Below are positions 1 through 64,000 of a stretch of DNA of 64,000 bases, piece by piece. This DNA is from Candidatus Dadabacteria bacterium (GTDB taxonomy: Bacteria > Desulfobacterota_D > UBA1144 > Nemesobacterales > Nemesobacteraceae). Each line of letters starts with the position of its first letter. Within the stretch, counting starts at the first letter, position 1. Below the pieces are notes generated by a model. It did no database searches. It was not told where the DNA came from and saw only the letters and a list, made by a program, of their open reading frames with translations. The DNA lies in assembly GCA_026705445.1 (NCBI GenBank), contig JAPPAR010000001.1, forward strand, positions 8,030 to 72,029, read 5' to 3'. The position numbers were made by a program, and so were the translations under genes.

Positions 1-447
1 GTGTCAGTTGCCAGAAGCGTCAGCAGGGGAGATGTTCTCGAGGTATCGCTTACAAGAGACGGCACGGTGGAAACCGTCGCGGGCGAGGTTGACGGCGTGA
101 GTCCGGGTTCTGATGATTTCTCGGGCACCTACGATATCGAGATTGCCATATCCGATCCCTCGGTAAAATGGTGGCCCGGGGAAATGGTTTCCGTAAAAAT
201 ACCGGTGCAGACGCTTGATAATGTCGTCAGAATTCCCAAGACGGCTGTCTTGTCCGACGACAAAGAAAATTCCTCTTTCGTGCTGGTTGAAAAAAACGGA
301 GAAGTTCTCAAGGCTAAGGTGGCGCCCACGTGGATAGACGACAACTCGGCCTACATATCCTTTGATTCCCTTCCCCCGGATTCCAGAATCATAACCGAGG
401 GGAACTTCGGCCTTCTTCCCGGTCAGCCGGTAAGGATTGTCGACTAA
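1..447 (+). CDS. Efflux RND transporter periplasmic adaptor (membrane-fusion) subunit, C-terminal fragment; the 5' end lies outside the window
   Basis: The open frame runs from the window edge. The C-terminal beta-barrel/MP domain pattern (VSVKIPVQTLDNVVRIPKTAV...FVLVEKNGEVLKAKVAPTWIDDN...GLLPGQPVRIVD) is typical of HlyD/AcrA-family adaptors. Confidence 0.55.
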   Translation: MSVARSVSRGDVLEVSLTRDGTVETVAGEVDGVSPGSDDFSGTYDIEIAISDPSVKWWPGEMVSVKIPVQTLDNVVRIPKTAVLSDDKENSSFVLVEKNGEVLKAKVAPTWIDDNSAYISFDSLPPDSRIITEGNFGLLPGQPVRIVD

Positions 448-474
448 TTTTCCGTTTCCCCGGGGTGCCCGGGT

Positions 475-1638
475 TCAGCAGGGCTGACTGCTGAGAAATT
501 CGCACTTTTCCCGGATTATCTCTGCCGCTCTTTCTATCTCCTCAAAGGTGTTTTCCGGGCAGAAGCTGAATCTTATGCTTGAATACGCATGCTGTTCATC
601 CAGCCCCATGGCAGCCAGAACGTAGGATGGCGTAATGTCGAAATTCGTGCACGCGGAACTCTGCGAACACCTTATTCCCGCCTCGTCAAGAAGGGAAACC
701 AACCTTCTTCCGTCAGTTCCGCCGAAATGGATATTGGTGGTGTTGCATATTCTTTCCCCGCCGCCCCCGTTAACCGAGGTGTCCGGGATGGACTCGATTA
801 TTATTTTCTCGAACCGGTCGCGAAGATCTTTCATCTTTCCTATGGCCTGCTCAAGCCTTTTGTGCCTTATCTCGCAGGCGGCCCCAAAGCCTGTTATGCC
901 CGGAAGGTTCTCAGTCCCGGGACGAAACCCTTCCTCTTGGAATCCTCCGAAAAGAAAAGGATTCACAAGCAGCCTGTCTTTTGCGTAGAGAACCGCGGCG
1001 CCCTGGGGACCGCTGATTTTATGAGCGGTGAAAGAGAGAAAATCCACGTGAAGCTTTGCAAGGTCAACCTCGAACTTGCCTACAGCCTGGGCCGCGTCGG
1101 TGTGGAGAAGCACTCCGTTTTTCCTGCAGACCTCGGAAATGCTCGCGATATCCTGTATAACTCCGGTCTCGTTGTTAACCCACTGCACGGAAACTAGATC
1201 GGTTTTCTCGGAGATCGCGTTTTCGAGTTTTCGGATGTCAAGAATCCCATGTCTGTCCACCTCGAGCATTTCGATGTGGACGTCGTTTAGTTCGAGGAAA
1301 TTGCACATCTTCATTATCGAGGAGTGCTCTACTTGGGTTGTGACAATGTGCGGCTTCTCTTTTTTCCTGGTGCAGGAATAAAAAACCATGTTGTTTGATT
1401 CCGTGCCGGAACTTGTGAATATGAGGTCTTCGGGGGAGCATCCCACAAGATCGGAAGTCCGTTTTCGGGCAAGGTCCATGCGGTGCCTCGCCCGCTCTCC
1501 AGCCGAATGGGCGCTTGAGGGATTGCCGAACCCCTCGCCCATGGCTTCGTGCATGGCCTCCGTTACTTCGGGAAGTGGTCTTGTAGTTGCGTTGTTGTCA
1601 AGGTAGATTTCGCCGGAAATTTCCTCTGTACACCCCAT
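475..1638 (-). CDS. Cysteine desulfurase (NifS/IscS family, PLP-dependent)
   Basis: 387 aa. Class-V aminotransferase motifs are present: N-terminal YLDNNATT, TSGGTESNN, and the PLP-lysine context SFTAHKISGPQG. Confidence 0.85.
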   Translation of the reverse strand: MGCTEEISGEIYLDNNATTRPLPEVTEAMHEAMGEGFGNPSSAHSAGERARHRMDLARKRTSDLVGCSPEDLIFTSSGTESNNMVFYSCTRKKEKPHIVTTQVEHSSIMKMCNFLELNDVHIEMLEVDRHGILDIRKLENAISEKTDLVSVQWVNNETGVIQDIASISEVCRKNGVLLHTDAAQAVGKFEVDLAKLHVDFLSFTAHKISGPQGAAVLYAKDRLLVNPFLFGGFQEEGFRPGTENLPGITGFGAACEIRHKRLEQAIGKMKDLRDRFEKIIIESIPDTSVNGGGGERICNTTNIHFGGTDGRRLVSLLDEAGIRCSQSSACTNFDITPSYVLAAMGLDEQHAYSSIRFSFCPENTFEEIERAAEIIREKCEFLSSQPC

Positions 1639-1667
1639 TATAAAGCTAATAATACACGATTTTGTGG

Positions 1668-2060
1668 CTAAGGTGTTTCTTCCGGCAGGTCTTCGGGAAG
1701 GAGAAGGGTTATGCAGGGTTCCTCGGAGTCTTTCGTTACCGGACCCAGGTAGGAAATAACCTGAAATTCCCGGGCTTTTCCGTCTTTGGTAACCGAAGCG
1801 ATGAAATTGATCACGTTGGTTTTCTTCGTTTTTCTGGTCGCCCTTATGGACGACACGAGAGGGGAAAGTATTTCCTTTAGCCTGGTGTTTTCATCCTCGC
1901 CGCGGGCCGAGGCCTCGGAATCGGGCTCCATCATTTCCTTTTTAAGCGAGGAGGTTACGAATATGCGGATCATGAGACCTGATTCCCTCGCCACGTCGGA
2001 TACCTCGAACTGCTTTTCAAGTTCGAGGTCAGCCTCTCTTTCCAAATAGAATCTTTCCAT
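1668..2060 (-). CDS. Hypothetical protein
   Basis: 130-aa ORF with no recognisable motif. It fills the gap between flanking genes. Confidence 0.3.
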   Translation of the reverse strand: MERFYLEREADLELEKQFEVSDVARESGLMIRIFVTSSLKKEMMEPDSEASARGEDENTRLKEILSPLVSSIRATRKTKKTNVINFIASVTKDGKAREFQVISYLGPVTKDSEEPCITLLLPEDLPEETP

Positions 2061-2152
2061 TTCTCTCCCCCTTGATATCGGTAATATATACTAGATGGTT
2101 TAGTGGGTATATACAAAACGCCGCGCCGGTGCGGCATCGGGAGAATTTCCGC

Positions 2153-2929
2153 ATGGACAAGACTGGAGAAATAAGATTTGTTCCCTTGAAGGGAATTCCG
2201 GAAGTGGGGGAGGGGGACAGCCTCGGGGAGATGATTCTGCACGCCGCCGCCCGTGAGGGATTTTCGTTTCTCGACGGGGATATAATTGTAGTTGCGCAGA
2301 AAGTGGTTTCAAAGGCCGAAGGCAGGGTCGTTAGTCTTTCCCAGGTGGAACCTTCGGGTTTCGCGGTTACGGTCTCCGAGGAAGTTTCAAAGGATCCGAG
2401 GTTGGTGGAGGTGATTCTCGGGGAAACCAGGAGAATCGTAAAAATGGACGAGAGAGAAAGCGGCAAGGGAAGACTTATAGTTGAAACGATCGGAGGGCTT
2501 GTGCTGGCAAACGCCGGCGTTGATGCGTCGAATGTTTCCGGGGGCGAGGATGTCACGCTTCTTCCGCTTGATTCCGATCGCTCCGCCGGGGTTATAAGAA
2601 AACATATAGAACAGGAAACCGGAAAGTACGTGGCCGTCATAATAAGCGATACCGTGGGACGTCCCTGGCGGGAAGGGCTCACCGACATCGCCATTGGCTG
2701 TAGCGGCATGAAGCCACTTTCTGACCGCAGGGGAGAGGCCGATACCAAAGGTCTTCTGCTTACGGCAACCGAGATGGCGACCGCGGACCAGGTGGCGTGT
2801 GCCGCGGGCTTGCTGATGGAGAAAACCGCGGCTCTGCCCGTTGTGGTAGCGCGCGGGGTCGAGTACATCCGGGGAGAGGGAAGTTCGGATGAACTGATCA
2901 GAGATCCGGCCCATGACCTGTTCAGGTAA
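2153..2929 (+). CDS. cofE: Coenzyme F420-0:L-glutamate ligase (CofE family)
   Basis: Collinear similarity to archaeal CofE (GDIIVVAQKVVSKAEGR, ANAGVDASNV, VIISDTVGRPWREG, PVVVARG). The ATG at 2153 is preferred to the upstream frame start at 2072. Confidence 0.8.
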   Translation: MDKTGEIRFVPLKGIPEVGEGDSLGEMILHAAAREGFSFLDGDIIVVAQKVVSKAEGRVVSLSQVEPSGFAVTVSEEVSKDPRLVEVILGETRRIVKMDERESGKGRLIVETIGGLVLANAGVDASNVSGGEDVTLLPLDSDRSAGVIRKHIEQETGKYVAVIISDTVGRPWREGLTDIAIGCSGMKPLSDRRGEADTKGLLLTATEMATADQVACAAGLLMEKTAALPVVVARGVEYIRGEGSSDELIRDPAHDLFR

Positions 2930-2943
2930 TCTCCCCAAATTCC

Positions 2944-3627
2944 ATGAAAGGTTTTTTCGAAAAAGATTTCCTCCTTATCTCTCACCGCGGCGCGAGTCAT
3001 TACGAACCGGAAAATACTCTCCGCTCTTTCCGCAGGGCCCTGGACATGGGGTCTGCGGTGATAGAGTTTGACGTGAGGAGAAGTCTTGACGGCCGCTTGG
3101 TCGTCATTCACGACCGGACGGTGGACAGGACCACGGATGGTAAGGGAGCCGTTTCGGGGAAGATGTTTTCTGAACTCAGATCTCTTGACGCCGGTTTCGG
3201 GGAGCGGGTACCGACTCTTGAGGAAGTCTTTGAGAATTTCGCGGGGCGCTGCGGACTCGTGGTCGAACTTAAGGAAAAAGGTACGGAAGAAGAAACGGTC
3301 TCGCTTATAAAAGCTCATGGTCTTATAAAAGATGCGGCGGTGGTTTCTTTCCGCGAGGACTGTCTTCGTGCCGTGAGGGAACTTGATCCTTCCATTACTA
3401 CGGGGCTTATTACGGTTTTCGGCTTCGGGTGCGTGAAGAAGGCTCTTTCTCTGGGCTGCCAGGTAGTTGCTACAAATCACCGTTTTATGACGCGACGCCT
3501 CGCTTCGGAAGCCCGAAGAAGAGGCCTTTTTGTGTGCTGCTGGACGGTTAACGATCCGAAACGGGGCGAAAAGCTGGCCGGGATCGGGATTAACGGGATT
3601 ATCACCGACAAGCCTGACCTGATCTGA
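2944..3627 (+). CDS. Glycerophosphodiester phosphodiesterase (GDPD family)
   Basis: GDPD signature ISHRGASHYEPENTLRSF...IEFDVRRSLDGRLVVIHD in a 227-aa protein. Confidence 0.8.
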   Translation: MKGFFEKDFLLISHRGASHYEPENTLRSFRRALDMGSAVIEFDVRRSLDGRLVVIHDRTVDRTTDGKGAVSGKMFSELRSLDAGFGERVPTLEEVFENFAGRCGLVVELKEKGTEEETVSLIKAHGLIKDAAVVSFREDCLRAVRELDPSITTGLITVFGFGCVKKALSLGCQVVATNHRFMTRRLASEARRRGLFVCCWTVNDPKRGEKLAGIGINGIITDKPDLI

Positions 3628-3784
3628 AGTTGGCTTGCCGGTGCGCCTGATCTTGTCCCCAAGAGGTTAACCCGCTGAAATAACTTGAATCCGGAGTGCT
3701 TCCGCTCTCCTGTGTCGCAGTGATTTACGCGGTCGATCGGTTATTATTCGCTGTTATGCAAGCTGTTTAAGCGATGGTGAGAAA

Positions 3785-4951
3785 ATGTCGCCTGATAACG
3801 GACATTCCATATATCTTGACTATAACGCGACTACGCCTCTTGACCCGCGCGTTTTGGAAGAGATGATCCCATATCTTGCCGGAAATTATGGGAATCCTTC
3901 CAGTATTCATTCTCCCGGAAGCGTCGCGCGCGCGGCGGTTGATTGCGCCCGCGAGAGGGTATCAGGTTATCTCGGGGCGAGGCCGGGAGAAATAGTTTTT
4001 ACCTCCGGGGGCAGTGAAAGCAACAATTTCGCCATAAAAGGCTTGGCCTACGCTCTTTCTGACAGGGGAAACCATCTGGTTACGACCGCGGTCGAGCACG
4101 CCTCGTGTCTTGAAGCGTTCAGGTTTCTTGAACGCAGGGGTTTCGAGGTCACCTATCTTCCCGTGGATTCCTTCGGACGGGTCTTCCCCGAGCAGTTCCG
4201 GGAAGCGATTACCGAGCGCACGATTCTTGTTTCCTGCATGTACGTGAATAACGAGACCGGAGTTGTAAGTCCGATTCGTGACATAGGGGAAGTTGCCCGC
4301 GAGAGAGGGGTGGTTTTCCACACAGATGCGGTTCAGGCCCTAGGAAAGATGGAGATCGATCTTTCCGGTCTGCCGGTGGACATGGCGTCTTTTTCCGCCC
4401 ACAAGATATGCGGCCCCAAGGGGGCGGGAGCCCTTTACTTGAAAAAAGGGGTTGCCCTCGAGCCTTTCATGCACGGCGGGGGGCAGGAGAGGGGAAAAAG
4501 GTCGGGAACGGAGAACGTAGCGGCCGTCTGCGGATTCGGTTATGCGTGCGAGCTTCTGCGTGGGGAGCTTGAGACGGAAAACGAAAGACTGGGGAAGCTG
4601 CGCGACCGTCTTTTCGGGGAGCTTTCCCGGAAAGTAGCGGATGTTTACCTGAACGGACATCCCGACACCAGGGTCTCCAACACCCTTAACGTCGGTTTTC
4701 CAGGAACTCTGGGTGATTCGGTGGTAATGAATCTCGATACCGCCGGAGTGGCGGTTTCAACTGGTTCTGCATGCTCCGAGGGAAACGTCGACCCTTCCCA
4801 CGTGTTGATCGCCATGGGGCTCGAAGAACAGGAAGCGCTCTGCTCGGTCAGGTTCAGCTTCGGCCGTTTTACCCGTTCGGAGGAAGTCGACAGGGTGATC
4901 GAGCTTCTTCCCGCGATAGTGGAGAGAATAAGGACGCTTCAGGATTTCTGA
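3785..4951 (+). CDS. Cysteine desulfurase (NifS-like), second copy
   Basis: 388 aa with IYLDYNATTP, TSGGSESNN and SFSAHKICGPKG. It is a paralogue of the 475..1638 gene. Confidence 0.85.
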   Translation: MSPDNGHSIYLDYNATTPLDPRVLEEMIPYLAGNYGNPSSIHSPGSVARAAVDCARERVSGYLGARPGEIVFTSGGSESNNFAIKGLAYALSDRGNHLVTTAVEHASCLEAFRFLERRGFEVTYLPVDSFGRVFPEQFREAITERTILVSCMYVNNETGVVSPIRDIGEVARERGVVFHTDAVQALGKMEIDLSGLPVDMASFSAHKICGPKGAGALYLKKGVALEPFMHGGGQERGKRSGTENVAAVCGFGYACELLRGELETENERLGKLRDRLFGELSRKVADVYLNGHPDTRVSNTLNVGFPGTLGDSVVMNLDTAGVAVSTGSACSEGNVDPSHVLIAMGLEEQEALCSVRFSFGRFTRSEEVDRVIELLPAIVERIRTLQDF

Positions 4952-4993
4952 CGGGATATCATGTCGGCGGGCAGCATGTATTTACCGCGCAAA

Positions 4994-6055
4994 TTAGGGA
5001 TAAAGCGGGACGGACTCAAGTCCCAGGCTCTCGGGAAGGTCGAGCATGATGTTCATGCTCTGTATCGCTTGGCCGGAGGCTCCCTTTACCAGGTTATCTA
5101 TGGCGCAGACAATTACCGCGGTTTTTTTCTCTGGGTTTGTCCTTACTCCTATGTCGCAGAAGTTTGAACCCCTGACGCAGGAGGTGTTCGGAAAAGTCCC
5201 CTCGGGAAGAATCCTCACGAAGGGCGAGTTCTCGTAGAATTGCCCCAGGGCGTCCAGCAGTTCCCGGGTCTTATGGATTCCAGAGAGGTTTACGTATATT
5301 GTCGAGAGTATCCCCCTGTTTATCGGTACGAGATGCGGGGTGAAGGCGACTTCCACCTTGCTGCCTAGAAAATCCGAGAGTCCCTGTTCTATTTCGGGAG
5401 TATGGCGGTGCTCGCCTACCTTGTAGGCTTTCATTGCTTCGGAGACCTCGCAGAAATGAAGATCAAGCGAAGGGTTCCTTCCCGCTCCCGAAGCTGCGGA
5501 TTTGGAATCAATTATGATTCCCTCAGTTTCCACCATGCCGTTTTCAAGAAGCGGCGCGAGTGGAAGGATCGAAGAGGTGGGATAGCATCCGGGGTTTGCC
5601 ACCAGTTTTGTCTCCGATATCCGTTCCGCATGCAGTTCGGGGATTCCGTAGACGGCGTTTTCGAGAAGATGGGCGCACGGATGATCCCCGTACCAGTCCC
5701 TGTAGGTCCCTTCCCTGAGGCGGAAATCCGCCCCGAGATCAATTATCCTTACGTCCCTTCCGTAAATTTCTTCTACGAGCTCGGCCGATGCTCCGTGCGG
5801 AAGCGCGGCGAATACCACGTCGGTATCGTCCGGAATGAGCGAGGGGTCCGAACTGCTGAGCTCGAGATTGGCTATTTCTCCAAGGTGCGGAAAGACCTCG
5901 GCCAGGGCACGACCTGCGTGCCTTGACGCTGTTAAATGCGAAATGCTGGCCCGGGGATGTCCCCCAAGGAGCCTTATGAGCTCCGCTCCCGTGTAGCCGC
6001 TTGCTCCCAGAATACATACGTTAAGATTTTGGGAATTATATACTTGACTAACCAT
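4994..6055 (-). CDS. argC: N-acetyl-gamma-glutamyl-phosphate reductase
   Basis: GASGYTG NAD-binding motif and a catalytic-Cys region (NPGCYPTS). The start is chosen at ATG 6055..6053, which sits inside the inverted-repeat end of the adjacent tnpB element. The ORF table extends further upstream, to 6079. Confidence 0.8.
   Translation of the reverse strand: MVSQVYNSQNLNVCILGASGYTGAELIRLLGGHPRASISHLTASRHAGRALAEVFPHLGEIANLELSSSDPSLIPDDTDVVFAALPHGASAELVEEIYGRDVRIIDLGADFRLREGTYRDWYGDHPCAHLLENAVYGIPELHAERISETKLVANPGCYPTSSILPLAPLLENGMVETEGIIIDSKSAASGAGRNPSLDLHFCEVSEAMKAYKVGEHRHTPEIEQGLSDFLGSKVEVAFTPHLVPINRGILSTIYVNLSGIHKTRELLDALGQFYENSPFVRILPEGTFPNTSCVRGSNFCDIGVRTNPEKKTAVIVCAIDNLVKGASGQAIQSMNIMLDLPESLGLESVPLYP
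6029..6053. repeat. Left terminal inverted repeat of the tnpB element; it overlaps the tnpB stop codon and encodes the first 8 codons of argC
   Basis: 24 of 25 positions match the reverse complement of 7293-7317. Confidence 0.6.
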
Positions 6056-7283
6056 CTGGCTGCCTCGCATCAATTTCACGGGTCGTCGGAGTCCTTTTAA
6101 AGACGGAACGCTCCTCGCCGTGCAGTCGCGCCATTCCCAGACGCCTTATGTTAATCGCAGCGTTCGTGTCCGCGTTGGACGCAAAACCGCAACTCACACA
6201 CTGGAACCGTGCTTGAGATTTACGGTTCTCTTTTTCCGCGTGTCCGCAACGCGAACACGTCTGAGATGTATACGCGGGATTCACTTCTATCAGTCTCCCG
6301 CACTTGTAATCAAGATTTCTTCTTGTCTCCCCCATGGCGGTATCAAGCATTGCCCTGTTAAGCCCTGCCTTCTGCTTCACGTTCTTCCCCGGATTCTCTA
6401 CAGTGCCCCTTGCGGAAGCAGTCATGTTTTTTACCCTGAGGCCTTCTGTGACTGCTGTACCGCTCTTGTCCGCAATCTTCTTTGTGGTCTGATGAACCCA
6501 GTCCTTGCGGATATTGGCTATTTTCCTGCTTGTTTTCGCAAGTTTCTTCTTTGTGTCCTTCCGTCTGTTAGACCCCTTTATCTGCCTTGCCATCCTCCGC
6601 TGATACCGCTTCCGCCTTGCTTCTTTCTTCCTTAAATCGGGCAGGAAGTAGAAATGTCCGTCAGAAGTGGCGACCTGGCGTGCGTTCATGTCAACTCCCA
6701 GAACCTCACCGTCATCCGGCCTTTTCTCCACTTCAACCTCGTAGGAAACAAAGGCACGCCACCTGTGCCCGTCATGGCGAAGCACCACCTGCCTGGGTAC
6801 GCCATCCTTCCATGGATTTCCTCCCCTGCGGGTCATCTTTACCCAACCGACCCTGGGGATAAGAAGCAGAGAGTATTTTTTATCGATATTCTTTATTCTG
6901 AAGTTCTCTTTGCTTGGAAGCGTGAAGCTGGGTGCGTGCCTGTTTCTGCTTCTCGGCTTCGGAAAACCCTTCTTGCCGGCCATCGCCTCTTTCAGTGCAT
7001 CCGCAAAATACTTGAGAGTATGTTTTATGGGATTTGCAGGAAGCTCCAGAAGCCAGTCCGTCTCGTGTCTTAGCCTAGTGAACTCAACGCCGAGACTGAA
7101 ATACGATGTAGATGGTCTTTCCCCTTTGCCATTCTTGAATGCCTGGTAGTCAGCAAGGTTCTTCTCCCTGAAATGGTTCCAGACGTACCGACAGGCTCCG
7201 GCCATCTGGAACATCTTCCTTGCCTTCGCCCTCGTGGCAGGCAGAACGACAAACTCTACTGTACGTATTTCTTTAGCAGTCAT
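6048..7283 (-). CDS. tnpB: TnpB (IS200/IS605-family OrfB, RuvC-like RNA-guided nuclease)
   Basis: 411 aa. The C-terminal zinc finger (CSRCGH...CVSCGF) and the RuvC-III NADTNAAINI motif are typical of TnpB. No tnpA gene is adjacent. Confidence 0.85.
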   Translation of the reverse strand: MTAKEIRTVEFVVLPATRAKARKMFQMAGACRYVWNHFREKNLADYQAFKNGKGERPSTSYFSLGVEFTRLRHETDWLLELPANPIKHTLKYFADALKEAMAGKKGFPKPRSRNRHAPSFTLPSKENFRIKNIDKKYSLLLIPRVGWVKMTRRGGNPWKDGVPRQVVLRHDGHRWRAFVSYEVEVEKRPDDGEVLGVDMNARQVATSDGHFYFLPDLRKKEARRKRYQRRMARQIKGSNRRKDTKKKLAKTSRKIANIRKDWVHQTTKKIADKSGTAVTEGLRVKNMTASARGTVENPGKNVKQKAGLNRAMLDTAMGETRRNLDYKCGRLIEVNPAYTSQTCSRCGHAEKENRKSQARFQCVSCGFASNADTNAAINIRRLGMARLHGEERSVFKRTPTTREIDARQPDG

Positions 7284-7292
7284 GATAATGCG

Positions 7293-7317
7293 GGTTAGTC
7301 AAGTATATAGTTCCCAA
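7293..7317. repeat. Right terminal inverted repeat of the tnpB element, 10 bp upstream of the tnpB start
   Basis: 24 of 25 positions match the reverse complement of 6029-6053. Confidence 0.6.
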
Positions 7318-7636
7318 GTTTTTCATCACCCTCAAACGATACTACGGGAATCAGGAAAATCAATCCGTACTCCTCAACGAAGACATGCTCCCGGGAAGCG
7401 GCAGGGGAGACTTTTCGTTTTCGGAAATTCCCTGGGTTCTGGTACAATTACAAGAGGTGTTTTGAGGTTGCGGTTTACCGCAGACCGGTTGGAAACTCCG
7501 TTTAGCAAGGCAAGATAAGATTTCAAATCCGCAGGAGAAAAGCCTGCCGATACCGAAAAGATATGCCGCTTGATCAAATTCCCGTACACTCGGGATCATA
7601 GTTGGGCACACATCAGGAATTGTCGACCGATTCTCT

Positions 7637-10600
7637 ATGCACATCGCCGATTTTTCAGTAAGAAACTCCTTTTTCGTGAACCTGCTGATGGGAGCCATAT
7701 TACTTATAGGGCTTCTGTTTTCATTTTCCCTTCCCCTTGAACTGTTCCCGTCGGTAAAACTCGAAATGGTTACGGTAACCACGTCTTTTCCGGGTTCTTC
7801 CGCCGAAGACGTTGAGAATCTTGTAAGCGTTCCCATTGAGCAGCAGATAAAGAACGTCTCCGGTGTCAAGATCGTAAAATCCGTTTCTTCCGAAGGGTTC
7901 TCGCGGGTTACGGCTGAGGTTTACCCGGGTGAAGACACCAGAAGGATCGCCTGGGAGATTGATTCCAAGATCAACCTGATAGCAGACGATCTTCCCGAGG
8001 ACACAGAAGAACCCGTAACAGAAGAGCAAAAGGCGAGTTTTCCGCTGGTGAGCGTTTCGGTCTCAGGGGACATGCCAAGAGATATTCTCTATAGCAGCGC
8101 CAGAAGACTGCGGGATGAGCTTGGGCTTTTAGACGGTATTGACAACATGACTTCCGTCGGACTGCCTGACCCGGCAATATGGGTGTATCTGGATTATCCG
8201 AAGATGGTGCAGTTTGGACTGGGGATTAAGGAGATTTCAGATGCCATCAACGCGAGGAATCTGGATATCCCCGGGGCGAATTTTACTGGGAACAGTACTG
8301 ATTTTCTGCTTAGAACCGAGGGAAAGATAAGATCTGTGGAAGATCTTCTCAATATTCCGGTTGCCCGCAGCGTTGAGGGTAAACATATTCTGCTCCGCGA
8401 TGTGGCGACGGTCGCTCTCGGAGAACAGCGAGAGGACCTGAGATCGAGGATAAATGGCCGTCCTGCGATTACTTTCTGGGTGGAGAAGCAGAAAGACGTT
8501 GATATCCTCGATACCGTCGACCGCATAAGGGAGCTTACCGAAAAGTATGAAAACCAGTTTCCCGAAGATGTGGAGATAAACCTGGCGTTTGACAGGTCAC
8601 ACTGGGTGAAAAGTCGTCTTCGGACCATGCTTAAAAGCGGGGGTCTGGGGTTTGTTCTGGTAGTAATCCTTCTCACTCTTTTTCTCGATCGCAAGGCGGC
8701 CTTTATAGCCGCTCTGGGGATTCCCGTTTCTTTTCTGGGGGCCGCGATATTAATGAAGATGACCGGCACAACGCTCAATGTCCTTTCCATGTTCGGTCTT
8801 ATAATGATGCTGGGTATGGTGGTGGATGACGCCATAATCGTTGTTGAGAATGTCCAGAGATATGTATCAAGGGGAATGGAGCCGCTGAGGGCGGCGGTGG
8901 TGGGGACAAAAGAGGTTGCCTGGCCAGTGGTCGCGACTGTGCTTACCAATATTGCAGCGTTTACCCCCCTTCTTCTTGCCACGGGGTTAATCGGACAGTT
9001 CCTTTCCGTAATTCCCAAAGTTGCTATCTTCGCTCTTTGTTTCTCCCTTTTCGAAGCCTTGCTGATCATGCCATCCCACTGTGCCGACTGGCTTCCGGCA
9101 AACGGCACAACGAGATCTCCTCGCGGAAACGCGCCGCTTCTGCGCGTAAGAGGTCTGTATCTGCGGGGACTTCTGTTTGCGCTTAGAAACCGCTATGCGG
9201 TAATAGGATGTTTCACGGTTATCTTCGCCGTTTCGGTCTTTATGTTTGTCCGGATTCCCAACGTGATGTTCTACCTTCATGATACTGAGGAAATAATGGT
9301 AAGAGTTGAGAATCCTCCCTCGTCCAGTCTGGAGCATACAGCCGCTTCCGTAGCCCAGGTGGAGGAAGCCGTGCGCCACAGCGTTCCCACTCATGTTCTG
9401 AGAAACACTTTATCCATGGTTGGACTCGATATGTCGGACCCTGACAATATGTTTTCTACGGGGGACCACGTGGCCACGGTTCTGGTTGAATACGAGGATT
9501 ACTCCGCCAGAAAAGAAAACGCGCTCGAACTCTCTGAGATTGCGGAGAGCAGGGTAGGGGAAACGGTGACGGGAGCCAAACAGGTTGATTTCGTAACGAC
9601 GACGGGTCCCCCTACCGGGAAACCGGTGGACGTTAAAATAAGCGGGGATGACATACCGGTGCTGATGGAAATAGCTTCCCGGGTCCGGGAGTATCTGAGC
9701 AATCAGCCGGGGGTGAGTGCCGCGACCAGCAATCTTATTTACGGAAAGCCCGAGGCGAGAGTTGAGATAGACGAGAGAAAAGCCGGGGTGTTCGGTATTG
9801 ACAAGTGGAACGTGTCGCGGGAAATCAAGGCTCTCGGAGACGGCCTCACAGTTGCGAAGACCAGAGTGGGTGAGGAAGAGGTTGAGATAAATCTGCGATA
9901 CGGAAGAGGAGAGTCCAGTGTTTTCTCGGTGAAATCGCACCAGGTCCCGACTCCTCTCGGAAGGCGGGTTCCTATCGGCACCGTGGCGGAGATAACGGAG
10001 TCCAAAACGCCGCTTGAGATAAGAAGGGAGAAGCTTCGAAGAACGGTTACCGTAACAGCCGAAGTGGACAACCAGACGACTACTTCAAGGGAGGTAACCG
10101 CAAATCTTTCGCGTCACCTCGACGGTCTTCTGGAGAACTACCCGGGCTACTCGTTTCGGTTCGCAGGGGAGGAGGAGCAGTATACTCAGGCTATAAGCGA
10201 CATAAAAAAGGCGTCGCTTTTGGCTTTACTTCTCATTTATCTCATTCTCGCAAGCATACTGCGTTCCACCTTTCAGCCCCTTATAATAATGAGTGTGCTG
10301 CCTTTTTGCATTACGGGAGTGATAATAGCGATTCTGCTGCGCGGCGAACCCATGACGCTCCCCGCCATAATAGGAATGGTTGCACTTCTGGGAATAGTGG
10401 TGAACGACAGCTTGCTGCTGATGAATTTTATCAACCGAAGGGCGAAAAAGATGCCGAGCAAGGCGGTGGCGATAGTATTTTCCGCTAGGTATCGTTTCCG
10501 CCCTATAGTTCTCACCACGCTTACGACCTTCTCGGGACTTTTCTCCCTGATGTTCGCTTACAAGGGCCAGGCGGGCATTCTCGCTCCGATGGCGGCTTCC

Positions 10601-10753
10601 CTGGGATTCGGACTTGTTTTTTCGACTTTCGTCATACTTTACCTTGTGCCCTGTCTTTATCTGGTTCTTGACGATATTGGCAAGCGGTTGCGGTATTTCA
10701 CCCGTCTGAGGACATTGGGGACGGGTGGAAGAGATTTCCTGCAAATTAGTTAA
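7637..10753 (+). CDS. Efflux RND transporter permease subunit (AcrB/CzcA superfamily)
   Basis: 1038 aa with 12-TM RND topology and two large periplasmic loops. The N-terminus (FVNLLMGAILLIGLLF...LPLELFPS) is characteristic. No adjacent adaptor or OMF gene is present. Confidence 0.9.
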   Translation: MHIADFSVRNSFFVNLLMGAILLIGLLFSFSLPLELFPSVKLEMVTVTTSFPGSSAEDVENLVSVPIEQQIKNVSGVKIVKSVSSEGFSRVTAEVYPGEDTRRIAWEIDSKINLIADDLPEDTEEPVTEEQKASFPLVSVSVSGDMPRDILYSSARRLRDELGLLDGIDNMTSVGLPDPAIWVYLDYPKMVQFGLGIKEISDAINARNLDIPGANFTGNSTDFLLRTEGKIRSVEDLLNIPVARSVEGKHILLRDVATVALGEQREDLRSRINGRPAITFWVEKQKDVDILDTVDRIRELTEKYENQFPEDVEINLAFDRSHWVKSRLRTMLKSGGLGFVLVVILLTLFLDRKAAFIAALGIPVSFLGAAILMKMTGTTLNVLSMFGLIMMLGMVVDDAIIVVENVQRYVSRGMEPLRAAVVGTKEVAWPVVATVLTNIAAFTPLLLATGLIGQFLSVIPKVAIFALCFSLFEALLIMPSHCADWLPANGTTRSPRGNAPLLRVRGLYLRGLLFALRNRYAVIGCFTVIFAVSVFMFVRIPNVMFYLHDTEEIMVRVENPPSSSLEHTAASVAQVEEAVRHSVPTHVLRNTLSMVGLDMSDPDNMFSTGDHVATVLVEYEDYSARKENALELSEIAESRVGETVTGAKQVDFVTTTGPPTGKPVDVKISGDDIPVLMEIASRVREYLSNQPGVSAATSNLIYGKPEARVEIDERKAGVFGIDKWNVSREIKALGDGLTVAKTRVGEEEVEINLRYGRGESSVFSVKSHQVPTPLGRRVPIGTVAEITESKTPLEIRREKLRRTVTVTAEVDNQTTTSREVTANLSRHLDGLLENYPGYSFRFAGEEEQYTQAISDIKKASLLALLLIYLILASILRSTFQPLIIMSVLPFCITGVIIAILLRGEPMTLPAIIGMVALLGIVVNDSLLLMNFINRRAKKMPSKAVAIVFSARYRFRPIVLTTLTTFSGLFSLMFAYKGQAGILAPMAASLGFGLVFSTFVILYLVPCLYLVLDDIGKRLRYFTRLRTLGTGGRDFLQIS

Positions 10754-10921
10754 TGACTAGGTACCCTGTACAATTACAAAAGTGCTTTTTGAGGGCTCAG
10801 CGACTGAAGATCGGGCGGAAAATATCGATTAAGAACCGTTATGCTCGGTGTTCTTGTATCCGTTAGGGTGATTCGGCCACGCGGCGAAATGCGGTATTTC
10901 TTTTCAAATTGATTTCTCTAT

Positions 10922-10948
10922 TTGACTAACAGCAGGCAAGTGTATAGT
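10922..10948 (+). promoter_or_regulatory. Putative sigma70-type promoter upstream of gap (TTGACT-N15-TATAGT)
   Basis: Hexamers identified by eye about 40 bp upstream of the gap ATG. The spacer is short, at 15 nt. Confidence 0.3.
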
Positions 10949-10986
10949 TTTTGCGAAGTTCAAAGTCAAGTTTCGGAGGTTTTGTG

Positions 10987-11994
10987 ATGTCCATCAGGGT
11001 TGGAATAAACGGGTTTGGAAGAATAGGAAGGCATGTGCTCAGAATCGGTCTAGGCAGAGAAGACCTTGAGTTCGTGGGCATAAACGATATTACGGACACC
11101 GAAACCCTGGCCCATCTTTTCAAGTACGATTCGGTGTTCGGCCGCTACCCGGGAGAGGTCGAGTGCAACGGCGAGGGAATAACCGTAGATGGAAAGTTCA
11201 TAAAGGTGTTTTCGGAGAGAAACCCTGCGAATATTCCCTGGGCCGAAACGGGAGCACAGGTCATAGCGGAGGCAAGCGGCATTTTCAGAACCCGTGAGGC
11301 CGCTGCGGCGCACATGGGCGAGACCGTGAAAAAGGTGATAATTACCGCCCCGGCAAGCGGCAAGGTGGATTTCACCACGGTAATGGGCATAAACGATGAC
11401 GACTACGAGCCCGAAGGTCACGATGTGATTTCAAATGCATCCTGCACGACCAACTGCTTCGGCCTGCTGGTCAAGGTTCTCCACGAAAATTTCTCGATCA
11501 GGCGTGGGGAGATGACCACGATACATTCCTATACGAACGATCAGAGGATACTCGACACTCCGCATAAGGATAAAAGAAGGGCAAGAGCGGCTGCGCTCTC
11601 CATTATTCCTACCAGCACGGGGGCCGCAAACGCCATACAGCTTGTCTTTCCGGAGCTTAAGGGGAAACTCTCTGCGGTAGCCGTAAGGGTGCCCACGCCC
11701 AATGTGTCGCTTGTGGATTTTACCTGCGAAGTGGAAAAAGGAACTTCCGCAGAAGAGGTGAACGCAAAGTTCAAGGAATCAGCCGAAGGAACGCTTAGCG
11801 GCTACCTTGCTTACGTCGAGGACGAAATCGTTTCTTCCGATCTTGTGGGAGATACCCATTCCTGCTCTTTTGACTCAATGCTGACTTCAGTGGTGGAGGA
11901 CAATCTGGTCAAGGTTGTCGCCTGGTACGACAACGAGTACGGATACACTTCCAGAGTAGTTGATCTTATAGAACTCGTGGGGGAAACCCTTTGA
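10987..11994 (+). CDS. gap: Type I glyceraldehyde-3-phosphate dehydrogenase
   Basis: MSIRVGINGFGRIGR N-terminus and an SCTTNC active-site cysteine region. Confidence 0.9.
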   Translation: MSIRVGINGFGRIGRHVLRIGLGREDLEFVGINDITDTETLAHLFKYDSVFGRYPGEVECNGEGITVDGKFIKVFSERNPANIPWAETGAQVIAEASGIFRTREAAAAHMGETVKKVIITAPASGKVDFTTVMGINDDDYEPEGHDVISNASCTTNCFGLLVKVLHENFSIRRGEMTTIHSYTNDQRILDTPHKDKRRARAAALSIIPTSTGAANAIQLVFPELKGKLSAVAVRVPTPNVSLVDFTCEVEKGTSAEEVNAKFKESAEGTLSGYLAYVEDEIVSSDLVGDTHSCSFDSMLTSVVEDNLVKVVAWYDNEYGYTSRVVDLIELVGETL

Positions 11995-13190
11995 AGAAAA
12001 AGCTTCTTGTGACCGACCTTCCCTGCTCTGAGTACGAGGGGAAAAGAGTTTTTGTAAGGGTTGATTTCAACGTTCCCGTAAACGGCGGAAAGATAACTGA
12101 AGATTACAGGATAAGACGCACTATCCCCACGATCGATTACCTTACAAGATGCGGGGCCAGGGTAATACTTGCTTCCCACATGGGAAGACCGAAAGGACGC
12201 AGGATAGAAAATCTTTCAATGGCTCCGGTGGCGGAAAGGCTTAACGAGTTTCTGGGTATCAAGGTCCGTTTTCCGGGCGCGGTTGTCGGCAGGAAGGTTG
12301 AGAACGCCTCAAAGAAACTCAAAAACGGCGAGGTGATGCTCCTTGAGAATCTCAGGTATCACAATGAAGAAGCGGAAAACGATGAGGATTTCTCGCGGAA
12401 ACTTGCCTCTTTGGCTGATATTTACGTGAACGAAGCTTTCGGCACCTCGCACAGGGCCCACGCCTCCACCTACGGAATGACCGCTCATTTTGAGAAAAAG
12501 CTCGCGGGTCTTATGGTGGGAAACGAAATAAAGTTTCTGAGCCGTCTGATAAAGAGACCAAAAAACCCCTACTTAGTCATTGTCGGGGGCATGAAGATAA
12601 AGGACAAGATAGGGGCACTCAAGAACATAATAAAGAAAGCGGACAGGGTTCTTGTGGGCGGCGGGGTGGCTTATACCTTTCTTGCGGCGCGCGGGGTTAG
12701 CGTCGGGAAATGTTCCGTGGAGAAAGAGATGATTTGCTGGGCCCGGGAAGCCCTTGAAACCTACAAGGAAAAAATCATTCTGCCCGTTGATCACGTGATG
12801 GCCGAGGCCGACGGCGGCAGAAAGATGCGTGTGGTGGTTACAGGCGCGGAGATTCCCGACGACATGACGGCTTTTGACATAGGGCCGAAGACGGTGGAGA
12901 AATTCACCTCATATATAAAGGGGAAAGGCACGGTTTTCTGGAACGGTCCCATGGGATTTTTCGAGTTGGATGATTTTTCAAACGGCACGAGCGCCATCGC
13001 TAGGTCGTTTGCGCTTGCCACATGGAGGGGGGCCACCACGGTTCTCGGAGGAGGGGACAGCGTGGCGTCACTTAAGAAGTCCGGGGTCAAGTTCTCCGAA
13101 GCGACCCACGTGTCGACCGGGGGCGGGGCCTGTTTTGAATTCCTAGGCGGGGTAGACCTTCCGGGAATATCGATTCTCAGTGACAGCTAG
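11991..13190 (+). CDS. pgk: Phosphoglycerate kinase
   Basis: KRVFVRVDFNVP motif. The gene overlaps the gap stop and ends with TAG. The apparent start is TTG. Confidence 0.9.
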   Translation: MKKKLLVTDLPCSEYEGKRVFVRVDFNVPVNGGKITEDYRIRRTIPTIDYLTRCGARVILASHMGRPKGRRIENLSMAPVAERLNEFLGIKVRFPGAVVGRKVENASKKLKNGEVMLLENLRYHNEEAENDEDFSRKLASLADIYVNEAFGTSHRAHASTYGMTAHFEKKLAGLMVGNEIKFLSRLIKRPKNPYLVIVGGMKIKDKIGALKNIIKKADRVLVGGGVAYTFLAARGVSVGKCSVEKEMICWAREALETYKEKIILPVDHVMAEADGGRKMRVVVTGAEIPDDMTAFDIGPKTVEKFTSYIKGKGTVFWNGPMGFFELDDFSNGTSAIARSFALATWRGATTVLGGGDSVASLKKSGVKFSEATHVSTGGGACFEFLGGVDLPGISILSDS

Positions 13191-13246
13191 GGCTCGATCA
13201 GGTATTTATTTCAGTAGGATCTTAAGATTTTTTCAAGGGAGAACCC

Positions 13247-14320
13247 ATGGCCATAAAGGAACTCAAGAAAATCAATGATATAGAGGCGGCGCTGGGAGCG
13301 GACTCGGAATACCTGCTCGGTCACAAGTGCACTACGATAAGCAAAAAAGACCTTTATCTCCCCGGTCCGGGCTACGTGGATGAGGTGTTTGTGCAGAACG
13401 ACCGGTCGCCCGCCGTGATAAGGAACCTGCAGAACATTCTTGACCACGGTCGCCTAGGGGGAACGGGATACGTATCAATCCTGCCGGTGGACCAGGGAGT
13501 TGAGCACTCCGCGGGAGCATCTTTTGCGGTGAATCCCATCTATTTCGATCCGGAGAACATAGTGAAGCTTGCCATGGAGGGGGGATGTAACGGCGTTGCC
13601 TCGACCGTGGGAGCACTGGCTTCGGTCTCAAGAAAATACGCGCACAAGATTCCTTTTATAGCCAAGATCAACCACAATGAGCTTCTGAGCTATCCTAATA
13701 CTTTTGACCAGATTCTTTTCGGAAACGTGGATCAGGCCTTTCAGATGGGGGCAGTGGCAGTTGGTGCGACTGTATATTTCGGTTCCGAGGAAAGTTCCCG
13801 TCAGATCCAGGAAATATCGGAAGTTTTCAGCCACGCCCATTCCCTGGGACTTGCGACCATACTCTGGGCCTACCTGAGAAACCCGGCTTTCAAGCAGGAC
13901 GAGGCCGATTACCATGTTTCAGCTGATCTTACGGGGCAGGCGAATCACCTCTCGGTGACCATAGGGGCAGATATAGTCAAGCAGAAGCTCCCGGAGAACA
14001 ACGGAGGCTTTACGGCTCTTTCCTTCGGAAAAACCCACGATAGGGTTTATTCGGATCTTACCTCTGACCACCCCATAGACCTTACCCGCTACCAGGTCGC
14101 AAACTGCTACATGGGGAGGCTGGGCCTGATAAATTCGGGAGGCGCCTCAGGTTCGGACGATCTTGCGGACGCGGTGAGAACCGCCATTGTAAATAAAAGG
14201 GCCGGAGGTATGGGGCTGATAAGCGGAAGAAAGTCTTTCCAGAAACCCTTTAAGGAAGGGGTAGCGCTTCTAAGGAGTGTTCAGAATGTCTACCTGGAGC
14301 GGGAAATCACGATCGCCTGA
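13247..14320 (+). CDS. Class I fructose-bisphosphate aldolase (FbaB/DhnA type)
   Basis: 357 aa, collinear with class I (Schiff-base) FBA. It sits in a glycolytic cluster after gap and pgk. Confidence 0.7.
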
Positions 14321-14334
14321 GCAGCCTCGGGTTC

Positions 14335-15378
14335 CTACCTGAAGTGACCTATTACTTCTCCCGCAAGCGCATTGAAGGAGTATTCCAGGTCAGGGCTGAA
14401 ATCCCTGATTATGAAGTGGGTGACTCCGGCTTCTATATATTCTTCGAACCTTTTTATCGCGTCGCCGGCCGTTCCGTATATAACGAAGTCGGACAGTATA
14501 TCCCTCGTATAGTATTTTTCTCCCATCTGCCTGAATCTTGCTAGCATGTCCTGATCGTTGGGCATTATGCTCGTATAGGAAAGTCCCTTGTACTGCGGTT
14601 CTATTTTGAGGTCGTACCCGGCTTCCTCTATCACGTCGGGCCAGATTATAGCGTGCTTTATTCTGTCAAGGGTTTCGTAGGCGGTGTCCTTATCCTTGGC
14701 GATGGACACGAAAATATATATGCACTTCTCAAAGTTCTCTGCGGCGGCGTTCTCTCCCATGGCTTTTTCCACTTCGGCGAGTTTGCTCGAAAAAACCCAT
14801 GTGGGCATCGCGTTTGTTACCCATCCGTTTCCGAGTGCGCCTGCGACCCCGAGAGCCTTCGAACCGGTCGCGGCTATGTATACGGGAATGTCCTTTCCGT
14901 TAACGGGGCTTACCCTTACTTCGGCTTCGCTAAGAGAGAAGAATTCCCCCTCGAAGGTCACCGTCTCCCCGGCCCAAAGCCGCCTCATAAGCGGCACGGA
15001 TTCCCTGAGACGCGCAAGAGGCCTGTTCCAGCTTATGCCGTAGTAGTCAAGATTCATTTTTTCCCCGTACCCAAGGCAGCTGAACGCTCTTCCCCCGGAG
15101 AGGTTGTCTATGGTCGCAAGTCTGTGGGCGAACATCGCGGGATGGGACCTGTGAGGATCCCCTATGGCTCCAAGGCGGATTCTGTCGGTCTTTACCGCCG
15201 CGGCCGTGATTACCGACCATACTTCGGGAGTCAGTTTTTTCGCCATAAACAGTATGTGGTCTGGATACCACACGGCGTCGAAACCGGCCTCCTCGCAGCG
15301 GACGGCGAAGTCCACAAGTTCCGTAACCGGTTTTCCCGGAAGGGGGGCGGTAAGCCCGAAGCTTATTTTTTCACCCAT
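14335..15378 (-). CDS. Luciferase-like (LLM) flavin/F420-dependent oxidoreductase
   Basis: 347 aa with a TIM-barrel LLM pattern (DAVWYPDH, IRLG..IG). F420 dependence is inferred only from cofE being in the same window. Confidence 0.6.
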   Translation of the reverse strand: MGEKISFGLTAPLPGKPVTELVDFAVRCEEAGFDAVWYPDHILFMAKKLTPEVWSVITAAAVKTDRIRLGAIGDPHRSHPAMFAHRLATIDNLSGGRAFSCLGYGEKMNLDYYGISWNRPLARLRESVPLMRRLWAGETVTFEGEFFSLSEAEVRVSPVNGKDIPVYIAATGSKALGVAGALGNGWVTNAMPTWVFSSKLAEVEKAMGENAAAENFEKCIYIFVSIAKDKDTAYETLDRIKHAIIWPDVIEEAGYDLKIEPQYKGLSYTSIMPNDQDMLARFRQMGEKYYTRDILSDFVIYGTAGDAIKRFEEYIEAGVTHFIIRDFSPDLEYSFNALAGEVIGHFR

Positions 15379-15380
15379 TC

Positions 15381-16400
15381 TTACTCCTCCTCAGATTCTT
15401 TGGTGTCCTTCAAGAAGTTGAGGAACTTACTTACCATGTTGTAGGAACCTATATATATGGGGGTTCTCTGGTGAAGTTCCGTCGGCTGAATGTCAAGAGT
15501 CCTTTCCGTTCCGCTTGACGACGCTCCTCCAGCCTGTTCCACGATGAAGGCCATCGGGTTGCACTCGTAGAGAAGCCTGAGTTTTCCGTTGGGAGAATCC
15601 GAGGTTTTCGGATAAAGAAATATTCCTCCCTTGAGCAGGTTCCTGTGTATATCTGCTACCATGGACCCGACGTACCGAAGCGATAGCCTGGAATTGCCGT
15701 CTCCGTCTCTGCAGTGATCGAGATACTTCTTTACCCTGTCGGGGAATTTCGAATAGTTATAGTAGTTGACTGAGAAGATGTTGCCGTGGCTCGGGATCTT
15801 TATGTTCGGATGGGAGAGGCAGAACTCTCCTATCGAGGGGTCAAGGGTAAACCCGTTTACTCCGTGGCCGGTAGTGTACACCAGCATGGTCGAAGAACCG
15901 TATATTATGTATCCGGCAGCCGTCTGGGTCTTGCCCGGCTGCAGAAAATCTTCCTTGAGACACGGGGAAAACATCTTTGACGTTCTTCTATATACGGAGA
16001 ATATGGTTCCAACCGATACGTTCACGTCTATGTTGGAGGATCCGTCGAGAGGGTCGATGGCTATTACGTATTTTGAGTTTCTCGAGTTCTCGTCGGAAAA
16101 TGCTATGAAATCCTCGTTCTCCTCAGACGCTACCCCCGCGCATTCTCCGCCATGTTCAAGTGCGGTCAGAAACTTTTCGTTCGCGTAGGAATCAAGCTTT
16201 CTTACCTCTTCTCCCTGAATGTTTACCTGGCCCGTTTTGCCCAGAATATCCGCGACCAGACCGGCTTTGTTTACTTCCCTGTGGACTATTTTCGCTGCGA
16301 ATCCTATATCCCGAAGCAGCCTGGAGAGCTCCCCGGTGGAATAGGGAAATTCATACTGATTTCTTATGATGAATTCGTCAAGAGTAGTTATCGAAACCAT
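15381..16400 (-). CDS. fbp: Fructose-1,6-bisphosphatase class 1
   Basis: 339 aa. The N-terminal [25 protein letters not shown] pattern and metal-binding DPLDGSSN are typical of class I FBPase. Confidence 0.85.
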
Positions 16401-16623
16401 GTCGCGAGTTGTTCTAGAGAAAGGCCATGGAGAAAAGGCTCTTCAAATAAGAGTTTAACTGAATCAGCACGGTTAATTAAGAGCGGGATAACAACTTGGG
16501 CAGTTTATTACGAATTGGAATTAATAATTCTCGCTTTACAACTATTTTGGTAGCATATAACATTTGCTCCGTGAGGATTCAAAAGCCTTTCGAGGTTCCT
16601 AGTCTGAGAAAAGGCAGAATGTC

Positions 16624-17973
16624 ATGAGGAGTATTACGCTTAAAAATTTCCGATGTTTCCGCGCAGAGCAGACAGCTAAGTTGGCTCCACTGACTCTGCT
16701 AGTAGGTGAGAATAGTACCGGTAAGACATCTTTTATGGCAATGATTCGGGCTCTTTGGGATGTTGCCTATCGGTATCAGATACCGGATTTCAAGGAACCT
16801 CCATATGATCTTGGCAGTTTTGACGAGATTGCGTATAACAGAGGTGCTAGGGGCGGTCAGGTAGATACGTTTGAGGCGGGGTTTGATCCTAACAATCTTA
16901 TTGTGTTTAAAAATGATGCGACTGATAAGGTTCGTCCCTATCATTTAAATATTACTTTTGCAAAAGATGGAACAGTTCCAGTTCCAGTGCGGAGACGGAT
17001 GACTTGTGAGGATTTGTGGATCGAAGAATTCTTGGAACCGAAAAACCGCGATTTCCGATTTCGCGTCGGTACCGAAAAGGGGTCGTGGGAGTTTAAGGCC
17101 AGTTTGGACTTGGGTAGTCCTTCGGATTTTGCCCATTACGCAATAGCCCCTTTCTTTTATACACTTCCAGAGGAAGTAGAAGGGCTTAGTCCACTGGAAG
17201 GTTCCGAAAAGATTACTAAGAAAGATCTGGAAAGACTCCGTGAATTTTGGGGTTTTTGCTTCACGGGCTTGTTCAGAAAGGCTGATCGTCCATACGCAAG
17301 TGCACCGGTTCGTTCCGAACCAAAGCGCACTTACGATCCGGCTCGTCTCTCGTCAGACCCCGAGGGCGATTATGTTCCAATGTATTTGGCCAACGCATAT
17401 GCCCGCCAGAGGAGGGTGTGGAACTATCTTAAAAACGAGCTTGAGAGATTTGGACAAGCTTCGGGACTTTTTGACGAAATCACTGTTAAGCATCTTGGAA
17501 AAACTTTAGGTTCACCTTTTCAGTTACAGGTGAGAAAATTTGCGGGCAGGAGGAAAGGGCCGTGGAAAAACTTGGTTGATGTGGGTTATGGTATAAGTCA
17601 GGTTTTACCTGTGGTGACAGAATTGTTTCGCCAAGATGCAGCGCCGTTGGTACTGTTACAGCAGCCGGAAGTGCACCTTCACCCCAGTGCTCAGGCTGCT
17701 CTGGGAACCTTATTCTGCCAAATTGCCGTACGAAGTTCTCAGCTAGTTGTTGAGACGCACAGTGACTACATAGTTGACCGCGTACGCATGGAGGTTCGCG
17801 ACAACAATATTCCGTTGAAGCCGGAGGATGTTTCAATTCTGTTTTTTGAGCGTAAGGAGTTAGATGTTCATATTCACTCTCTTCGGCTAGATGAAGAGGG
17901 AAATATCTTAGACGTTCCACCGAACTACAGAAATTTTTTCATGGAAGAGAGCCGGAGACTTTGGGGTCTATAA
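16624..17973 (+). CDS. OLD/ABC-type AAA family ATPase (AAA_21/DUF3696-like architecture)
   Basis: Walker A GENSTGKTS is at residues 28-36. The C-terminal Walker-B/D-loop region reads LLQQPEVHLHP, followed by an ETHSDYIVD H-loop. The local GC is low, about 45%. Confidence 0.7.
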   Translation: MRSITLKNFRCFRAEQTAKLAPLTLLVGENSTGKTSFMAMIRALWDVAYRYQIPDFKEPPYDLGSFDEIAYNRGARGGQVDTFEAGFDPNNLIVFKNDATDKVRPYHLNITFAKDGTVPVPVRRRMTCEDLWIEEFLEPKNRDFRFRVGTEKGSWEFKASLDLGSPSDFAHYAIAPFFYTLPEEVEGLSPLEGSEKITKKDLERLREFWGFCFTGLFRKADRPYASAPVRSEPKRTYDPARLSSDPEGDYVPMYLANAYARQRRVWNYLKNELERFGQASGLFDEITVKHLGKTLGSPFQLQVRKFAGRRKGPWKNLVDVGYGISQVLPVVTELFRQDAAPLVLLQQPEVHLHPSAQAALGTLFCQIAVRSSQLVVETHSDYIVDRVRMEVRDNNIPLKPEDVSILFFERKELDVHIHSLRLDEEGNILDVPPNYRNFFMEESRRLWGL

Positions 17974-17976
17974 GAA

Positions 17977-18459
17977 ATGGGTGCGATTTTGGATGCAAAC
18001 GTTGCCCATGAGGTGTTCGGTGGTTGCAATCGTCCCGAGGCAGGCAGACGATTCTTTAATCAGATCAACAGGGGGGAAGGTATTCTGGTGGCTGGAGGCA
18101 AGTTGCTTAAGGAACTCTTAAGTACATCAGTCAGGAGAAATATAGATGAAGCATTTCGTTCGGGGAAAATTAAGAAGATAAATGATCGGAAAATTGATGC
18201 ATTGACGAAGAAGCTTCAAGATCAAGGAGGATTCAAATCGAATGACCCCCATGTTCTTGTTTTGGCTCAAGTCAGCGGAGCCCGACTTCTCTATTCAAAC
18301 GATAGTGATCTGCAGAAAGATTTCGGGAATAAGGAGTTGGTTGATCGACCTCGGGGTAAAGTATATTCCACAAAGCACGGTGGCGGGAAATTCCAAAGAA
18401 GTCATAAGATACTTCTCCTAGAACTTAAGAACGGGGATCTGTGCGGATCTCCTCAGTAA
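17977..18459 (+). CDS. Small PIN-like (possibly Toprim-like) nuclease-domain protein, partner of the upstream ATPase
   Basis: 160 aa. It has the pattern N-terminal hydrophobic-Asp (AILDANV), ...NDPHVLVLAQVSGARLLYSNDSDL, resembling PIN motifs (D ... D.hhhA.A ... T.D.D). The start is 3 nt after the ATPase stop. Confidence 0.45.
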   Translation: MGAILDANVAHEVFGGCNRPEAGRRFFNQINRGEGILVAGGKLLKELLSTSVRRNIDEAFRSGKIKKINDRKIDALTKKLQDQGGFKSNDPHVLVLAQVSGARLLYSNDSDLQKDFGNKELVDRPRGKVYSTKHGGGKFQRSHKILLLELKNGDLCGSPQ

Positions 18460-18583
18460 TTGTACCTTTCGTGCTGTCTGGCTACTTGATCGGATAGTCT
18501 GAATTTCTTAAGAATATATTCAGAGTTGCCGTGAAGGTTTCTCAATCTCTAATTGGTGGAATAAAGTCGCTATTCATCCTCGC

Positions 18584-19120
18584 TCACTCGAAGTCTGACC
18601 CCTGTTTTCCTTCCCGCAGTTCCCGGAGTTTTTCCAGGCTCTCGTCAAGATCATCCGGCGCCTGCTCCCTGATAATTTGATATCCGCTGATGACTTTGGG
18701 AGCCAGAACGGAATTCTTGATGAAAGGAGCATCCTCATCCACAAACTGCTTTACCCCGGTTACCAGAAGGTAGCAGAGCAGTAGACCGACTATAAAGCCC
18801 ATCGCCCCGCCGAGGAGATGGTTAATCCATCCCATCTTGACTTTTTCCAGCAGGTCCGTCAGGAAATGGGAAAGATAATGTATGAGCATGTACGCAAGGG
18901 AGGCTACGATCAGAAATCCCAGAATGTCGGCGATTCTCGGTTCGGCGATAATGTTTTTTTCAAGCAGAATAGCCCCCAGCGGTCCATAGAAGAAGAAGCC
19001 CAGCGCCACTCCCCCTATTATGGCGGTCAGTGAGAAAAACTGCTTTATAAGGCCTGACCTGAGCCCACCCCCGAAACAGGCCAAGATCATGAATAAGAGT
19101 AAGATATCAAACAGGTTCAA
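18584..19120 (-). CDS. cvpA: CvpA family membrane protein
   Basis: 178 aa with four TM segments. The N-terminus MNLFDILLLFMILACFGGGLRSG matches the CvpA family. Confidence 0.75.
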   Translation of the reverse strand: MNLFDILLLFMILACFGGGLRSGLIKQFFSLTAIIGGVALGFFFYGPLGAILLEKNIIAEPRIADILGFLIVASLAYMLIHYLSHFLTDLLEKVKMGWINHLLGGAMGFIVGLLLCYLLVTGVKQFVDEDAPFIKNSVLAPKVISGYQIIREQAPDDLDESLEKLRELREGKQGSDFE

Positions 19121-19213
19121 ATCGGTTTACCGTTACGCTCTTGCGGATTGTTTTACGAAAAATTCCCTTTAAAAAAGGAAACTTACATCAGGTTAACGGT
19201 GGTGTCCAGTCTT

Positions 19214-19240
19214 TGACTTGTCGGGTTCGTTCGTATAGTC
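19214..19240 (+). promoter_or_regulatory. Putative promoter (TTGACT-N15-TATAGT) immediately upstream of the polyprenyl synthase ATG
   Basis: The hexamers are identical to those of the putative gap promoter. The -10 element ends about 10 nt before the ATG, which may give a leaderless or short-leader transcript. Confidence 0.3.
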
Positions 19241-19250
19241 TAAGCGTCCG

Positions 19251-20234
19251 ATGGAGTTCTCAGACATAATTGAGATAATTCACCCGAGCCTCGCGGAAAC
19301 AGAGAGGAAAATCGATGAATTCATAAAATCCGACGTTCCTCTGGTCTACGAAATAGCCAAGTATCTGCTTGGCGGAGGAGGAAAGAGAATCAGGCCTTCC
19401 CTCGTTCTTCTCTCAAGCGCCGCCTGCGGGCTTACCGATGGGGAAAATCGGATTGCGGCAGCTGCCGGGATTGAACTTTTCCACGCCGGCACCCTTTTTC
19501 ACGACGATGTAGTCGATCAGGCGGAATTCAGAAGGGGGAACGCTTCTTCAAATATAGTTTGGGGGAACAAGCCCACCGTGCTGGTGGGGGATTTTATGCT
19601 GGCCCGGGGCCTTGAGCTTATATACAGCTGCGGCAGTCTTGAACTCCTGAGAGTGGTCTCCAGAGCCTCGTCTCGTCTTGCCGAGGGCCATGTGCTCGAG
19701 ATTATGAGCGAAAGAAAGATGGTTGAAATCTCGGAGGACTTCTGTTTTTCCGTGATTGACCACAAAACGGCCGCGCTCATTGAATGCTCGACCGAGACCG
19801 GAGCGCTTCTGGCGAATACTTCAAACGGAGCGGTCAGGGCTCTTTCACACTACGGGCACAACATAGGAATAGCGTTTCAGCTTATAGACGATGCGCTTGA
19901 CTACTGTTCTGAAGAGAACAAGTTCGGGAAAAAAACCGGACAGGACCTGGCTGAACGGAAAATGACCCTCCCGCTTTACTACTCAATTGAAAACGCCCCG
20001 GAAGACGTGAGACGCAAAGTGATCGAAACGCTTGACAAGGAAGATGATCTCGATAGTTCCGAGATAGCGGAGATATCGCAACTAGTAGCCCACTACCGCG
20101 GGGTCGATTTGACCAGACAGCGGGCAAAGGAGTTTGTGGTTGAAGCGAAAAAATCTCTGGACGAGATACCGCAGAACGATTATAAGGAATCCCTCGGTCG
20201 CCTTGCCGATTACGTGGCTGAGAGAAACTTCTGA
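19251..20234 (+). CDS. Polyprenyl diphosphate synthase (IspB/HepT-like trans-prenyltransferase)
   Basis: The two aspartate-rich motifs are LFHDDVVDQ (FARM) and FQLIDDALDY (SARM). Confidence 0.85.
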   Translation: MEFSDIIEIIHPSLAETERKIDEFIKSDVPLVYEIAKYLLGGGGKRIRPSLVLLSSAACGLTDGENRIAAAAGIELFHAGTLFHDDVVDQAEFRRGNASSNIVWGNKPTVLVGDFMLARGLELIYSCGSLELLRVVSRASSRLAEGHVLEIMSERKMVEISEDFCFSVIDHKTAALIECSTETGALLANTSNGAVRALSHYGHNIGIAFQLIDDALDYCSEENKFGKKTGQDLAERKMTLPLYYSIENAPEDVRRKVIETLDKEDDLDSSEIAEISQLVAHYRGVDLTRQRAKEFVVEAKKSLDEIPQNDYKESLGRLADYVAERNF

Positions 20235-20683
20235 TAGTAGCTGTCAAGCGCAAGACCCATCACGTAGGCGTCCCCTCTCCCCCTGCCATAGTAGTTCTTG
20301 CGTGTTCTAAGAATCTCAAACCCGAGCTTTTCATAAAGCATGATTGCCGGCGTGTTTGTCGTTCTTACCTCGAGAATAACCGAGAGAGCCCCCATTTTTT
20401 CATAAAAATTGAAGGTGTCTGAGAGCAGTTCAATCGCTACTCCCTTTCTCCTGTGGCAGGATGCCACGGCAATCTTGAATACGTGAATTTCGTCGTAGAC
20501 AAGGGTGGATATTGAGTAGCCCGCAACGTCTTCGTCGCTTCCGTTTATGGCTATATTGCAGAAGAATCCGGATTTTTTGATGTAATCCGAGAGCACTTGT
20601 TTCGGCCACGGGGAGATGAAGGATTCGTTTTCGATCTTCACGATCTCGTTTATATATTTCGGTGAGAGGGCCTTTATGATCAT
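20210..20683 (-). CDS. GNAT N-acetyltransferase (RimI-like)
   Basis: 157 aa with an acetyl-CoA-binding motif (HRRKGVAIELL). It is the last gene of the mutA-mutB-meaB operon, joined by 4-nt overlaps. Confidence 0.65.
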   Translation of the reverse strand: MIIKALSPKYINEIVKIENESFISPWPKQVLSDYIKKSGFFCNIAINGSDEDVAGYSISTLVYDEIHVFKIAVASCHRRKGVAIELLSDTFNFYEKMGALSVILEVRTTNTPAIMLYEKLGFEILRTRKNYYGRGRGDAYVMGLALDSYYQKFLSAT

Positions 20684-21705
20684 TTTTCTTGTGCCGACCG
20701 AGGTGGACGAAGCTCTTCAAAATAAAGATCGAGCAGATTCGCGGCTCCCGTGTAGGGATCTGTTTTTCCTTCCATCACTTCTTTTTCCACTTCGCCGAGC
20801 GTTTCTTTGACGAGGGAGCTTTCATAAAAGCTGTCCTCAAGATTCTGGATGAGCGCTTCATGCAGGCGGTATATACCCTGTTTTCTTCTTTTTTCCGTAA
20901 AGTATCCGTTTTCTCTGCAGAGATCTTCATAGTCCATGACGCACTGCCAGATTTTCCTTATTCCGTAACCCGTAACGGAGGAGCAGGCGTAAGCCCTGGG
21001 GACCCACCCGGATTCAGGCGGTCTGTGGAATCCCAGCGACTCTTCCATTTCCTGTTTCATAAGCTCCGCTTTTTTCTTGTTTCTCCCGTCCGCCTTGGTT
21101 ATCAATACGGCGTCGGCGCGCTCGATTATTCCCTTTTTTATTCCCTGAATATCGTCTCCCGCCCCGGTAATCATGAGCAGCATGAAAAAATCGACCATGG
21201 AGTGACAGGTAATTTCAGACTGCCCGACTCCCACCGTTTCTATAAAGATCGTGTCGAATCCTGCCGCCTCGCAGAGAATCACAGCGTCGCTTGTCTTTTT
21301 TGCGACTCCCCCCAGAGAACCGGCCGACGGAGAGGGCCTTATGTAGACGTTTTCATGCCGGGAAAGCTCCTCCATCCTGAGTTTGTCGCCCAAAACGCTT
21401 CCCCCGGTTTCGCTGCTCGTGGGATCGATTGCGAGCACCGCTATCTTTTTTCCGCACTCGCGGGCCAGATAGAGACCCAGAGATTCTATGAAGCTGCTCT
21501 TTCCGACTCCGGGTATACCCGTGATTCCCACCCTTATGGATTTTCCGGACCGCGGCAGACACCATGTGATTATTTCCCGCGCAAGCTTTTTATGCTCGGG
21601 CAGGGTGCTCTCCGCAAGGGTTATCGCCCTGCTAAGAGCGGGTATTTCTCCCTTGGCTATGCCTTGGCGGTAAGTTTCCGCTTCCGTTTTTTTGTGCGGG
21701 GTCAT
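20680..21705 (-). CDS. meaB: Methylmalonyl-CoA mutase-associated GTPase MeaB (ArgK)
   Basis: P-loop GIPGVGKSS and overall MeaB layout. The gene overlaps mutB by 4 nt. Confidence 0.85.
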
Positions 21706-23840
21706 GTTCGGGTTTCTGTCAGGGGCACGAGTATGGCTTCGGCCGCTTCGGACAGCACGGTTCCCGGACCAAATATCTGCGAGACTCCGGCGTTCCTGAG
21801 GTAGTCGTAATCGCGTTTGGGTATAACCCCTCCTGCGACCACCATTATGTCGTCGCCTCCCATCTCGTCGAGCTTTTTTATAAGTTCGGGGATGAGTGTC
21901 TTGTGGCCGGCGGCCAGGCTCGATATTCCGATTATGTGGACATCGTTTTCAACTGCCTGCCTTGCCGCTTCTTCGGGGGTCTGAAAGAGCGGGCCTATGT
22001 CCACATCGAAACCGAGGTCAGCAAAACCCGTCGCTATTATCTTCGCCCCGCGGTCATGGCCGTCCTGGCCCATCTTTGCGACCAGTATTCTGGGTCTTCT
22101 CCCTTCCAGAGTGGCGAAACGGTCAGCAAGCTCCCTTGCCTTGGCAAATCCGGCGTCCTTCGAAATTTCCGATGAATATACTCCCGAGATCGTGCGCCAT
22201 CCAGGCCTGTATCTCCCCCATGCCTCCTCGCACGCGTCCGATATTTCTCCGAGGGTGGCGTTTTCCCTTGCGGCCTCAACCGCCAGGGAGAGAAGGTTGC
22301 CTTGCTCCGTTTCTGCGCATTCAGTGATTTTCCGAAGCGCGCGCTCAACCGCCTCGGAATCCCTTTTTTCTTTCAGTTTCCCTAGTCTTTTAATCTGGTT
22401 CTCCCTCACCTTGCGGTTATCCACTTCCAGTATATCGAATTCTTCCTGCGCGTCCGAATTATAACTGTTGACTCCTACTATCACGTCTTTTCCCGAGTCT
22501 ATCCTCGCCTGTTTTCGTGCCGCCGCTTCCTCTATCCTCATTTTCGGCAAACCGGTCTCTATGGCTTTGGACATTCCTCCCAGCTCTTCTATTTCCATTA
22601 TGAGTTCCCAGGCCCTTCTCGCCAGATTATGGGTAAGGTACTCGACATAGTAGGACCCCGCCCAGGGATCGATCAACCTGCATACATCCGTTTCTTTCTG
22701 AAGATAAAGCTGGGTGTTTCTCGCTATCCTGGCGGAAAAGTCGGTGGGAAGGGCGATTGCTTCATCCAGGGCGTTTGTGTGGAGTGACTGGGTGCCGCCG
22801 AGCACCGCGCTTAGGGCTTCAACGCATGTCCTCGTCACGTTGTTAAACGGATCCTGCTCCGTGAGGCTCCATCCCGAAGTCTGGCAGTGGGTTCTGAGCA
22901 TGAGCGAAGCCGGTTTTTTGGGCTCAAAGGTCTTGACGATCTTGGCCCAGAGCATCCTCGCCGCCCTCATTTTTGCGATTTCCATGAAATGGTCCATGCC
23001 TATTCCCCAGAAGAAGGAAATTCTGGGAGCGAAATCGTCAATGTTGAGTCCCGCCTCGACTCCCGCCCTTAAATACTCAAGGCCGTCGGCGAGCGTGTAG
23101 GCAAGCTCTATGTCCGACGTGGCACCTGCTTCTTCCATGTGGTAGCCGCTTACGCTTATCGAATTGAACTTCGGCATGTTTTTCGATGTATATTCGAAAA
23201 TGTCCGAGACTATCTTCATCGAGAATTCAGGCGGGTAAATGTAGGTGTTCCTTACCATGAACTCCTTTAGTATGTCGTTTTGGATCGTTCCGCTGAGTTT
23301 TTCCGGTCCCACTCCCTGCCGCTCCGCAACGACTATGTAGAAAGCCATGATCGGCAGAACCGCGCCGTTCATGGTCATGGAAACCGAGATCTGATCAAGG
23401 GGTATTCGATCGAGAAGAATCTCCATGTCGAGTACCGAATCTATTGCTACGCCTGCCTTTCCAACGTCTCCCGAAACTCTGGGATGGTCTGAGTCGTATC
23501 CCCTGTGAGTGGGAAGATCAAAGGCTATTGAAAGCCCTTTCTGCCCCGCGGCCAGATTTCTTCTGTAGAAAGCGTTTGATTCCTCCGCGGTGGAGAATCC
23601 CGCGTACTGTCTGATGGTCCAGGGTCTCGTGATGTACATGGTCGGGTAGGGTCCGCGGAGGTAGGGCGGAATTCCGGAGACAAATCCCAGGTGTTCGGAA
23701 TCACTGAGGTCGTTTGGGACATAAAACTCCTTTATGTCTATTTTCTCCGGTGATTCCCTTACGATATTTCCGCTTGCACGTGCGTTGCTGCCGCCGTTTG
23801 AACCGAAGCCGAGGTTTATTTTCGAAAAATCAGGTCTCAT
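21702..23840 (-). CDS. mutB: Methylmalonyl-CoA mutase large (catalytic) subunit with a C-terminal B12-binding domain
   Basis: 712 aa. The N-terminal substrate barrel is followed by a C-terminal B12-binding module ([26 protein letters not shown]). Confidence 0.9.
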
Positions 23841-25744
23841 GGTCCTGCCTCGTCTGAGAAAAGCAGCTCCTGGTATCTTTCAAGCGTGTCGCGGACATCC
23901 GAATCCGCATTGATAAAATCATCCACACCTGCCTCGGCGAGCCTTTCCCATTCGCCTTGTCCGCCGCCCGGAACGACAATTTTTATTTCCGCTCCCTTGT
24001 CCCTGAGTTTCATTGCGGTCTCCTCTGCAAACTGCTCGTAATCTTTGTCGGAACCGCAAATCGCTACCGCAAGCGGATTCTCGCGCAAGGCTGCCGCAAT
24101 TCCCTCGTCAATGCCCGGATTGTCCGCTCCGTCTACTATTGAGAAACCCCCGCACCCGAAGAAATTCATCGAAAAAACCGATCTTGCGACTGTCTGCGGC
24201 GAATCGCTCAGGTGAAGCAGGAAAACTTTTGGCGCCTCGCCTGTTCTCTCCGCGTATTCTTCGCTTAGAAGCCTTATTTTCTCAAAAACTTGAGCTGCCC
24301 TTGATTCCGTAAGAAGCGCTACCGTCGGAGCCGAACCGTTTTTCTCTTTTTCCGCGGGCAGGGTTTTCCGGATATCTCCCGCCATTTTTTCCAGCAGGTT
24401 GGGAAACTCGTTTGTTCCGACAAGCGTTTTTTTCCTCCGGGAGATGTCGCTCAGGGCTTTTTTTCTGCTGTCCTCGACCGCGTTCTGTATGAAGCCGCTT
24501 TTAAGGCACTCAAAGTAGCCGCCTTTTTTTTCTATTTCTTGGAACAGCTCGAGGGATTTCTGCGAAATGGACTGTGTCAGTTTCTCTATGTGGTAGGAGC
24601 CGCCTCCGGGGTCAGTCACCGCGTCGAGGTGGGATTCGTTTCTTGCCAGAAGCTGAATGTTCCTCGCCACTCTCCTTGATAACCCGTCGGGTTCTCTGTA
24701 GTGGGCATCAAACGGCTGAACGGTCAGGGAATCCGTCCCCCCGATTACAGACGCCATGGCTTCAAGCGCTGTCCGCAATATGTTTGTGTGCGGGTCGTAA
24801 ATGGTTTTGTTGAAGCCCGTGGTGTGGCAATGGATCCTCATTTTCGTGGATTTGGCGGAGGCGGGGCAAAACTGCTGGGCGACGTTTGCCCAGAGCGCCC
24901 TTGCGGCGCGAAGCTTGGCGATTTCCGCAAAGTAGCTCGAGCCCGTGGAGAAGGAAAAAACAAGGTGGCGGCAGGCGCTGTCTGAATCAACGCCTTTTTG
25001 GCGGAGCATGACCAGATACTCGACGGCCGCGGCGATGGTGAAGGCGAGTTCCTGGCTTATAGTTGCGCCTGAGTCTTTAAATGTCGAGCTTTTCACCGAA
25101 AACGCCGCGTAGCCGGGCGCGGCGTCTGAGAGATATCCGATAGCTTTTGCGATTTTATCCACAGCCTCATCAAGCGGCGTTGCAGAGGATTCGTATCCAA
25201 GCAGATGCGATAGAGGGTCGAAGAACATGGCTCCGCTGAGTTCCTGCGTGTCGATTTCTTTCCTGGCGCAGGAGGAAATGAAAAGGGTGCAGATCTTTTC
25301 CGGATCCTCTCTCAAGGCGAAGTTTATGCCGATGCGCAGGGGGTCTATGTCTTTTAGGAGAGTCTCGATGGTTTTGCGTTTCATTTCCGCCTGCGGGATG
25401 AAGGTGAGAGAATCCGCTCCGCCCTCTATTGCCGCAAGCGCCGCGGCTCCAGTCTCTTTCGGCGTGGTGAGCCTTATCTCTTCTGTAAGGAGCCAGCTGT
25501 TATCTTTTTCGCTGGTTCCCCGGACAAACGGAAATTCTCCCGGAAGCGGGGTTTCCCCCAAGAAAAGGTCCCTGGCTTCTTCTTCGGTGTAGAAGGGTTC
25601 AACCTCTATGCCGTCTTCGGTATGCCATATGAGATCTTTATAGGAAACTCTTTTTTCGGTTTCTTTTTTCCAGCTTTCTTTAGAGATGCTTGGAAAATCA
25701 TCGAAAAGAAGGACCTGCTCATGTTCTTTTTCTGTTTTGCTCAT
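23837..25744 (-). CDS. mutA: Methylmalonyl-CoA mutase small (beta) subunit
   Basis: 635-aa MCM-family protein lacking the catalytic B12 His motif. It lies upstream of mutB and is coupled to it by a 4-nt overlap. Confidence 0.75.
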
Positions 25745-25911
25745 GAAAGCGCCTTTGCTCTCCTAGTTCTCGGGTGAATAAGTATATAATTTCGATTTAT
25801 TTCTGCCAACATGCTGAAACCATTTAATTTACCGTTTTCTCTACCCGTTGTTCGGAACGGGTCCGGTCGGAGAAATTGTTATTTGTTTTTTTCGACTTTA
25901 ATATTAAGGGA

Positions 25912-26586
25912 ATGTCTGGAAAAGCGGTTGTCATGGTCTCTGGAGGCGTGGACAGTTCTACTCTCTGCTATAAGGCGGTTCGGGAAGGGTACGAAGTCTT
26001 TCCTCTTACCTTTATCTACGGACAGAAACACGAAAGAGAGGTCCGTTCCTCAGAAAATGTATGCCGGCATCTGGGGCTTTCTCCCAACATAATTGACCTT
26101 TCTTCCGTAAGGACTCTTTTCGGCGCCTCTGCGCTTACCGACCGGGACGTCGAGATTCCCAGGGTTTCCGCGACGGCGCGCAATTACGAGACCCTATCGG
26201 CAACAGTCGTTCCGAACCGAAACGCCATCTTTCTCTCCCTTTCGGTTGCCTATTCACAGGGTATCGGCTGCGACACTGTGTTCTACGGCGCGCATCATTC
26301 CGACAGGGGTGTGTATCCCGACTGCCGAGCGGAGTTCGTTTCGGCTTTCGAGAAAGCGGAGAGACTCGCGACTGACAACGAACGCCTCACCATAATTGCC
26401 CCGTTTATAGATATGGACAAGTCGGGGATAGTCAGACTCGGTGCGCGTCTCGGGGTTCCTTTCGAAGATACGTGGTCGTGCTACGTGGGTTCCCGTATGC
26501 ACTGCGGCACCTGCAGTTCGTGCAGGGAGAGAAAAAGGGCCTTTATCGAAGCGGATGTGGATGATCCGACGGAATATGAGGCGTAA
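25912..26586 (+). CDS. queC: 7-cyano-7-deazaguanine synthase
   Basis: PP-loop SGGVDSST and a C-terminal zinc-binding CxxC...CxxC region (CGTCSSC). The ATG at 25912 is preferred to the frame start at 25876. Confidence 0.9.
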   Translation: MSGKAVVMVSGGVDSSTLCYKAVREGYEVFPLTFIYGQKHEREVRSSENVCRHLGLSPNIIDLSSVRTLFGASALTDRDVEIPRVSATARNYETLSATVVPNRNAIFLSLSVAYSQGIGCDTVFYGAHHSDRGVYPDCRAEFVSAFEKAERLATDNERLTIIAPFIDMDKSGIVRLGARLGVPFEDTWSCYVGSRMHCGTCSSCRERKRAFIEADVDDPTEYEA

Positions 26587-26591
26587 CTGCG

Positions 26592-27233
26592 ATGAAGGTA
26601 AGTGAAATTTTCTTTTCAATACAGGGTGAAGGAATCCATATTGGGCTGCCGACGGTCTTTCTCAGGCTTTTTGCCTGTGATCTCAGATGCAGTTGGTGCG
26701 ACACCATGTACGCCGTGGAGGGGAATGACTTCCGGGAGATGGAAACAAGCGAGGTCCTGAGCAAGGTTCTTGAATACGGATGCTCCCGCGTCTGCATAAC
26801 TGGCGGGGAGCCGCTTATTCAGCGGGATGCCGTGGAGGAGGTAACGGAATTTCTGCTCGAGAGGGATTTTGTGGTAGTGCTTGAAACAAGCGGACACAAG
26901 AAACCTCCTGGGATTTTCTCCCATCCCAATTCGGTCGTGAGCATGGACTGCAAGTGTCCCGGTTCGGGCATGGACTCCAGGATGGATTTCTCCCTCTACG
27001 ACGCCTTGGGGGAGAAGGACCAGCTTAAGTTCGTAATAGCCGATAATGCTGACTACGAGTACGCGAGGAGTATTGTAGCCGAGCATCATATCAGCGCTTC
27101 AATCATATTCCAGCCCGTTTACGGTACAAAAGCGGACTGGATAGCCGAGAGAGTCCTGCGCGACGGCATGGAGAACGTAAGAGTGCTTCCGCAGCTTCAC
27201 AAAATATTCTGGGGAGAAAAAAGGGGAGTCTGA
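26592..27233 (+). CDS. queE: 7-carboxy-7-deazaguanine synthase (radical SAM)
   Basis: Characteristic N-terminus EIFFSIQGEGIHIGLPTVFLRLFACDLRCSWCDT. Confidence 0.9.
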   Translation: MKVSEIFFSIQGEGIHIGLPTVFLRLFACDLRCSWCDTMYAVEGNDFREMETSEVLSKVLEYGCSRVCITGGEPLIQRDAVEEVTEFLLERDFVVVLETSGHKKPPGIFSHPNSVVSMDCKCPGSGMDSRMDFSLYDALGEKDQLKFVIADNADYEYARSIVAEHHISASIIFQPVYGTKADWIAERVLRDGMENVRVLPQLHKIFWGEKRGV

Positions 27234-27330
27234 CCTCTTCCGTCGTTTTAAAACTTTCCCGGTCGGGTTTTTATTTTTTTTAATTTTCTTGTTGTTATTA
27301 TGTTAGAATTCAGGGTATAAAGAGTAAGTC

Positions 27331-28230
27331 GTGCGGACGGGTCAAGAGCCGAGGAGAGAGATGATGGAAGAGCATATAGAAGATTACAATTACGAGCCTT
27401 TTGCCGATACCAAGGAGTACAGGAAGGTAAACGGCGATATGACCAGAAGCTGGATTCAGATAATGGTTGAAAGAGGGGTGGAGAGTCTCGACAGGTTCCT
27501 TGACATCGCTACAGGCGCGGGCACCATGGCACAGCTTTTTTTCGAAATGCTTCCCGCAAATCTGAAAGAGTCGGCGGTGTTCTGCCTTGATCAGTCGGCA
27601 GGTGCTCTTAAACTTACCAAGCGCAGGCTTGAGAAAGAGATTGACAAGCTGACTCTTATCAATTCCTCAATACAGGAACTTGATCTGCCTCCGAAAAGTC
27701 TTGATGTGGCCATATGGGGCAACGGCATACATTATCTCGACGAAGAGGAACAACTTAAGAGCCTCAAAGCGATCAAGAAAGCGCTTAAGCCCGGGGGCTG
27801 GTTTTTTTTCAATACCTCTTTTTACGAAGGGGCAAGACCCGAGGAAACCATACCTTTCTACAGAACCCAGGTGAGAAACGCCGTCCAGTTCCTGAGAAAA
27901 CAAGGAGTGAAAAGAGTAGAGATCGAGGGGAAAGCCGAAGCCGCGAAGTTTCACCCCCGCTCCTACTATGAAGAACTCGTGGGCAAGGTGGGATTTGACC
28001 TTGTTGACGCTCAGGAATTCGCCGCCGATCTTACGAAAGAAGCATGGGAGTACATAAGTTCTTTCCAGCAATATGCCGCCGGCGCCCTTCACGGCTATCC
28101 GGATGAGGCCGTTTCCGATGCTATGAAAAACGCCGTTGAGCCGGCAATTCTTCTCCACGGGGAAGTGAATGAGGACGGGGACCACTTTGTTACCAGGAAG
28201 TGGCTTTCCATAAGCGCACGACGGGCGTGA
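27331..28230 (+). CDS. Class I SAM-dependent methyltransferase
   Basis: Motif I LDIATGAGTMA and post-I acidic residues. 299 aa. Confidence 0.65.
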   Translation: MRTGQEPRREMMEEHIEDYNYEPFADTKEYRKVNGDMTRSWIQIMVERGVESLDRFLDIATGAGTMAQLFFEMLPANLKESAVFCLDQSAGALKLTKRRLEKEIDKLTLINSSIQELDLPPKSLDVAIWGNGIHYLDEEEQLKSLKAIKKALKPGGWFFFNTSFYEGARPEETIPFYRTQVRNAVQFLRKQGVKRVEIEGKAEAAKFHPRSYYEELVGKVGFDLVDAQEFAADLTKEAWEYISSFQQYAAGALHGYPDEAVSDAMKNAVEPAILLHGEVNEDGDHFVTRKWLSISARRA

Positions 28231-28248
28231 TTTTCCGCCGGGGGAACC

Positions 28249-28566
28249 TTATTCGCCCGAAACGCTGTTTTTCCTTAAAAAATCGAAGGTATAGAATCCG
28301 GTTTCACACCAGTTCTCGCCTATGAACCTTATGGCGTAATTCCCTACGTACTCTATCCTCTCCGGCATCATGCTGCTTTTTCCGAGGGGTATCCGTTTTT
28401 TAAACGGAAGTTTTCCGGTTCTGCTCTTTTTCCTGAGCCTCCTGCAGGTGGCGCAGGGACAGATCTCTCTGAGCTCGTCGTAAAAGAATATGCTTTCTTC
28501 ACCGTTGTCCCAGACGATCTGAAGAGCTTTTTCGGTAAATTCGTTTATTTCCTTAGGTTTTGTACC
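28249..28566 (-). CDS. DUF971-family small protein (gamma-butyrobetaine hydroxylase-like N-terminal domain)
   Basis: C-terminal VWDNGEESIFFYDELREICPCATC matches the DUF971 W-D-G-H...CPCA(E/T)C signature. The ORF table's long 5' extension carries no similarity, so a probable GTG start near 28566 is chosen. Confidence 0.45.
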   Translation of the reverse strand, partial: GTKPKEINEFTEKALQIVWDNGEESIFFYDELREICPCATCRRLRKKSRTGKLPFKKRIPLGKSSMMPERIEYVGNYAIRFIGENWCETGFYTFDFLRKNSVSGE

Positions 28567-28748
28567 CACGACACGATATTTTACCCGCCCGCAGAACTGC
28601 AATCGATTTAATTGTGTTGTGGAGAGGTTTTTCCGCCGGGTTTTGACGGGATGAGAAGAGCTTTTAGCATCCTGAATTCGCCCGGTATCGAGCGGGTTGC
28701 GATCAATTTGCGGACAGTTAACGCAAGCGGTTATAATCAAAACTTGAA

Positions 28749-29513
28749 ATGAGCGAGCAGGAACAGGATGCGCTCTCGGCAACGGTCAAGTGGATCCGGG
28801 AAGCCTCTCAGGTAGTTTTTCTAACGGGAGTTGAACTTTCTCTTGAAGTCGGACTGCCTGACGTTTCGGATCTGAGCTTCAATCCTGACATAGGGAAATT
28901 CAAGAATCGCCCGGAGGTAAGGAGAGAGTACTGGGAAAAGATAAAGGATTTTTATCCCAGAATCTCGGAAGCCAGGCCCTCTCCCGCCCACGAAGCCATT
29001 TACGAGATGGAGTTTCTCTGCAACGTTGACTGCGTTCTTACCCAAGCGGCCGACGGCCTGCACAACAAAACCGGCAGCGAAAAAATAATAGAGATATACT
29101 CGACGATAAACTGGATCCACTGCCATGAATGCGGAAACGATTACCGCACTGATGGAATACTGCTTGGCCTTGAGGACAGCAAGACCGGCATTCCGAAATG
29201 CAAGGAATGCCGGAGCGATCAGATGAAACCTCCGCTGTCCTTCCCGGGACAGCCGCTTCCTCACTGGGAGATAAGGGAGTCCTGGATGAGGCTTCAGCAC
29301 TGCGATCTTTTCATAGTCGTCGGGGCGAATCTGGAGATCGAGCCCGTGGCTTCTTTTCCCTTCCAGGTCATGAACAAGGGGAACAAGGTGGTTATTATCG
29401 GCGAGAGGGAAACCCCGGCCGACGACTACGTAAGTGCCGTCATATACGGAAGCCCGAGCCGAGTCATGCCTTACATAGTTGATAAACTCAAGGAAACCCA
29501 TACGGTCTCCTGA
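28749..29513 (+). CDS. SIR2-family (sirtuin-like) protein with non-canonical NAD-binding and catalytic residues
   Basis: The zinc ribbon CHEC...CKEC and the overall sirtuin layout are retained. GAGIS is replaced by GVELS, QNID by QAAD, the catalytic HG by YS, and GTS by GAN. Confidence 0.55.
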   Translation: MSEQEQDALSATVKWIREASQVVFLTGVELSLEVGLPDVSDLSFNPDIGKFKNRPEVRREYWEKIKDFYPRISEARPSPAHEAIYEMEFLCNVDCVLTQAADGLHNKTGSEKIIEIYSTINWIHCHECGNDYRTDGILLGLEDSKTGIPKCKECRSDQMKPPLSFPGQPLPHWEIRESWMRLQHCDLFIVVGANLEIEPVASFPFQVMNKGNKVVIIGERETPADDYVSAVIYGSPSRVMPYIVDKLKETHTVS

Positions 29514-29550
29514 ACCCCGGGAGCCATAGGAGGGGAGCGGGAGAGCAGTC

Positions 29551-31044
29551 TTGTCCACCGAGATAAAAATAGATGATGAAGACATCGCCCGGGAGATGGA
29601 ACGTTACGTTTCGAATCTCGACAGGGATATCTACACCATAAGCAACATTCCCGAGGAAGTCGTTGCCGTCATCTTCGCCTACGTAAGCAGAAGCCCCAAA
29701 AGTTTCAGGGAAAACATAGACACCGTGATAAGGGAGCAGGAGATGGGGAGGGACAGGGCGGAGAAGTTCCACGAGAAGTGGGTTCTTAACTACGGTCACG
29801 CTTCTGTTGCCGAGCACGCGACCGTGCACATAGGCGTTGAGAGGGTTTCAAGACTTTTCTCTTCCCTGCTTGAATGCGCAAACGAATTCCTCTCGTTTAC
29901 CGAATACTCGCAGAGATACCAGAGACCCCGCAAAGGCGATAACTATATCCCCCAAGAGCTTGACTCGCGCCCAGCCCTTAAAAAAGAGTTCGAGGAGCTT
30001 TGCGATTTTCAGTACGAGGTTTACTCGAGACTCAACACCGAGCTCTTTGATTTTCTGAAAAAAAAGTTTCCCGTTCCCGAAGACAAGGAGGAAAGAGCCC
30101 ATTTCAGGGCGCTTGAGAAAATAGCGTTTGAGGACGCAAGGTACGCCCTTAATCTCTCAACGCTTACGAATCTCGGCATGACGGCAAACGCAAGAGCCAT
30201 GGAGCAGACCATCTCCGCTCTTCTTTCAAGCCGCTACCTTGAGGCAAGAAATAGGGCCGAAGAGATAAAAAGCGAGGTCAGGTTCTCGGTTCCGACGCTT
30301 GTTAAGTACGCCAATGAGAACCCCTACATGGTCAGAACGCGAGAGGCACTCGAGGAGTTCTCGCGTAGTCTCGGCGACGCTGGAAAAAGCGCACCCGGTA
30401 ACGGATCCTCGGTTACTCTTTTTGACTACACGGGGCGGGGAAAGGAAAATCCCCAGGCCGAGGCTTTAAGGGAGATCGCAAGAGGGCTTCTTTTCGAATT
30501 CTCGGGGCTTTCAGTCGGAGATATAGAAAGGCACCTTTCCGAAAGCACCCCGGAGCTCAGGAAGATTTTTCTGATGGCCGTCCAGGAACTCGGAAAGCAC
30601 GACAACCCAGTGGGCATATTCAAATCTATTAACTACAACGCTGAGTTCGTCCTGAGCGAGGCAGCGTGGCATCAGCTGCTCAGGCACAGGAAAGTCAGCT
30701 GGACCATAAAGGAGCCTTCCGTGGGGGAAGGCGTGACGGTTCCACCGCATGTTACGGAATCGGGGACGGAGGAGCTTCTGCTCGAAGCCGTCGGGCGAAG
30801 CGAGCGGTTCTACGGGGAACTCGTTGACGCCGGTTTTCGCGACGTGGCAAGCTACGTTGTCACAAACGCCCACAACAGGAGAGTCTGCGGCAGCTTCGAC
30901 CTCTGGGAGCTGTACCACCTGACGAACCTGCGGATGTCGGAGGGGGCGCAATGGGACATAAAGAACGTCATTGAGCAGCTTGCCCAGGAAACTGACAAAG
31001 TGCACCCGGTCTTTGTTCGTTCCGCTTTGAAAAGGGTTAGCTAA
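29551..31044 (+). CDS. thyX: FAD-dependent thymidylate synthase, tandem two-domain form
   Basis: The first half has GHASVAEHA and SQRY but no RHR. The second half carries LLRHRKVS. The size of about 497 aa is comparable to long pseudo-dimeric ThyX proteins. Confidence 0.65.
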   Translation: MSTEIKIDDEDIAREMERYVSNLDRDIYTISNIPEEVVAVIFAYVSRSPKSFRENIDTVIREQEMGRDRAEKFHEKWVLNYGHASVAEHATVHIGVERVSRLFSSLLECANEFLSFTEYSQRYQRPRKGDNYIPQELDSRPALKKEFEELCDFQYEVYSRLNTELFDFLKKKFPVPEDKEERAHFRALEKIAFEDARYALNLSTLTNLGMTANARAMEQTISALLSSRYLEARNRAEEIKSEVRFSVPTLVKYANENPYMVRTREALEEFSRSLGDAGKSAPGNGSSVTLFDYTGRGKENPQAEALREIARGLLFEFSGLSVGDIERHLSESTPELRKIFLMAVQELGKHDNPVGIFKSINYNAEFVLSEAAWHQLLRHRKVSWTIKEPSVGEGVTVPPHVTESGTEELLLEAVGRSERFYGELVDAGFRDVASYVVTNAHNRRVCGSFDLWELYHLTNLRMSEGAQWDIKNVIEQLAQETDKVHPVFVRSALKRVS

Positions 31045-31065
31045 GAAAGAAAAAGGGGTAGTCTG

Positions 31066-31284
31066 ATGTCGCTTCAGCCTGTAAGAAGATGTGAAGAGTG
31101 CGGTTACGAGACCACGGCGAAAACGGATATATGCCTTTCCTGCGGAGAGAGGATGCGACGCAGGGTGAAAGGTGGGATCAGGGGACTTATTCGAAGCCTG
31201 GTACTTATAGCGGTTGCGATTTACATACTTTTGTCCGCGTTTAAGGTTTTCGGATTATCACTGGCGGTGAGATGCTGTGGCTGA
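31066..31284 (+). CDS. Small zinc-ribbon membrane protein
   Basis: CEECG...CLSCG zinc ribbon followed by one TM helix. 72 aa. Confidence 0.35.
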   Translation: MSLQPVRRCEECGYETTAKTDICLSCGERMRRRVKGGIRGLIRSLVLIAVAIYILLSAFKVFGLSLAVRCCG

Positions 31285-31774
31285 TTCTGAGCACGTCTCG
31301 AAGGTACAAGAGGGTACGGCCGCGTGGAACCGGTGGCGGGTGGAGGAGCCCGATGTTATCCCGGATCTTGGCTGGGCGAATCTTAACGGGATTAACCTTG
31401 ACGGTGCCGTGTTTGCGAAGTCAGCTCTCAAGCTTGCTTTCTGCAAGGGGTGCAGCTTGGTAGGCGTGGATTTTTCCGAGGCGAACATGCGCGGAGTGAA
31501 CCTTGAGGGTTGCGATCTTCGGGGCGCGGTATTCAGGGGCGCCAACCTTGAAGGGGCCCACATGCTGGGCGCTGACCTTACGGGTGCCGATTTCGCCGGA
31601 GCTAACCTCAAGCTTGCGAATTTCGACGGGGCGATTCTCAGGGATGCCAATCTTACCGGCGTGAGGAAATTGCGTGCATCCCAGTTGTTTCATCTCAAGG
31701 ACCTTGGGAATCTCAAGGTTTCAGACGAAATCCTTGAAAAGGTGAAAACTCAGTCTCCGCATCTGTTTGAGTGA
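31277..31774 (+). CDS. Pentapeptide-repeat protein
   Basis: Consecutive A(D/N)LxG pentapeptide repeats (ANLNGINLDGAVF...GANLEGAHMLGADLTGADFAGANL). Confidence 0.7.
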   Translation: MADSEHVSKVQEGTAAWNRWRVEEPDVIPDLGWANLNGINLDGAVFAKSALKLAFCKGCSLVGVDFSEANMRGVNLEGCDLRGAVFRGANLEGAHMLGADLTGADFAGANLKLANFDGAILRDANLTGVRKLRASQLFHLKDLGNLKVSDEILEKVKTQSPHLFE

Positions 31775-31848
31775 CTTTTCCCTCATCTTTTAACTGTTTT
31801 CCGTTTCGTGTCTTGCCAACGTCTGCCCGACCGATTAATTTACGTTTA

Positions 31849-33003
31849 AGAATGGACAGGAAAATCTACAGCGTATCGGAACTCAATTCCTCGATAAAGG
31901 ATGCGATTGAACTTGAGTTCGGCGGGGAGACGGTATGGGTCGCAGGGGAGATTTCCGGTTTCAAGGGGCATTACGCAAGTGGCCACTGGTATTTCTCCCT
32001 GAAGGACAAGCAGAGCCAGATCTCCGCAGTCTGCTTCAGAGGTAGTAACCAGCAGATAAAGTTTGTACCGGAGAACGGGATGGACGTCATCTGCGCCGCG
32101 CGCGTTGGAGTTTATGAGAAAGACGGCAAGTACCAGTTGTACGTAAGCGCGATGGAGCCGAAGGGAGTGGGTGCCGACGCGCTCGCGCTTGAAAAACTCA
32201 AGCAGAAGCTTTTCGAAGAAGGACTTTTTGACGACTCGAAAAAACGCCCCCTTCCTTTTCTCTCCCGCAGAATAGGGGTAGTTACCTCTCCTTCGGGAGC
32301 TGCCGTGAGGGACTTTCTCAAAGTCGTATACAGGAGGTTTCCTAATGTTGAGGTTGTTATTTCCCCCGCAAGCGTTCAGGGAGATAGCGCCCCGGCCGAG
32401 ATAACAAGAGCTCTTGATAGGCTCTACGGCATGGATGACCTCGATCTTATAGTTGTAACTAGGGGAGGGGGATCGAAAGAGGATCTCAGGGCCTTTAACG
32501 ACGAGGGGATTGCGAGAAAAATTGCTTCTTCCCCCTTTCCAGTGATCTCTGCCGTGGGTCACGAGGTGGACATGACTATAGCTGACCTGGTATCCGATGT
32601 GAGAGCAGCTACCCCTTCAGTAGCCGCGGAATTTGCCGTAAGGGAAAAAGGAGAAATCCTCGAAAACCTGGCACAACTTCGCCTTAGGTTAAGCCGTTCC
32701 CTCACGAACCGTGTCGATATGTTCTCCATGCAGCTTGACAGGCTCGCAGCTGGTTTCAGGCATCATATGACCTCGCGGATCGAGAACCTTGAACGACGCA
32801 TCGAAAATTACTCCGGGAAACTTACCTCCCTGAACCCTTTCAGCGTTCTTGAGAGGGGGTACGCCATAGTCTCAAAAGAAGAAAGCGGAGAGATAGTGCA
32901 GGATTCCCGGACGCTTGAACTCAAGGAAAAACTGGTTTTAAGGCTGAGCAAGGGCAGGGCGTTTTGCAGCGTTGAGGGAACGGAGAACGAACCGCAGGTC
33001 TGA
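31849..33003 (+). CDS. xseA: Exodeoxyribonuclease VII large subunit
   Basis: N-terminal OB-fold pattern (YSVSELNSSIKDAIE...VWVAGEISGFKGHYASGHWYFSLKD) and a C-terminal coiled coil. The ATG at 31849 is chosen. Confidence 0.85.
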   Translation, partial: RMDRKIYSVSELNSSIKDAIELEFGGETVWVAGEISGFKGHYASGHWYFSLKDKQSQISAVCFRGSNQQIKFVPENGMDVICAARVGVYEKDGKYQLYVSAMEPKGVGADALALEKLKQKLFEEGLFDDSKKRPLPFLSRRIGVVTSPSGAAVRDFLKVVYRRFPNVEVVISPASVQGDSAPAEITRALDRLYGMDDLDLIVVTRGGGSKEDLRAFNDEGIARKIASSPFPVISAVGHEVDMTIADLVSDVRAATPSVAAEFAVREKGEILENLAQLRLRLSRSLTNRVDMFSMQLDRLAAGFRHHMTSRIENLERRIENYSGKLTSLNPFSVLERGYAIVSKEESGEIVQDSRTLELKEKLVLRLSKGRAFCSVEGTENEPQV

Positions 33004-33006
33004 TCT

Positions 33007-34002
33007 TCAGGGAACGACCGAAAGACTGTTAAGCTTGACGACGGATATGTTCTGCGCAAGCAGCAGGTCCCTTGTTCTCTCTGGCGGCAGGGCATCTGTA
33101 AGCAGAAGCCTTATTCTTCCTCCGAGATCGCTTCTGAGATTTCCTCCCGAACCGTTTTCGCCCTGGAGACTGTTAACGACATTTTCGATCTCGGCACCCG
33201 GAAGAAGAAGCATAACCGGCATTATCTCGGGAACATCGAGGAAAAAGTCTTCGGTGCCTTCCGCAATGGCTCCCCTGGCTGAGGTCTGCAGGTTAAGCAA
33301 GTTGGCGAATTTGGAAAAAGAACCGTAGCCGGGAAGGTAGGAGAATGTCTGATCTTCGACTGAGATTTCTCCCAATTCCTGTTCTGAGAGGCGCAGGAGA
33401 TCGAGTATGTCTCCATGGGAAAAGGTTTTACTCTCGGCCGCCGCTGCCCCCGCGTCAAATATTACGGCTGGGGAGTCTTCTTTTACCGAGCTTCCAATCG
33501 CGCTTATTTCGTCCTTGAGCTTTTTCCTGCCGAGAAAGCCGAATTTTACAACGTTCGAGTAGCTGACTGTCTTTCCCTCCACGGGAATCTTTTCGTTTGC
33601 GCTTAGAAAAACCTTTTCTATTTTTTCTCCGAGCGCCGAGGTCTCGACGAGTTCTCGCGCCTCAGCCGCGCTTGCGCAAAGAAAAAAGCAGTTTCCGGAT
33701 GAGTTCACAAGGATTTCCCTTGCTTCCTTCATGTTCCTCGCGGGAAGACAGATTCCTCCCAGCGCGAATACCGCCAGTTCGAAAAAAAGACACGCCAGTG
33801 TATTGGGCGAGAGAACAACGATTCTGCTCCCCGTTGAGAAGCCCGAATTCAGAAGAAAGCAGGCTATGCTTTCAACCTCGGTGACAAGATCGGGCCAGGT
33901 GATCTGTTTCCAGCTCCATCCGTCTTTTTTCTGAAACAGCAATCTTGAGCCGTTTTCCTTTGTCCTTCGTACGAGAAAATTGCGGAAGTTCCTTTCGTTC
34001 AT
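33007..34002 (-). CDS. Acyl-CoA synthetase (AMP-binding) N-terminal-like protein, truncated and with a degenerate P-loop
   Basis: The N-terminal region resembles ANL-superfamily enzymes (WKQITWPDL...GSRIVVLSPNTLAC). The TSGTTGxPKG P-loop position reads DAGAAAAESKT. Only 331 aa, compared with the usual 500 or more. Confidence 0.35.
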   Translation of the reverse strand: MNERNFRNFLVRRTKENGSRLLFQKKDGWSWKQITWPDLVTEVESIACFLLNSGFSTGSRIVVLSPNTLACLFFELAVFALGGICLPARNMKEAREILVNSSGNCFFLCASAAEARELVETSALGEKIEKVFLSANEKIPVEGKTVSYSNVVKFGFLGRKKLKDEISAIGSSVKEDSPAVIFDAGAAAAESKTFSHGDILDLLRLSEQELGEISVEDQTFSYLPGYGSFSKFANLLNLQTSARGAIAEGTEDFFLDVPEIMPVMLLLPGAEIENVVNSLQGENGSGGNLRSDLGGRIRLLLTDALPPERTRDLLLAQNISVVKLNSLSVVP

Positions 34003-34089
34003 TCTTGTCCGGACCGCCTTTGCGGATTGTGATTCGGGTAGAATTAAAAACTATAATTTAACCGTTTTGCAGGCCATGGTGGCGAATTT

Positions 34090-35436
34090 ATGAAAAGGGA
34101 ACTTGATTTCGAGAAGAAAAATTTCGCGGGGGCGCTTGAAATCGTAAAGACTCTCGGGGAGAGAGGATACGAGGCTTTCTTCGTGGGCGGCTGCGTGCGC
34201 GACGCCCTGCTCGGCGTTGAGTGCGACGAGATTGATATAGCGACAAGCGCGACTCCGGAGCAGGTGCAGCAGGCGTTTTCAAAGACCGTGGCGGTGGGGA
34301 AGAGCTTCGGCGTGGTGCTGGTGATAAAAGGAGACATGAAGTTCGAGGTTGCCACCTTCAGGAAGGAATCGAGTTACGGTGACGGAAGGCACCCGGAACA
34401 CGTCGATTACACGAAAAGTGCGCAAGAAGACGTCCGCAGAAGGGATTTTACGATAAACGGGATGCTCTACGATCCAGTTTCTGGGGAGCTCTACGATTAC
34501 GTGGGTGGTATCGGGGACCTTGAGCGGAGGCTTGTCAGGACCATAGGAGATCCCGAGGAAAGGTTCGGTGAGGACAGGCTTAGAATGATTAGAGCGGTGC
34601 GGTTCGCTTCATGTCTTGATTTTGAGCTTGACGGAGAAGCCCTTTCCGCTATACGCGACAAGGCCGCCGCGATATCCGTTGTGAGCGGGGAGAGAATACG
34701 TGAAGAACTCGTCAAGATACTCACCCGCCGGAATCCGGGGAACGGACTCAGGCTTCTTAGCTCCAGCGGTCTTCTTGAACATTTTCTCCCGGAAGTCGAA
34801 TGTATGCACGGAGTTCGCCAGCCCCCTCAGTTCCATCCCGAGGGAGACGTGTTTGAGCATACCTGCCTTATAATGGACATGCTCTACGGCAACACCGACG
34901 GTCTCTACTCGGAGGAGCTTGCCGTCGCCGCGCTTCTCCATGACGTTGGCAAGCCGCCTACTTACAGCGAGTCTGACAGGATAAGGTTCAACGGACACGA
35001 CAGGGTAGGGGCCAGGATGTCTGAAGGCATCTGCAGGAGGCTAAGATTCTCCAAAAAGCAGATAAAGAGAATTTCCGAGCTTATCCTTGAGCATCTTAAG
35101 TTCAAGGATGTTTTCAACATGAGAGAAAGCACTCTTAAAAGGTTTCTTTCCCTTCCGTATTTTGAGGAGCACATGCAGATGCATCTTGCTGACTGCATGG
35201 CAAGTCACGGACAAACCGACGCTTACGATTTCATCAGGGAAAAGATGGAAGAGTATGGAAGGGAGGAAATAAAACCCCCGCCGCTTCTCAGCGGACAGGA
35301 TCTTATAGGTCTCGGATATTCTCCCGGTCCCGTTTTTTCGGAAATACTGGGAAAGGTGGAAGAACTCCAGCTTGAAAACAGGCTTGTCTCGAAAGAGGAA
35401 GCTCTAGATTTTGTACTGAAGAATTACCCAAAATAG
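34090..35436 (+). CDS. cca: CCA tRNA nucleotidyltransferase with HD domain
   Basis: PolyA-polymerase head domain (FFVGGCVRDALLG...DIDIAT) plus a C-terminal HD region (LLHDVGKP). Confidence 0.85.
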   Translation: MKRELDFEKKNFAGALEIVKTLGERGYEAFFVGGCVRDALLGVECDEIDIATSATPEQVQQAFSKTVAVGKSFGVVLVIKGDMKFEVATFRKESSYGDGRHPEHVDYTKSAQEDVRRRDFTINGMLYDPVSGELYDYVGGIGDLERRLVRTIGDPEERFGEDRLRMIRAVRFASCLDFELDGEALSAIRDKAAAISVVSGERIREELVKILTRRNPGNGLRLLSSSGLLEHFLPEVECMHGVRQPPQFHPEGDVFEHTCLIMDMLYGNTDGLYSEELAVAALLHDVGKPPTYSESDRIRFNGHDRVGARMSEGICRRLRFSKKQIKRISELILEHLKFKDVFNMRESTLKRFLSLPYFEEHMQMHLADCMASHGQTDAYDFIREKMEEYGREEIKPPPLLSGQDLIGLGYSPGPVFSEILGKVEELQLENRLVSKEEALDFVLKNYPK

Positions 35437-35531
35437 CCGCGGCTGGCGGTTACGGTTCAAGTTTCGCTTACAATCCGGATAATTTTTCCTGTCTATCCTG
35501 CATGAAGCCGCATGATTCGCTTGTTAATGTT

Positions 35532-36752
35532 TTAACTGCTTCGGATTGCCGTGGCGTAGATATCCATATCCCTGGAGTTCATACCTAACCGACGTGCTGT
35601 GCTTTGCCAGCTTTTCAGAGCAGCCGATATTTCATCAATTATTGCCTCGGCCTGTTTTTTTTTCAGACCGAAAAACGGTGCTGCCTCTCGTGCCAGATCG
35701 AGATCGGCTTCAGGCCCTTGTTCCGAGATCCAGGTTGTAAGTTCCCGGGCTTTTTCCGCAAGTGGTACGGGATTCAGGTCGTAGGCGGGCGAGAGACGCC
35801 ATCTGCTGTTGCGGTCGTAAAGGAATCCGTGGTTGCGCAGGTGATCATCGAGGTTGCCAATAAGAACATTGAAAACAACCCTTTTCCAGAGTTCGTTCAG
35901 GTCTTGCGTCGGCGAACTCGAATACATGCGTATGATCTCCGCGATGTCGGTGTAAGTTCCTTCGTCTCCGTCGTTCAGCCCTAGAAGGCTCATGGCCGAG
36001 AGAAACGGGATACGTTGGTTTCTCACTCGGTCAAAGCGTCGAATCAGTGCCACTGGCCGGCCGACAACATCCAGCAGCCTGGCGTCTGCCACGGTTAGCC
36101 CCACTTGGCGTGCCAAAGTCATCGCCAGCACCTCTCCATGCGGTATGCTCCTGTCGTCATCGGGTTTTGGAAACTTGGCGATTGCCAGAGAACCGTCTTT
36201 GTCCTCTACCGCGGATTTGGGGCGGGCGCCGCCGAGCGGGGAGCCTTCATTCAAAAGCAATTTAAGATCTTCTGCCGTTTCAGTATTGGTATGCACCGCA
36301 TCAGCCGCGTTGATAAGTGCCGGCAACTGGATCAGGGGAGGTACACGAAAATTGGCGATATGATGATCAAAAGAGTCTTCTCCCTCGCGTCTGAAGCGCA
36401 GCGCGCCGATACGCGTATGATCCGTGACCCCTAGCAGGTAATCGATTTCTGAAAGGGTTCGCCTTTCCCCAGCTTTACCGAGGGCGCGTCTGATAAGTTG
36501 CCTGCCCCACCGATCGGGTGCCGCGTCACGGAGCGCTCCCGGCAGCGCAGATTTATCTGAAGAAGTGTAAAACGCTCCTTCCCGGAGCGGCAGGTTCTCA
36601 GGATCAATCGCAAAAGCGTTTGTTCCACGGAGCCATTCGTCTGCGTATTCGAACGCCGAACTTTGGCTGTGACGCCTGTTGATATAGCGAAGGCGTCCTA
36701 CAATGCTGGTGCCGTCGGGCGTATCAATATGGACTTCGATCGTCTCACTCAT
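35532..36752 (-). CDS. hipA: Type II toxin HipA (Ser/Thr kinase family)
   Basis: 406 aa with HipA N- and C-domain patterns. It is preceded by an HTH gene with an ATGA overlap. Confidence 0.8.
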   Translation of the reverse strand: MSETIEVHIDTPDGTSIVGRLRYINRRHSQSSAFEYADEWLRGTNAFAIDPENLPLREGAFYTSSDKSALPGALRDAAPDRWGRQLIRRALGKAGERRTLSEIDYLLGVTDHTRIGALRFRREGEDSFDHHIANFRVPPLIQLPALINAADAVHTNTETAEDLKLLLNEGSPLGGARPKSAVEDKDGSLAIAKFPKPDDDRSIPHGEVLAMTLARQVGLTVADARLLDVVGRPVALIRRFDRVRNQRIPFLSAMSLLGLNDGDEGTYTDIAEIIRMYSSSPTQDLNELWKRVVFNVLIGNLDDHLRNHGFLYDRNSRWRLSPAYDLNPVPLAEKARELTTWISEQGPEADLDLAREAAPFFGLKKKQAEAIIDEISAALKSWQSTARRLGMNSRDMDIYATAIRSS

Positions 36753-37090
36753 CAGCGAATCCTTCTGCTTACTCTGCGAACAGGCATGATTTTCTTGGGC
36801 AGGTGGTCCTCGTCAAGATCGAGACCCAGAGGGTCATTGATGCGGTCGGCGACTTCAGCCAGACCTCCGGCAAGACCAAGGATAGCCAAAACCGTCGCAT
36901 AGATGCCCATTGAGACCGTGGGATCACCTTTTTCAACCTTGTAAAGCGTGGAGCGGCTGATGAAGGCACGTTCCGCCATTGAGACCGTCGAAATGCGGCG
37001 TTTCTTGCGCGCAACGACTATATCTGCGCCGAGTTTCACTAAAGCTTGTCGCGCTGCCCGGGGAAGTGTTTCTGGTGCTTGCGATTTCAT
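36752..37090 (-). CDS. hipB: XRE-family HTH antitoxin HipB
   Basis: 112 aa with an HTH motif (ISTVSMAERAFISRSTLYKVEKG). The stop overlaps the hipA start. Confidence 0.7.
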   Translation of the reverse strand: MKSQAPETLPRAARQALVKLGADIVVARKKRRISTVSMAERAFISRSTLYKVEKGDPTVSMGIYATVLAILGLAGGLAEVADRINDPLGLDLDEDHLPKKIMPVRRVSRRIR

Positions 37091-37139
37091 TGTCTTATAT
37101 TATTACCAATTAATGCTTATTTGTCTATAATATAAGACA
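37091..37139. promoter_or_regulatory. Putative HipB operator/promoter: a perfect 13-bp inverted repeat, TGTCTTATATTAT-N23-ATAATATAAGACA
   Basis: The repeat begins immediately upstream of the hipB start codon. It contains TATAAT-like sequences. Confidence 0.5.
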
Positions 37140-37254
37140 ATAAATTAAAAAGAGAAGTTATAGTTGTATTGATAGACTTATGATTGGAGTTGGAAAGCTT
37201 TTTCGCAAGCTATACTATATCTTGCGGGTGGTCTGCACAGGAGGCACCGCTGGT

Positions 37255-37293
37255 ACAAAAAAGGCAAGACCCGCAAATAACGGGTCCTTTTTG
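37255..37293. terminator. Bidirectional rho-independent terminator (GACCCG-caaataa-CGGGTC flanked by A/T runs)
   Basis: A 6-bp GC-rich stem with TTTTT on the + strand and TTTTTT on the - strand. It lies downstream of atpE, which is on the - strand. Confidence 0.55.
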
Positions 37294-37320
37294 CGTAGCG
37301 GGCCGTGAAAAAACAGCAGG

Positions 37321-37366
37321 TAATAATAAGACGGGGAATAACCTTTTTGCTGTGGTATTCCCCGTC
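37321..37366 (-). terminator. Second hairpin (GACGGGGAATA...TATTCCCCGTC) directly after the atpE stop
   Basis: 11-bp inverted repeat with a 15-nt loop, followed on the - strand by a T-rich tract. Confidence 0.35.
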
Positions 37367-37381
37367 TTTATCTTATGTGCG

Positions 37382-37708
37382 TCAGATTTTTCCCTGAAGC
37401 AGAAACGCTATCAGCAGGGCGTAGATTACCAGAGACTCGATCAGGGCGAGACCGATAATCATGGGCGTCTGGATCTTCGCGGAAGCTCCGGGATTTCTGG
37501 CTATGCCGTCAACAGCAGAAGCCGTGGCGAGTCCCTGACCTACTCCCGCAACGCCTGCGGCTATACCTATGCCTACTCCGGCGCCGATTCCAAGCCCCAT
37601 CTTCGCCAGTTCTCCTAAGCCCCCCTCAGTCGCGGCGAACGCGTCGGGAACGAAAGCACCGAACGAAGCCAGTGCCGCAAGACCTATAAAAGAAAACAAC
37701 CTTTTCAT
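37382..37708 (-). CDS. atpE: F0F1 ATP synthase subunit c
   Basis: Glycine-rich TM1 ([22 protein letters not shown]) and a TM2 carboxylate region. The true start may be internal. Confidence 0.85.
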
Positions 37709-37729
37709 TTCTTACCTCCTGAATTTATG

Positions 37730-38419
37730 TCAGTGTTCATGCGCTTCGGCAAGCGCGATATATATGGTCGAAAGTATAGTGAATATAAAAGCCTGCAAAA
37801 AAGATACGAAAATACCTAGTCCCACGAAAGCCATGGGAATCAGTATATGCGTGAGGTTGGTAAACACTCCGAGCACCATGTGGTCGCCTGTTATGTTCAT
37901 GAAAAGCCTGAGGGATAGTGACAGAGGCCTTACCAGATGGCTTATAACCTCGATGATCAGCATAAGTGGCGCGAGGAAAATTACCGGGCCCAGAAAATGC
38001 TTGATGTAACCGAGCCCGTGCTCCCTTATTCCGTAGTAGTTGTACATGACGAATATGAGAAGCGAGCACGCTACGGTGGTGTTCAGATTTCCGGTCGGCG
38101 GAAGAAAACCCGGGATCATTCCCAGCAGGTTCGCAAACAGTATGAAGAAAAACGACCCGGCTAGAAGCGGGAAGTACTTCTTCGCCTTTTCACGGGATCC
38201 GAAAACGTTTTCGATCGTGTTGAAAAGAAACTCAAGCCCCACGAGTTCGAAGAAAATGTTCATCGACGGCTTCTCTTCGGGGATTACGGACTCTTCCCTA
38301 GAATAATGCTTTGTTACCCTCAGGCCGACAAACAGTATGAACAGGAGTACCAGCACTCCGCCCAGAATATGGTCGTATTCTATGAGACCGGCGAGGGAAA
38401 ACCAGCTGAAATGTTCCAT
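37730..38419 (-). CDS. atpB: F0F1 ATP synthase subunit a
   Basis: Conserved R-containing helix (SLSLRLFMNITGDH) and multi-TM topology. Confidence 0.85.
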   Translation of the reverse strand: MEHFSWFSLAGLIEYDHILGGVLVLLFILFVGLRVTKHYSREESVIPEEKPSMNIFFELVGLEFLFNTIENVFGSREKAKKYFPLLAGSFFFILFANLLGMIPGFLPPTGNLNTTVACSLLIFVMYNYYGIREHGLGYIKHFLGPVIFLAPLMLIIEVISHLVRPLSLSLRLFMNITGDHMVLGVFTNLTHILIPMAFVGLGIFVSFLQAFIFTILSTIYIALAEAHEH

Positions 38420-38421
38420 GT

Positions 38422-38763
38422 CTAACCCTTCAAACCTTTACCTATTATTACTATCACCACGGAAGTTAAGCCTATCATTAAACCATAAATATTCAGTTTT
38501 GCAAATACGAGTAAAACCGTTATTATCGCAAGCAGCGCGAGCATTTTCATGACTAGTATGAACATGGAAAACGCAAGTGAATATCTTTTTTCCGCAAGCG
38601 CCTTTACGACGAATCTTATGGCTACGTAATCGAGCAGAAAAAGGACCCCCGCAACCGCTATGGCCACCGCCATTTCCCTTTCTCCGATGGCGATATTCAC
38701 GACGAAAAGAAGCGCCGTTACGGCCAGGGACAGTTTCTCAACGCCGAAATCAAGGTTTTTCAT
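38422..38763 (-). CDS. ATP synthase protein I-like small membrane protein
   Basis: 113 aa with three to four hydrophobic helices. It lies immediately upstream of atpB in the same orientation. Confidence 0.45.
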   Translation of the reverse strand: MKNLDFGVEKLSLAVTALLFVVNIAIGEREMAVAIAVAGVLFLLDYVAIRFVVKALAEKRYSLAFSMFILVMKMLALLAIITVLLVFAKLNIYGLMIGLTSVVIVIIGKGLKG

Positions 38764-38960
38764 CGTTTCCGTCTTTTCTTTCCTGCCTCAGTTTGAGTGT
38801 CCGTAAAAGCAGGGTCAGTCCCGCTATCACTCCGCACACAAGACCTAGCAGGGTAAAGAAAGGGAAAGCGGTGTCAAGTTTTCCGTCGATGTAGTCGCCG
38901 AGGAAGAGCCCCGCTATGACGGAAAAAGCGAACTCAATTCCGATTACAACGAAAAAAAGC
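38749..38960 (-). CDS. AtpZ/AtpR-like small membrane protein; no ATG, GTG or TTG start is present, so the start codon is uncertain
   Basis: Manual translation of the - strand gives ...FAFSVIAGLFLGDYIDGKLDTAFPFFTLLGLVCGVIAGLTLLLR..., which matches the AtpZ GxxLD pattern. The stop overlaps the downstream ATG. It is absent from the ORF table. Confidence 0.3.
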
Positions 38961-38978
38961 CAGTTAGGATTTCTGATT

Positions 38979-40271
38979 TCACTCTCCCTGGGGAATCTCC
39001 CGAAGTGACGAGTAGACTGCCTGAAGGGTCTGGTCTACCTGCTTTTTCGTGTGCGCGGTCGAAAGGAATACGCTTTCGAACTGAGAGGGCGGGAACATGA
39101 CTCCGTTTTCAAGAAGATTTCTGAAGAATCTCGCGTATTTCGCGGTATCGCATCCGAGTGCTCCGGCGTAGTCCGTTACTCTCTGGTCGGTGAAAAACAC
39201 GGTGAACATGGAGCCGACAGAGTTTACGGTGGCGTCAATGCCAAGCTCTGCTATTATTTCCCTTATTCCAGATACCAGGGAGGCGGTCAGGCTCTCAAGG
39301 CGCCTGTAGGTTCTTGGGTTAAGTTCTTTTACTGTCGCAATTCCCGCCGCCATGGCGAGCGGATTTCCCGAGAGGGTGCCCGCATGGTACATGGGACCTT
39401 CAGGGGAAACCATTTGCATTATTTCTGCGCTGGCCCCGTACGCTCCTACCGGAAGCCCTCCTCCTATTATTTTCCCGAGACAGGTTATGTCCGGGACTAC
39501 GCCGAACAGTTCCTGTGCGCCTCCTCTTGCGAGACGAAACCCCGTTATGACCTCGTCGAAGATGAGAACCGCTCCGTGTTTTTTGCATGTAGAGCGCAAT
39601 TTCCTGAGGAAGCTTTTCTCGGGAGTTACCACTCCCATGTTTCCCGCCACGGGTTCGATTATCACTCCGGCAATCTTTTTGGGGTACTTCTCGAAAAGCC
39701 TTTTGACGGAATCTATGTTGTTATACCGAGCAAGCAGCGTTCTGTTCACAAACGATTTCGGGACCCCGGCACTGCTCGGATTCCCGAAAGTCGTGGCTCC
39801 CGAACCGGATTTCACGAGCAGAAAATCCGAGTGTCCGTGGTAGCATCCCTCGAACTTGATTATGTATTCCCTTCCGGTGACCGCTCTTGCAAGCCTTATG
39901 GCGCTCATGGTGGCCTCGGTTCCGGAATTGGTAAGGCGAACTTTCTCAATCGAGGGGAAGTGTCTTGTTATCAGCGTGGCAAGATCTGTTTCCAGTTCGC
40001 AAGGGGCACCGAAGCTCGTTCCTAGGGGAAGCCTTTCCCCGACGGCCTTTACCACCGAGGGATGCGAGTGTCCCAGGATCAGCGGACCCCATGAGGCCAC
40101 GTAGTCGATGAACCTGTTCCCGTCGGCGTCATATACGTAGGAACCTTCGGCCCTTGATACAAAGAGCGGCGAACCTCCCACGGCCGCAAAAGATCTCACG
40201 GGACTGTTTACCCCGCCCACAAGCACGTTTCTTGCCCTGCGAAAAAGCTTCTCTGAGTTGATGGTTTTCAT
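38979..40271 (-). CDS. hemL: Glutamate-1-semialdehyde 2,1-aminomutase
   Basis: 430 aa with class-III aminotransferase motifs (VGGVNSPVRSF, YVASWGPLILGH). Confidence 0.9.
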   Translation of the reverse strand: MKTINSEKLFRRARNVLVGGVNSPVRSFAAVGGSPLFVSRAEGSYVYDADGNRFIDYVASWGPLILGHSHPSVVKAVGERLPLGTSFGAPCELETDLATLITRHFPSIEKVRLTNSGTEATMSAIRLARAVTGREYIIKFEGCYHGHSDFLLVKSGSGATTFGNPSSAGVPKSFVNRTLLARYNNIDSVKRLFEKYPKKIAGVIIEPVAGNMGVVTPEKSFLRKLRSTCKKHGAVLIFDEVITGFRLARGGAQELFGVVPDITCLGKIIGGGLPVGAYGASAEIMQMVSPEGPMYHAGTLSGNPLAMAAGIATVKELNPRTYRRLESLTASLVSGIREIIAELGIDATVNSVGSMFTVFFTDQRVTDYAGALGCDTAKYARFFRNLLENGVMFPPSQFESVFLSTAHTKKQVDQTLQAVYSSLREIPQGE

Positions 40272-40305
40272 AAAAACGGTTCGGTGTCGACCACGGCCGG
40301 AGCTT

Positions 40306-41121
40306 TTATTCTCCCGGCGTAGACAAGGTCTTAAGGTGTTCTTTCGCCGTTGCGGCTTCGGGTGAGTCCGGGTATGCCTCGATCAGGGATTCGAAAAAGA
40401 GACTCGCCTCGTTCGGTTTCCCTATTTTCAAGAGTGCGATTCCCTGATTGAGTTGGCAAAGCGGGATTTTGGGGCTGGCGGGCCAGGTTTCGATTATGTT
40501 CTGGTATTCGAGGATGGCCTCCTCGTAGAATTTTTCCTTGAAGTAGGAATCCGCGATGAGGAACATCGCATCTGCAGCCTCATCGCTTCTGGGGGCGGCG
40601 GCAAGGTACTCTCGAAGCAACGCCCTTGCGGCCTCATAGTTACCGTCGGCAAACTTTTTTAGGCCCAGTTCGTAGTTCTCCTTGGGGTCTTTTTCCGCGG
40701 GGGATAGCTCAGTTGCGGGTTCCACGCCCGGACTTTCAGAAGCTTGCTCAGAAGGCGCGGCGGAAGGTGACTGCGGTTGCGGAACCGGGGCCTGAGATTT
40801 GGCCTCTGCCTCTGCCGACAGCCCGGTTTCTATTTTTTTGAACCGTTCTTCGCTCTGAGCATGCATTTTGCCTATTATCTGCTCGAGTTCCAGAAGCTTG
40901 TTTTCGAATTCGAAAATCTTTTCGTTAAGATTAAGGATATTGTCTTCTTTTTTAACTTCTGCCTTCAGCCAGTCGATATCCTTCTGCATCTTCTTGATGT
41001 TCGTTTCAGCTTCCCTTTGCCTCGAGTAAAGAAAATCCAGGTCTCCTTCCGATGCTACGCAACCGTACATGAACACGGAAGAAAACAATACTGCGGCGAC
41101 GGCCAGATATTTTTTTCTCAT
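40306..41121 (-). CDS. Tol-Pal-associated coiled-coil/TPR protein (CpoB/YbgF-like)
   Basis: Signal peptide, N-terminal coiled coil and C-terminal TPR repeats. It is directly downstream of pal. Confidence 0.55.
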   Translation of the reverse strand: MRKKYLAVAAVLFSSVFMYGCVASEGDLDFLYSRQREAETNIKKMQKDIDWLKAEVKKEDNILNLNEKIFEFENKLLELEQIIGKMHAQSEERFKKIETGLSAEAEAKSQAPVPQPQSPSAAPSEQASESPGVEPATELSPAEKDPKENYELGLKKFADGNYEAARALLREYLAAAPRSDEAADAMFLIADSYFKEKFYEEAILEYQNIIETWPASPKIPLCQLNQGIALLKIGKPNEASLFFESLIEAYPDSPEAATAKEHLKTLSTPGE

Positions 41122-41888
41122 TAGTTTTCTGGGGAATTATTGTCAGAGAGGGCCATGAAGTGTCCTCGCCTGTTACGGCTGTACGCCTCATCCGATGTTC
41201 CCTCTTGCCATATTTCCGTTTCTCCCTTGCTGATGGAGTGCAGCATGTCGGGAGACACACCCTTTCCGATCATGTATTTTTTGATCTCATCTGCTCTTTT
41301 CTTTCCAAGGGAGAGGTTGTATTCCTCGGTCCCGCGGATGTCGCAGAAACCGAAGAGGAGAATGAATTTGATTTTGTCTTTGTTTCTTTCGAAGATGCTT
41401 ATGTTGCCGTCAATTGCCTCCATTGCCTCTTTCGATATCTCCGCGCTGTCGAATTCGAAGAACACGTCCGAGGTGGGAAGGTTTATCAGGTTTTCCTTGG
41501 AGAAGGCGTCGCTGAGCAGGGATTTCCGTATTTCTTGGGCCTCTTCGTCAAAGCCCTCCATGAAGGCGCCTTCCCTGGCGGCGCCGATTGCCTGCGTGGC
41601 CTTCAGTTCCGCTTGAGAGAGGATCTTCTCGGCTTCCTCAAGCTCCCCTTCGCTTATAAGCTCTTGGGCCATCTCGAAAAGCTTTTGTGCCTCTTCATAC
41701 TCCCAGGTGTCTTCGGCACCCTCCGCTCGGGCTTCCTCAAGCATCTCCGATACCGCCATGACCCTGTCCTGAGTACCCGTCTCTTCAGCCGAGGGAGGAG
41801 TGGTGGGAACTCTCTTCGAGCACCCCGAGATGTGCAGGACACCAACGACCAGAAAAAGAAAAGCGACCGCCGGAATTATTTTTCTCAT
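41121..41888 (-). CDS. pal: Peptidoglycan-associated lipoprotein (OmpA-family domain)
   Basis: Lipobox LHISGC after the signal peptide starting at MRKIIPAVAF. C-terminal OmpA-like domain (NLSLGKKRADEIKKYM). Confidence 0.75.
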   Translation of the reverse strand: MRKIIPAVAFLFLVVGVLHISGCSKRVPTTPPSAEETGTQDRVMAVSEMLEEARAEGAEDTWEYEEAQKLFEMAQELISEGELEEAEKILSQAELKATQAIGAAREGAFMEGFDEEAQEIRKSLLSDAFSKENLINLPTSDVFFEFDSAEISKEAMEAIDGNISIFERNKDKIKFILLFGFCDIRGTEEYNLSLGKKRADEIKKYMIGKGVSPDMLHSISKGETEIWQEGTSDEAYSRNRRGHFMALSDNNSPEN

Positions 41889-42030
41889 AGTTAGGATTTC
41901 AGTCCGTTTAAAAGGCGTTGCCGCGTTGTAGCGGGTAAACTTAGAAGACAGGGTTACTATAGCACACGGGGGATGTTTTTTCAATTTTCCCGCGGCATTT
42001 TCTGCCGGGGATAAAAAAAGGAGTTTTTCA

Positions 42031-42606
42031 GTGAATGACGGGCCTTCAGTTTGCGGGGTTTTCTGGCATAACTGCCCTGTGGTGATCATAACCAGCAGGC
42101 GGGAGGATGAGATAAACGGCCAGGTAGCGACGACGCTTGTCACCTCCTCCATAGTTCACACCGTGCCCAGGCTTCTTATGGGGATATGGAAGAGAAATCA
42201 CACCCACGGGTTCATAATGGAAAGTAAAAATCTCGTGGTTCATCTTCTCAAAAGGGATCAGATCGCTCTTGTCCGGAACTTCGGCTTTTATTCGGGCAGG
42301 GACAAAAAAAAGTTTATCGGCCTAGACCATTTCGAGGGCAGAAACGGCTGTCCCGTCTTAAAGGGAATACATTCCTATGTGGAGTGCTCGGTGCTCAACG
42401 CCATGGACGGCGGAGACATGACCGCTTTTCTGGTAAGCGTGGACTACGGGGAGATAATGAGGGGAGGGGAGTGGATGACGCTTGCGGACTTCTACTCTCT
42501 GGCTCCCGAGCAGTGGGTGATTGAGTACGGCCAGAAGCTCATGGAGTCGGTGAGTTTCTCCATGCCGATAATACACAAGATAAGCCATGAGCCGTTTCAG
42601 CCGTGA
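42031..42606 (+). CDS. Flavin reductase-like (FMN-binding split barrel) protein
   Basis: 191 aa. The VVIITSRREDEINGQVATTLVTS pattern is typical of the flavin_reduct domain. The apparent start is GTG. Confidence 0.6.
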   Translation: MNDGPSVCGVFWHNCPVVIITSRREDEINGQVATTLVTSSIVHTVPRLLMGIWKRNHTHGFIMESKNLVVHLLKRDQIALVRNFGFYSGRDKKKFIGLDHFEGRNGCPVLKGIHSYVECSVLNAMDGGDMTAFLVSVDYGEIMRGGEWMTLADFYSLAPEQWVIEYGQKLMESVSFSMPIIHKISHEPFQP

Positions 42607-42626
42607 GCCGGCGCCGTTTCGGACCT

Positions 42627-43025
42627 TCAGCGTATTATTATGGTTGCGGAAGCCGAGTTTCTATCCGCGTATTTCTTAAGCCTGCTTCGAAGTTTTTTCT
42701 TGAACCAGTCCCTGGTAAAGGGAATAAGAAGGGAGAAGCCAAGAAGATCGGTAAGCAGCCCGGGTGTGAGAAGCACAACCCCTCCCACGAGCACGAGAAG
42801 ACCGTTTATGAGGCTTTCGGTGGGCGGCCTGCCCTCGGTGACCTCCGCTCTTATCGCGCTTATAACCTGTGTTCCCTGGCTTCTGGCAAGCGCCGCTCCC
42901 AGCACCCCCGTCGCTATGACTGTGAATATGGTCGGCCAGAGTCCTATTATGTTCCCGAGCTTTATGAGCAGGGCGAGCTCAATGAGCGGAACCATGGTGA
43001 ACAGAATTAGGAGTCTTGCGAACAT
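42627..43025 (-). CDS. fxsA: FxsA family membrane protein
   Basis: MFARLLILFTMVPLIELALLIKLGNIIGLWPT matches the FxsA N-terminus. The internal ATG at 43025 is chosen. Confidence 0.6.
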   Translation of the reverse strand: MFARLLILFTMVPLIELALLIKLGNIIGLWPTIFTVIATGVLGAALARSQGTQVISAIRAEVTEGRPPTESLINGLLVLVGGVVLLTPGLLTDLLGFSLLIPFTRDWFKKKLRSRLKKYADRNSASATIIIR

Positions 43026-43095
43026 CTGAAGTTGTTTAGAGATAAATCCCGGTTGTCTGTACGGTATAATAATATATCTGGAGGAAAATGCCGAA

Positions 43096-43842
43096 TTGCC
43101 GATGGGAAAGCCGCCTTCGCAAAGAAAAGTTTTCATATCTTTTCTGGTTGTTTTGTGTCTGGGAGTGGGGGGATGCCGGCTCTTCAGGTTCCTCGATGTA
43201 AAAGGCCAGCTCGGGGATTTCAGCGAGAATTTCAACGTGAGTGACCACGACGGTCTAAGCCTTACCTTCAAAAACCCCGTACTGCTCGCAGGAGACATCG
43301 AGTGGCTCATGGTCTACTCGCCGCCCGTAGAAACCCGCATTGCCGCAGACACCGAGCTTTGGACCTATCACTTGGTGAAGAAGTACCCGGGCAGGAAGAG
43401 CGAAAGCGGGAATTTCGATCTGGCCATGGGAATGAAGCTTTGTCAGGGAAAGCTCTGCGAGATTATCTTTCCCGAGCGCTTCACCAAGTATATAACCAAG
43501 GAAGTTCTCGGGAAGGTGATGGGCTCGGTGGGCGCCGCCGAGGTGAAAAAGCTTGATAAGACAAGCACCGCGGCCGTGAGGTCCCTTGAATCCAAGGAAA
43601 TCCCTAATTCCTCAGAAGTGATAGAGATTCTCGGCCGCCCGTACGCGAATCTAAACGAGGAAGGCGGCAGGGTTATCGTCTACAAGTACAGGCTTCGGGA
43701 GAGGACCCCTGAGGGGAAATACATCGTGTTCAGGCTTATTCTCAGCTTCGATGAAAAAACTGACAAGCTAAAAAAACTGGTGCTTCCGCTCAGAAGCGTG
43801 AGGCTTACGATGAATTTCGAGCCGGACGTGGCGCGAAAATGA
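43096..43842 (+). CDS. Putative lipoprotein, function unknown
   Basis: Signal peptide with an LGVGGC lipobox. 248 aa, followed by ispE with a 4-nt overlap. Confidence 0.4.
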   Translation: MPMGKPPSQRKVFISFLVVLCLGVGGCRLFRFLDVKGQLGDFSENFNVSDHDGLSLTFKNPVLLAGDIEWLMVYSPPVETRIAADTELWTYHLVKKYPGRKSESGNFDLAMGMKLCQGKLCEIIFPERFTKYITKEVLGKVMGSVGAAEVKKLDKTSTAAVRSLESKEIPNSSEVIEILGRPYANLNEEGGRVIVYKYRLRERTPEGKYIVFRLILSFDEKTDKLKKLVLPLRSVRLTMNFEPDVARK

Positions 43843-44705
43843 GTTCTGTCAAGCTTCTTTCCCCCGCCAAGGTGAACCTGTTTCTCAGAGTTCTTGGAAA
43901 ACGCCCCGACGGCTACCATGAACTTCAGTCCATAGCGCAGCCCGTAAGTCTCTTTGACGAGATAAGCCTTTCGGTGGAGCCGGGCGAGGGGTCAAGTCTT
44001 TCGTGCTCGGGAAGAGAAATGCCATCCGGAAACGACAATCTTGCCGTGGCCGCCTGTCATCTTTATCTCGGGGAAGCCGGAGTTCGGAAAAAGGTTTCCA
44101 TAGGAATAAAAAAGAATATCCCCATCGGCGCCGGCCTCGGCGGAGGAAGCTCAAACGCCGCTGCGGTCCTTGTGGGTCTCAACAGGGTTCTCGGGAAATT
44201 CACCGACCGGGACCTGCTCCGGATGGCCGCGTCCCTCGGGGCCGATGTACCGTTCTTTGTAAGATCCACCTCTTCGTTTATCGAGGGAGTGGGGGAGAGG
44301 GTGGAAATGCTTTCTGATTTCCCCCTTTTTCACTATGTTATCCTTTTTCCCGGAAAAAGCCTCTCGACCCGGGAAGTCTACGAAAACTGGGAGCGCCCGG
44401 AGCCCCCGCCCGAGAAAGTCGACCCCGTTTCTCTTGCAGAGCGGTTCCGCGGAGTGGATTTTCCCCTAGAGAACGGCCTTGAGGCCGCGGTGTTTGCGGT
44501 ATTCCCCGAGATTCTCTCCCTAAAGGAGATTTTTCGATCGCTTGGGGCGCGCTTCGTGCTTGTCTCGGGAAGCGGGTCATCGGTTTTTTCCGTTTTCCCC
44601 CGCCGGCAGGAAGCGGAGGAAATCCACGAGTACCTGGGAACATCTTCTGAGTTTGACGTTTTTCTGGCGAGCGGGATAAGCGGCTGGCATTTTCTTGCGG
44701 ACTGA
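43839..44705 (+). CDS. ispE: 4-diphosphocytidyl-2-C-methyl-D-erythritol kinase
   Basis: GHMP-kinase motifs (PAKVNLFLRV, PIGAGLGGGSSNAAAVL). Confidence 0.9.
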   Translation: MSSVKLLSPAKVNLFLRVLGKRPDGYHELQSIAQPVSLFDEISLSVEPGEGSSLSCSGREMPSGNDNLAVAACHLYLGEAGVRKKVSIGIKKNIPIGAGLGGGSSNAAAVLVGLNRVLGKFTDRDLLRMAASLGADVPFFVRSTSSFIEGVGERVEMLSDFPLFHYVILFPGKSLSTREVYENWERPEPPPEKVDPVSLAERFRGVDFPLENGLEAAVFAVFPEILSLKEIFRSLGARFVLVSGSGSSVFSVFPRRQEAEEIHEYLGTSSEFDVFLASGISGWHFLAD

Positions 44706-44814
44706 ACCGGACAAGCCCGCCCGCGGGGATGAGCGGACTGGCCTCTGTTTCCAGTTCTCCGCGAGGCGTTCTGTTTCGCTTGACAGAGACATCGGATTGA
44801 CGCAAACGCGTTTT

Positions 44815-45353
44815 CCTATCAGTGGATAAGGACTGATTTTTTCTGGTTTTACGATACGGAGATTCCGGGCGCGACCGCGCCAACCTATACCTTGCAGGAA
44901 GCTGATGATGAAAAATGGATCAAGGTCAGAATCAGCTTCACCGATAACGCCGGCAACTCAGAAGTGGTTGAGAGCTTTGAAGTGGGGCCGGTCTATACAA
45001 ACAAGTCTGACGGAGGCCTTCGGCTAGTTTCTCTCACCGACACCAGCGCCGGCGATGAGGGTTTGCTCCAGATATTTGATGATACGTCCAAGCGATGGAG
45101 GGGCGTATGCGATGACAGTTGGGACAGAAAAGACGCCGATGTCGCGTGTCGCCAACTGGGTTACGCAGGAAGCGCGGAGGCGCTTACCGGGATAATATGG
45201 TTCGGGTATCCCCCGCTTCTTTTTATGCTTGACGAGGTGAATTGCGGCGGCACTGAAAACACGCTGCTTGAGTGTGAACACGCGGGACGGGGAGTGCACG
45301 ACTGTACCTCATGGGAGTACGCGGGCGTCAAATGCGCCACCAGCGGCAACTGA
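44815..45353 (+). pseudogene. Truncated, diverged duplicate of the 3' half of the downstream SRCR-protein gene, encoding a single SRCR domain with no signal peptide
   Basis: Nucleotides 44818-45353 parallel 46245-46810. The 153-aa protein is roughly 80% identical to the C-terminal part of the 45521..46819 product. Upstream, the frame is broken. Confidence 0.45.
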
Positions 45354-45437
45354 ATCCCCGCCGTTGGGAAACCGGACAATTCCGTTTGCCAAAAAGCGGT
45401 CAGCTTATTTGCTGTCTGCGCGGGCATTGTTTTGCTT

Positions 45438-45478
45438 GACAGAGACGCCGGGTCGAAACTATTATATAATAACGATAT
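45438..45478 (+). promoter_or_regulatory. Putative promoter of the SRCR-protein gene (gcTTGACAgagac ... ctattaTATAAT)
   Basis: Consensus TTGACA and TATAAT hexamers 45-80 bp upstream of the ORF. A gcTTGACAgagac copy also precedes the truncated duplicate, at about 44780. Confidence 0.4.
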
Positions 45479-45520
45479 CTCAGAAACAGGTGTATATACG
45501 GAGATTCAACGGAGGTTCAA

Positions 45521-46819
45521 GTGAAACGGTTCGGAACACTGAAAAGCAGCTTTTGGAAAAAACCGGAGGCGGTTGGCGGAAAAAGAGATGCCGGAACCAT
45601 GAATCTGCAACGCGTATCGATTATGGTTGCCGGGTTCGCGCTGGGGCTTTTGCTCATGGGCGGTCCCACGGATGTAAGAACGCAGGAAACATATGCCGAC
45701 GGGGATCTGAGGCTCGTGGATACGGATACGGGATCCGTGGTGGATCTCAGTACGGCTACCGCTCCTACGGGCAGGCTTGAAATATTCGATGCCGGGGCCA
45801 GGGACGGTGAAGAATGGAAGGGCATATGCGATGACGGACTCGGGACTCTGGGGTCTGGAGACAGTTACCGTGTGATCGGCAGACAGGAGGCCGAAGTCGC
45901 CTGTCGCCAGCTGGGTTTCTCCGGAGGTGAGCCTAGAGTAGGTCTTGCGTTGCCGAAAAAAGAAGGAGGAGACTTGGACCCGCAGGAGTACTATCTGCTT
46001 GACGAGCTTGAATGCTCGGGTTCTGAGGACAGGATTCTCGGTGAAGACAGGTGCAAGCATTGGCCGCGCGGGCATAACAACTGTTCCTACGGGGAGGCTT
46101 TCGGCGTTACCTGCGAGGCAGCAACCGCGAACAATGATGCCGTAGGCCAGATAGCGGTCAGGGGCACCGAGCCCAAGACCGGAGTGCTTCTGACTGCGGA
46201 CCATTCAAAAATCACTGACGCGGACGGGAAGCCTACGGACGCAAGCGCGTTTTCCTATCAGTGGATAAGGTCTGACATTGTCTGGAATGAAACGGAAATT
46301 TCGGGCGCGACAGCCTCCACCTATACCTTGCAGGAAGCTGATGAGGAAAACTGGATCAAGGTCAGAATCAGCTTCACCGATAATGCAGGCAACTCAGAAG
46401 TGGTGGAAAGCTTCGAAGTGGGACCGATCTATACGAACAAGCCTGACGGAAGTCTTCGGTTGATACCTTTTTCTACCCTAAATGACGATGGTACGCTATC
46501 TCCATCCGGTGAGGGGGAGGGTCTGCTGCAGATATTTAGCGGGGTGGACAAGCGATGGAAGGGTGTATGCGATGATTCCTGGGACAAAACAGACGCCGAT
46601 GTCGCGTGCCGCCAGCTGGGTTACGCAGGGAGCGATGAGGCGATTGACCAAATGATATGGCTTGGGTATCCCCCGCTTCTTTTCCTGCTTGACGAGGTGG
46701 ATTGCGCGGGCACTGAAAGCACGCTGCTTGAGTGTGGTCACGCGGGGCGGGGACGGCACGACTGCTCATCCTGGGAGTACGCGGGCGTCAAGTGCACCGT
46801 AAGCGGCGGCACCAACTGA
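45521..46819 (+). CDS. Secreted protein with two SRCR (scavenger receptor cysteine-rich) domains flanking an Ig-like domain
   Basis: Both domains match the SRCR consensus (W.G.CDD.W...A.V.CRQLG...LDE..C.G.E..L..C.H.G.G.H.C...E.AGV.C). A signal peptide begins at MNLQRVSIMVAGFALGLLLMG. Confidence 0.65.
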   Translation: MKRFGTLKSSFWKKPEAVGGKRDAGTMNLQRVSIMVAGFALGLLLMGGPTDVRTQETYADGDLRLVDTDTGSVVDLSTATAPTGRLEIFDAGARDGEEWKGICDDGLGTLGSGDSYRVIGRQEAEVACRQLGFSGGEPRVGLALPKKEGGDLDPQEYYLLDELECSGSEDRILGEDRCKHWPRGHNNCSYGEAFGVTCEAATANNDAVGQIAVRGTEPKTGVLLTADHSKITDADGKPTDASAFSYQWIRSDIVWNETEISGATASTYTLQEADEENWIKVRISFTDNAGNSEVVESFEVGPIYTNKPDGSLRLIPFSTLNDDGTLSPSGEGEGLLQIFSGVDKRWKGVCDDSWDKTDADVACRQLGYAGSDEAIDQMIWLGYPPLLFLLDEVDCAGTESTLLECGHAGRGRHDCSSWEYAGVKCTVSGGTN

Positions 46820-46878
46820 TCCCCAAAAGTTTCTTTTTTGCCGCGTCTGAAACTTCGCGGCCTTTTAGAGGAGTTGCG

Positions 46879-48219
46879 ATGAAGAACATAGGATTTCTGA
46901 TTTTTTTGTGCTGCGTTCTGGGGTTTCTGGGCGCCCTCCGCACGCTTCCGGCCGCCGCCCATGAAGGCGTACCGCACGTATTGAACGGTAAACAAACCGA
47001 ACTGACTAATACGGTTTCCGATGTGGATAGAGAGAGGAAGGTGACCCTTGAGGAGTTCGTGATGCACGCGGTCGCTCACCTGCAGGAGGCCGAAACCTTT
47101 TCCGAGACTCTTGAGATACTGAATGAATTCAGGAATAAGGAGGGAGACTGGAATGACGGCAGCATGTACCTGATCCTTCTTACGGGCAAGGGAGTTGACG
47201 GCAGCGGAGTTACAAGCGGAAGAGATGGGGGAAGCGGAACAGCCGCAAGCGGAGGAGGCGTCTACGTTCACGCTAAAAACAGAGAACTTGAGGATCAGGA
47301 CTGGTCACAGCTCAAAGATCGTAAGGGGATTAATGTAGGACAGATATTTCTCAGCGTCGGGAAAGATGGGGCAAGTATAGATTATGTTGGAGATAATGCA
47401 GATGATCCCCCCCCCCAAGCCTTTGCCTTTCCTTTTACCGCTCCCGCTATTCCGTTCAGCAATTCCCTCTCACCCGAGCAACAGGGTTTTGTTCTTGTCG
47501 GAGGTTTCGCTTACGAACCTGATGTCGTCGATCAGAAAAAATCCTACGAGGAGCTGGCCGGCTCCCTTCCCAACAGCGTTCACCCCACTAAAGAGGCTAG
47601 GGAGATAGGGGGCGAAGAGAGTGATGAGGAGAACGAGCGGGAGCTCAGGGAGTTTGTTGAAGAGGCCATCGTCTTTTTTACCGCGGCTCTTGCCAGCCCT
47701 GAAATTGACGCCGTGAGGCTTCGCACGCTTTTCAGGCTTGACGGCGGACCCTGGAGGCACGTTTCCACCTACATCTACATAATGGATGAAAACGGCAACG
47801 TGATCTTCAACGGGGCGAACAGAAACATTGAGCAGACAAACCTCTGGGATGATCCAGATGTCGGAGAGAATATCCGCGAACTCATTGCCGCGGCCAAGAC
47901 GCCTGAAGTTGACTTCGTCCGGTACAACTGGGAGAATCCCGCCGTTGTGGGCGACGGAGAGCAAAGCGGCGGCCCTGGAGGCAGTTCCCCTAAGCTCGGC
48001 TACACAAAAGTTGTTTCGCCCGACAAGGATGACCCTTCCGCCCCGGTCTATATTTTCGGTTCGGGACTTTATCTTGGGGAATCCGAAGAAGACGACGGCG
48101 GCTGCGCTCTTTCCGATACCGCGAATACGGTTCAAGGCGCTCTGTTGGGGCTGCTTCTGGCAAGCACCGCCGTTTTTTTCCTTGTCTTTCTCCGGCACGG
48201 ATGCCGGGCAGCCGAGTGA
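46879..48219 (+). CDS. Secreted Cache-like domain protein with a C-terminal hydrophobic tail
   Basis: Signal peptide at MKNIGFLIFLCCVLGFLGA. A Cache-like segment (TYIYIMDENGNVIFNG). The C-terminus reads GGCALSD...LLGLLLASTAVFFLVFLRH. The frame start at 46732 is upstream of the signal peptide, so the ATG at 46879 is preferred. Confidence 0.45.
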   Translation: MKNIGFLIFLCCVLGFLGALRTLPAAAHEGVPHVLNGKQTELTNTVSDVDRERKVTLEEFVMHAVAHLQEAETFSETLEILNEFRNKEGDWNDGSMYLILLTGKGVDGSGVTSGRDGGSGTAASGGGVYVHAKNRELEDQDWSQLKDRKGINVGQIFLSVGKDGASIDYVGDNADDPPPQAFAFPFTAPAIPFSNSLSPEQQGFVLVGGFAYEPDVVDQKKSYEELAGSLPNSVHPTKEAREIGGEESDEENERELREFVEEAIVFFTAALASPEIDAVRLRTLFRLDGGPWRHVSTYIYIMDENGNVIFNGANRNIEQTNLWDDPDVGENIRELIAAAKTPEVDFVRYNWENPAVVGDGEQSGGPGGSSPKLGYTKVVSPDKDDPSAPVYIFGSGLYLGESEEDDGGCALSDTANTVQGALLGLLLASTAVFFLVFLRHGCRAAE

Positions 48220-48378
48220 ACTGACCGGTCCGCGGTCCGATTGCGCCCGCCCCGTAAACTGCGCCCCCGCGCCTGACCCGCGTTGCGTTTGTCTGGCCGA
48301 TATTGTGCGTTTCCCGTTTCTCCAGTGGTTATTCTTTAACAGTCCTTCGGATATGGTAATATAAAAGTCTTTTTCAAC

Positions 48379-48452
48379 TGGGGCGTCGTCTAACGGCAGG
48401 ACACCGGGTTTTGGTCCCGGTAGTGGGGGTTCAAGTCCTCCCGCCCCAGCCA
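48379..48452 (+). tRNA. tRNA-Gln (anticodon UUG), with CCA encoded
   Basis: Manual fold: 7-bp acceptor stem U1-A72 (UGGGGCG/CGCCCCA), anticodon stem CCGGG/CCCGG with loop UUUUGGU, T-arm GGGGG-TTCAAGT-CCTCC, discriminator G and CCA. The ends resemble E. coli tRNA-Gln. Confidence 0.9.
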
Positions 48453-48473
48453 GAAATTTCGATTCACGTTACC

Positions 48474-50591
48474 ATGTCAGGCAATTCCCTCAAAGGACTT
48501 AACCCTTCCCAGCTTGAGGCCGTAACCCACGGAGAGGGTCCGCTGCTTGTGCTTGCGGGCCCGGGATCGGGAAAAACCAGGGTAATAGCCCACCGGATCG
48601 CCTACCTGATAAACGACCTTTCCGTTCCTCCGGGAAACATTCTGGCCGTGACCTTCACCAACAAGGCGGCGGCGGAGATGAAAAAAAGAGCGAGGGATTT
48701 GGCGGGCGAGCTGGCAAGCGGCATATGGATCGGTACCTTCCACTCGATCTGCCTTCGGATTCTTAAAATAGAGGCGGATTTTCTTGAGGGCCACACGAAG
48801 GATTTCGTTGTCTACGACCAGGACGATCAGCTTGGCCTCTTAAAGAGCTGCCTGAAAGAGCTTGACTACGGGGAGAGCCTTTTTTCGCCTAAGGGAGTGC
48901 TCTCCGAATTTGACGCCGCTGAGAACAGGGAGGGGGCGTCCTTCAGGGACGATTTTTATGGTCGCAGACTTAGTGAGCTTTATGATTTCTACAAAAAAGA
49001 GCTCGTGAAGCGAAATGCTATGACGTTTAACGACCTGCTTCTTCTTGCAAACAGGCTTCTTTCTGAAAACCAGGGGGTTTGCGTCCGTTACCAGGACAGA
49101 TTCTCTCAAGTGCTAGTAGACGAGTATCAGGACACAAACGTTTCCCAGTACCGCTTCGCAAAGACCCTCTCGCAGCGCCATCGCAACCTCTTCGTCGTGG
49201 GCGATGACAGTCAGTCGATTTATGGGTGGAGGGGGGCCGACATAAATAACATTCTGAACTTCGAGAAGGACTTTCCGGGAGCAAGGGTCGTTAAGCTTGA
49301 GCGCAACTATCGTTCGACACTTAACATACTCGGCATTGCGAACTCGGTTATAAGGAAAAACCCGGGCAGAAAGGAAAAAACCCTCTGGACCGAGAATCCC
49401 GAGGGAGAAAGAGCGCTGGTGTTCAAGGCCTTAGACAATGCCGACGAGGCCCGTTTTGTTGCGGAGCGGATTTCGGATCTGGCCGAATCCGGAGATTTCA
49501 AGTGGAGCGACGTGGCGATTTTCTACAGGGCCAACTTCCAGTCAAGGGTAATCGAGGAGGGACTTAGGGTCGCCAAAGTCCCCTACAGGATAGTGTCGGG
49601 AGTAGGGTTTTACCAGAGGGCGGAGATAAAGGATGTGATTGCCTACCTGCGGCTGGTTCAGAATCCGAGGGACGACGTCAGCTTCCTTAGAATAGTGAAT
49701 GTCCCGCCGAGAAAGATAGGGGGAGTCACGCTTCGGAAGCTTCGTGAAGCATCCCAAGCCGGCGGATTCGCTCTTTTTGAAGCGTCCGAATACTGCCAAG
49801 AACATGATCTCCTGCCTGCGCAGGCTCTAGGTGCCCTATCACGTTTTCTTGAAATCATAAAGGGACTTGGTTCGGCGGCGGAGAGTCGGCCGGTAGCACA
49901 GGTGATCAAGAATCTTCTTCAAAGTACGGCCTATCTGGATTACCTGGGGGATGATCATCAGAGGGCGGAGAACGTAAGGGAGCTTTTAAACGCGGCCGAG
50001 GAATGGGACGACATCACTCTTTCTGATTTCCTTGACCTCGTCCTGCTCGCGACCGATGAGGACAGGGGAGATTCCGGAGAGGAAAAGGTCTCCCTCATGA
50101 CGATTCACGCGGCCAAGGGGCTTGAGTTTCCGGCGGTGTTCGTGGTCGGGGTAAACGAGGACCTTCTTCCGCACAGAAGATCTGCGGAGACCCTTGGGGG
50201 TCTGGAGGAGGAGAGAAGGCTTTTCTATGTCGCGGTTACCCGCGCCAAGCGGCTGCTCTACCTGAGTTACGCTTCCTTGAGAACTGCTTCGGGCGGGACA
50301 TACCACACCCGAAGGTCTGCTTTCCTGGATGATCTCTCGCCCGAGCATGTCGTCTGCGAATCCCGCAAGAAAAAACTCTCTGGCCGAGATTCCGATTTGC
50401 CTTCGGAAGAAAAGACATACGAACTAGAAGATGTCGGCCTGAACTTAAGACCCGGACAGAGGGTCACCCATCACGTTTTCGGTCCCGGGGTCGTTAAACG
50501 GATTGACGGAAAAGGAGATAGGGCGGTGGCTACGGTCGATTTTTTCGGTTCCGGCGTGAAAAAAATTCTCGCAAGCTTTTTTGCCGACTAG
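48474..50591 (+). CDS. UvrD/PcrA-family ATP-dependent DNA helicase
   Basis: SF1 helicase motifs: LNPSQLEAV, Walker A AGPGSGKT, VDEYQDTN, and C-terminal VTRAK. Confidence 0.9.
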   Translation: MSGNSLKGLNPSQLEAVTHGEGPLLVLAGPGSGKTRVIAHRIAYLINDLSVPPGNILAVTFTNKAAAEMKKRARDLAGELASGIWIGTFHSICLRILKIEADFLEGHTKDFVVYDQDDQLGLLKSCLKELDYGESLFSPKGVLSEFDAAENREGASFRDDFYGRRLSELYDFYKKELVKRNAMTFNDLLLLANRLLSENQGVCVRYQDRFSQVLVDEYQDTNVSQYRFAKTLSQRHRNLFVVGDDSQSIYGWRGADINNILNFEKDFPGARVVKLERNYRSTLNILGIANSVIRKNPGRKEKTLWTENPEGERALVFKALDNADEARFVAERISDLAESGDFKWSDVAIFYRANFQSRVIEEGLRVAKVPYRIVSGVGFYQRAEIKDVIAYLRLVQNPRDDVSFLRIVNVPPRKIGGVTLRKLREASQAGGFALFEASEYCQEHDLLPAQALGALSRFLEIIKGLGSAAESRPVAQVIKNLLQSTAYLDYLGDDHQRAENVRELLNAAEEWDDITLSDFLDLVLLATDEDRGDSGEEKVSLMTIHAAKGLEFPAVFVVGVNEDLLPHRRSAETLGGLEEERRLFYVAVTRAKRLLYLSYASLRTASGGTYHTRRSAFLDDLSPEHVVCESRKKKLSGRDSDLPSEEKTYELEDVGLNLRPGQRVTHHVFGPGVVKRIDGKGDRAVATVDFFGSGVKKILASFFAD

Positions 50592-52063
50592 GAAAAACAG
50601 CTCACGACGAGGCTCTTGGCCCACTCGGGAGAGGCGCCCGCGTAGCTTTCATGCTCCGGCTGCTCCGAGAAGGGATTCTCGAATATTTTTCTTACTTTTT
50701 CTATCTCCGAGTAGTCCTCCCGCTCAAGAGCCTCCTTTATTGCGGTCTCCATTATGTGGTTTCTCAAAACGTACCTGGGGTTGACGGAATCCATGAGCTT
50801 CTTTCTTTCGCGGTCGGGAAGCGAATTCTCCCTAAGCTCCCCGGCGTACTCTGAGATCCACTGCCGCCATTGTCCCGAAGCCGCGCAGAGTTCCGCAAGC
50901 CAGGGATTTCCTTCAAAAGAGCCGTCGCGGCTTACGTCGGAGAGGCTTCTGAGAAAGATATGATAGTCCGTCCCGGATTCGGCCAGCATCCCGAGGGTTT
51001 TTTCAACAAACCGAAGGGATTCTCTTTTTTCCTTTTCAAAGCCGAACTTGCGCAGCATGAGTTGTCTGTAAGTCTCAGAAAAGGTCTTGTTGTAAACCTC
51101 AATTGCGCGGACGGCCTGTTTTTTGTCCACTAGGCTTTCCAGGCATCTTGCGAATTTCCCGAGGTTCCAACGCGCGATTGCGGACTGGTTTCCGTAGCTG
51201 TACCTGCCGAAGTGATCCGAGTGATTAGAGACGTAATCCCTGTCGAACGTCTCCAGAAATCCGTACGGTCCGTAATCGAGAGTGAGACCCGTTACGGACA
51301 TGTTGTCGGTATTCATTACTCCGTGGGTAAATCCGAAAGCCTGCCACTTGGCGACGGTGAATGCCGTTTTTTCTGCCGTCGCGAGCAGAAAAAGCCCGTA
51401 GCCCTCCTTTGCCCCGCTCGGAATCTCGGGGTAGTGGCAGGCGATTACGTAATCGGCAAGCGTCTGGATACTTTCCTCTTCACCTCGGTAGTAAAAACCT
51501 TCGAACGAACCGAAGCGCACGTGGGTCTCCGCGACCCGGAGCATCATGGCGGCGGGTTCCCGGGTTTCCCTCTCGATTTTCTCCATGCCTCCCACTATGC
51601 AGAGAGCCCTCGTGGATGGAATTCCCAGATGGTGGAGAGCCTCGCTTCCGAGATACTCCCTTATGGAGGACTTGAGCGTAGCCCTTCCGTCAAAGCCTCT
51701 TGAGAATCTGGTGGTCCCGCATCCCTTGAGGTGAAGATCCCATCTGCGGTTCCGCTCGTCGATTATCTGCCCGAGCAGAAGTGCTCTCCCGTCTCCAAGG
51801 TGCGGATTGTAGACCCCGAACTGCCAGCCGGCGTAGTACATAGCCAAGGGGTCTGCGCCCGCAAGAGGCCTTTTCCCGCAGAGGTACTCGGCAAGAAGGG
51901 GGTTTTGTTTCTCGCCCGGGTCTATGCCGAGTTCCGCCGCCAGGGTTTCGTTAAACGCCACCATATGGGGGCTCTTGAACGGAACAGGATCTTTTTTCTG
52001 GTAGAACTCGTGTGGCAGCTCCGCGTAGGAATTCTCAAAACGAAGGTCTGTTATTTTTCCCAT
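50588..52063 (-). CDS. selO: Protein adenylyltransferase SelO (YdiU/UPF0061)
   Basis: 491 aa with a SelO kinase-like fold (the N-terminal region has MVAFNE and AGWQFG). Confidence 0.8.
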   Translation of the reverse strand: MGKITDLRFENSYAELPHEFYQKKDPVPFKSPHMVAFNETLAAELGIDPGEKQNPLLAEYLCGKRPLAGADPLAMYYAGWQFGVYNPHLGDGRALLLGQIIDERNRRWDLHLKGCGTTRFSRGFDGRATLKSSIREYLGSEALHHLGIPSTRALCIVGGMEKIERETREPAAMMLRVAETHVRFGSFEGFYYRGEEESIQTLADYVIACHYPEIPSGAKEGYGLFLLATAEKTAFTVAKWQAFGFTHGVMNTDNMSVTGLTLDYGPYGFLETFDRDYVSNHSDHFGRYSYGNQSAIARWNLGKFARCLESLVDKKQAVRAIEVYNKTFSETYRQLMLRKFGFEKEKRESLRFVEKTLGMLAESGTDYHIFLRSLSDVSRDGSFEGNPWLAELCAASGQWRQWISEYAGELRENSLPDRERKKLMDSVNPRYVLRNHIMETAIKEALEREDYSEIEKVRKIFENPFSEQPEHESYAGASPEWAKSLVVSCFS

Positions 52064-52192
52064 CTCACGACGCCCCCTGCGCTTCGTTGCGGATTATGCC
52101 GACGGAGGACCGGGCAGCCCGAGAAATCCCCGCGCCCGGATACGTACTAACCCTTGGTCCTATAAAGAAGTATAATATTCCCCCGGGAAATC

Positions 52193-52477
52193 ATGAAATA
52201 TAGAAAAAACAAGATAAAAACCGAACATTCGATAATAAAGGGACTACGGCGTTTTCTCGAGAACAACATCTCGGACCTTGACCACGTAACGGGAATCATT
52301 CCCGGGGAGATAAAGGTCGGCCGCGCCACCGGGGAGAATCTGGCTGTGAGCTACAAATACAGCACCCGAAGCGGGGCCAAGCTCATAGCGAGAAGCGGCA
52401 CTTCGGTGCAGGAGGTGTTTGTCATCACGAAGGACCCCGAGGAGCTAAAAGCGCTTATAGAGCGTCTAGGCAAATGA
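52193..52477 (+). CDS. Hypothetical small protein
   Basis: 94-aa ORF with a proper intergenic context. No motif recognised. Confidence 0.3.
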   Translation: MKYRKNKIKTEHSIIKGLRRFLENNISDLDHVTGIIPGEIKVGRATGENLAVSYKYSTRSGAKLIARSGTSVQEVFVITKDPEELKALIERLGK

Positions 52478-55400
52478 GCTTTCCCTGAGGGTCACCGCGC
52501 CTTCCCCGAGCAGTCCCTCGATGTTTTCTATGAGCTCGTCCCCGAAGTCGACCTTGCAGTTTCCGACCCTTAGGACGGCCTCTGAGTGGTTGGTCTTCAT
52601 GTCGATTATAACGGTCGAGTCTCCCGGGAACTTCTCGAGGATATCCCTCAGGCTGAGTATGTTCTGCTCGCTTGCCGATTTGCGGGCGATGCTTATGCAG
52701 ACAGCGGAATTCGTCCTGGTCTCCCTGAGCGAGGAGATGTCGCTTGCAAGAAGACGTATCTTGTCATCCGAGACCTCGATTTTCCCCTTCACTATCACCG
52801 GTTCCACCTTCTGTTCCAGAAGGGAACTGGACGTGCGCAGAGTGTCGTTGAACACTATTGCTTCTGTGAAACCGTTCAGATCCTCCAGGGTGAAGTAGCC
52901 GATGAGGCCGGTTCCCCTGCGGGTGTTTTTGGTTTCGAACGATCTCACCACTCCCGCGATTCTCACTTCGGAGCCGTCTCTTGCCCGTTTTATGGATTCG
53001 GTGTCGTGAAGGCGGCTGTATTTTTCAAGCTCGGAGGAGTGCTTTCGAAGCGGATGGGAAGATATGAAAAACCCGAGCACGTCAAGCTCGTTCTCGAGCC
53101 TGATGCGGTCATCCCAGGGTTCGGTTTCGGCAAGAGTCGGGGCGGCCACGGAATCTGGAAGGTCAAACAGCATTCCCTGCCCGTTCGCCGGCGTGTGCTG
53201 TTTCATGGAGTTGTACCCGAGCAGGGACTCGCAGGAAGCGAACAGCCGCGCCCTGCTTGGTTCCAGGGAATCGAAAACGCCTCCCTTTATCAGGCTTTCA
53301 AGTGCCTTTTTGTTTAGTTTTCTCGAATCCACCCTGGCGCAGAAGTCGAAGACGGATTCGAATACCCCGTCTTTTTCCCTGCTTCTGACTATTTCCTCGG
53401 TCAGGCCATCCCCGACGTATTTGATTGCGGTGAATCCGAACAGCACCTTTCCTTCCGACACCGTGAACCCGGAGCAGCTTCGGTTTATGTCGGGCTGCAG
53501 AACGTCGATTCCGAGTTTTCTGCACTCGGTTATGCCGGAGATCACCTTGTCCACGTTGTGGGCTTCCACGGACATGAAGGCTGCCATGAATTCAGCCGGG
53601 TAATGCGACTTGAGGTAGGCCGTCTGGTAGGTGATCATGGCATAGGCGGCGCTGTGGCTCTTGTTAAAGGAATACTCAGCGAATTTTTCGAGGGTGTCGA
53701 AAAGCTCCGCGGCCAGCTTGCTCTCGAGGCCCTTTTTTTCCGCTCCCGTAAGGAACCTTTTGCGTTGCGCCCTCATTTCGCTTGATTTTTTCTTGCCCAT
53801 TGCCCTTCGCAGGAGGTCCGCCTCCCCCATGGTGAAGCCCGCAAGCTCGCTCGCGGTCTGCATTATCTGCTCCTGGTAAACGAAGAGGCCGTAGGTTCCT
53901 CCCAGTATCTCCCGAAGCGCGGGATGCGGAAAATCAACCGTGCCACCGTTTTTCCTCCGGGTGAACTCCTCCGCCATGCCGCTGTCAAGAGGGCCTGGGC
54001 GGTAAAGCGCTAGGGCGGCCGTTATGTCCTCGAACTCCGCGGGCCGCAGCTTCGCCAGAAGATCCTTCATTCCCTGGGATTCAACCTGGAATATCCCCAT
54101 GGTTGCGCCTTCGCAAAGCAGGGCGTAGACCTTCGGGTCGTTAAGGGGGATTCTGTCAAGGTCGAATTCCTTTTCGTCTTTTCCCTGATTTTCCCTGACG
54201 TACTTAACAGCCTTGTCCAGTATTGTAAGGGTCTTTAGGCCAAGGAAATCGAATTTCACGTAGCCGAGCTTCTCTATGGAGTTCATGTCGAACTGGGTTA
54301 CGATCTCGTTTTTGCTTCCCCTGTAAAGCGGTATGTAGTCGGCAAGCGGCTCATTCGATATCACCACCCCTGCCGCGTGGGTGGAGGAATGGCGCACCAT
54401 GTTCTCAAGCGACCTCGCAAGTTCCACCGCTTCGGCAAGCTCCTTGTTCTCAGAAAGCCGCTCCTTTATTTCCTTTACCTTGCCTACGGCTTCCTTTATG
54501 CTGAACACCTTTCCCCGGAAAGAGGGGATCATCTTCGAGAGCCGGTCGACTTCCGCGTAGGGAAGCCCGAGCACCCTTCCCACGTCCTTTATCACGGCTT
54601 TCGAGGACATGGTTCCGAAGGTGCCGATCTGGGCAACCTTGTCCGCCCCGTACTTCTCCGTGACGTATCTTATTACCTCGTCGCGGTGCTCACCGCAGAA
54701 ATCGACGTCTATGTCGGGCATGCTCACCCTCTCGGGGTTAAGAAACCTCTCGAAAATAAGGTTGTGCCTTATGGGGTCGATGGCCGTTATGCCGAGGGCG
54801 TAGGCGACCAGGCTCCCGGCGGCGCTTCCCCGCCCCGGCCCAACCGGGATATCGTTTTTTCTGGCGTGGAATATGAAGTCGGAGACCACGAGGAAGTACG
54901 CGGAAAATCCCATCTTGCAGATGGTGTCAAGCTCCGAGCGAAGCCGCTCGCGGTAGGTTTCGTGGGACTCTTCGGGTATTTCGTTTTCCCGGAGCATTCT
55001 CTCGAGATTCCTGCCCGAGATCTCGCGCATGAATTCGTCAAGCGACTTTCCCTCTGGAGGGACGTATTCGGGGAACCTGTATCCCTCGTTTCTGAATTCG
55101 AAGTCGCAGCGCTCAGAGATTTTCACAGACTCCTCAATGGCGTCCTCGAAACCCTCAAGTTCCTGCGTCATTTCCTCCCTTGTCTTGACGTAGAAATCAT
55201 CGCTCTGGAATCTCATTCTCTTGCGGTCGGCCACCATGCTCCCAGTCTGGATGCACAAAAGTGCGTCGTGCGACTTGTAGTCCTCCCTGGTGAGAAAATG
55301 GCAGTCGTTGGTCGCCGCGAGCTTTATGCCCATGCTACTGGCGATTTTGCGAAGCTGACTGTTGATCCTGCGTTGCTCGGGAAGGCCGATTGCCTGCACT

Positions 55401-55915
55401 TCAAGATAGTAGCGGTCCCCGAATATCTCCTTGTATACAGAAGCGATTCTTATCTGCTCCTTCTGATCTTTTTTGAAAATGGCCTGGGAAAGCTCGCTGC
55501 TCATGCACCCGGAGAGGACTATGAGCCCCTCGTTGTGCTCAGACAGCATCTCGTGATCAACGCGCGGACGGCGGTAGAACCCCTCGAAGTATCCTTTTGT
55601 AACAAGTCTCGAGAGGTTCCTGTATCCCTGCTCGTTCATGCAGAGCACGGTGAGATGATAGTTCTTTCCGTCCGAAGGTTTTTCAAGCTTGAGGGTCGGG
55701 GTGACGTAGAGTTCGCAGCCTATTATGGGCTTTACGCCGCGGGCCTTTGCCTTTTCGAAAAACTCGTACGCGCCGAAGAGGTTTCCGTGATCGGTCACGG
55801 CAACGGCGGGCATGGCCTGGCTCTCGGCTCTCTCGATCAGCTCGTCGAACTTTATCGAGCCGTCAAGAAGCGAGTACTGCGAGTGTAGATGTAGGTGAAC
55901 GAAGGAATCTGCCAT
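52466..55915 (-). CDS. dnaE: DNA polymerase III alpha subunit
   Basis: 1149 aa. PHP domain N-terminus (HLHLHSQYSLLDGS), polymerase core and an OB domain. Confidence 0.95.
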   Translation of the reverse strand: MADSFVHLHLHSQYSLLDGSIKFDELIERAESQAMPAVAVTDHGNLFGAYEFFEKAKARGVKPIIGCELYVTPTLKLEKPSDGKNYHLTVLCMNEQGYRNLSRLVTKGYFEGFYRRPRVDHEMLSEHNEGLIVLSGCMSSELSQAIFKKDQKEQIRIASVYKEIFGDRYYLEVQAIGLPEQRRINSQLRKIASSMGIKLAATNDCHFLTREDYKSHDALLCIQTGSMVADRKRMRFQSDDFYVKTREEMTQELEGFEDAIEESVKISERCDFEFRNEGYRFPEYVPPEGKSLDEFMREISGRNLERMLRENEIPEESHETYRERLRSELDTICKMGFSAYFLVVSDFIFHARKNDIPVGPGRGSAAGSLVAYALGITAIDPIRHNLIFERFLNPERVSMPDIDVDFCGEHRDEVIRYVTEKYGADKVAQIGTFGTMSSKAVIKDVGRVLGLPYAEVDRLSKMIPSFRGKVFSIKEAVGKVKEIKERLSENKELAEAVELARSLENMVRHSSTHAAGVVISNEPLADYIPLYRGSKNEIVTQFDMNSIEKLGYVKFDFLGLKTLTILDKAVKYVRENQGKDEKEFDLDRIPLNDPKVYALLCEGATMGIFQVESQGMKDLLAKLRPAEFEDITAALALYRPGPLDSGMAEEFTRRKNGGTVDFPHPALREILGGTYGLFVYQEQIMQTASELAGFTMGEADLLRRAMGKKKSSEMRAQRKRFLTGAEKKGLESKLAAELFDTLEKFAEYSFNKSHSAAYAMITYQTAYLKSHYPAEFMAAFMSVEAHNVDKVISGITECRKLGIDVLQPDINRSCSGFTVSEGKVLFGFTAIKYVGDGLTEEIVRSREKDGVFESVFDFCARVDSRKLNKKALESLIKGGVFDSLEPSRARLFASCESLLGYNSMKQHTPANGQGMLFDLPDSVAAPTLAETEPWDDRIRLENELDVLGFFISSHPLRKHSSELEKYSRLHDTESIKRARDGSEVRIAGVVRSFETKNTRRGTGLIGYFTLEDLNGFTEAIVFNDTLRTSSSLLEQKVEPVIVKGKIEVSDDKIRLLASDISSLRETRTNSAVCISIARKSASEQNILSLRDILEKFPGDSTVIIDMKTNHSEAVLRVGNCKVDFGDELIENIEGLLGEGAVTLRESSFA

Positions 55916-56047
55916 TGCGGGTTATGAAGTTAAATTATACACCTTCCCTCGGTTTCATCCAGTAGCAGAAGGAAATGACAACCGGGCCTTAATCGAGTAA
56001 ATTAATAGTCTAGTTTCCGACAAACCGGGTGGTTGAATCTTTACGTC

Positions 56048-57583
56048 ATGTACGAGGAAACGGAATTCAAGCTGTCCCTTTCGCCCGCCGTGGCGAACCG
56101 GATTCTGCGTTACAAGGGGCTTAAGCCCCTTCGCAGGGGCCGTCGCACAAAGCGCCATCTCGTAAGCACCTACTTCGATACCCCGCGCCATGCGCTTAGA
56201 AAATCCGACATAGTCCTTCGGGTGCGCGATAACGGCAACGGCAAGCAGCAGACTATAAAGGTGCCGTTCCAAGGCCCCGCAGGACTTCAGAATTTCCGGG
56301 AATGGACCGTTCCGGTAAATGGCGATTCCCCGAATCTTCGCGCCGTGGACGACCCGGCGCTCGCTCGCGCTCTCTCCCGTCGGCGCTACGAAAAGCGCCT
56401 AGGCACCGTGTTCATCACGGACTTCGAGCGCGAGGCGGTTCGTATCAGGACCAAGGGTGCCGAATTCGAACTGGCAGTGGATCAGGGAGTGATTCACGCC
56501 GAAACATCCTGGGGACGCATTGAGGAGCCTATCTGCGAAGCGGAATTCGAACTGCTCTCGGGGGATCCGGCGCGGATGTTAGACGTGGCCCTTGAACTTT
56601 GCGAGGCTTACGACGTACGCCTTGCCCACCTTACTAAGGCGCAGAGGGGCTACGCGCTCGTAAGGCCGGCCCTTCGGCCAAGACCGCTTAAGGCCCCGAA
56701 GGTCACGCTCACAGAGGATATGAGCGTGGGAGAGGCGTTTAATTTCATCATTGCTGGCGCGCTTGAGCACATGTTCGCAAACGAGATTCCGACCCTAGAG
56801 GGAAGGGCGGAGGGAGTTCATCAGACAAGGGTGGCTATGAGGCGCGTGCGCGCGGCGCTTCGGGCCTTCAAAAGAATACTTCCATATGACAAGCGAAAGG
56901 CCTTTAACGGAGAGTTCCGCTGGTTCCAGCAGCGCCTGGCCCCGGCCCGCGACTGGCAGGTGTTTTTAAGCGAGACCCTTCCCAGGATAGCCTCCGCGGC
57001 GCCAGGGCAGGAGGAAGCGATAGAGCGCCTTCGGCGCATTGCCCGTGCAGAGCGGCGCCGCGCCGTCGGGGATGCGGCCGGCTATCTTGAGAGCCGCCGC
57101 TACGCCCGTCTTCTACTCCAGTTCGAGCGATGGGTCGCGTCTGTGGAGAAAGAGGTCGGCTCAAAGACTTTCAGCCAGCCCGTGAAGCCGTTTGCAAAAA
57201 GCGTGCTCAGGAGAACATGGCGCTATTTTCTCGAGGATACGAGGCCCCTTTCGCGTCTTCCTGACGAGGATCTTCACGAAATAAGAAAGCGTGGGAAAAA
57301 GGCCCGCTACGCAACGCAGTTTTTCAACTCGCTCTGGAGCGGTCCCGAGGTTCCGCCCTTCATGAAGCTCATGGGACGCTTCCAGGACAGCCTCGGAAAA
57401 ACAAACGACGCGATAGTCGCGCGGCACATCCTTGCGGCGGTCAAGCCCGGAAGACTTGATCCCTCGATGGTCCGTCTTGCGCAGGAATGGTCGCAGGCTA
57501 GGGTTAGAAAGTGCCTTCGCACGGCGCAGCCGCAGTGGAGGCGCCTCGTGAGGATCACCCCGTTCTGGGAGACGGGGCAGTGA
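56048..57583 (+). CDS. CYTH (triphosphate tunnel) plus CHAD domain protein
   Basis: N-terminal EIEFKL-type CYTH start (ETEFKLSL) and a C-terminal helical CHAD region rich in R/H. The start coordinate is taken from the ORF track; the displayed sequence near 56040 looks 1 nt out of register with it. Confidence 0.7.
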   Translation: MYEETEFKLSLSPAVANRILRYKGLKPLRRGRRTKRHLVSTYFDTPRHALRKSDIVLRVRDNGNGKQQTIKVPFQGPAGLQNFREWTVPVNGDSPNLRAVDDPALARALSRRRYEKRLGTVFITDFEREAVRIRTKGAEFELAVDQGVIHAETSWGRIEEPICEAEFELLSGDPARMLDVALELCEAYDVRLAHLTKAQRGYALVRPALRPRPLKAPKVTLTEDMSVGEAFNFIIAGALEHMFANEIPTLEGRAEGVHQTRVAMRRVRAALRAFKRILPYDKRKAFNGEFRWFQQRLAPARDWQVFLSETLPRIASAAPGQEEAIERLRRIARAERRRAVGDAAGYLESRRYARLLLQFERWVASVEKEVGSKTFSQPVKPFAKSVLRRTWRYFLEDTRPLSRLPDEDLHEIRKRGKKARYATQFFNSLWSGPEVPPFMKLMGRFQDSLGKTNDAIVARHILAAVKPGRLDPSMVRLAQEWSQARVRKCLRTAQPQWRRLVRITPFWETGQ

Positions 57584-57671
57584 GTATGGCTTTTCACGCA
57601 GCAGGTGATTATGTAAACTCACGGGTTGTGGGTGTTAGGACGCAGAATCTTATCGTCCAAGGAGACTGCAG

Positions 57672-59825
57672 GTGGCTTCTTCGGTAACGGACATTTCGAG
57701 CAAGAGGTTCCCGCTTCGCCCTTCTGAGCGGTATATCAACAGGGAGCTTTCCTGGCTTGATTTCAATCTGCGGGTTTTGGAGACGGCGGCCAGCAAGAAT
57801 GTTCCGCTTCTTGAGAGGGTGCGCTTTCTCTCCATCTCCGCAAGCAATCTCGATGAGTTCTACATGGTAAGGGTAGCGGGTCTTGCGGGACAGGTTATGG
57901 AAGGTGTGACCGACCGCAGCAAAGACGGCCTTACACCCTCCCAGTAGCTCGAAGCCATAAGGGGGAAGGTCCGTTCCCTGCTTGACAGCCAGTACGAGTG
58001 CGAAAAGGAACTGTTTTCCCTCTGCAAGAAGGCGGGGATCAAGATCGTAACTCCCGAGAAACTTGACCGCTCGGGCGCGAAGTGGCTCTCCGAGTGGTTC
58101 TCGAATAAGCTTTTCCCGGTTCTTACCCCGCTTGCCATAGACCCGGCGCATCCGTTCCCCTTCATACAGAGTGAGCGCCTTGTATGCGCCGTGCAGCTAA
58201 GCCGCGCCGAGGACGGAAAGCGCATGAAGGGTCTTATACTGCTGCCTTCCCAGGTGGAGCGCTTCATAGAGGTTCCGGGAGGAAAAAAAGTACAGTTTGT
58301 TCCGATCGAGAAGGTTATCGAGCACAACATGAAATTCCTTTTCCCGGGTTTTGAGGTTGAGGACAACGGAATCTTCCAGATCACCCGCGACAGCCTTCTT
58401 GAGATAGACGAGGACGCGGAAGACCTGGTAGAGACGTTTGAGACGGCGCTTAAGCAGCAGCGCAGGGGAGGCTCCGTGATCAGGGTTGACGTCAACGCGG
58501 ATATGCCGGATGCGATAGTTGACTTCATAATGGAGAAGATTGAGGCCCACGACGCGCATTTTTTCAGGATCAAGGGGATGCTCGGGCTTGAAAGCGTGAA
58601 ACAGATAATAATCGATGAGCGAAGCGACCTTCTTTACAAGCGCATGAATATCCGCTACCCCGAGAGGGTAAGGGAATTCGGGGGCGACGTAATAGCCGCC
58701 ATACAGCAGAAGGATTTCGTCGTTCACCACCCTTACGAGAGTTTCGACGTCGTCGTTGAGTTCCTGAAGCAGGCCGCGGCGGACCCGGCGGTCGTCGCGA
58801 TCAAGCAGACGCTTTACCGCACCTCGGAAGACTCCCCGATAGTGAAAAGGCTCATAGAGGCCGCCGAGACCGGAAAATCCGTAACTGCCATGGTGGAGCT
58901 AAAGGCCCGTTTCGATGAGGAGGCCAACATTCGCTGGGCGCACGATCTCGAGGACGCGGGGGTTCAGGTCGTGTACGGATTCATCGATCTTAAGACCCAC
59001 GCCAAGGTGTCTCTTGTGGTGAGAAGGGAGGGTTCTGACATCCGCACCTACACCCACTATGGCACCGGCAACTATCACCCCGTAAACGCCAAGATATATA
59101 CTGACCTCAGCTACTTCACGGCCGACGAGGCGCTGGGTCGCGACGCCGCCAAGCTTTTTAACTACATGACCGGCTACGCCACTCCTAAGAAGATGGAGAG
59201 GATATTCTTCTCTCCCGTAACGATGCGCCCGAAGGTGCTTGAATTGATAAGGGACGAGGTAGACCACGCGAAGGCCGGCCGTCCCGCGGTTATATGGGCC
59301 AAGATGAACTCCCTTGTGGACAGCAAGATAATAGACGCGCTTTACGCGGCGAGCCGCGCGGGGGTGCGCGTCGAGCTTTTCGTTCGGGGAATATGCTGCC
59401 TGCGGCCCGGGATGCCTGGGCTCTCCGAGAACATAAGGGTGAAGAGCATCGTGGGACGTTTCCTCGAGCACAGCAGGGTCATCTGCTTCGGCGCGGGGGA
59501 AGGGCTTCCCTCTAATGCCTGCAAGGTCTTCATCTCGTCCGCAGACTGGATGCCCCGCAATCTTGACCGCAGGGTGGAGTCGCTTGTTCCGATCGAAAAC
59601 GCCACCGTGAAAAAGCAGCTCGTTGAGCAGGTGATGGTCGCTAACTTAAACGATGTAGCTAACAGCTGGGAAATGCTTCCCGACGGTTCTTTCCGCAAGC
59701 TTAAAAGCGATGCGGACAGCTTCTCGGCTCACAAGTACTTTATGACTAACCCCAGTCTTTCGGGACGAGGCAAGGCGCTTGCCGAATCCAGGCCGGTAAT
59801 GCCGGCTGAGTTTGTGCAGGAATAA
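57672..59825 (+). pseudogene. ppk: Polyphosphate kinase 1 interrupted by an in-frame TAG at 57945-57947 (codon 92); the frame reopens and continues to 59825
   Basis: The N-terminal segment [18 protein letters not shown]...[20 protein letters not shown] and the downstream ORF are collinear with PPK1 in the same frame. The TAG is read directly in the sequence (TPSQ*LEAIRGKV). Confidence 0.6.
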
Positions 59826-60024
59826 TTCATGGCAGAGATTCTTTTCCCCGCCTCACCCTTCGGCAAAAACGGAAGTATGCGTGTATTATCTTAAGTTCAG
59901 GAGATAAAGCTGGCAGTGTGTAGTGATTAAAAATCAAGCAATCTTTTACAAAATTTGAAACCACGATTAAAAAAAGGATAATTGTTATCAAGTTATTTGA
60001 GTGATTCAGGAGGAGATTTAAAAC

Positions 60025-60243
60025 ATGGACCCCGAGAAACAACTTAAGTCCGAGGATAAGAAGAAAGATATAGATGATCAGTCGTTTGAACATCTGCATC
60101 GTAATTTGTTTGACCATCCGAACGACGAAGAATGGAGTGCGACTCGCTCACTGGCCCAACCTTCATTTCTCAAGCAGATTAACAGCCACGGTAGTGCCCA
60201 CAGCCAACCAATGAAGGTTTCCCCAACCACTTCCGAACAATAA
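60025..60243 (+). CDS. Small acidic, His-containing hypothetical protein, translationally coupled (TAATG) to the downstream peptidase
   Basis: 72-aa ORF in a low-GC insertion. Its stop overlaps the next start by 1 nt. Confidence 0.35.
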   Translation: MDPEKQLKSEDKKKDIDDQSFEHLHRNLFDHPNDEEWSATRSLAQPSFLKQINSHGSAHSQPMKVSPTTSEQ

Positions 60244-61151
60244 TGCCTAACTGGTCAGAAGTACTGAACGAGATCAGGAATCTTGACGCTAAACTAATAT
60301 CCCAGTCAGCGCCTGATCAGGTTCGTCGCAAATATCTTAAAAACCTGTTTGAAAAAACCGGTCGCAATACTGTTGCCTACTATTCGGGCTGGCTGTCAAA
60401 GCCCAATATAGAAGGCATTCATATTAACGACGAAGATAAGAACGGCTTTATGATGGCTGTTCATGAGCTTGACCGTTCAGTTGGACTTGACTTAATTCTG
60501 CATACCCCGGGTGGAGAGCTTCACGCAACGGAATCAATTATTCATTATCTTCACCAGATGTTTAATGACGACATTCGCGTTATCGTACCACAGATAGCCA
60601 TGTCGGGTGGTACCCTTATTGCGTGTTCCAGCAAGCAGATACTGATGGGCGCTCATTCAAACCTGGGTCCGATTGATCCACAGTTACGGGGAGTGCCCGC
60701 ATATGGTGTAATTGAGGAATTTCGAACTGCTGCGGCACAGATTAAGGAAGACCCCAGCAAAGTCCATGTTTGGAATCCAATTCTCTCCAAGTATCATCCG
60801 ACATTTCTCAGCCAATGCAAAAACGCAATTGAACATAGCAGCGAAGTTGCCCAAAACTACCTAGAAAGAGTTATGTTTAAGGGTGTTGCTGACAGGAGGA
60901 AGATTGCCGAGAAAATTGTCAAAGGTCTGACTGATTACTCAGGCAACAAATCCCATGCCAGGCACATTCATATCGATGAATGCAAAGCTCTTGGATTAAA
61001 AGTTTCGGAGTTTGAATCCGATCAAGAGCTGCAGGAACTTGTTTTAACCGTGCATCATGCGTTTATCCATACCCTTATGAATACACCATCGGTTAAAATC
61101 ATCGAAAATCACCTTGGTCGAGCTTTGATCAAGACTTTCGTATCAGGGTAG
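60243..61151 (+). CDS. ClpP/SppA-class serine peptidase (SDH 'serine dehydrogenase proteinase'-like, S49-like)
   Basis: LHTPGGELHA (compare ClpP/SppA xSPGG) and a catalytic-Ser context IAMSGGTLIA (compare SppA AASGGY). 302 aa with no TM segment. GC about 45%. Confidence 0.55.
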   Translation: MPNWSEVLNEIRNLDAKLISQSAPDQVRRKYLKNLFEKTGRNTVAYYSGWLSKPNIEGIHINDEDKNGFMMAVHELDRSVGLDLILHTPGGELHATESIIHYLHQMFNDDIRVIVPQIAMSGGTLIACSSKQILMGAHSNLGPIDPQLRGVPAYGVIEEFRTAAAQIKEDPSKVHVWNPILSKYHPTFLSQCKNAIEHSSEVAQNYLERVMFKGVADRRKIAEKIVKGLTDYSGNKSHARHIHIDECKALGLKVSEFESDQELQELVLTVHHAFIHTLMNTPSVKIIENHLGRALIKTFVSG

Positions 61152-61327
61152 CAATAGCCGTTATGGCTAGACTGCTTCAAATAGAGAGTTTTTCCGACAT
61201 TACGACAGGTCTAGGACGGATGAAGCTGCTTAATGCTATGGACAATCTGAATACCTGGAAACGAGGTGACAACCGAAAAATCCTTGCTTTTTCTATCTGC
61301 GCTTGTTGAGCAAGCCGGGAACAATCC

Positions 61328-62860
61328 ATGACAGAAATCTCTCCTCCCGCCACGCCGTTCGGCAAGGCCGGAACCGTGGCGGTAATTGACGTGGGATCGA
61401 ATTCCATACGTCTTGTGATCTACAAGGGCCCTAGGCGCGCCCCGCTTCCGATACTTGATGAGAAGGTTCCCTGCGGCTTGGGGCGCGGGATGGATTCTCA
61501 GGGCAGGATGTCTCCGCAGAGCATGGATCTCGCCCTGCGAACTGTAAGCCGCTTTGTCGATATCGCGCGGTCCATGAGGGTTTCCGGCGGAATAAAGGCG
61601 GTTGCCACCGCTGCGGTGAGAAACGCCGCAAATGGCCCCGATTTCAAAAAGGCCGTTGAGCAGCAATGCGGGATTTCTCTTCGGGTGCTCTCCGGCATGG
61701 ACGAGGCTAGGCTTTCTGCTCTTGGCACTCTCTGCGCTATCCCTGACGCTGACGGCGTAATGGGGGACATAGGCGGCGGAAGCCTTGAATTGGTGGAGAT
61801 CTGCGAGGGGGAAATAGGAAACCACGCTACATTGCCGCTTGGCACGATACCGCTTCTTGAAAGCGGTCTGAGTCCCGTGAAAGCCCGCAAGAAACTGATT
61901 GCCCCCCTCCTTGACGAGCTTCCCTGGCTTGAGAACGCGAAAAAGAAGACCTTCTACGCCGTCGGGGGTTCGTGGAGAGCCTTGGCTAAAAAACACATGG
62001 AGTCTGATGATTACCCGCTTCGAATAGTTCACGGCTACAGTCTTTCCAGATCAAGGGCAGTTGATATGGTCCGGGAGATAGCCGAGATGTCTTCAGGTTC
62101 GCTTCAGGACCTCTGGATTCTGGGGCGAAACAGGGTGGAGTCTGCTCCTTACGCCGCCACGCTTATGAAGAGTCTTTTAAAAAAAACGGACGTTAACAAC
62201 CTTACGTTCTGCACGTACGGGCTTCGGGAGGGATGCATATACGACGATCTTTCCCCGGAGCAGCGTTCTCTGGATCCTCTGGTTGTCATGTGTGAGGAGA
62301 TTGCCCTTAAGATGGGAAGATCCATTGAGGAGGGCAAGGCTTTCTGCAGGTGGATAGATCTGGCGATTCCTGATAAATACTCTAGGGACCCGAGGTTGAG
62401 ACTCGCTGCATGCCATCTCTCGGACATAGGAATTTCCGAGCATCCGGAGTACCGCGCGGAGCAGGTGTTTTTGAGGATACTGCGGATGCCGTTTGTGGGA
62501 ATTGCTCATCCGGAGAGGGTGATGGTAGCTCTGTCGGTGGCCTCAAGGCACGCAGCGATCGGAAACTTGGTCCGTCGCTGGGAAGTCTCGGATTTTCTTT
62601 CCGGAGACGATATTGAAGAAGCTAGGGTTACGGGGCTTGCGCTTCGCCTGGCCTACACGGTTTCAGGAGGAGTGGCGCGGATTCTTGAGAGCACTAGGCT
62701 TGAGAGGACCGGAGAAAAACTTGTTTTACATATGCCTGACCAGATTCCACATCCGGAAACTGTAGGTAGGCGTCTGGGCGCCCTTGCCAAGGCCGTCGGA
62801 TGCGATTACGAGACGATTGCAGGGGAGGTGTCTTTGGTTAGAACAGCAAGATTTATGTAA
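61328..62860 (+). CDS. ppx: Exopolyphosphatase (Ppx/GppA family)
   Basis: N-terminal AVIDVGSNSIRLVIY and the ASKHA fold typical of Ppx/GppA. 510 aa. Confidence 0.85.
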   Translation: MTEISPPATPFGKAGTVAVIDVGSNSIRLVIYKGPRRAPLPILDEKVPCGLGRGMDSQGRMSPQSMDLALRTVSRFVDIARSMRVSGGIKAVATAAVRNAANGPDFKKAVEQQCGISLRVLSGMDEARLSALGTLCAIPDADGVMGDIGGGSLELVEICEGEIGNHATLPLGTIPLLESGLSPVKARKKLIAPLLDELPWLENAKKKTFYAVGGSWRALAKKHMESDDYPLRIVHGYSLSRSRAVDMVREIAEMSSGSLQDLWILGRNRVESAPYAATLMKSLLKKTDVNNLTFCTYGLREGCIYDDLSPEQRSLDPLVVMCEEIALKMGRSIEEGKAFCRWIDLAIPDKYSRDPRLRLAACHLSDIGISEHPEYRAEQVFLRILRMPFVGIAHPERVMVALSVASRHAAIGNLVRRWEVSDFLSGDDIEEARVTGLALRLAYTVSGGVARILESTRLERTGEKLVLHMPDQIPHPETVGRRLGALAKAVGCDYETIAGEVSLVRTARFM

Positions 62861-62956
62861 GATTTAGAAGATTAAAAGCCTCTGTATATTTACCTTGTAC
62901 TATCGAAAAAAGCTTATAATTCTTACAGAAAATATCAATCAGAAGGGTAAAAGGAA

Positions 62957-63484
62957 TTGAACATCGACTCGCTAATAGACTTTACCAATGAAGCTACTAA
63001 AGAAATAGCCAAGTATAAACGTGATTTTATACTGTCTCAGCCGAAAATGATAAAGAAGGATAAAAAATACATTATTTCTACTCTTGATTGGAACTCTGTT
63101 AGCTATGGTCCTGCAGAAGTGAATAAGGTTCCGAATGATAAACGTGGTATATACGCTTTTGCGATTTGTCAAAAGAGTGCTGTGTTACCGCCACACGGGT
63201 ATATTTTATATATAGGAATTGCGGGTCGTGATTCAAAACGCTCACTTAGAAAGCGCTATAAAGACTACCTGAATGAGCACGAAGTTAGAAAACGTGATGG
63301 GATCGCACGAATGATTGGGACATGGCATAAAGTCCTAAGGTTCTTCTTTGCTCCGGTAGATGACAATGTTTCTTCTGATGATCTCAAGAAATTGGAACAA
63401 CAGTTAAATACGGCACTTATGCCACCGTTCTCTATAAACGATTTGGAAGCTGATACGAAGAGAAAGATAAGGGCGTTCAAGTGA
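62957..63484 (+). CDS. GIY-YIG-like nuclease-domain protein
   Basis: RGIYAF ... YILYIGIAGRDSKRSLRKRYKDYLNEHE fits GIY...YIG...R..R...H/E spacing. Low-GC region. The stop overlaps the next start (GTGA). Confidence 0.4.
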   Translation: MNIDSLIDFTNEATKEIAKYKRDFILSQPKMIKKDKKYIISTLDWNSVSYGPAEVNKVPNDKRGIYAFAICQKSAVLPPHGYILYIGIAGRDSKRSLRKRYKDYLNEHEVRKRDGIARMIGTWHKVLRFFFAPVDDNVSSDDLKKLEQQLNTALMPPFSINDLEADTKRKIRAFK

Positions 63485-64000
63485 GGAAAATCAAGCCAAA
63501 AAAAATTATCTTACCTGCTCTCCGCGGTATTATGGGTGATTGGGTGTACTATTCCTGTCTTTTAGATTTGCGAGAATTGAGTTTAAGAGTTGATTATGCA
63601 AAGGAAATTCATAATAACGAAAAGCTTTCGGACATGATACAGAGAAGGTTAGAAGAGTACCGAGGTAAACTAATTGCCGAATATCTCCATATGCAACCGG
63701 AGCGGTTTTTCAATTCTCTTATTGTTGCTGTATATGGTGGTCAGCCCAATTGGCATGCATTGTCCGATGTTCGGAGTAAAGGGGAGAATGACGAACTCAA
63801 GAACCTTACTGAATCGACTATTGCTTCAGTAGGGTTCTTAACTCTTAGCGGAGACGAGAAACTCTTTGCACTAGATGGACAACACCGGCTTGCGGGCATC
63901 AAAAAGGCCATCGAAGATGGCCTCATTCAAGATACTTATGATGAGGTATCAGTTATCTTGGTTGCGCATAAGAATACAAAAAGAGGTTTAGAAAGGACAC
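63481..64000 (+). CDS. DGQHR-domain (DndB/DpdB-like, ParB-fold) protein, N-terminal part; the gene continues past the window end
   Basis: Manual translation from the GTG at 63481 gives ...LFALDGQHRLAGIKKAIEDG..., the defining DGQHR motif. The frame is open to the window edge and is absent from the ORF table. Confidence 0.55.
   Translation, partial: MRKIKPKKIILPALRGIMGDWVYYSCLLDLRELSLRVDYAKEIHNNEKLSDMIQRRLEEYRGKLIAEYLHMQPERFFNSLIVAVYGGQPNWHALSDVRSKGENDELKNLTESTIASVGFLTLSGDEKLFALDGQHRLAGIKKAIEDGLIQDTYDEVSVILVAHKNTKRGLERT

What the first reader, a model, noticed from the sequence alone, without database searches (positions are those of the whole stretch)
62870..64000. Window-edge AT-rich locus: GIY-YIG-like nuclease gene GTGA-coupled to a DGQHR (DndB/DpdB-like) gene
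After ppx the GC drops to about 40%. A 175-aa protein has a GIY...YIG...R...E arrangement. It overlaps the start (GTGA) of a gene whose product contains the DGQHR motif (ALDGQHRLAGIKKA) that defines DndB/DpdB-type ParB-fold proteins of DNA phosphorothioation and 7-deazaguanine DNA-modification systems. The gene runs off the window. A DGQHR protein paired with a GIY-YIG nuclease is not the canonical dnd or dpd layout. It may be the start of a DNA-modification, restriction or defence island. The same window carries queC and queE (preQ0 synthesis) about 36 kb away, without queD or queF nearby. That fits dpd-type biology but also ordinary queuosine synthesis.
Basis: partly seen in the sequence, partly recalled or inferred. 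Interest (0 to 1): 0.6.

Follow-up and report, generated by a model that had tools for sequence, protein, structure and literature searches.

The report
Nuclease–DndB-like pair of an Ssp island
The two genes at the window edge are a real, widely conserved pair (a divergent GIY-YIG nuclease plus a DndB-like DGQHR protein). They open a 13-kb Ssp-type DNA phosphorothioation defence island and sit where the known effector SspE normally sits, so they are probably an undescribed accessory or effector of that system.

Summary
ORF1 (62957-63484, 175 aa) overlaps by GTGA a DGQHR/DndB-family gene (63481 onwards, 419 aa in full), and GC falls from about 0.56 to about 0.39.

ORF1 itself gets only a sub-threshold GIY-YIG hit (E 0.13). 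Three other lines support a divergent, probably active GIY-YIG nuclease:
- Its wider family keeps the Y, Y-x-G, R, Y and E catalytic set.
- Distant members hit PF01541 at 1e-6.
- A pLDDT-94 model is closest to the GIY-YIG restriction enzyme R.Eco29kI.

Extending the contig shows a low-GC island of about 13 kb: ORF1> DGQHR> <PLD <GHKL ATPase <helicase <sspD <sspC <sspB <sspA. It lies between ppx and hipBA. This is an Ssp island, not dnd or dpd.

In 62 species-level genomes from many phyla, the DGQHR gene follows ORF1 in 59. sspD lies 17-110 nt upstream in 37. Variable restriction modules follow (PbeABCD, SspFGH, or helicase-GHKL-PLD). No SspE occurs in any of the 41 Ssp loci.

My best reading (about 0.45) is a split analogue of SspE, in which a ParB-like NTPase switch licenses a nuclease. 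The main rival is a DndB-like controller of modification. I found no paper describing the pair.

The parts
62861..62956 (+). AT-rich intergenic leader between the ppx stop and ORF1. This is the left boundary of the low-GC island. It holds a weak sigma-70-like match (TTTAGA-16-TATATT at 62863-62890) and a GAAGGG Shine-Dalgarno-like motif at 62942-62947.
   Evidence: The GC drop is. The promoter-like site is, but the number of such sites does not exceed shuffles, so it is not evidence of function.
62957..63484 (+). ORF1: a 175-aa divergent GIY-YIG-like nuclease with a TTG start. The catalytic candidates are Y66 (GIY), Y85/G87 (YIG), R100, Y104 and E147. An N-terminal helical region of about 45 aa has no assigned function.
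   Evidence: - ORF and homologues.
- In the diverse family alignment Y66, Y85, G87 and R100 are invariant; G64, Y104 and E147 are at least 90% conserved.
- Pfam GIY-YIG hits occur in distant family members, best E 9.8e-7.
- The AF2 model has pLDDT 93.8.
- The top Foldseek PDB hit is R.Eco29kI, probability 0.92, E 0.039.
63481..64000 (+). The 5' part (173 of 419 codons) of the DGQHR / DndB-family ParB-fold gene. It has a GTG start inside GTGA, overlapping the ORF1 stop. The full gene would end at window-equivalent position 64740 (L001 10525-11784).
   Evidence: - Translation.
- PF14072 at E 9.5e-16.
- TIGR03187 at 72 bits for the fragment and 105 bits for the full protein.
- The full length comes from the contig extension.
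- The motifs PALRG, IQR, FN, DGQHRL, TRRLFT.LNK and ALDEDD are at least 95% conserved in 57 orthologues.

Best explanation
The two genes form a conserved, translationally coupled pair: a divergent GIY-YIG endonuclease and a DndB-family (DGQHR, ParB/Srx-fold) protein. The pair belongs to Ssp-type DNA phosphorothioation (PT) systems.

Shown here:
- In this genome (a sponge-associated Candidatus Dadabacteria population) the pair is the left end of a low-GC island of about 13 kb, inserted between ppx and hipBA.
- The island order is ORF1> DGQHR> <PLD-like HKD nuclease <GHKL ATPase <SF2 helicase <sspD <sspC <sspB <sspA.
- In most other genomes the pair lies directly downstream of sspD, in the sspBCD operon. 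That is the position sspE occupies in sspBCDE systems.
- No sspE is present in any of those loci.

Inferred mechanism: SspABCD marks host DNA with single-strand PT. The DGQHR protein acts as an NTP-dependent switch or sensor that reads the PT or DNA state. It licenses its partner GIY-YIG nuclease to nick or cut DNA. This would be a two-protein analogue of SspE, in which a DUF262 ParB-like GTPase is fused to a DUF1524 HNH nickase. The helicase-GHKL-PLD triad would be a second, interchangeable restriction module.

Confidence by layer:
- That this is an Ssp PT island: about 0.95.
- That the pair is functionally tied to PT systems: about 0.85.
- That it works as an SspE-like effector: about 0.45. 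This last figure is the overall confidence given.
For: Island composition:
- Window 52957-64000 equals L001 1-11044 at 100% identity. L073 overlaps L001 at 99.97%.
- SspD matches PADLOC at E 3.4e-134 and SspC at E 0 (1129 bits).
- SspB (DUF4007) and SspA (Aminotran_5) lie on L073.
- Low GC of 0.38-0.47 runs throughout.

Linkage across 62 species-representative genomes from Thermodesulfobacteriota, Latescibacterota, Chloroflexota, Alpha- and Gammaproteobacteria, Rhodothermales, Nitrospinales, Acidobacteriota and Spirochaetia:
- The DGQHR gene is adjacent to ORF1 in 59 of 62.
- sspD lies within 10 kb in 41 of 62.
- The sspD-ORF1 spacer is 17-110 nt, median 31, in 37 loci.
- The ATGA/GTGA overlap is present in 44 of 61 loci.
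- No DGQQR/SspE-type protein occurs in any of the 41 Ssp loci.

Loci without ssp mostly carry other PAPS-reductase or cysteine-desulfurase modules:
- PDC-M33ABC, where M33C is DUF6339 plus PAPS reductase.
- A 399-aa PAPS-reductase protein next to a cysteine desulfurase.

The third module varies between loci, so the pair tracks the modification genes rather than any one restriction module:
- PbeABCD in 15 loci.
- Helicase-GHKL-PLD in 12 loci.
- SspFGH in 6 loci.

Two sspC relatives, hand-picked from the long-contig hits and not chosen through ORF1, also had a small GIY-YIG protein plus a DndB-like gene next to sspD.

Family members at about 30% identity keep the 4-nt overlap with a DndB-family gene.

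A cultured example exists: Roseobacter litoralis B14 plasmid pROLI83 carries sspABCD-hypothetical-DGQHR plus PLD, ATPase and helicase.

The nuclease looks competent. The catalytic residues are invariant and the fold matches GIY-YIG.

Precedents from the literature:
- SspE is the DndB equivalent of Ssp systems, a ParB-like domain fused to an HNH nuclease (PMC10853773).
- DUF262 and DGQHR domains are related (PMC4619093).
- 83.9% of sspBCD loci lack both sspE and sspFGH (PMC8092258).
Against: - There is no biochemical or genetic data for any member of the pair. The SspE analogy rests on gene position, domain logic and absence of sspE within 10 kb. It does not rest on homology of the nuclease.
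- Most loci carry an additional bona fide restriction module. The pair therefore need not be an effector at all.
- DndB, the nearest characterised relative, is a transcriptional and ATP-modulated regulator of PT level, not a nuclease partner (PMC4507180).
- DpdB is an ATPase that helps a modification enzyme (PMC10164549).
- ORF1's own GIY-YIG profile hit is sub-threshold, and no Foldseek hit reaches E<=1e-3.
- The position of the sixth canonical residue (Asn) is uncertain.
- A Rhizobium Ti plasmid has a distant pair next to SspFGH-like genes with no sspBCD within 10 kb.
- A few loci (L021, L031) show no PT genes nearby.
- In the window's own genome the pair is not in the sspBCD operon. It is convergent with it, and the triad lies between them.
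Confidence: 0.45

Rival explanations
1. DndB-like controller of modification. The DGQHR protein is the Ssp counterpart of DndB or DpdB. It would be an ATP-modulated repressor or limiter of sspBCD, or an ATPase helper of the modification complex. The GIY-YIG protein would assist modification, for example by nicking or resolving stalled intermediates. Restriction would be done only by the variable third module: helicase-GHKL-PLD, PbeABCD or SspFGH.
For: - The pair is co-operonic with sspBCD (spacer 17-110 nt), as dndB is with dndCDE.
- Its best characterised relative by profile is DndB (PADLOC E 3.4e-12; TIGR03233 E 8e-13).
- Most loci have a separate restriction module.
- DndB regulates PT frequency (PMC4507180).
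- DpdB is an ATPase needed by DpdA (PMC10164549).
Against: - A repressor does not need an obligatory, translationally coupled nuclease with invariant catalytic residues.
- SspB is already the nickase of the modification step (PMC8092258).
- No HTH domain was detected in the DGQHR protein.
- The TIGR03233 score is 48 against a cutoff of 328, so it is not a DndB orthologue.
Confidence: 0.3
2. Independent two-gene defence or toxin module. It would be self-contained and would only co-localise with PT systems because defence genes cluster in islands.
For: - The pair occurs in a few loci with no PT genes within 10 kb (L021, L031).
- It sits beside other defence genes, including GmrSD, SNF2/ParB, SIR2 and PIN.
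- ParB-like domain plus nuclease is a recurrent stand-alone design, as in GmrSD (PMC4619093).
Against: - About 56 of 62 loci carry SspD-type, M33C-type or other PAPS-reductase or cysteine-desulfurase genes within 10 kb. This is a hand tally.
- 37 loci have a 17-110 nt spacer to sspD on the same strand.
- Random island co-localisation would not fix both the order and the operon structure across phyla.
Confidence: 0.12
3. Part of a Dpd-type 7-deazaguanine DNA-modification system supplied with preQ0 by the window's queC and queE.
For: - DpdB is also a DndB-family protein.
- queC and queE are in the window.
Against: - No PADLOC DpdB model matches the DGQHR protein.
- The island's modification genes are sspABCD. 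There is no dpdA or tgt-like gene.
- Only marginal DpdK (E 0.0016) and DpdE (E 0.0019) hits appear, on the PLD and helicase proteins.
- None of the 62 related loci was seen with dpd genes.
- queC and queE lie 36 kb away in normal-GC DNA.
Confidence: 0.01
4. ORF1 is a selfish GIY-YIG homing endonuclease or a degenerate remnant, and its position next to the DGQHR gene is incidental.
For: GIY-YIG domains are common in homing endonucleases. ORF1 is small and AT-rich.
Against: - The protein is 60-80% identical across phyla and keeps the same partner in 59 of 62 loci, with a conserved 4-nt overlap.
- There is no intron or intein context.
- Pfam found none of the DNA-binding modules typical of homing endonucleases.
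Confidence: 0.02

Closest known systems
SspE of SspABCD-SspE systems (DUF262 ParB-like GTPase fused to a DUF1524 HNH nickase)
   Same: - Genomic position: directly downstream of sspD in the ssp operon.
- Domain logic: a ParB/Srx-superfamily NTPase-type domain with a DGQ(H/Q)R motif plus an endonuclease.
- The pair and SspE were never seen together in the 41 Ssp loci examined.
   Different: - Two separate, translationally coupled proteins, in the reverse order (nuclease first).
- The nuclease is GIY-YIG, not HNH.
- The ParB-like part belongs to the DGQHR/DndB family, not to DUF262.
- No PADLOC SspE model matches either protein.
- PT-stimulated NTPase and nicking activity are untested.
DndB of DndBCDE (TIGR03233 / PF14072)
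   Same: - DGQHR ParB-fold domain, with PF14072 and TIGR03187 hits above cutoff.
- Encoded in the same operon as PT-modification genes.
   Different: - TIGR03233 scores 48 bits against a cutoff of 328, so this is a different subfamily.
- It is partnered with sspBCD rather than dndCDE.
- It always has an upstream GIY-YIG gene, which canonical dndB lacks.
GIY-YIG restriction endonucleases (R.Eco29kI, PDB 3nic/3mx4) and T4 EndoII
   Same: - Best structural neighbours of the ORF1 model.
- Same order of motifs: GIY, YIG, R, Y/H, E.
   Different: - Only 11-17% identity, TM about 0.43 and E 0.04.
- A 17-residue insert between GIY and YIG.
- An extra N-terminal helical region.
- No recognisable DNA-recognition domain of its own.
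PbeABCD and SspFGH, the known PT-linked restriction modules
   Same: They occur beside the same sspBCD-ORF1-DGQHR core in other genomes. The window's helicase matches PbeA partially (E 7e-25).
   Different: The window's island has a helicase-GHKL ATPase-PLD triad instead. The HKD nuclease is a separate gene. There is no CxC ABC ATPase (PbeC), no DndE-like PbeD and no SspF/G/H.
GmrSD type IV restriction enzymes
   Same: ParB-like NTPase domain plus nuclease, sometimes split into two proteins (PMC4619093).
   Different: - They target modified bases.
- They use DUF262 plus DUF1524 domains.
- They are not linked to ssp genes.

Membership tests
GIY-YIG nuclease superfamily (ORF1) | Profile match above the curated threshold (PF01541, PF20815 and related models) | tested here: inconclusive
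   - ORF1 itself scores E 0.13, 12.7 bits against a cutoff of 22.4.
- 8 of 48 close homologues hit sub-threshold.
- Among 108 diverse family members, 24 hit GIY_YIG_2 and 18 hit PF01541, best E 9.8e-7. No other family matches more than 3 members.
GIY-YIG nuclease superfamily (ORF1) | Conserved catalytic residues: Tyr of GIY, Tyr of YIG, Arg, His/Tyr, Glu and Asn | tested here: met
   Y66, Y85, G87 and R100 are invariant. G64, Y104 and E147 are at least 90% conserved across 108 sequences down to 26% identity. The Asn position is uncertain: it could be N151, N161 or D162.
GIY-YIG nuclease superfamily (ORF1) | The alpha/beta GIY-YIG fold | tested here: inconclusive
   - The AF2 model has pLDDT 93.8 and pTM 0.87. 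Its core runs strand-strand, two short helices and a longer one, strand, helix (E64-70, E82-89, H97-105, H107-111, H114-126, E127-133, H140-154).
- The only Foldseek PDB hits with meaningful probability are GIY-YIG nucleases: R.Eco29kI at 0.92 and 0.66, T4 EndoII at 0.30.
- The best E is 0.039 and TM is 0.43.
GIY-YIG nuclease superfamily (ORF1) | Endonuclease activity | not testable with these tools
   Needs purified protein and DNA cleavage assays.
DGQHR domain / DndB Pfam family (ORF2) | Profile match above cutoff, plus the DGQHR pentapeptide, the QR pair and the F-x-x-x-N motif | tested here: met
   - PF14072 at E 9.5e-16, 58 bits against a cutoff of 29.
- TIGR03187 at 72 bits for the fragment and 105 bits for the full protein, against a cutoff of 58.85.
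- DGQHRL, IQR and FN are at least 95% conserved in 57 orthologues.
DndB proper (TIGR03233 equivalog, dndBCDE) | Equivalog-level score and dndCDE neighbours | tested here: not met
   The score is 48.1 bits against a cutoff of 328. The neighbours are sspABCD, with no DndC/D/E.
DpdB / Dpd 7-deazaguanine system | A DpdB profile match with dpdA and dpdC-K neighbours | tested here: not met
   - No PADLOC DpdB model matched the DGQHR protein at E<=1 (fragment) or E<=0.01 (full length).
- No dpdA-like gene is in the island.
- The only Dpd-model hits are marginal: DpdK at E 0.0016 on the PLD protein and DpdE at E 0.0019 on the helicase.
SspABCD phosphorothioation system (island as a whole) | SspD (PAPS-reductase-like), SspC (Orc/BrxC-like ATPase), SspB (DUF4007) and SspA (cysteine desulfurase) in one cluster | tested here: met
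   - SspD at E 3.4e-134, aligned end to end.
- SspC at E 0, 1129 bits.
- A DUF4007 gene of 309 aa and an Aminotran_5 gene of 385 aa lie on L073, which overlaps the contig at 99.97%.
- All four lie outside the 64-kb window.
SspABCD phosphorothioation system (island as a whole) | PT (CpsC) modification present in the DNA | not testable with these tools
   Needs LC-MS/MS of PT dinucleotides or PT-sensitive sequencing.
SspE | DUF262 (DGQQR) N-terminal domain plus DUF1524 HNH C-terminal domain in one protein | tested here: not met
   No SspE, GmrSD_N or GmrSD_C hit for ORF1 or the DGQHR protein. The resemblance is functional only.
PbeABCD | HKD-SF2 helicase fusion (PbeA), small protein, CxC ABC ATPase (PbeC) and DndE-like protein (PbeD) | tested here: not met
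   The window-island helicase hits PbeA only partially (E 7e-25, helicase part). The HKD domain is a separate 301-aa protein. The ATPase is GHKL (HATPase_c_3, E 9e-23), not ABC.

The most novel reading that the evidence does not exclude
The GIY-YIG + DGQHR pair, in several sequence variants, is the missing and widespread partner of the roughly 84% of sspBCD systems that lack SspE and SspFGH. In this reading it is a two-protein, PT-state-reading nuclease. A DndB-type ParB NTPase licenses a GIY-YIG endonuclease. That would make it a new class of PT-dependent effector, and it would reveal an enzymatic, non-regulatory role for DndB-family proteins.
Probability: 0.35. Interest if true: 0.75.

Novelty: new variant of a known kind. 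Interest (0 to 1): 0.6.

Why it matters
Ssp and Dnd phosphorothioation systems are an active area of phage-defence research. One open problem is that most sspBCD clusters have no known restriction partner (PMC8092258). A second is that the role of DndB-family ParB-like proteins is disputed: regulator, NTPase or nuclease helper (PMC10853773).

A conserved nuclease + DndB-like pair, embedded in the ssp operon across many phyla, gives a concrete candidate for both problems. It can be tested in a cultured host, because Roseobacter litoralis B14 plasmid pROLI83 carries the same gene set.

For annotation, ORF1 relatives are currently labelled 'hypothetical protein'. They have no Pfam, NCBIfam or PADLOC model.

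Tried and rejected
- **Dpd reading: rejected.** No DpdB model hit and no dpdA. queC and queE look like ordinary housekeeping genes.
- **Canonical Dnd reading: rejected.** TIGR03233 scores far below its cutoff and there is no dndCDE.
- **The island's extra genes as SspFGH: rejected.** SspF/G/H models hit other loci but not the window's triad. The SspFGH paper describes unrelated proteins.
- **Direct sequence link of ORF1 to solved structures: nothing found.** An hmmsearch of A1 against PDB sequences gave nothing at E<=10. The same was true for the DGQHR protein.
- **Promoter and terminator scan around the pair: uninformative.** Counts equalled those of shuffles.
- **Literature searches found no description of the pair.** Terms used were SspFGH, DGQHR, sspBCD + DndB + GIY-YIG, PDC-M33/DUF6339, GHKL/PLD/phosphorothioate, and DndB-like. 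The library lacks many subscription papers, so absence is not proof.
- **Not attempted.** A mirror-tree co-evolution test was considered and not run.
Full report
**1. The observation**

ppx (Ppx-GppA plus Ppx_C, 61328-62860) is followed by a sharp GC drop. GC is 0.55-0.59 before 62800 and 0.36-0.42 from there to the window end.

ORF1 (62957-63484, + strand, 175 aa) starts at TTG. A GAAGGG motif lies 9 nt upstream. Homologues begin at the same residue.

The next gene starts at GTG 63481, inside GTGA. It overlaps the ORF1 stop by 4 nt, contains FALDGQHRLAGIKKA and runs off the window.

**2. What the two genes encode**

The downstream gene is a DGQHR/DndB-family ParB-fold protein.
- PF14072 scores E 9.5e-16.
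- TIGR03187 scores 72 bits for the fragment and 105 bits for the full 419-aa protein, against a cutoff of 58.85.
- It is not a DndB orthologue: TIGR03233 scores 48 bits against a cutoff of 328.
- It matches no PADLOC DpdB or SspE model.
- In 57 orthologues the motifs PALRG, IQR, FN, DGQHRL, TRRLFT.LNK and ALDEDD are at least 95% conserved.

ORF1 is harder to place.
- Its own Pfam hit to GIY_YIG_2 is sub-threshold (E 0.13).
- Close homologues do no better: 8 of 48 hit, best E 0.095.
- PDB sequences give nothing.

The wider family is informative.
- A profile search of 1.84 billion representatives found 495 clusters.
- In an alignment of 108 members down to 26% identity, Y66, Y85, G87 and R100 are invariant. 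G64, Y104 and E147 are at least 90% conserved. This is the GIY, YIG, R, Y/H, E catalytic set.
- Of those 108 members, 24 hit GIY_YIG_2 and 18 hit PF01541 (best E 9.8e-7). No unrelated family matches more than two.
- With this alignment the AlphaFold2 model reaches pLDDT 93.8 and pTM 0.87, and shows a strand-strand-helix-strand-helix core.
- Its only PDB neighbours with meaningful probability are GIY-YIG nucleases: R.Eco29kI at probability 0.92 and E 0.039, and T4 EndoII. No hit reaches E<=1e-3.

I conclude that ORF1 is a divergent, probably catalytically competent GIY-YIG nuclease.

**3. What lies beyond the window**

The exact ORF1 protein is found on several metagenomic contigs of a Candidatus Dadabacteria population from sponge metagenomes. 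Window 52957-64000 is identical to L001 1-11044. L073 overlaps the far end of L001 at 99.97%.

The joined map is:

dnaE, CYTH-CHAD, ppk, SDH-protease, ppx | ORF1> DGQHR> <PLD-like HKD protein (301 aa) <GHKL ATPase (629 aa, HATPase_c_3 E 9e-23) <SF2 helicase (538 aa; partial PbeA and RadD-like hits) <SspD (E 3.4e-134) <SspC (1106 aa, E 0) <SspB (DUF4007, 309 aa) <SspA (cysteine desulfurase, 385 aa) | <hipA <hipB, then housekeeping genes.

Low GC (0.38-0.47) covers about 13 kb, from ORF1 to sspA.

The finding is therefore the left edge of an Ssp-type phosphorothioation island. It is not a dnd or dpd island.

**4. Is the pair part of the Ssp system?**

A scan of one genome per species returned 62 loci from many phyla.
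- The DGQHR gene directly follows ORF1 in 59 of 62.
- The ATGA/GTGA overlap is present in 44 of 61 loci.
- sspD lies within 10 kb in 41 loci. In 37 it is on the same strand, 17-110 nt upstream (median 31 nt). The canonical layout is sspA(-) sspB sspC sspD ORF1 DGQHR.

What follows the pair varies:
- PbeABCD in 15 loci (PbeA E 6e-177).
- Helicase-GHKL-PLD in 12 loci, as in the window.
- SspFGH in 6 loci (E 0).
- An 810-aa weakly GHKL-like protein in 4 loci.
- Nothing recognised in the rest.

No SspE-type (DGQQR) protein occurs in any of the 41 Ssp loci.

Most loci without ssp carry other PAPS-reductase or cysteine-desulfurase modules:
- The PADLOC candidate PDC-M33ABC, directly upstream of ORF1.
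- A 399-aa PAPS-reductase protein plus a cysteine desulfurase, next to GmrSD, SNF2, ParB and MBL genes.

Further support:
- Family members at about 30% identity keep the overlap with a DndB-family gene, one of them beside PbeABCD.
- Two sspC relatives, picked by hand from the long-contig hits without reference to ORF1, also had a small GIY-YIG protein plus a DndB-like gene next to sspD.
- A cultured example is Roseobacter litoralis B14 plasmid pROLI83, where ORF1 is annotated 'hypothetical protein'.
- A more distant pair on a Rhizobium Ti plasmid sits beside SspFGH-like genes with no sspBCD within 10 kb.

**5. Mechanism**

Shown:
- The two genes are a tightly conserved, translationally coupled unit.
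- That unit is physically tied to PT-modification genes.
- The nuclease keeps its catalytic residues.
- The ParB-like protein keeps its DGQHR pocket.

Inferred: the pair occupies the slot of sspE. It has the same domain logic as SspE, a ParB-like NTPase joined to an endonuclease (PMC10853773, PMC4619093). But it is split into two proteins and uses GIY-YIG instead of HNH. I therefore favour a PT-state-dependent NTPase switch that licenses a nuclease (about 0.45).

The main rival (about 0.3) is a DndB- or DpdB-like controller or helper of modification, with restriction left to the variable third module. Most loci do have such a module, and DndB is a regulator (PMC4507180). Against this, a regulator would not need an obligate, catalytically intact nuclease partner.

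An independent module that merely co-localises (about 0.12) is hard to square with the fixed operon position across phyla. The dpd and homing-endonuclease readings are essentially excluded.

**6. Comparison with the literature and novelty**

- SspFGH proteins are unrelated (a Walker A protein and an FtsK-like protein). The same paper notes that 83.9% of sspBCD loci lack both SspE and SspFGH (PMC8092258).
- The Dnd reappraisal lists URI/GIY-YIG nucleases among Dnd neighbours and equates SspE with DndB. It does not describe this pair (PMC10853773).
- Six literature searches found no description of the pair. The library is incomplete.
- PADLOC, Pfam and NCBIfam have no model for ORF1.

I rate it a new variant of a known kind: an undescribed accessory or effector module of Ssp PT systems.

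**7. Verdict**

- Interest is 0.6. The finding is not categorically new biology, but it is a widespread and testable gap in a well-studied defence system.

Noticed in passing
window 59600-61200 (ORFs 60025-60243 and 60243-61151, + strand): A second, smaller low-GC islet (0.41-0.46) sits between ppk and ppx. It encodes a 302-aa SDH-type ClpP-fold serine protease (PF01972 E 4e-24; NF047768 E 6e-30, below its cutoff) preceded by an overlapping 72-aa ORF. It looks like a separate horizontally acquired insertion.
   Followed up: partly
window 57672-57947 and 58224-59825 (L001 4716-4991 and 5268-6869): Polyphosphate kinase appears split. A 91-aa PP_kinase_N gene and a 533-aa PP_kinase/C1/C2 gene are separated by about 280 nt. 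This could be a frameshift, a pseudogene or an assembly artefact.
   Followed up: no
L001 11987-16379 (window-equivalent 64943-69335, outside the window): A three-gene module, SF2 helicase, GHKL (HATPase_c_3) ATPase and stand-alone HKD/PLD nuclease, recurs next to sspBCD-ORF1-DGQHR in 12 of 62 genomes and on pROLI83. It matches no defined system; only partial PbeA, MzaB, ZacB and DrmC hits appear. It resembles a split PbeA with a GHKL ATPase in place of the ABC ATPase, and is probably an uncharacterised PT-linked restriction module.
   Followed up: partly
L039 5493-9869; L049, L052, L060, L061: The PADLOC candidate system PDC-M33ABC lies directly upstream of the ORF1-DGQHR pair in several Dehalococcoidia genomes. 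M33C is DUF6339 plus a PAPS-reductase domain, with a weak SspD hit at E 2e-13. This suggests M33 is another PAPS-reductase-based DNA sulfur-modification system. No paper mentions PDC-M33 or DUF6339.
   Followed up: partly
L011 11879-20524 (also L067, L068): In a relative with the same dnaE-ppk-ppx synteny, the pair sits beside a different island. That island holds an MBL-fold protein, two ParB-like proteins, an SNF2 helicase, a GmrSD-type enzyme, a 399-aa PAPS-reductase-domain protein, a cysteine desulfurase and an HTH protein. The site downstream of ppx seems to be a defence-island hotspot in which the pair is retained.
   Followed up: partly
L075 (Rhizobium sp. K1/93 Ti plasmid NZ_CP072148, 171999-192439): A distant ORF1 homologue (34% identity) plus a gene annotated DndB is followed co-directionally by three genes resembling SspF/G/H (589 aa, 513 aa and an 'FtsK' gene truncated at the locus edge after more than 1,700 codons). 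No sspBCD lies within 10 kb, and SIR2, AAA ATPase and PIN genes lie upstream. I did not check whether sspBCD lies elsewhere in that genome.
   Followed up: no
L073 5925-7452 (beyond the right end of the island): A hipB-like (94 aa) and hipA (416 aa) toxin-antitoxin pair with host-like GC flanks the sspA end of the island.
   Followed up: no
window 25876-27233: queC (236 aa, SGGxDS and CxxC motifs) and queE (213 aa, CxxxCxxC radical-SAM motif) are adjacent. They were identified by motif only. There is no dpdA or tgt-like neighbour and no link to the island.
   Followed up: partly
L078 13549-16489 (Acuticoccus sp. I52.16.1 chromosome CP094828): A variant of the pair lies convergent with sspD. 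It consists of a 214-aa protein with textbook GIY, YIG, R, H, E and N motifs and a long insert, plus a 764-aa weakly DndB-like protein (E 3e-7 to the DGQHR profile). This suggests several sequence families fill the same role.
   Followed up: partly
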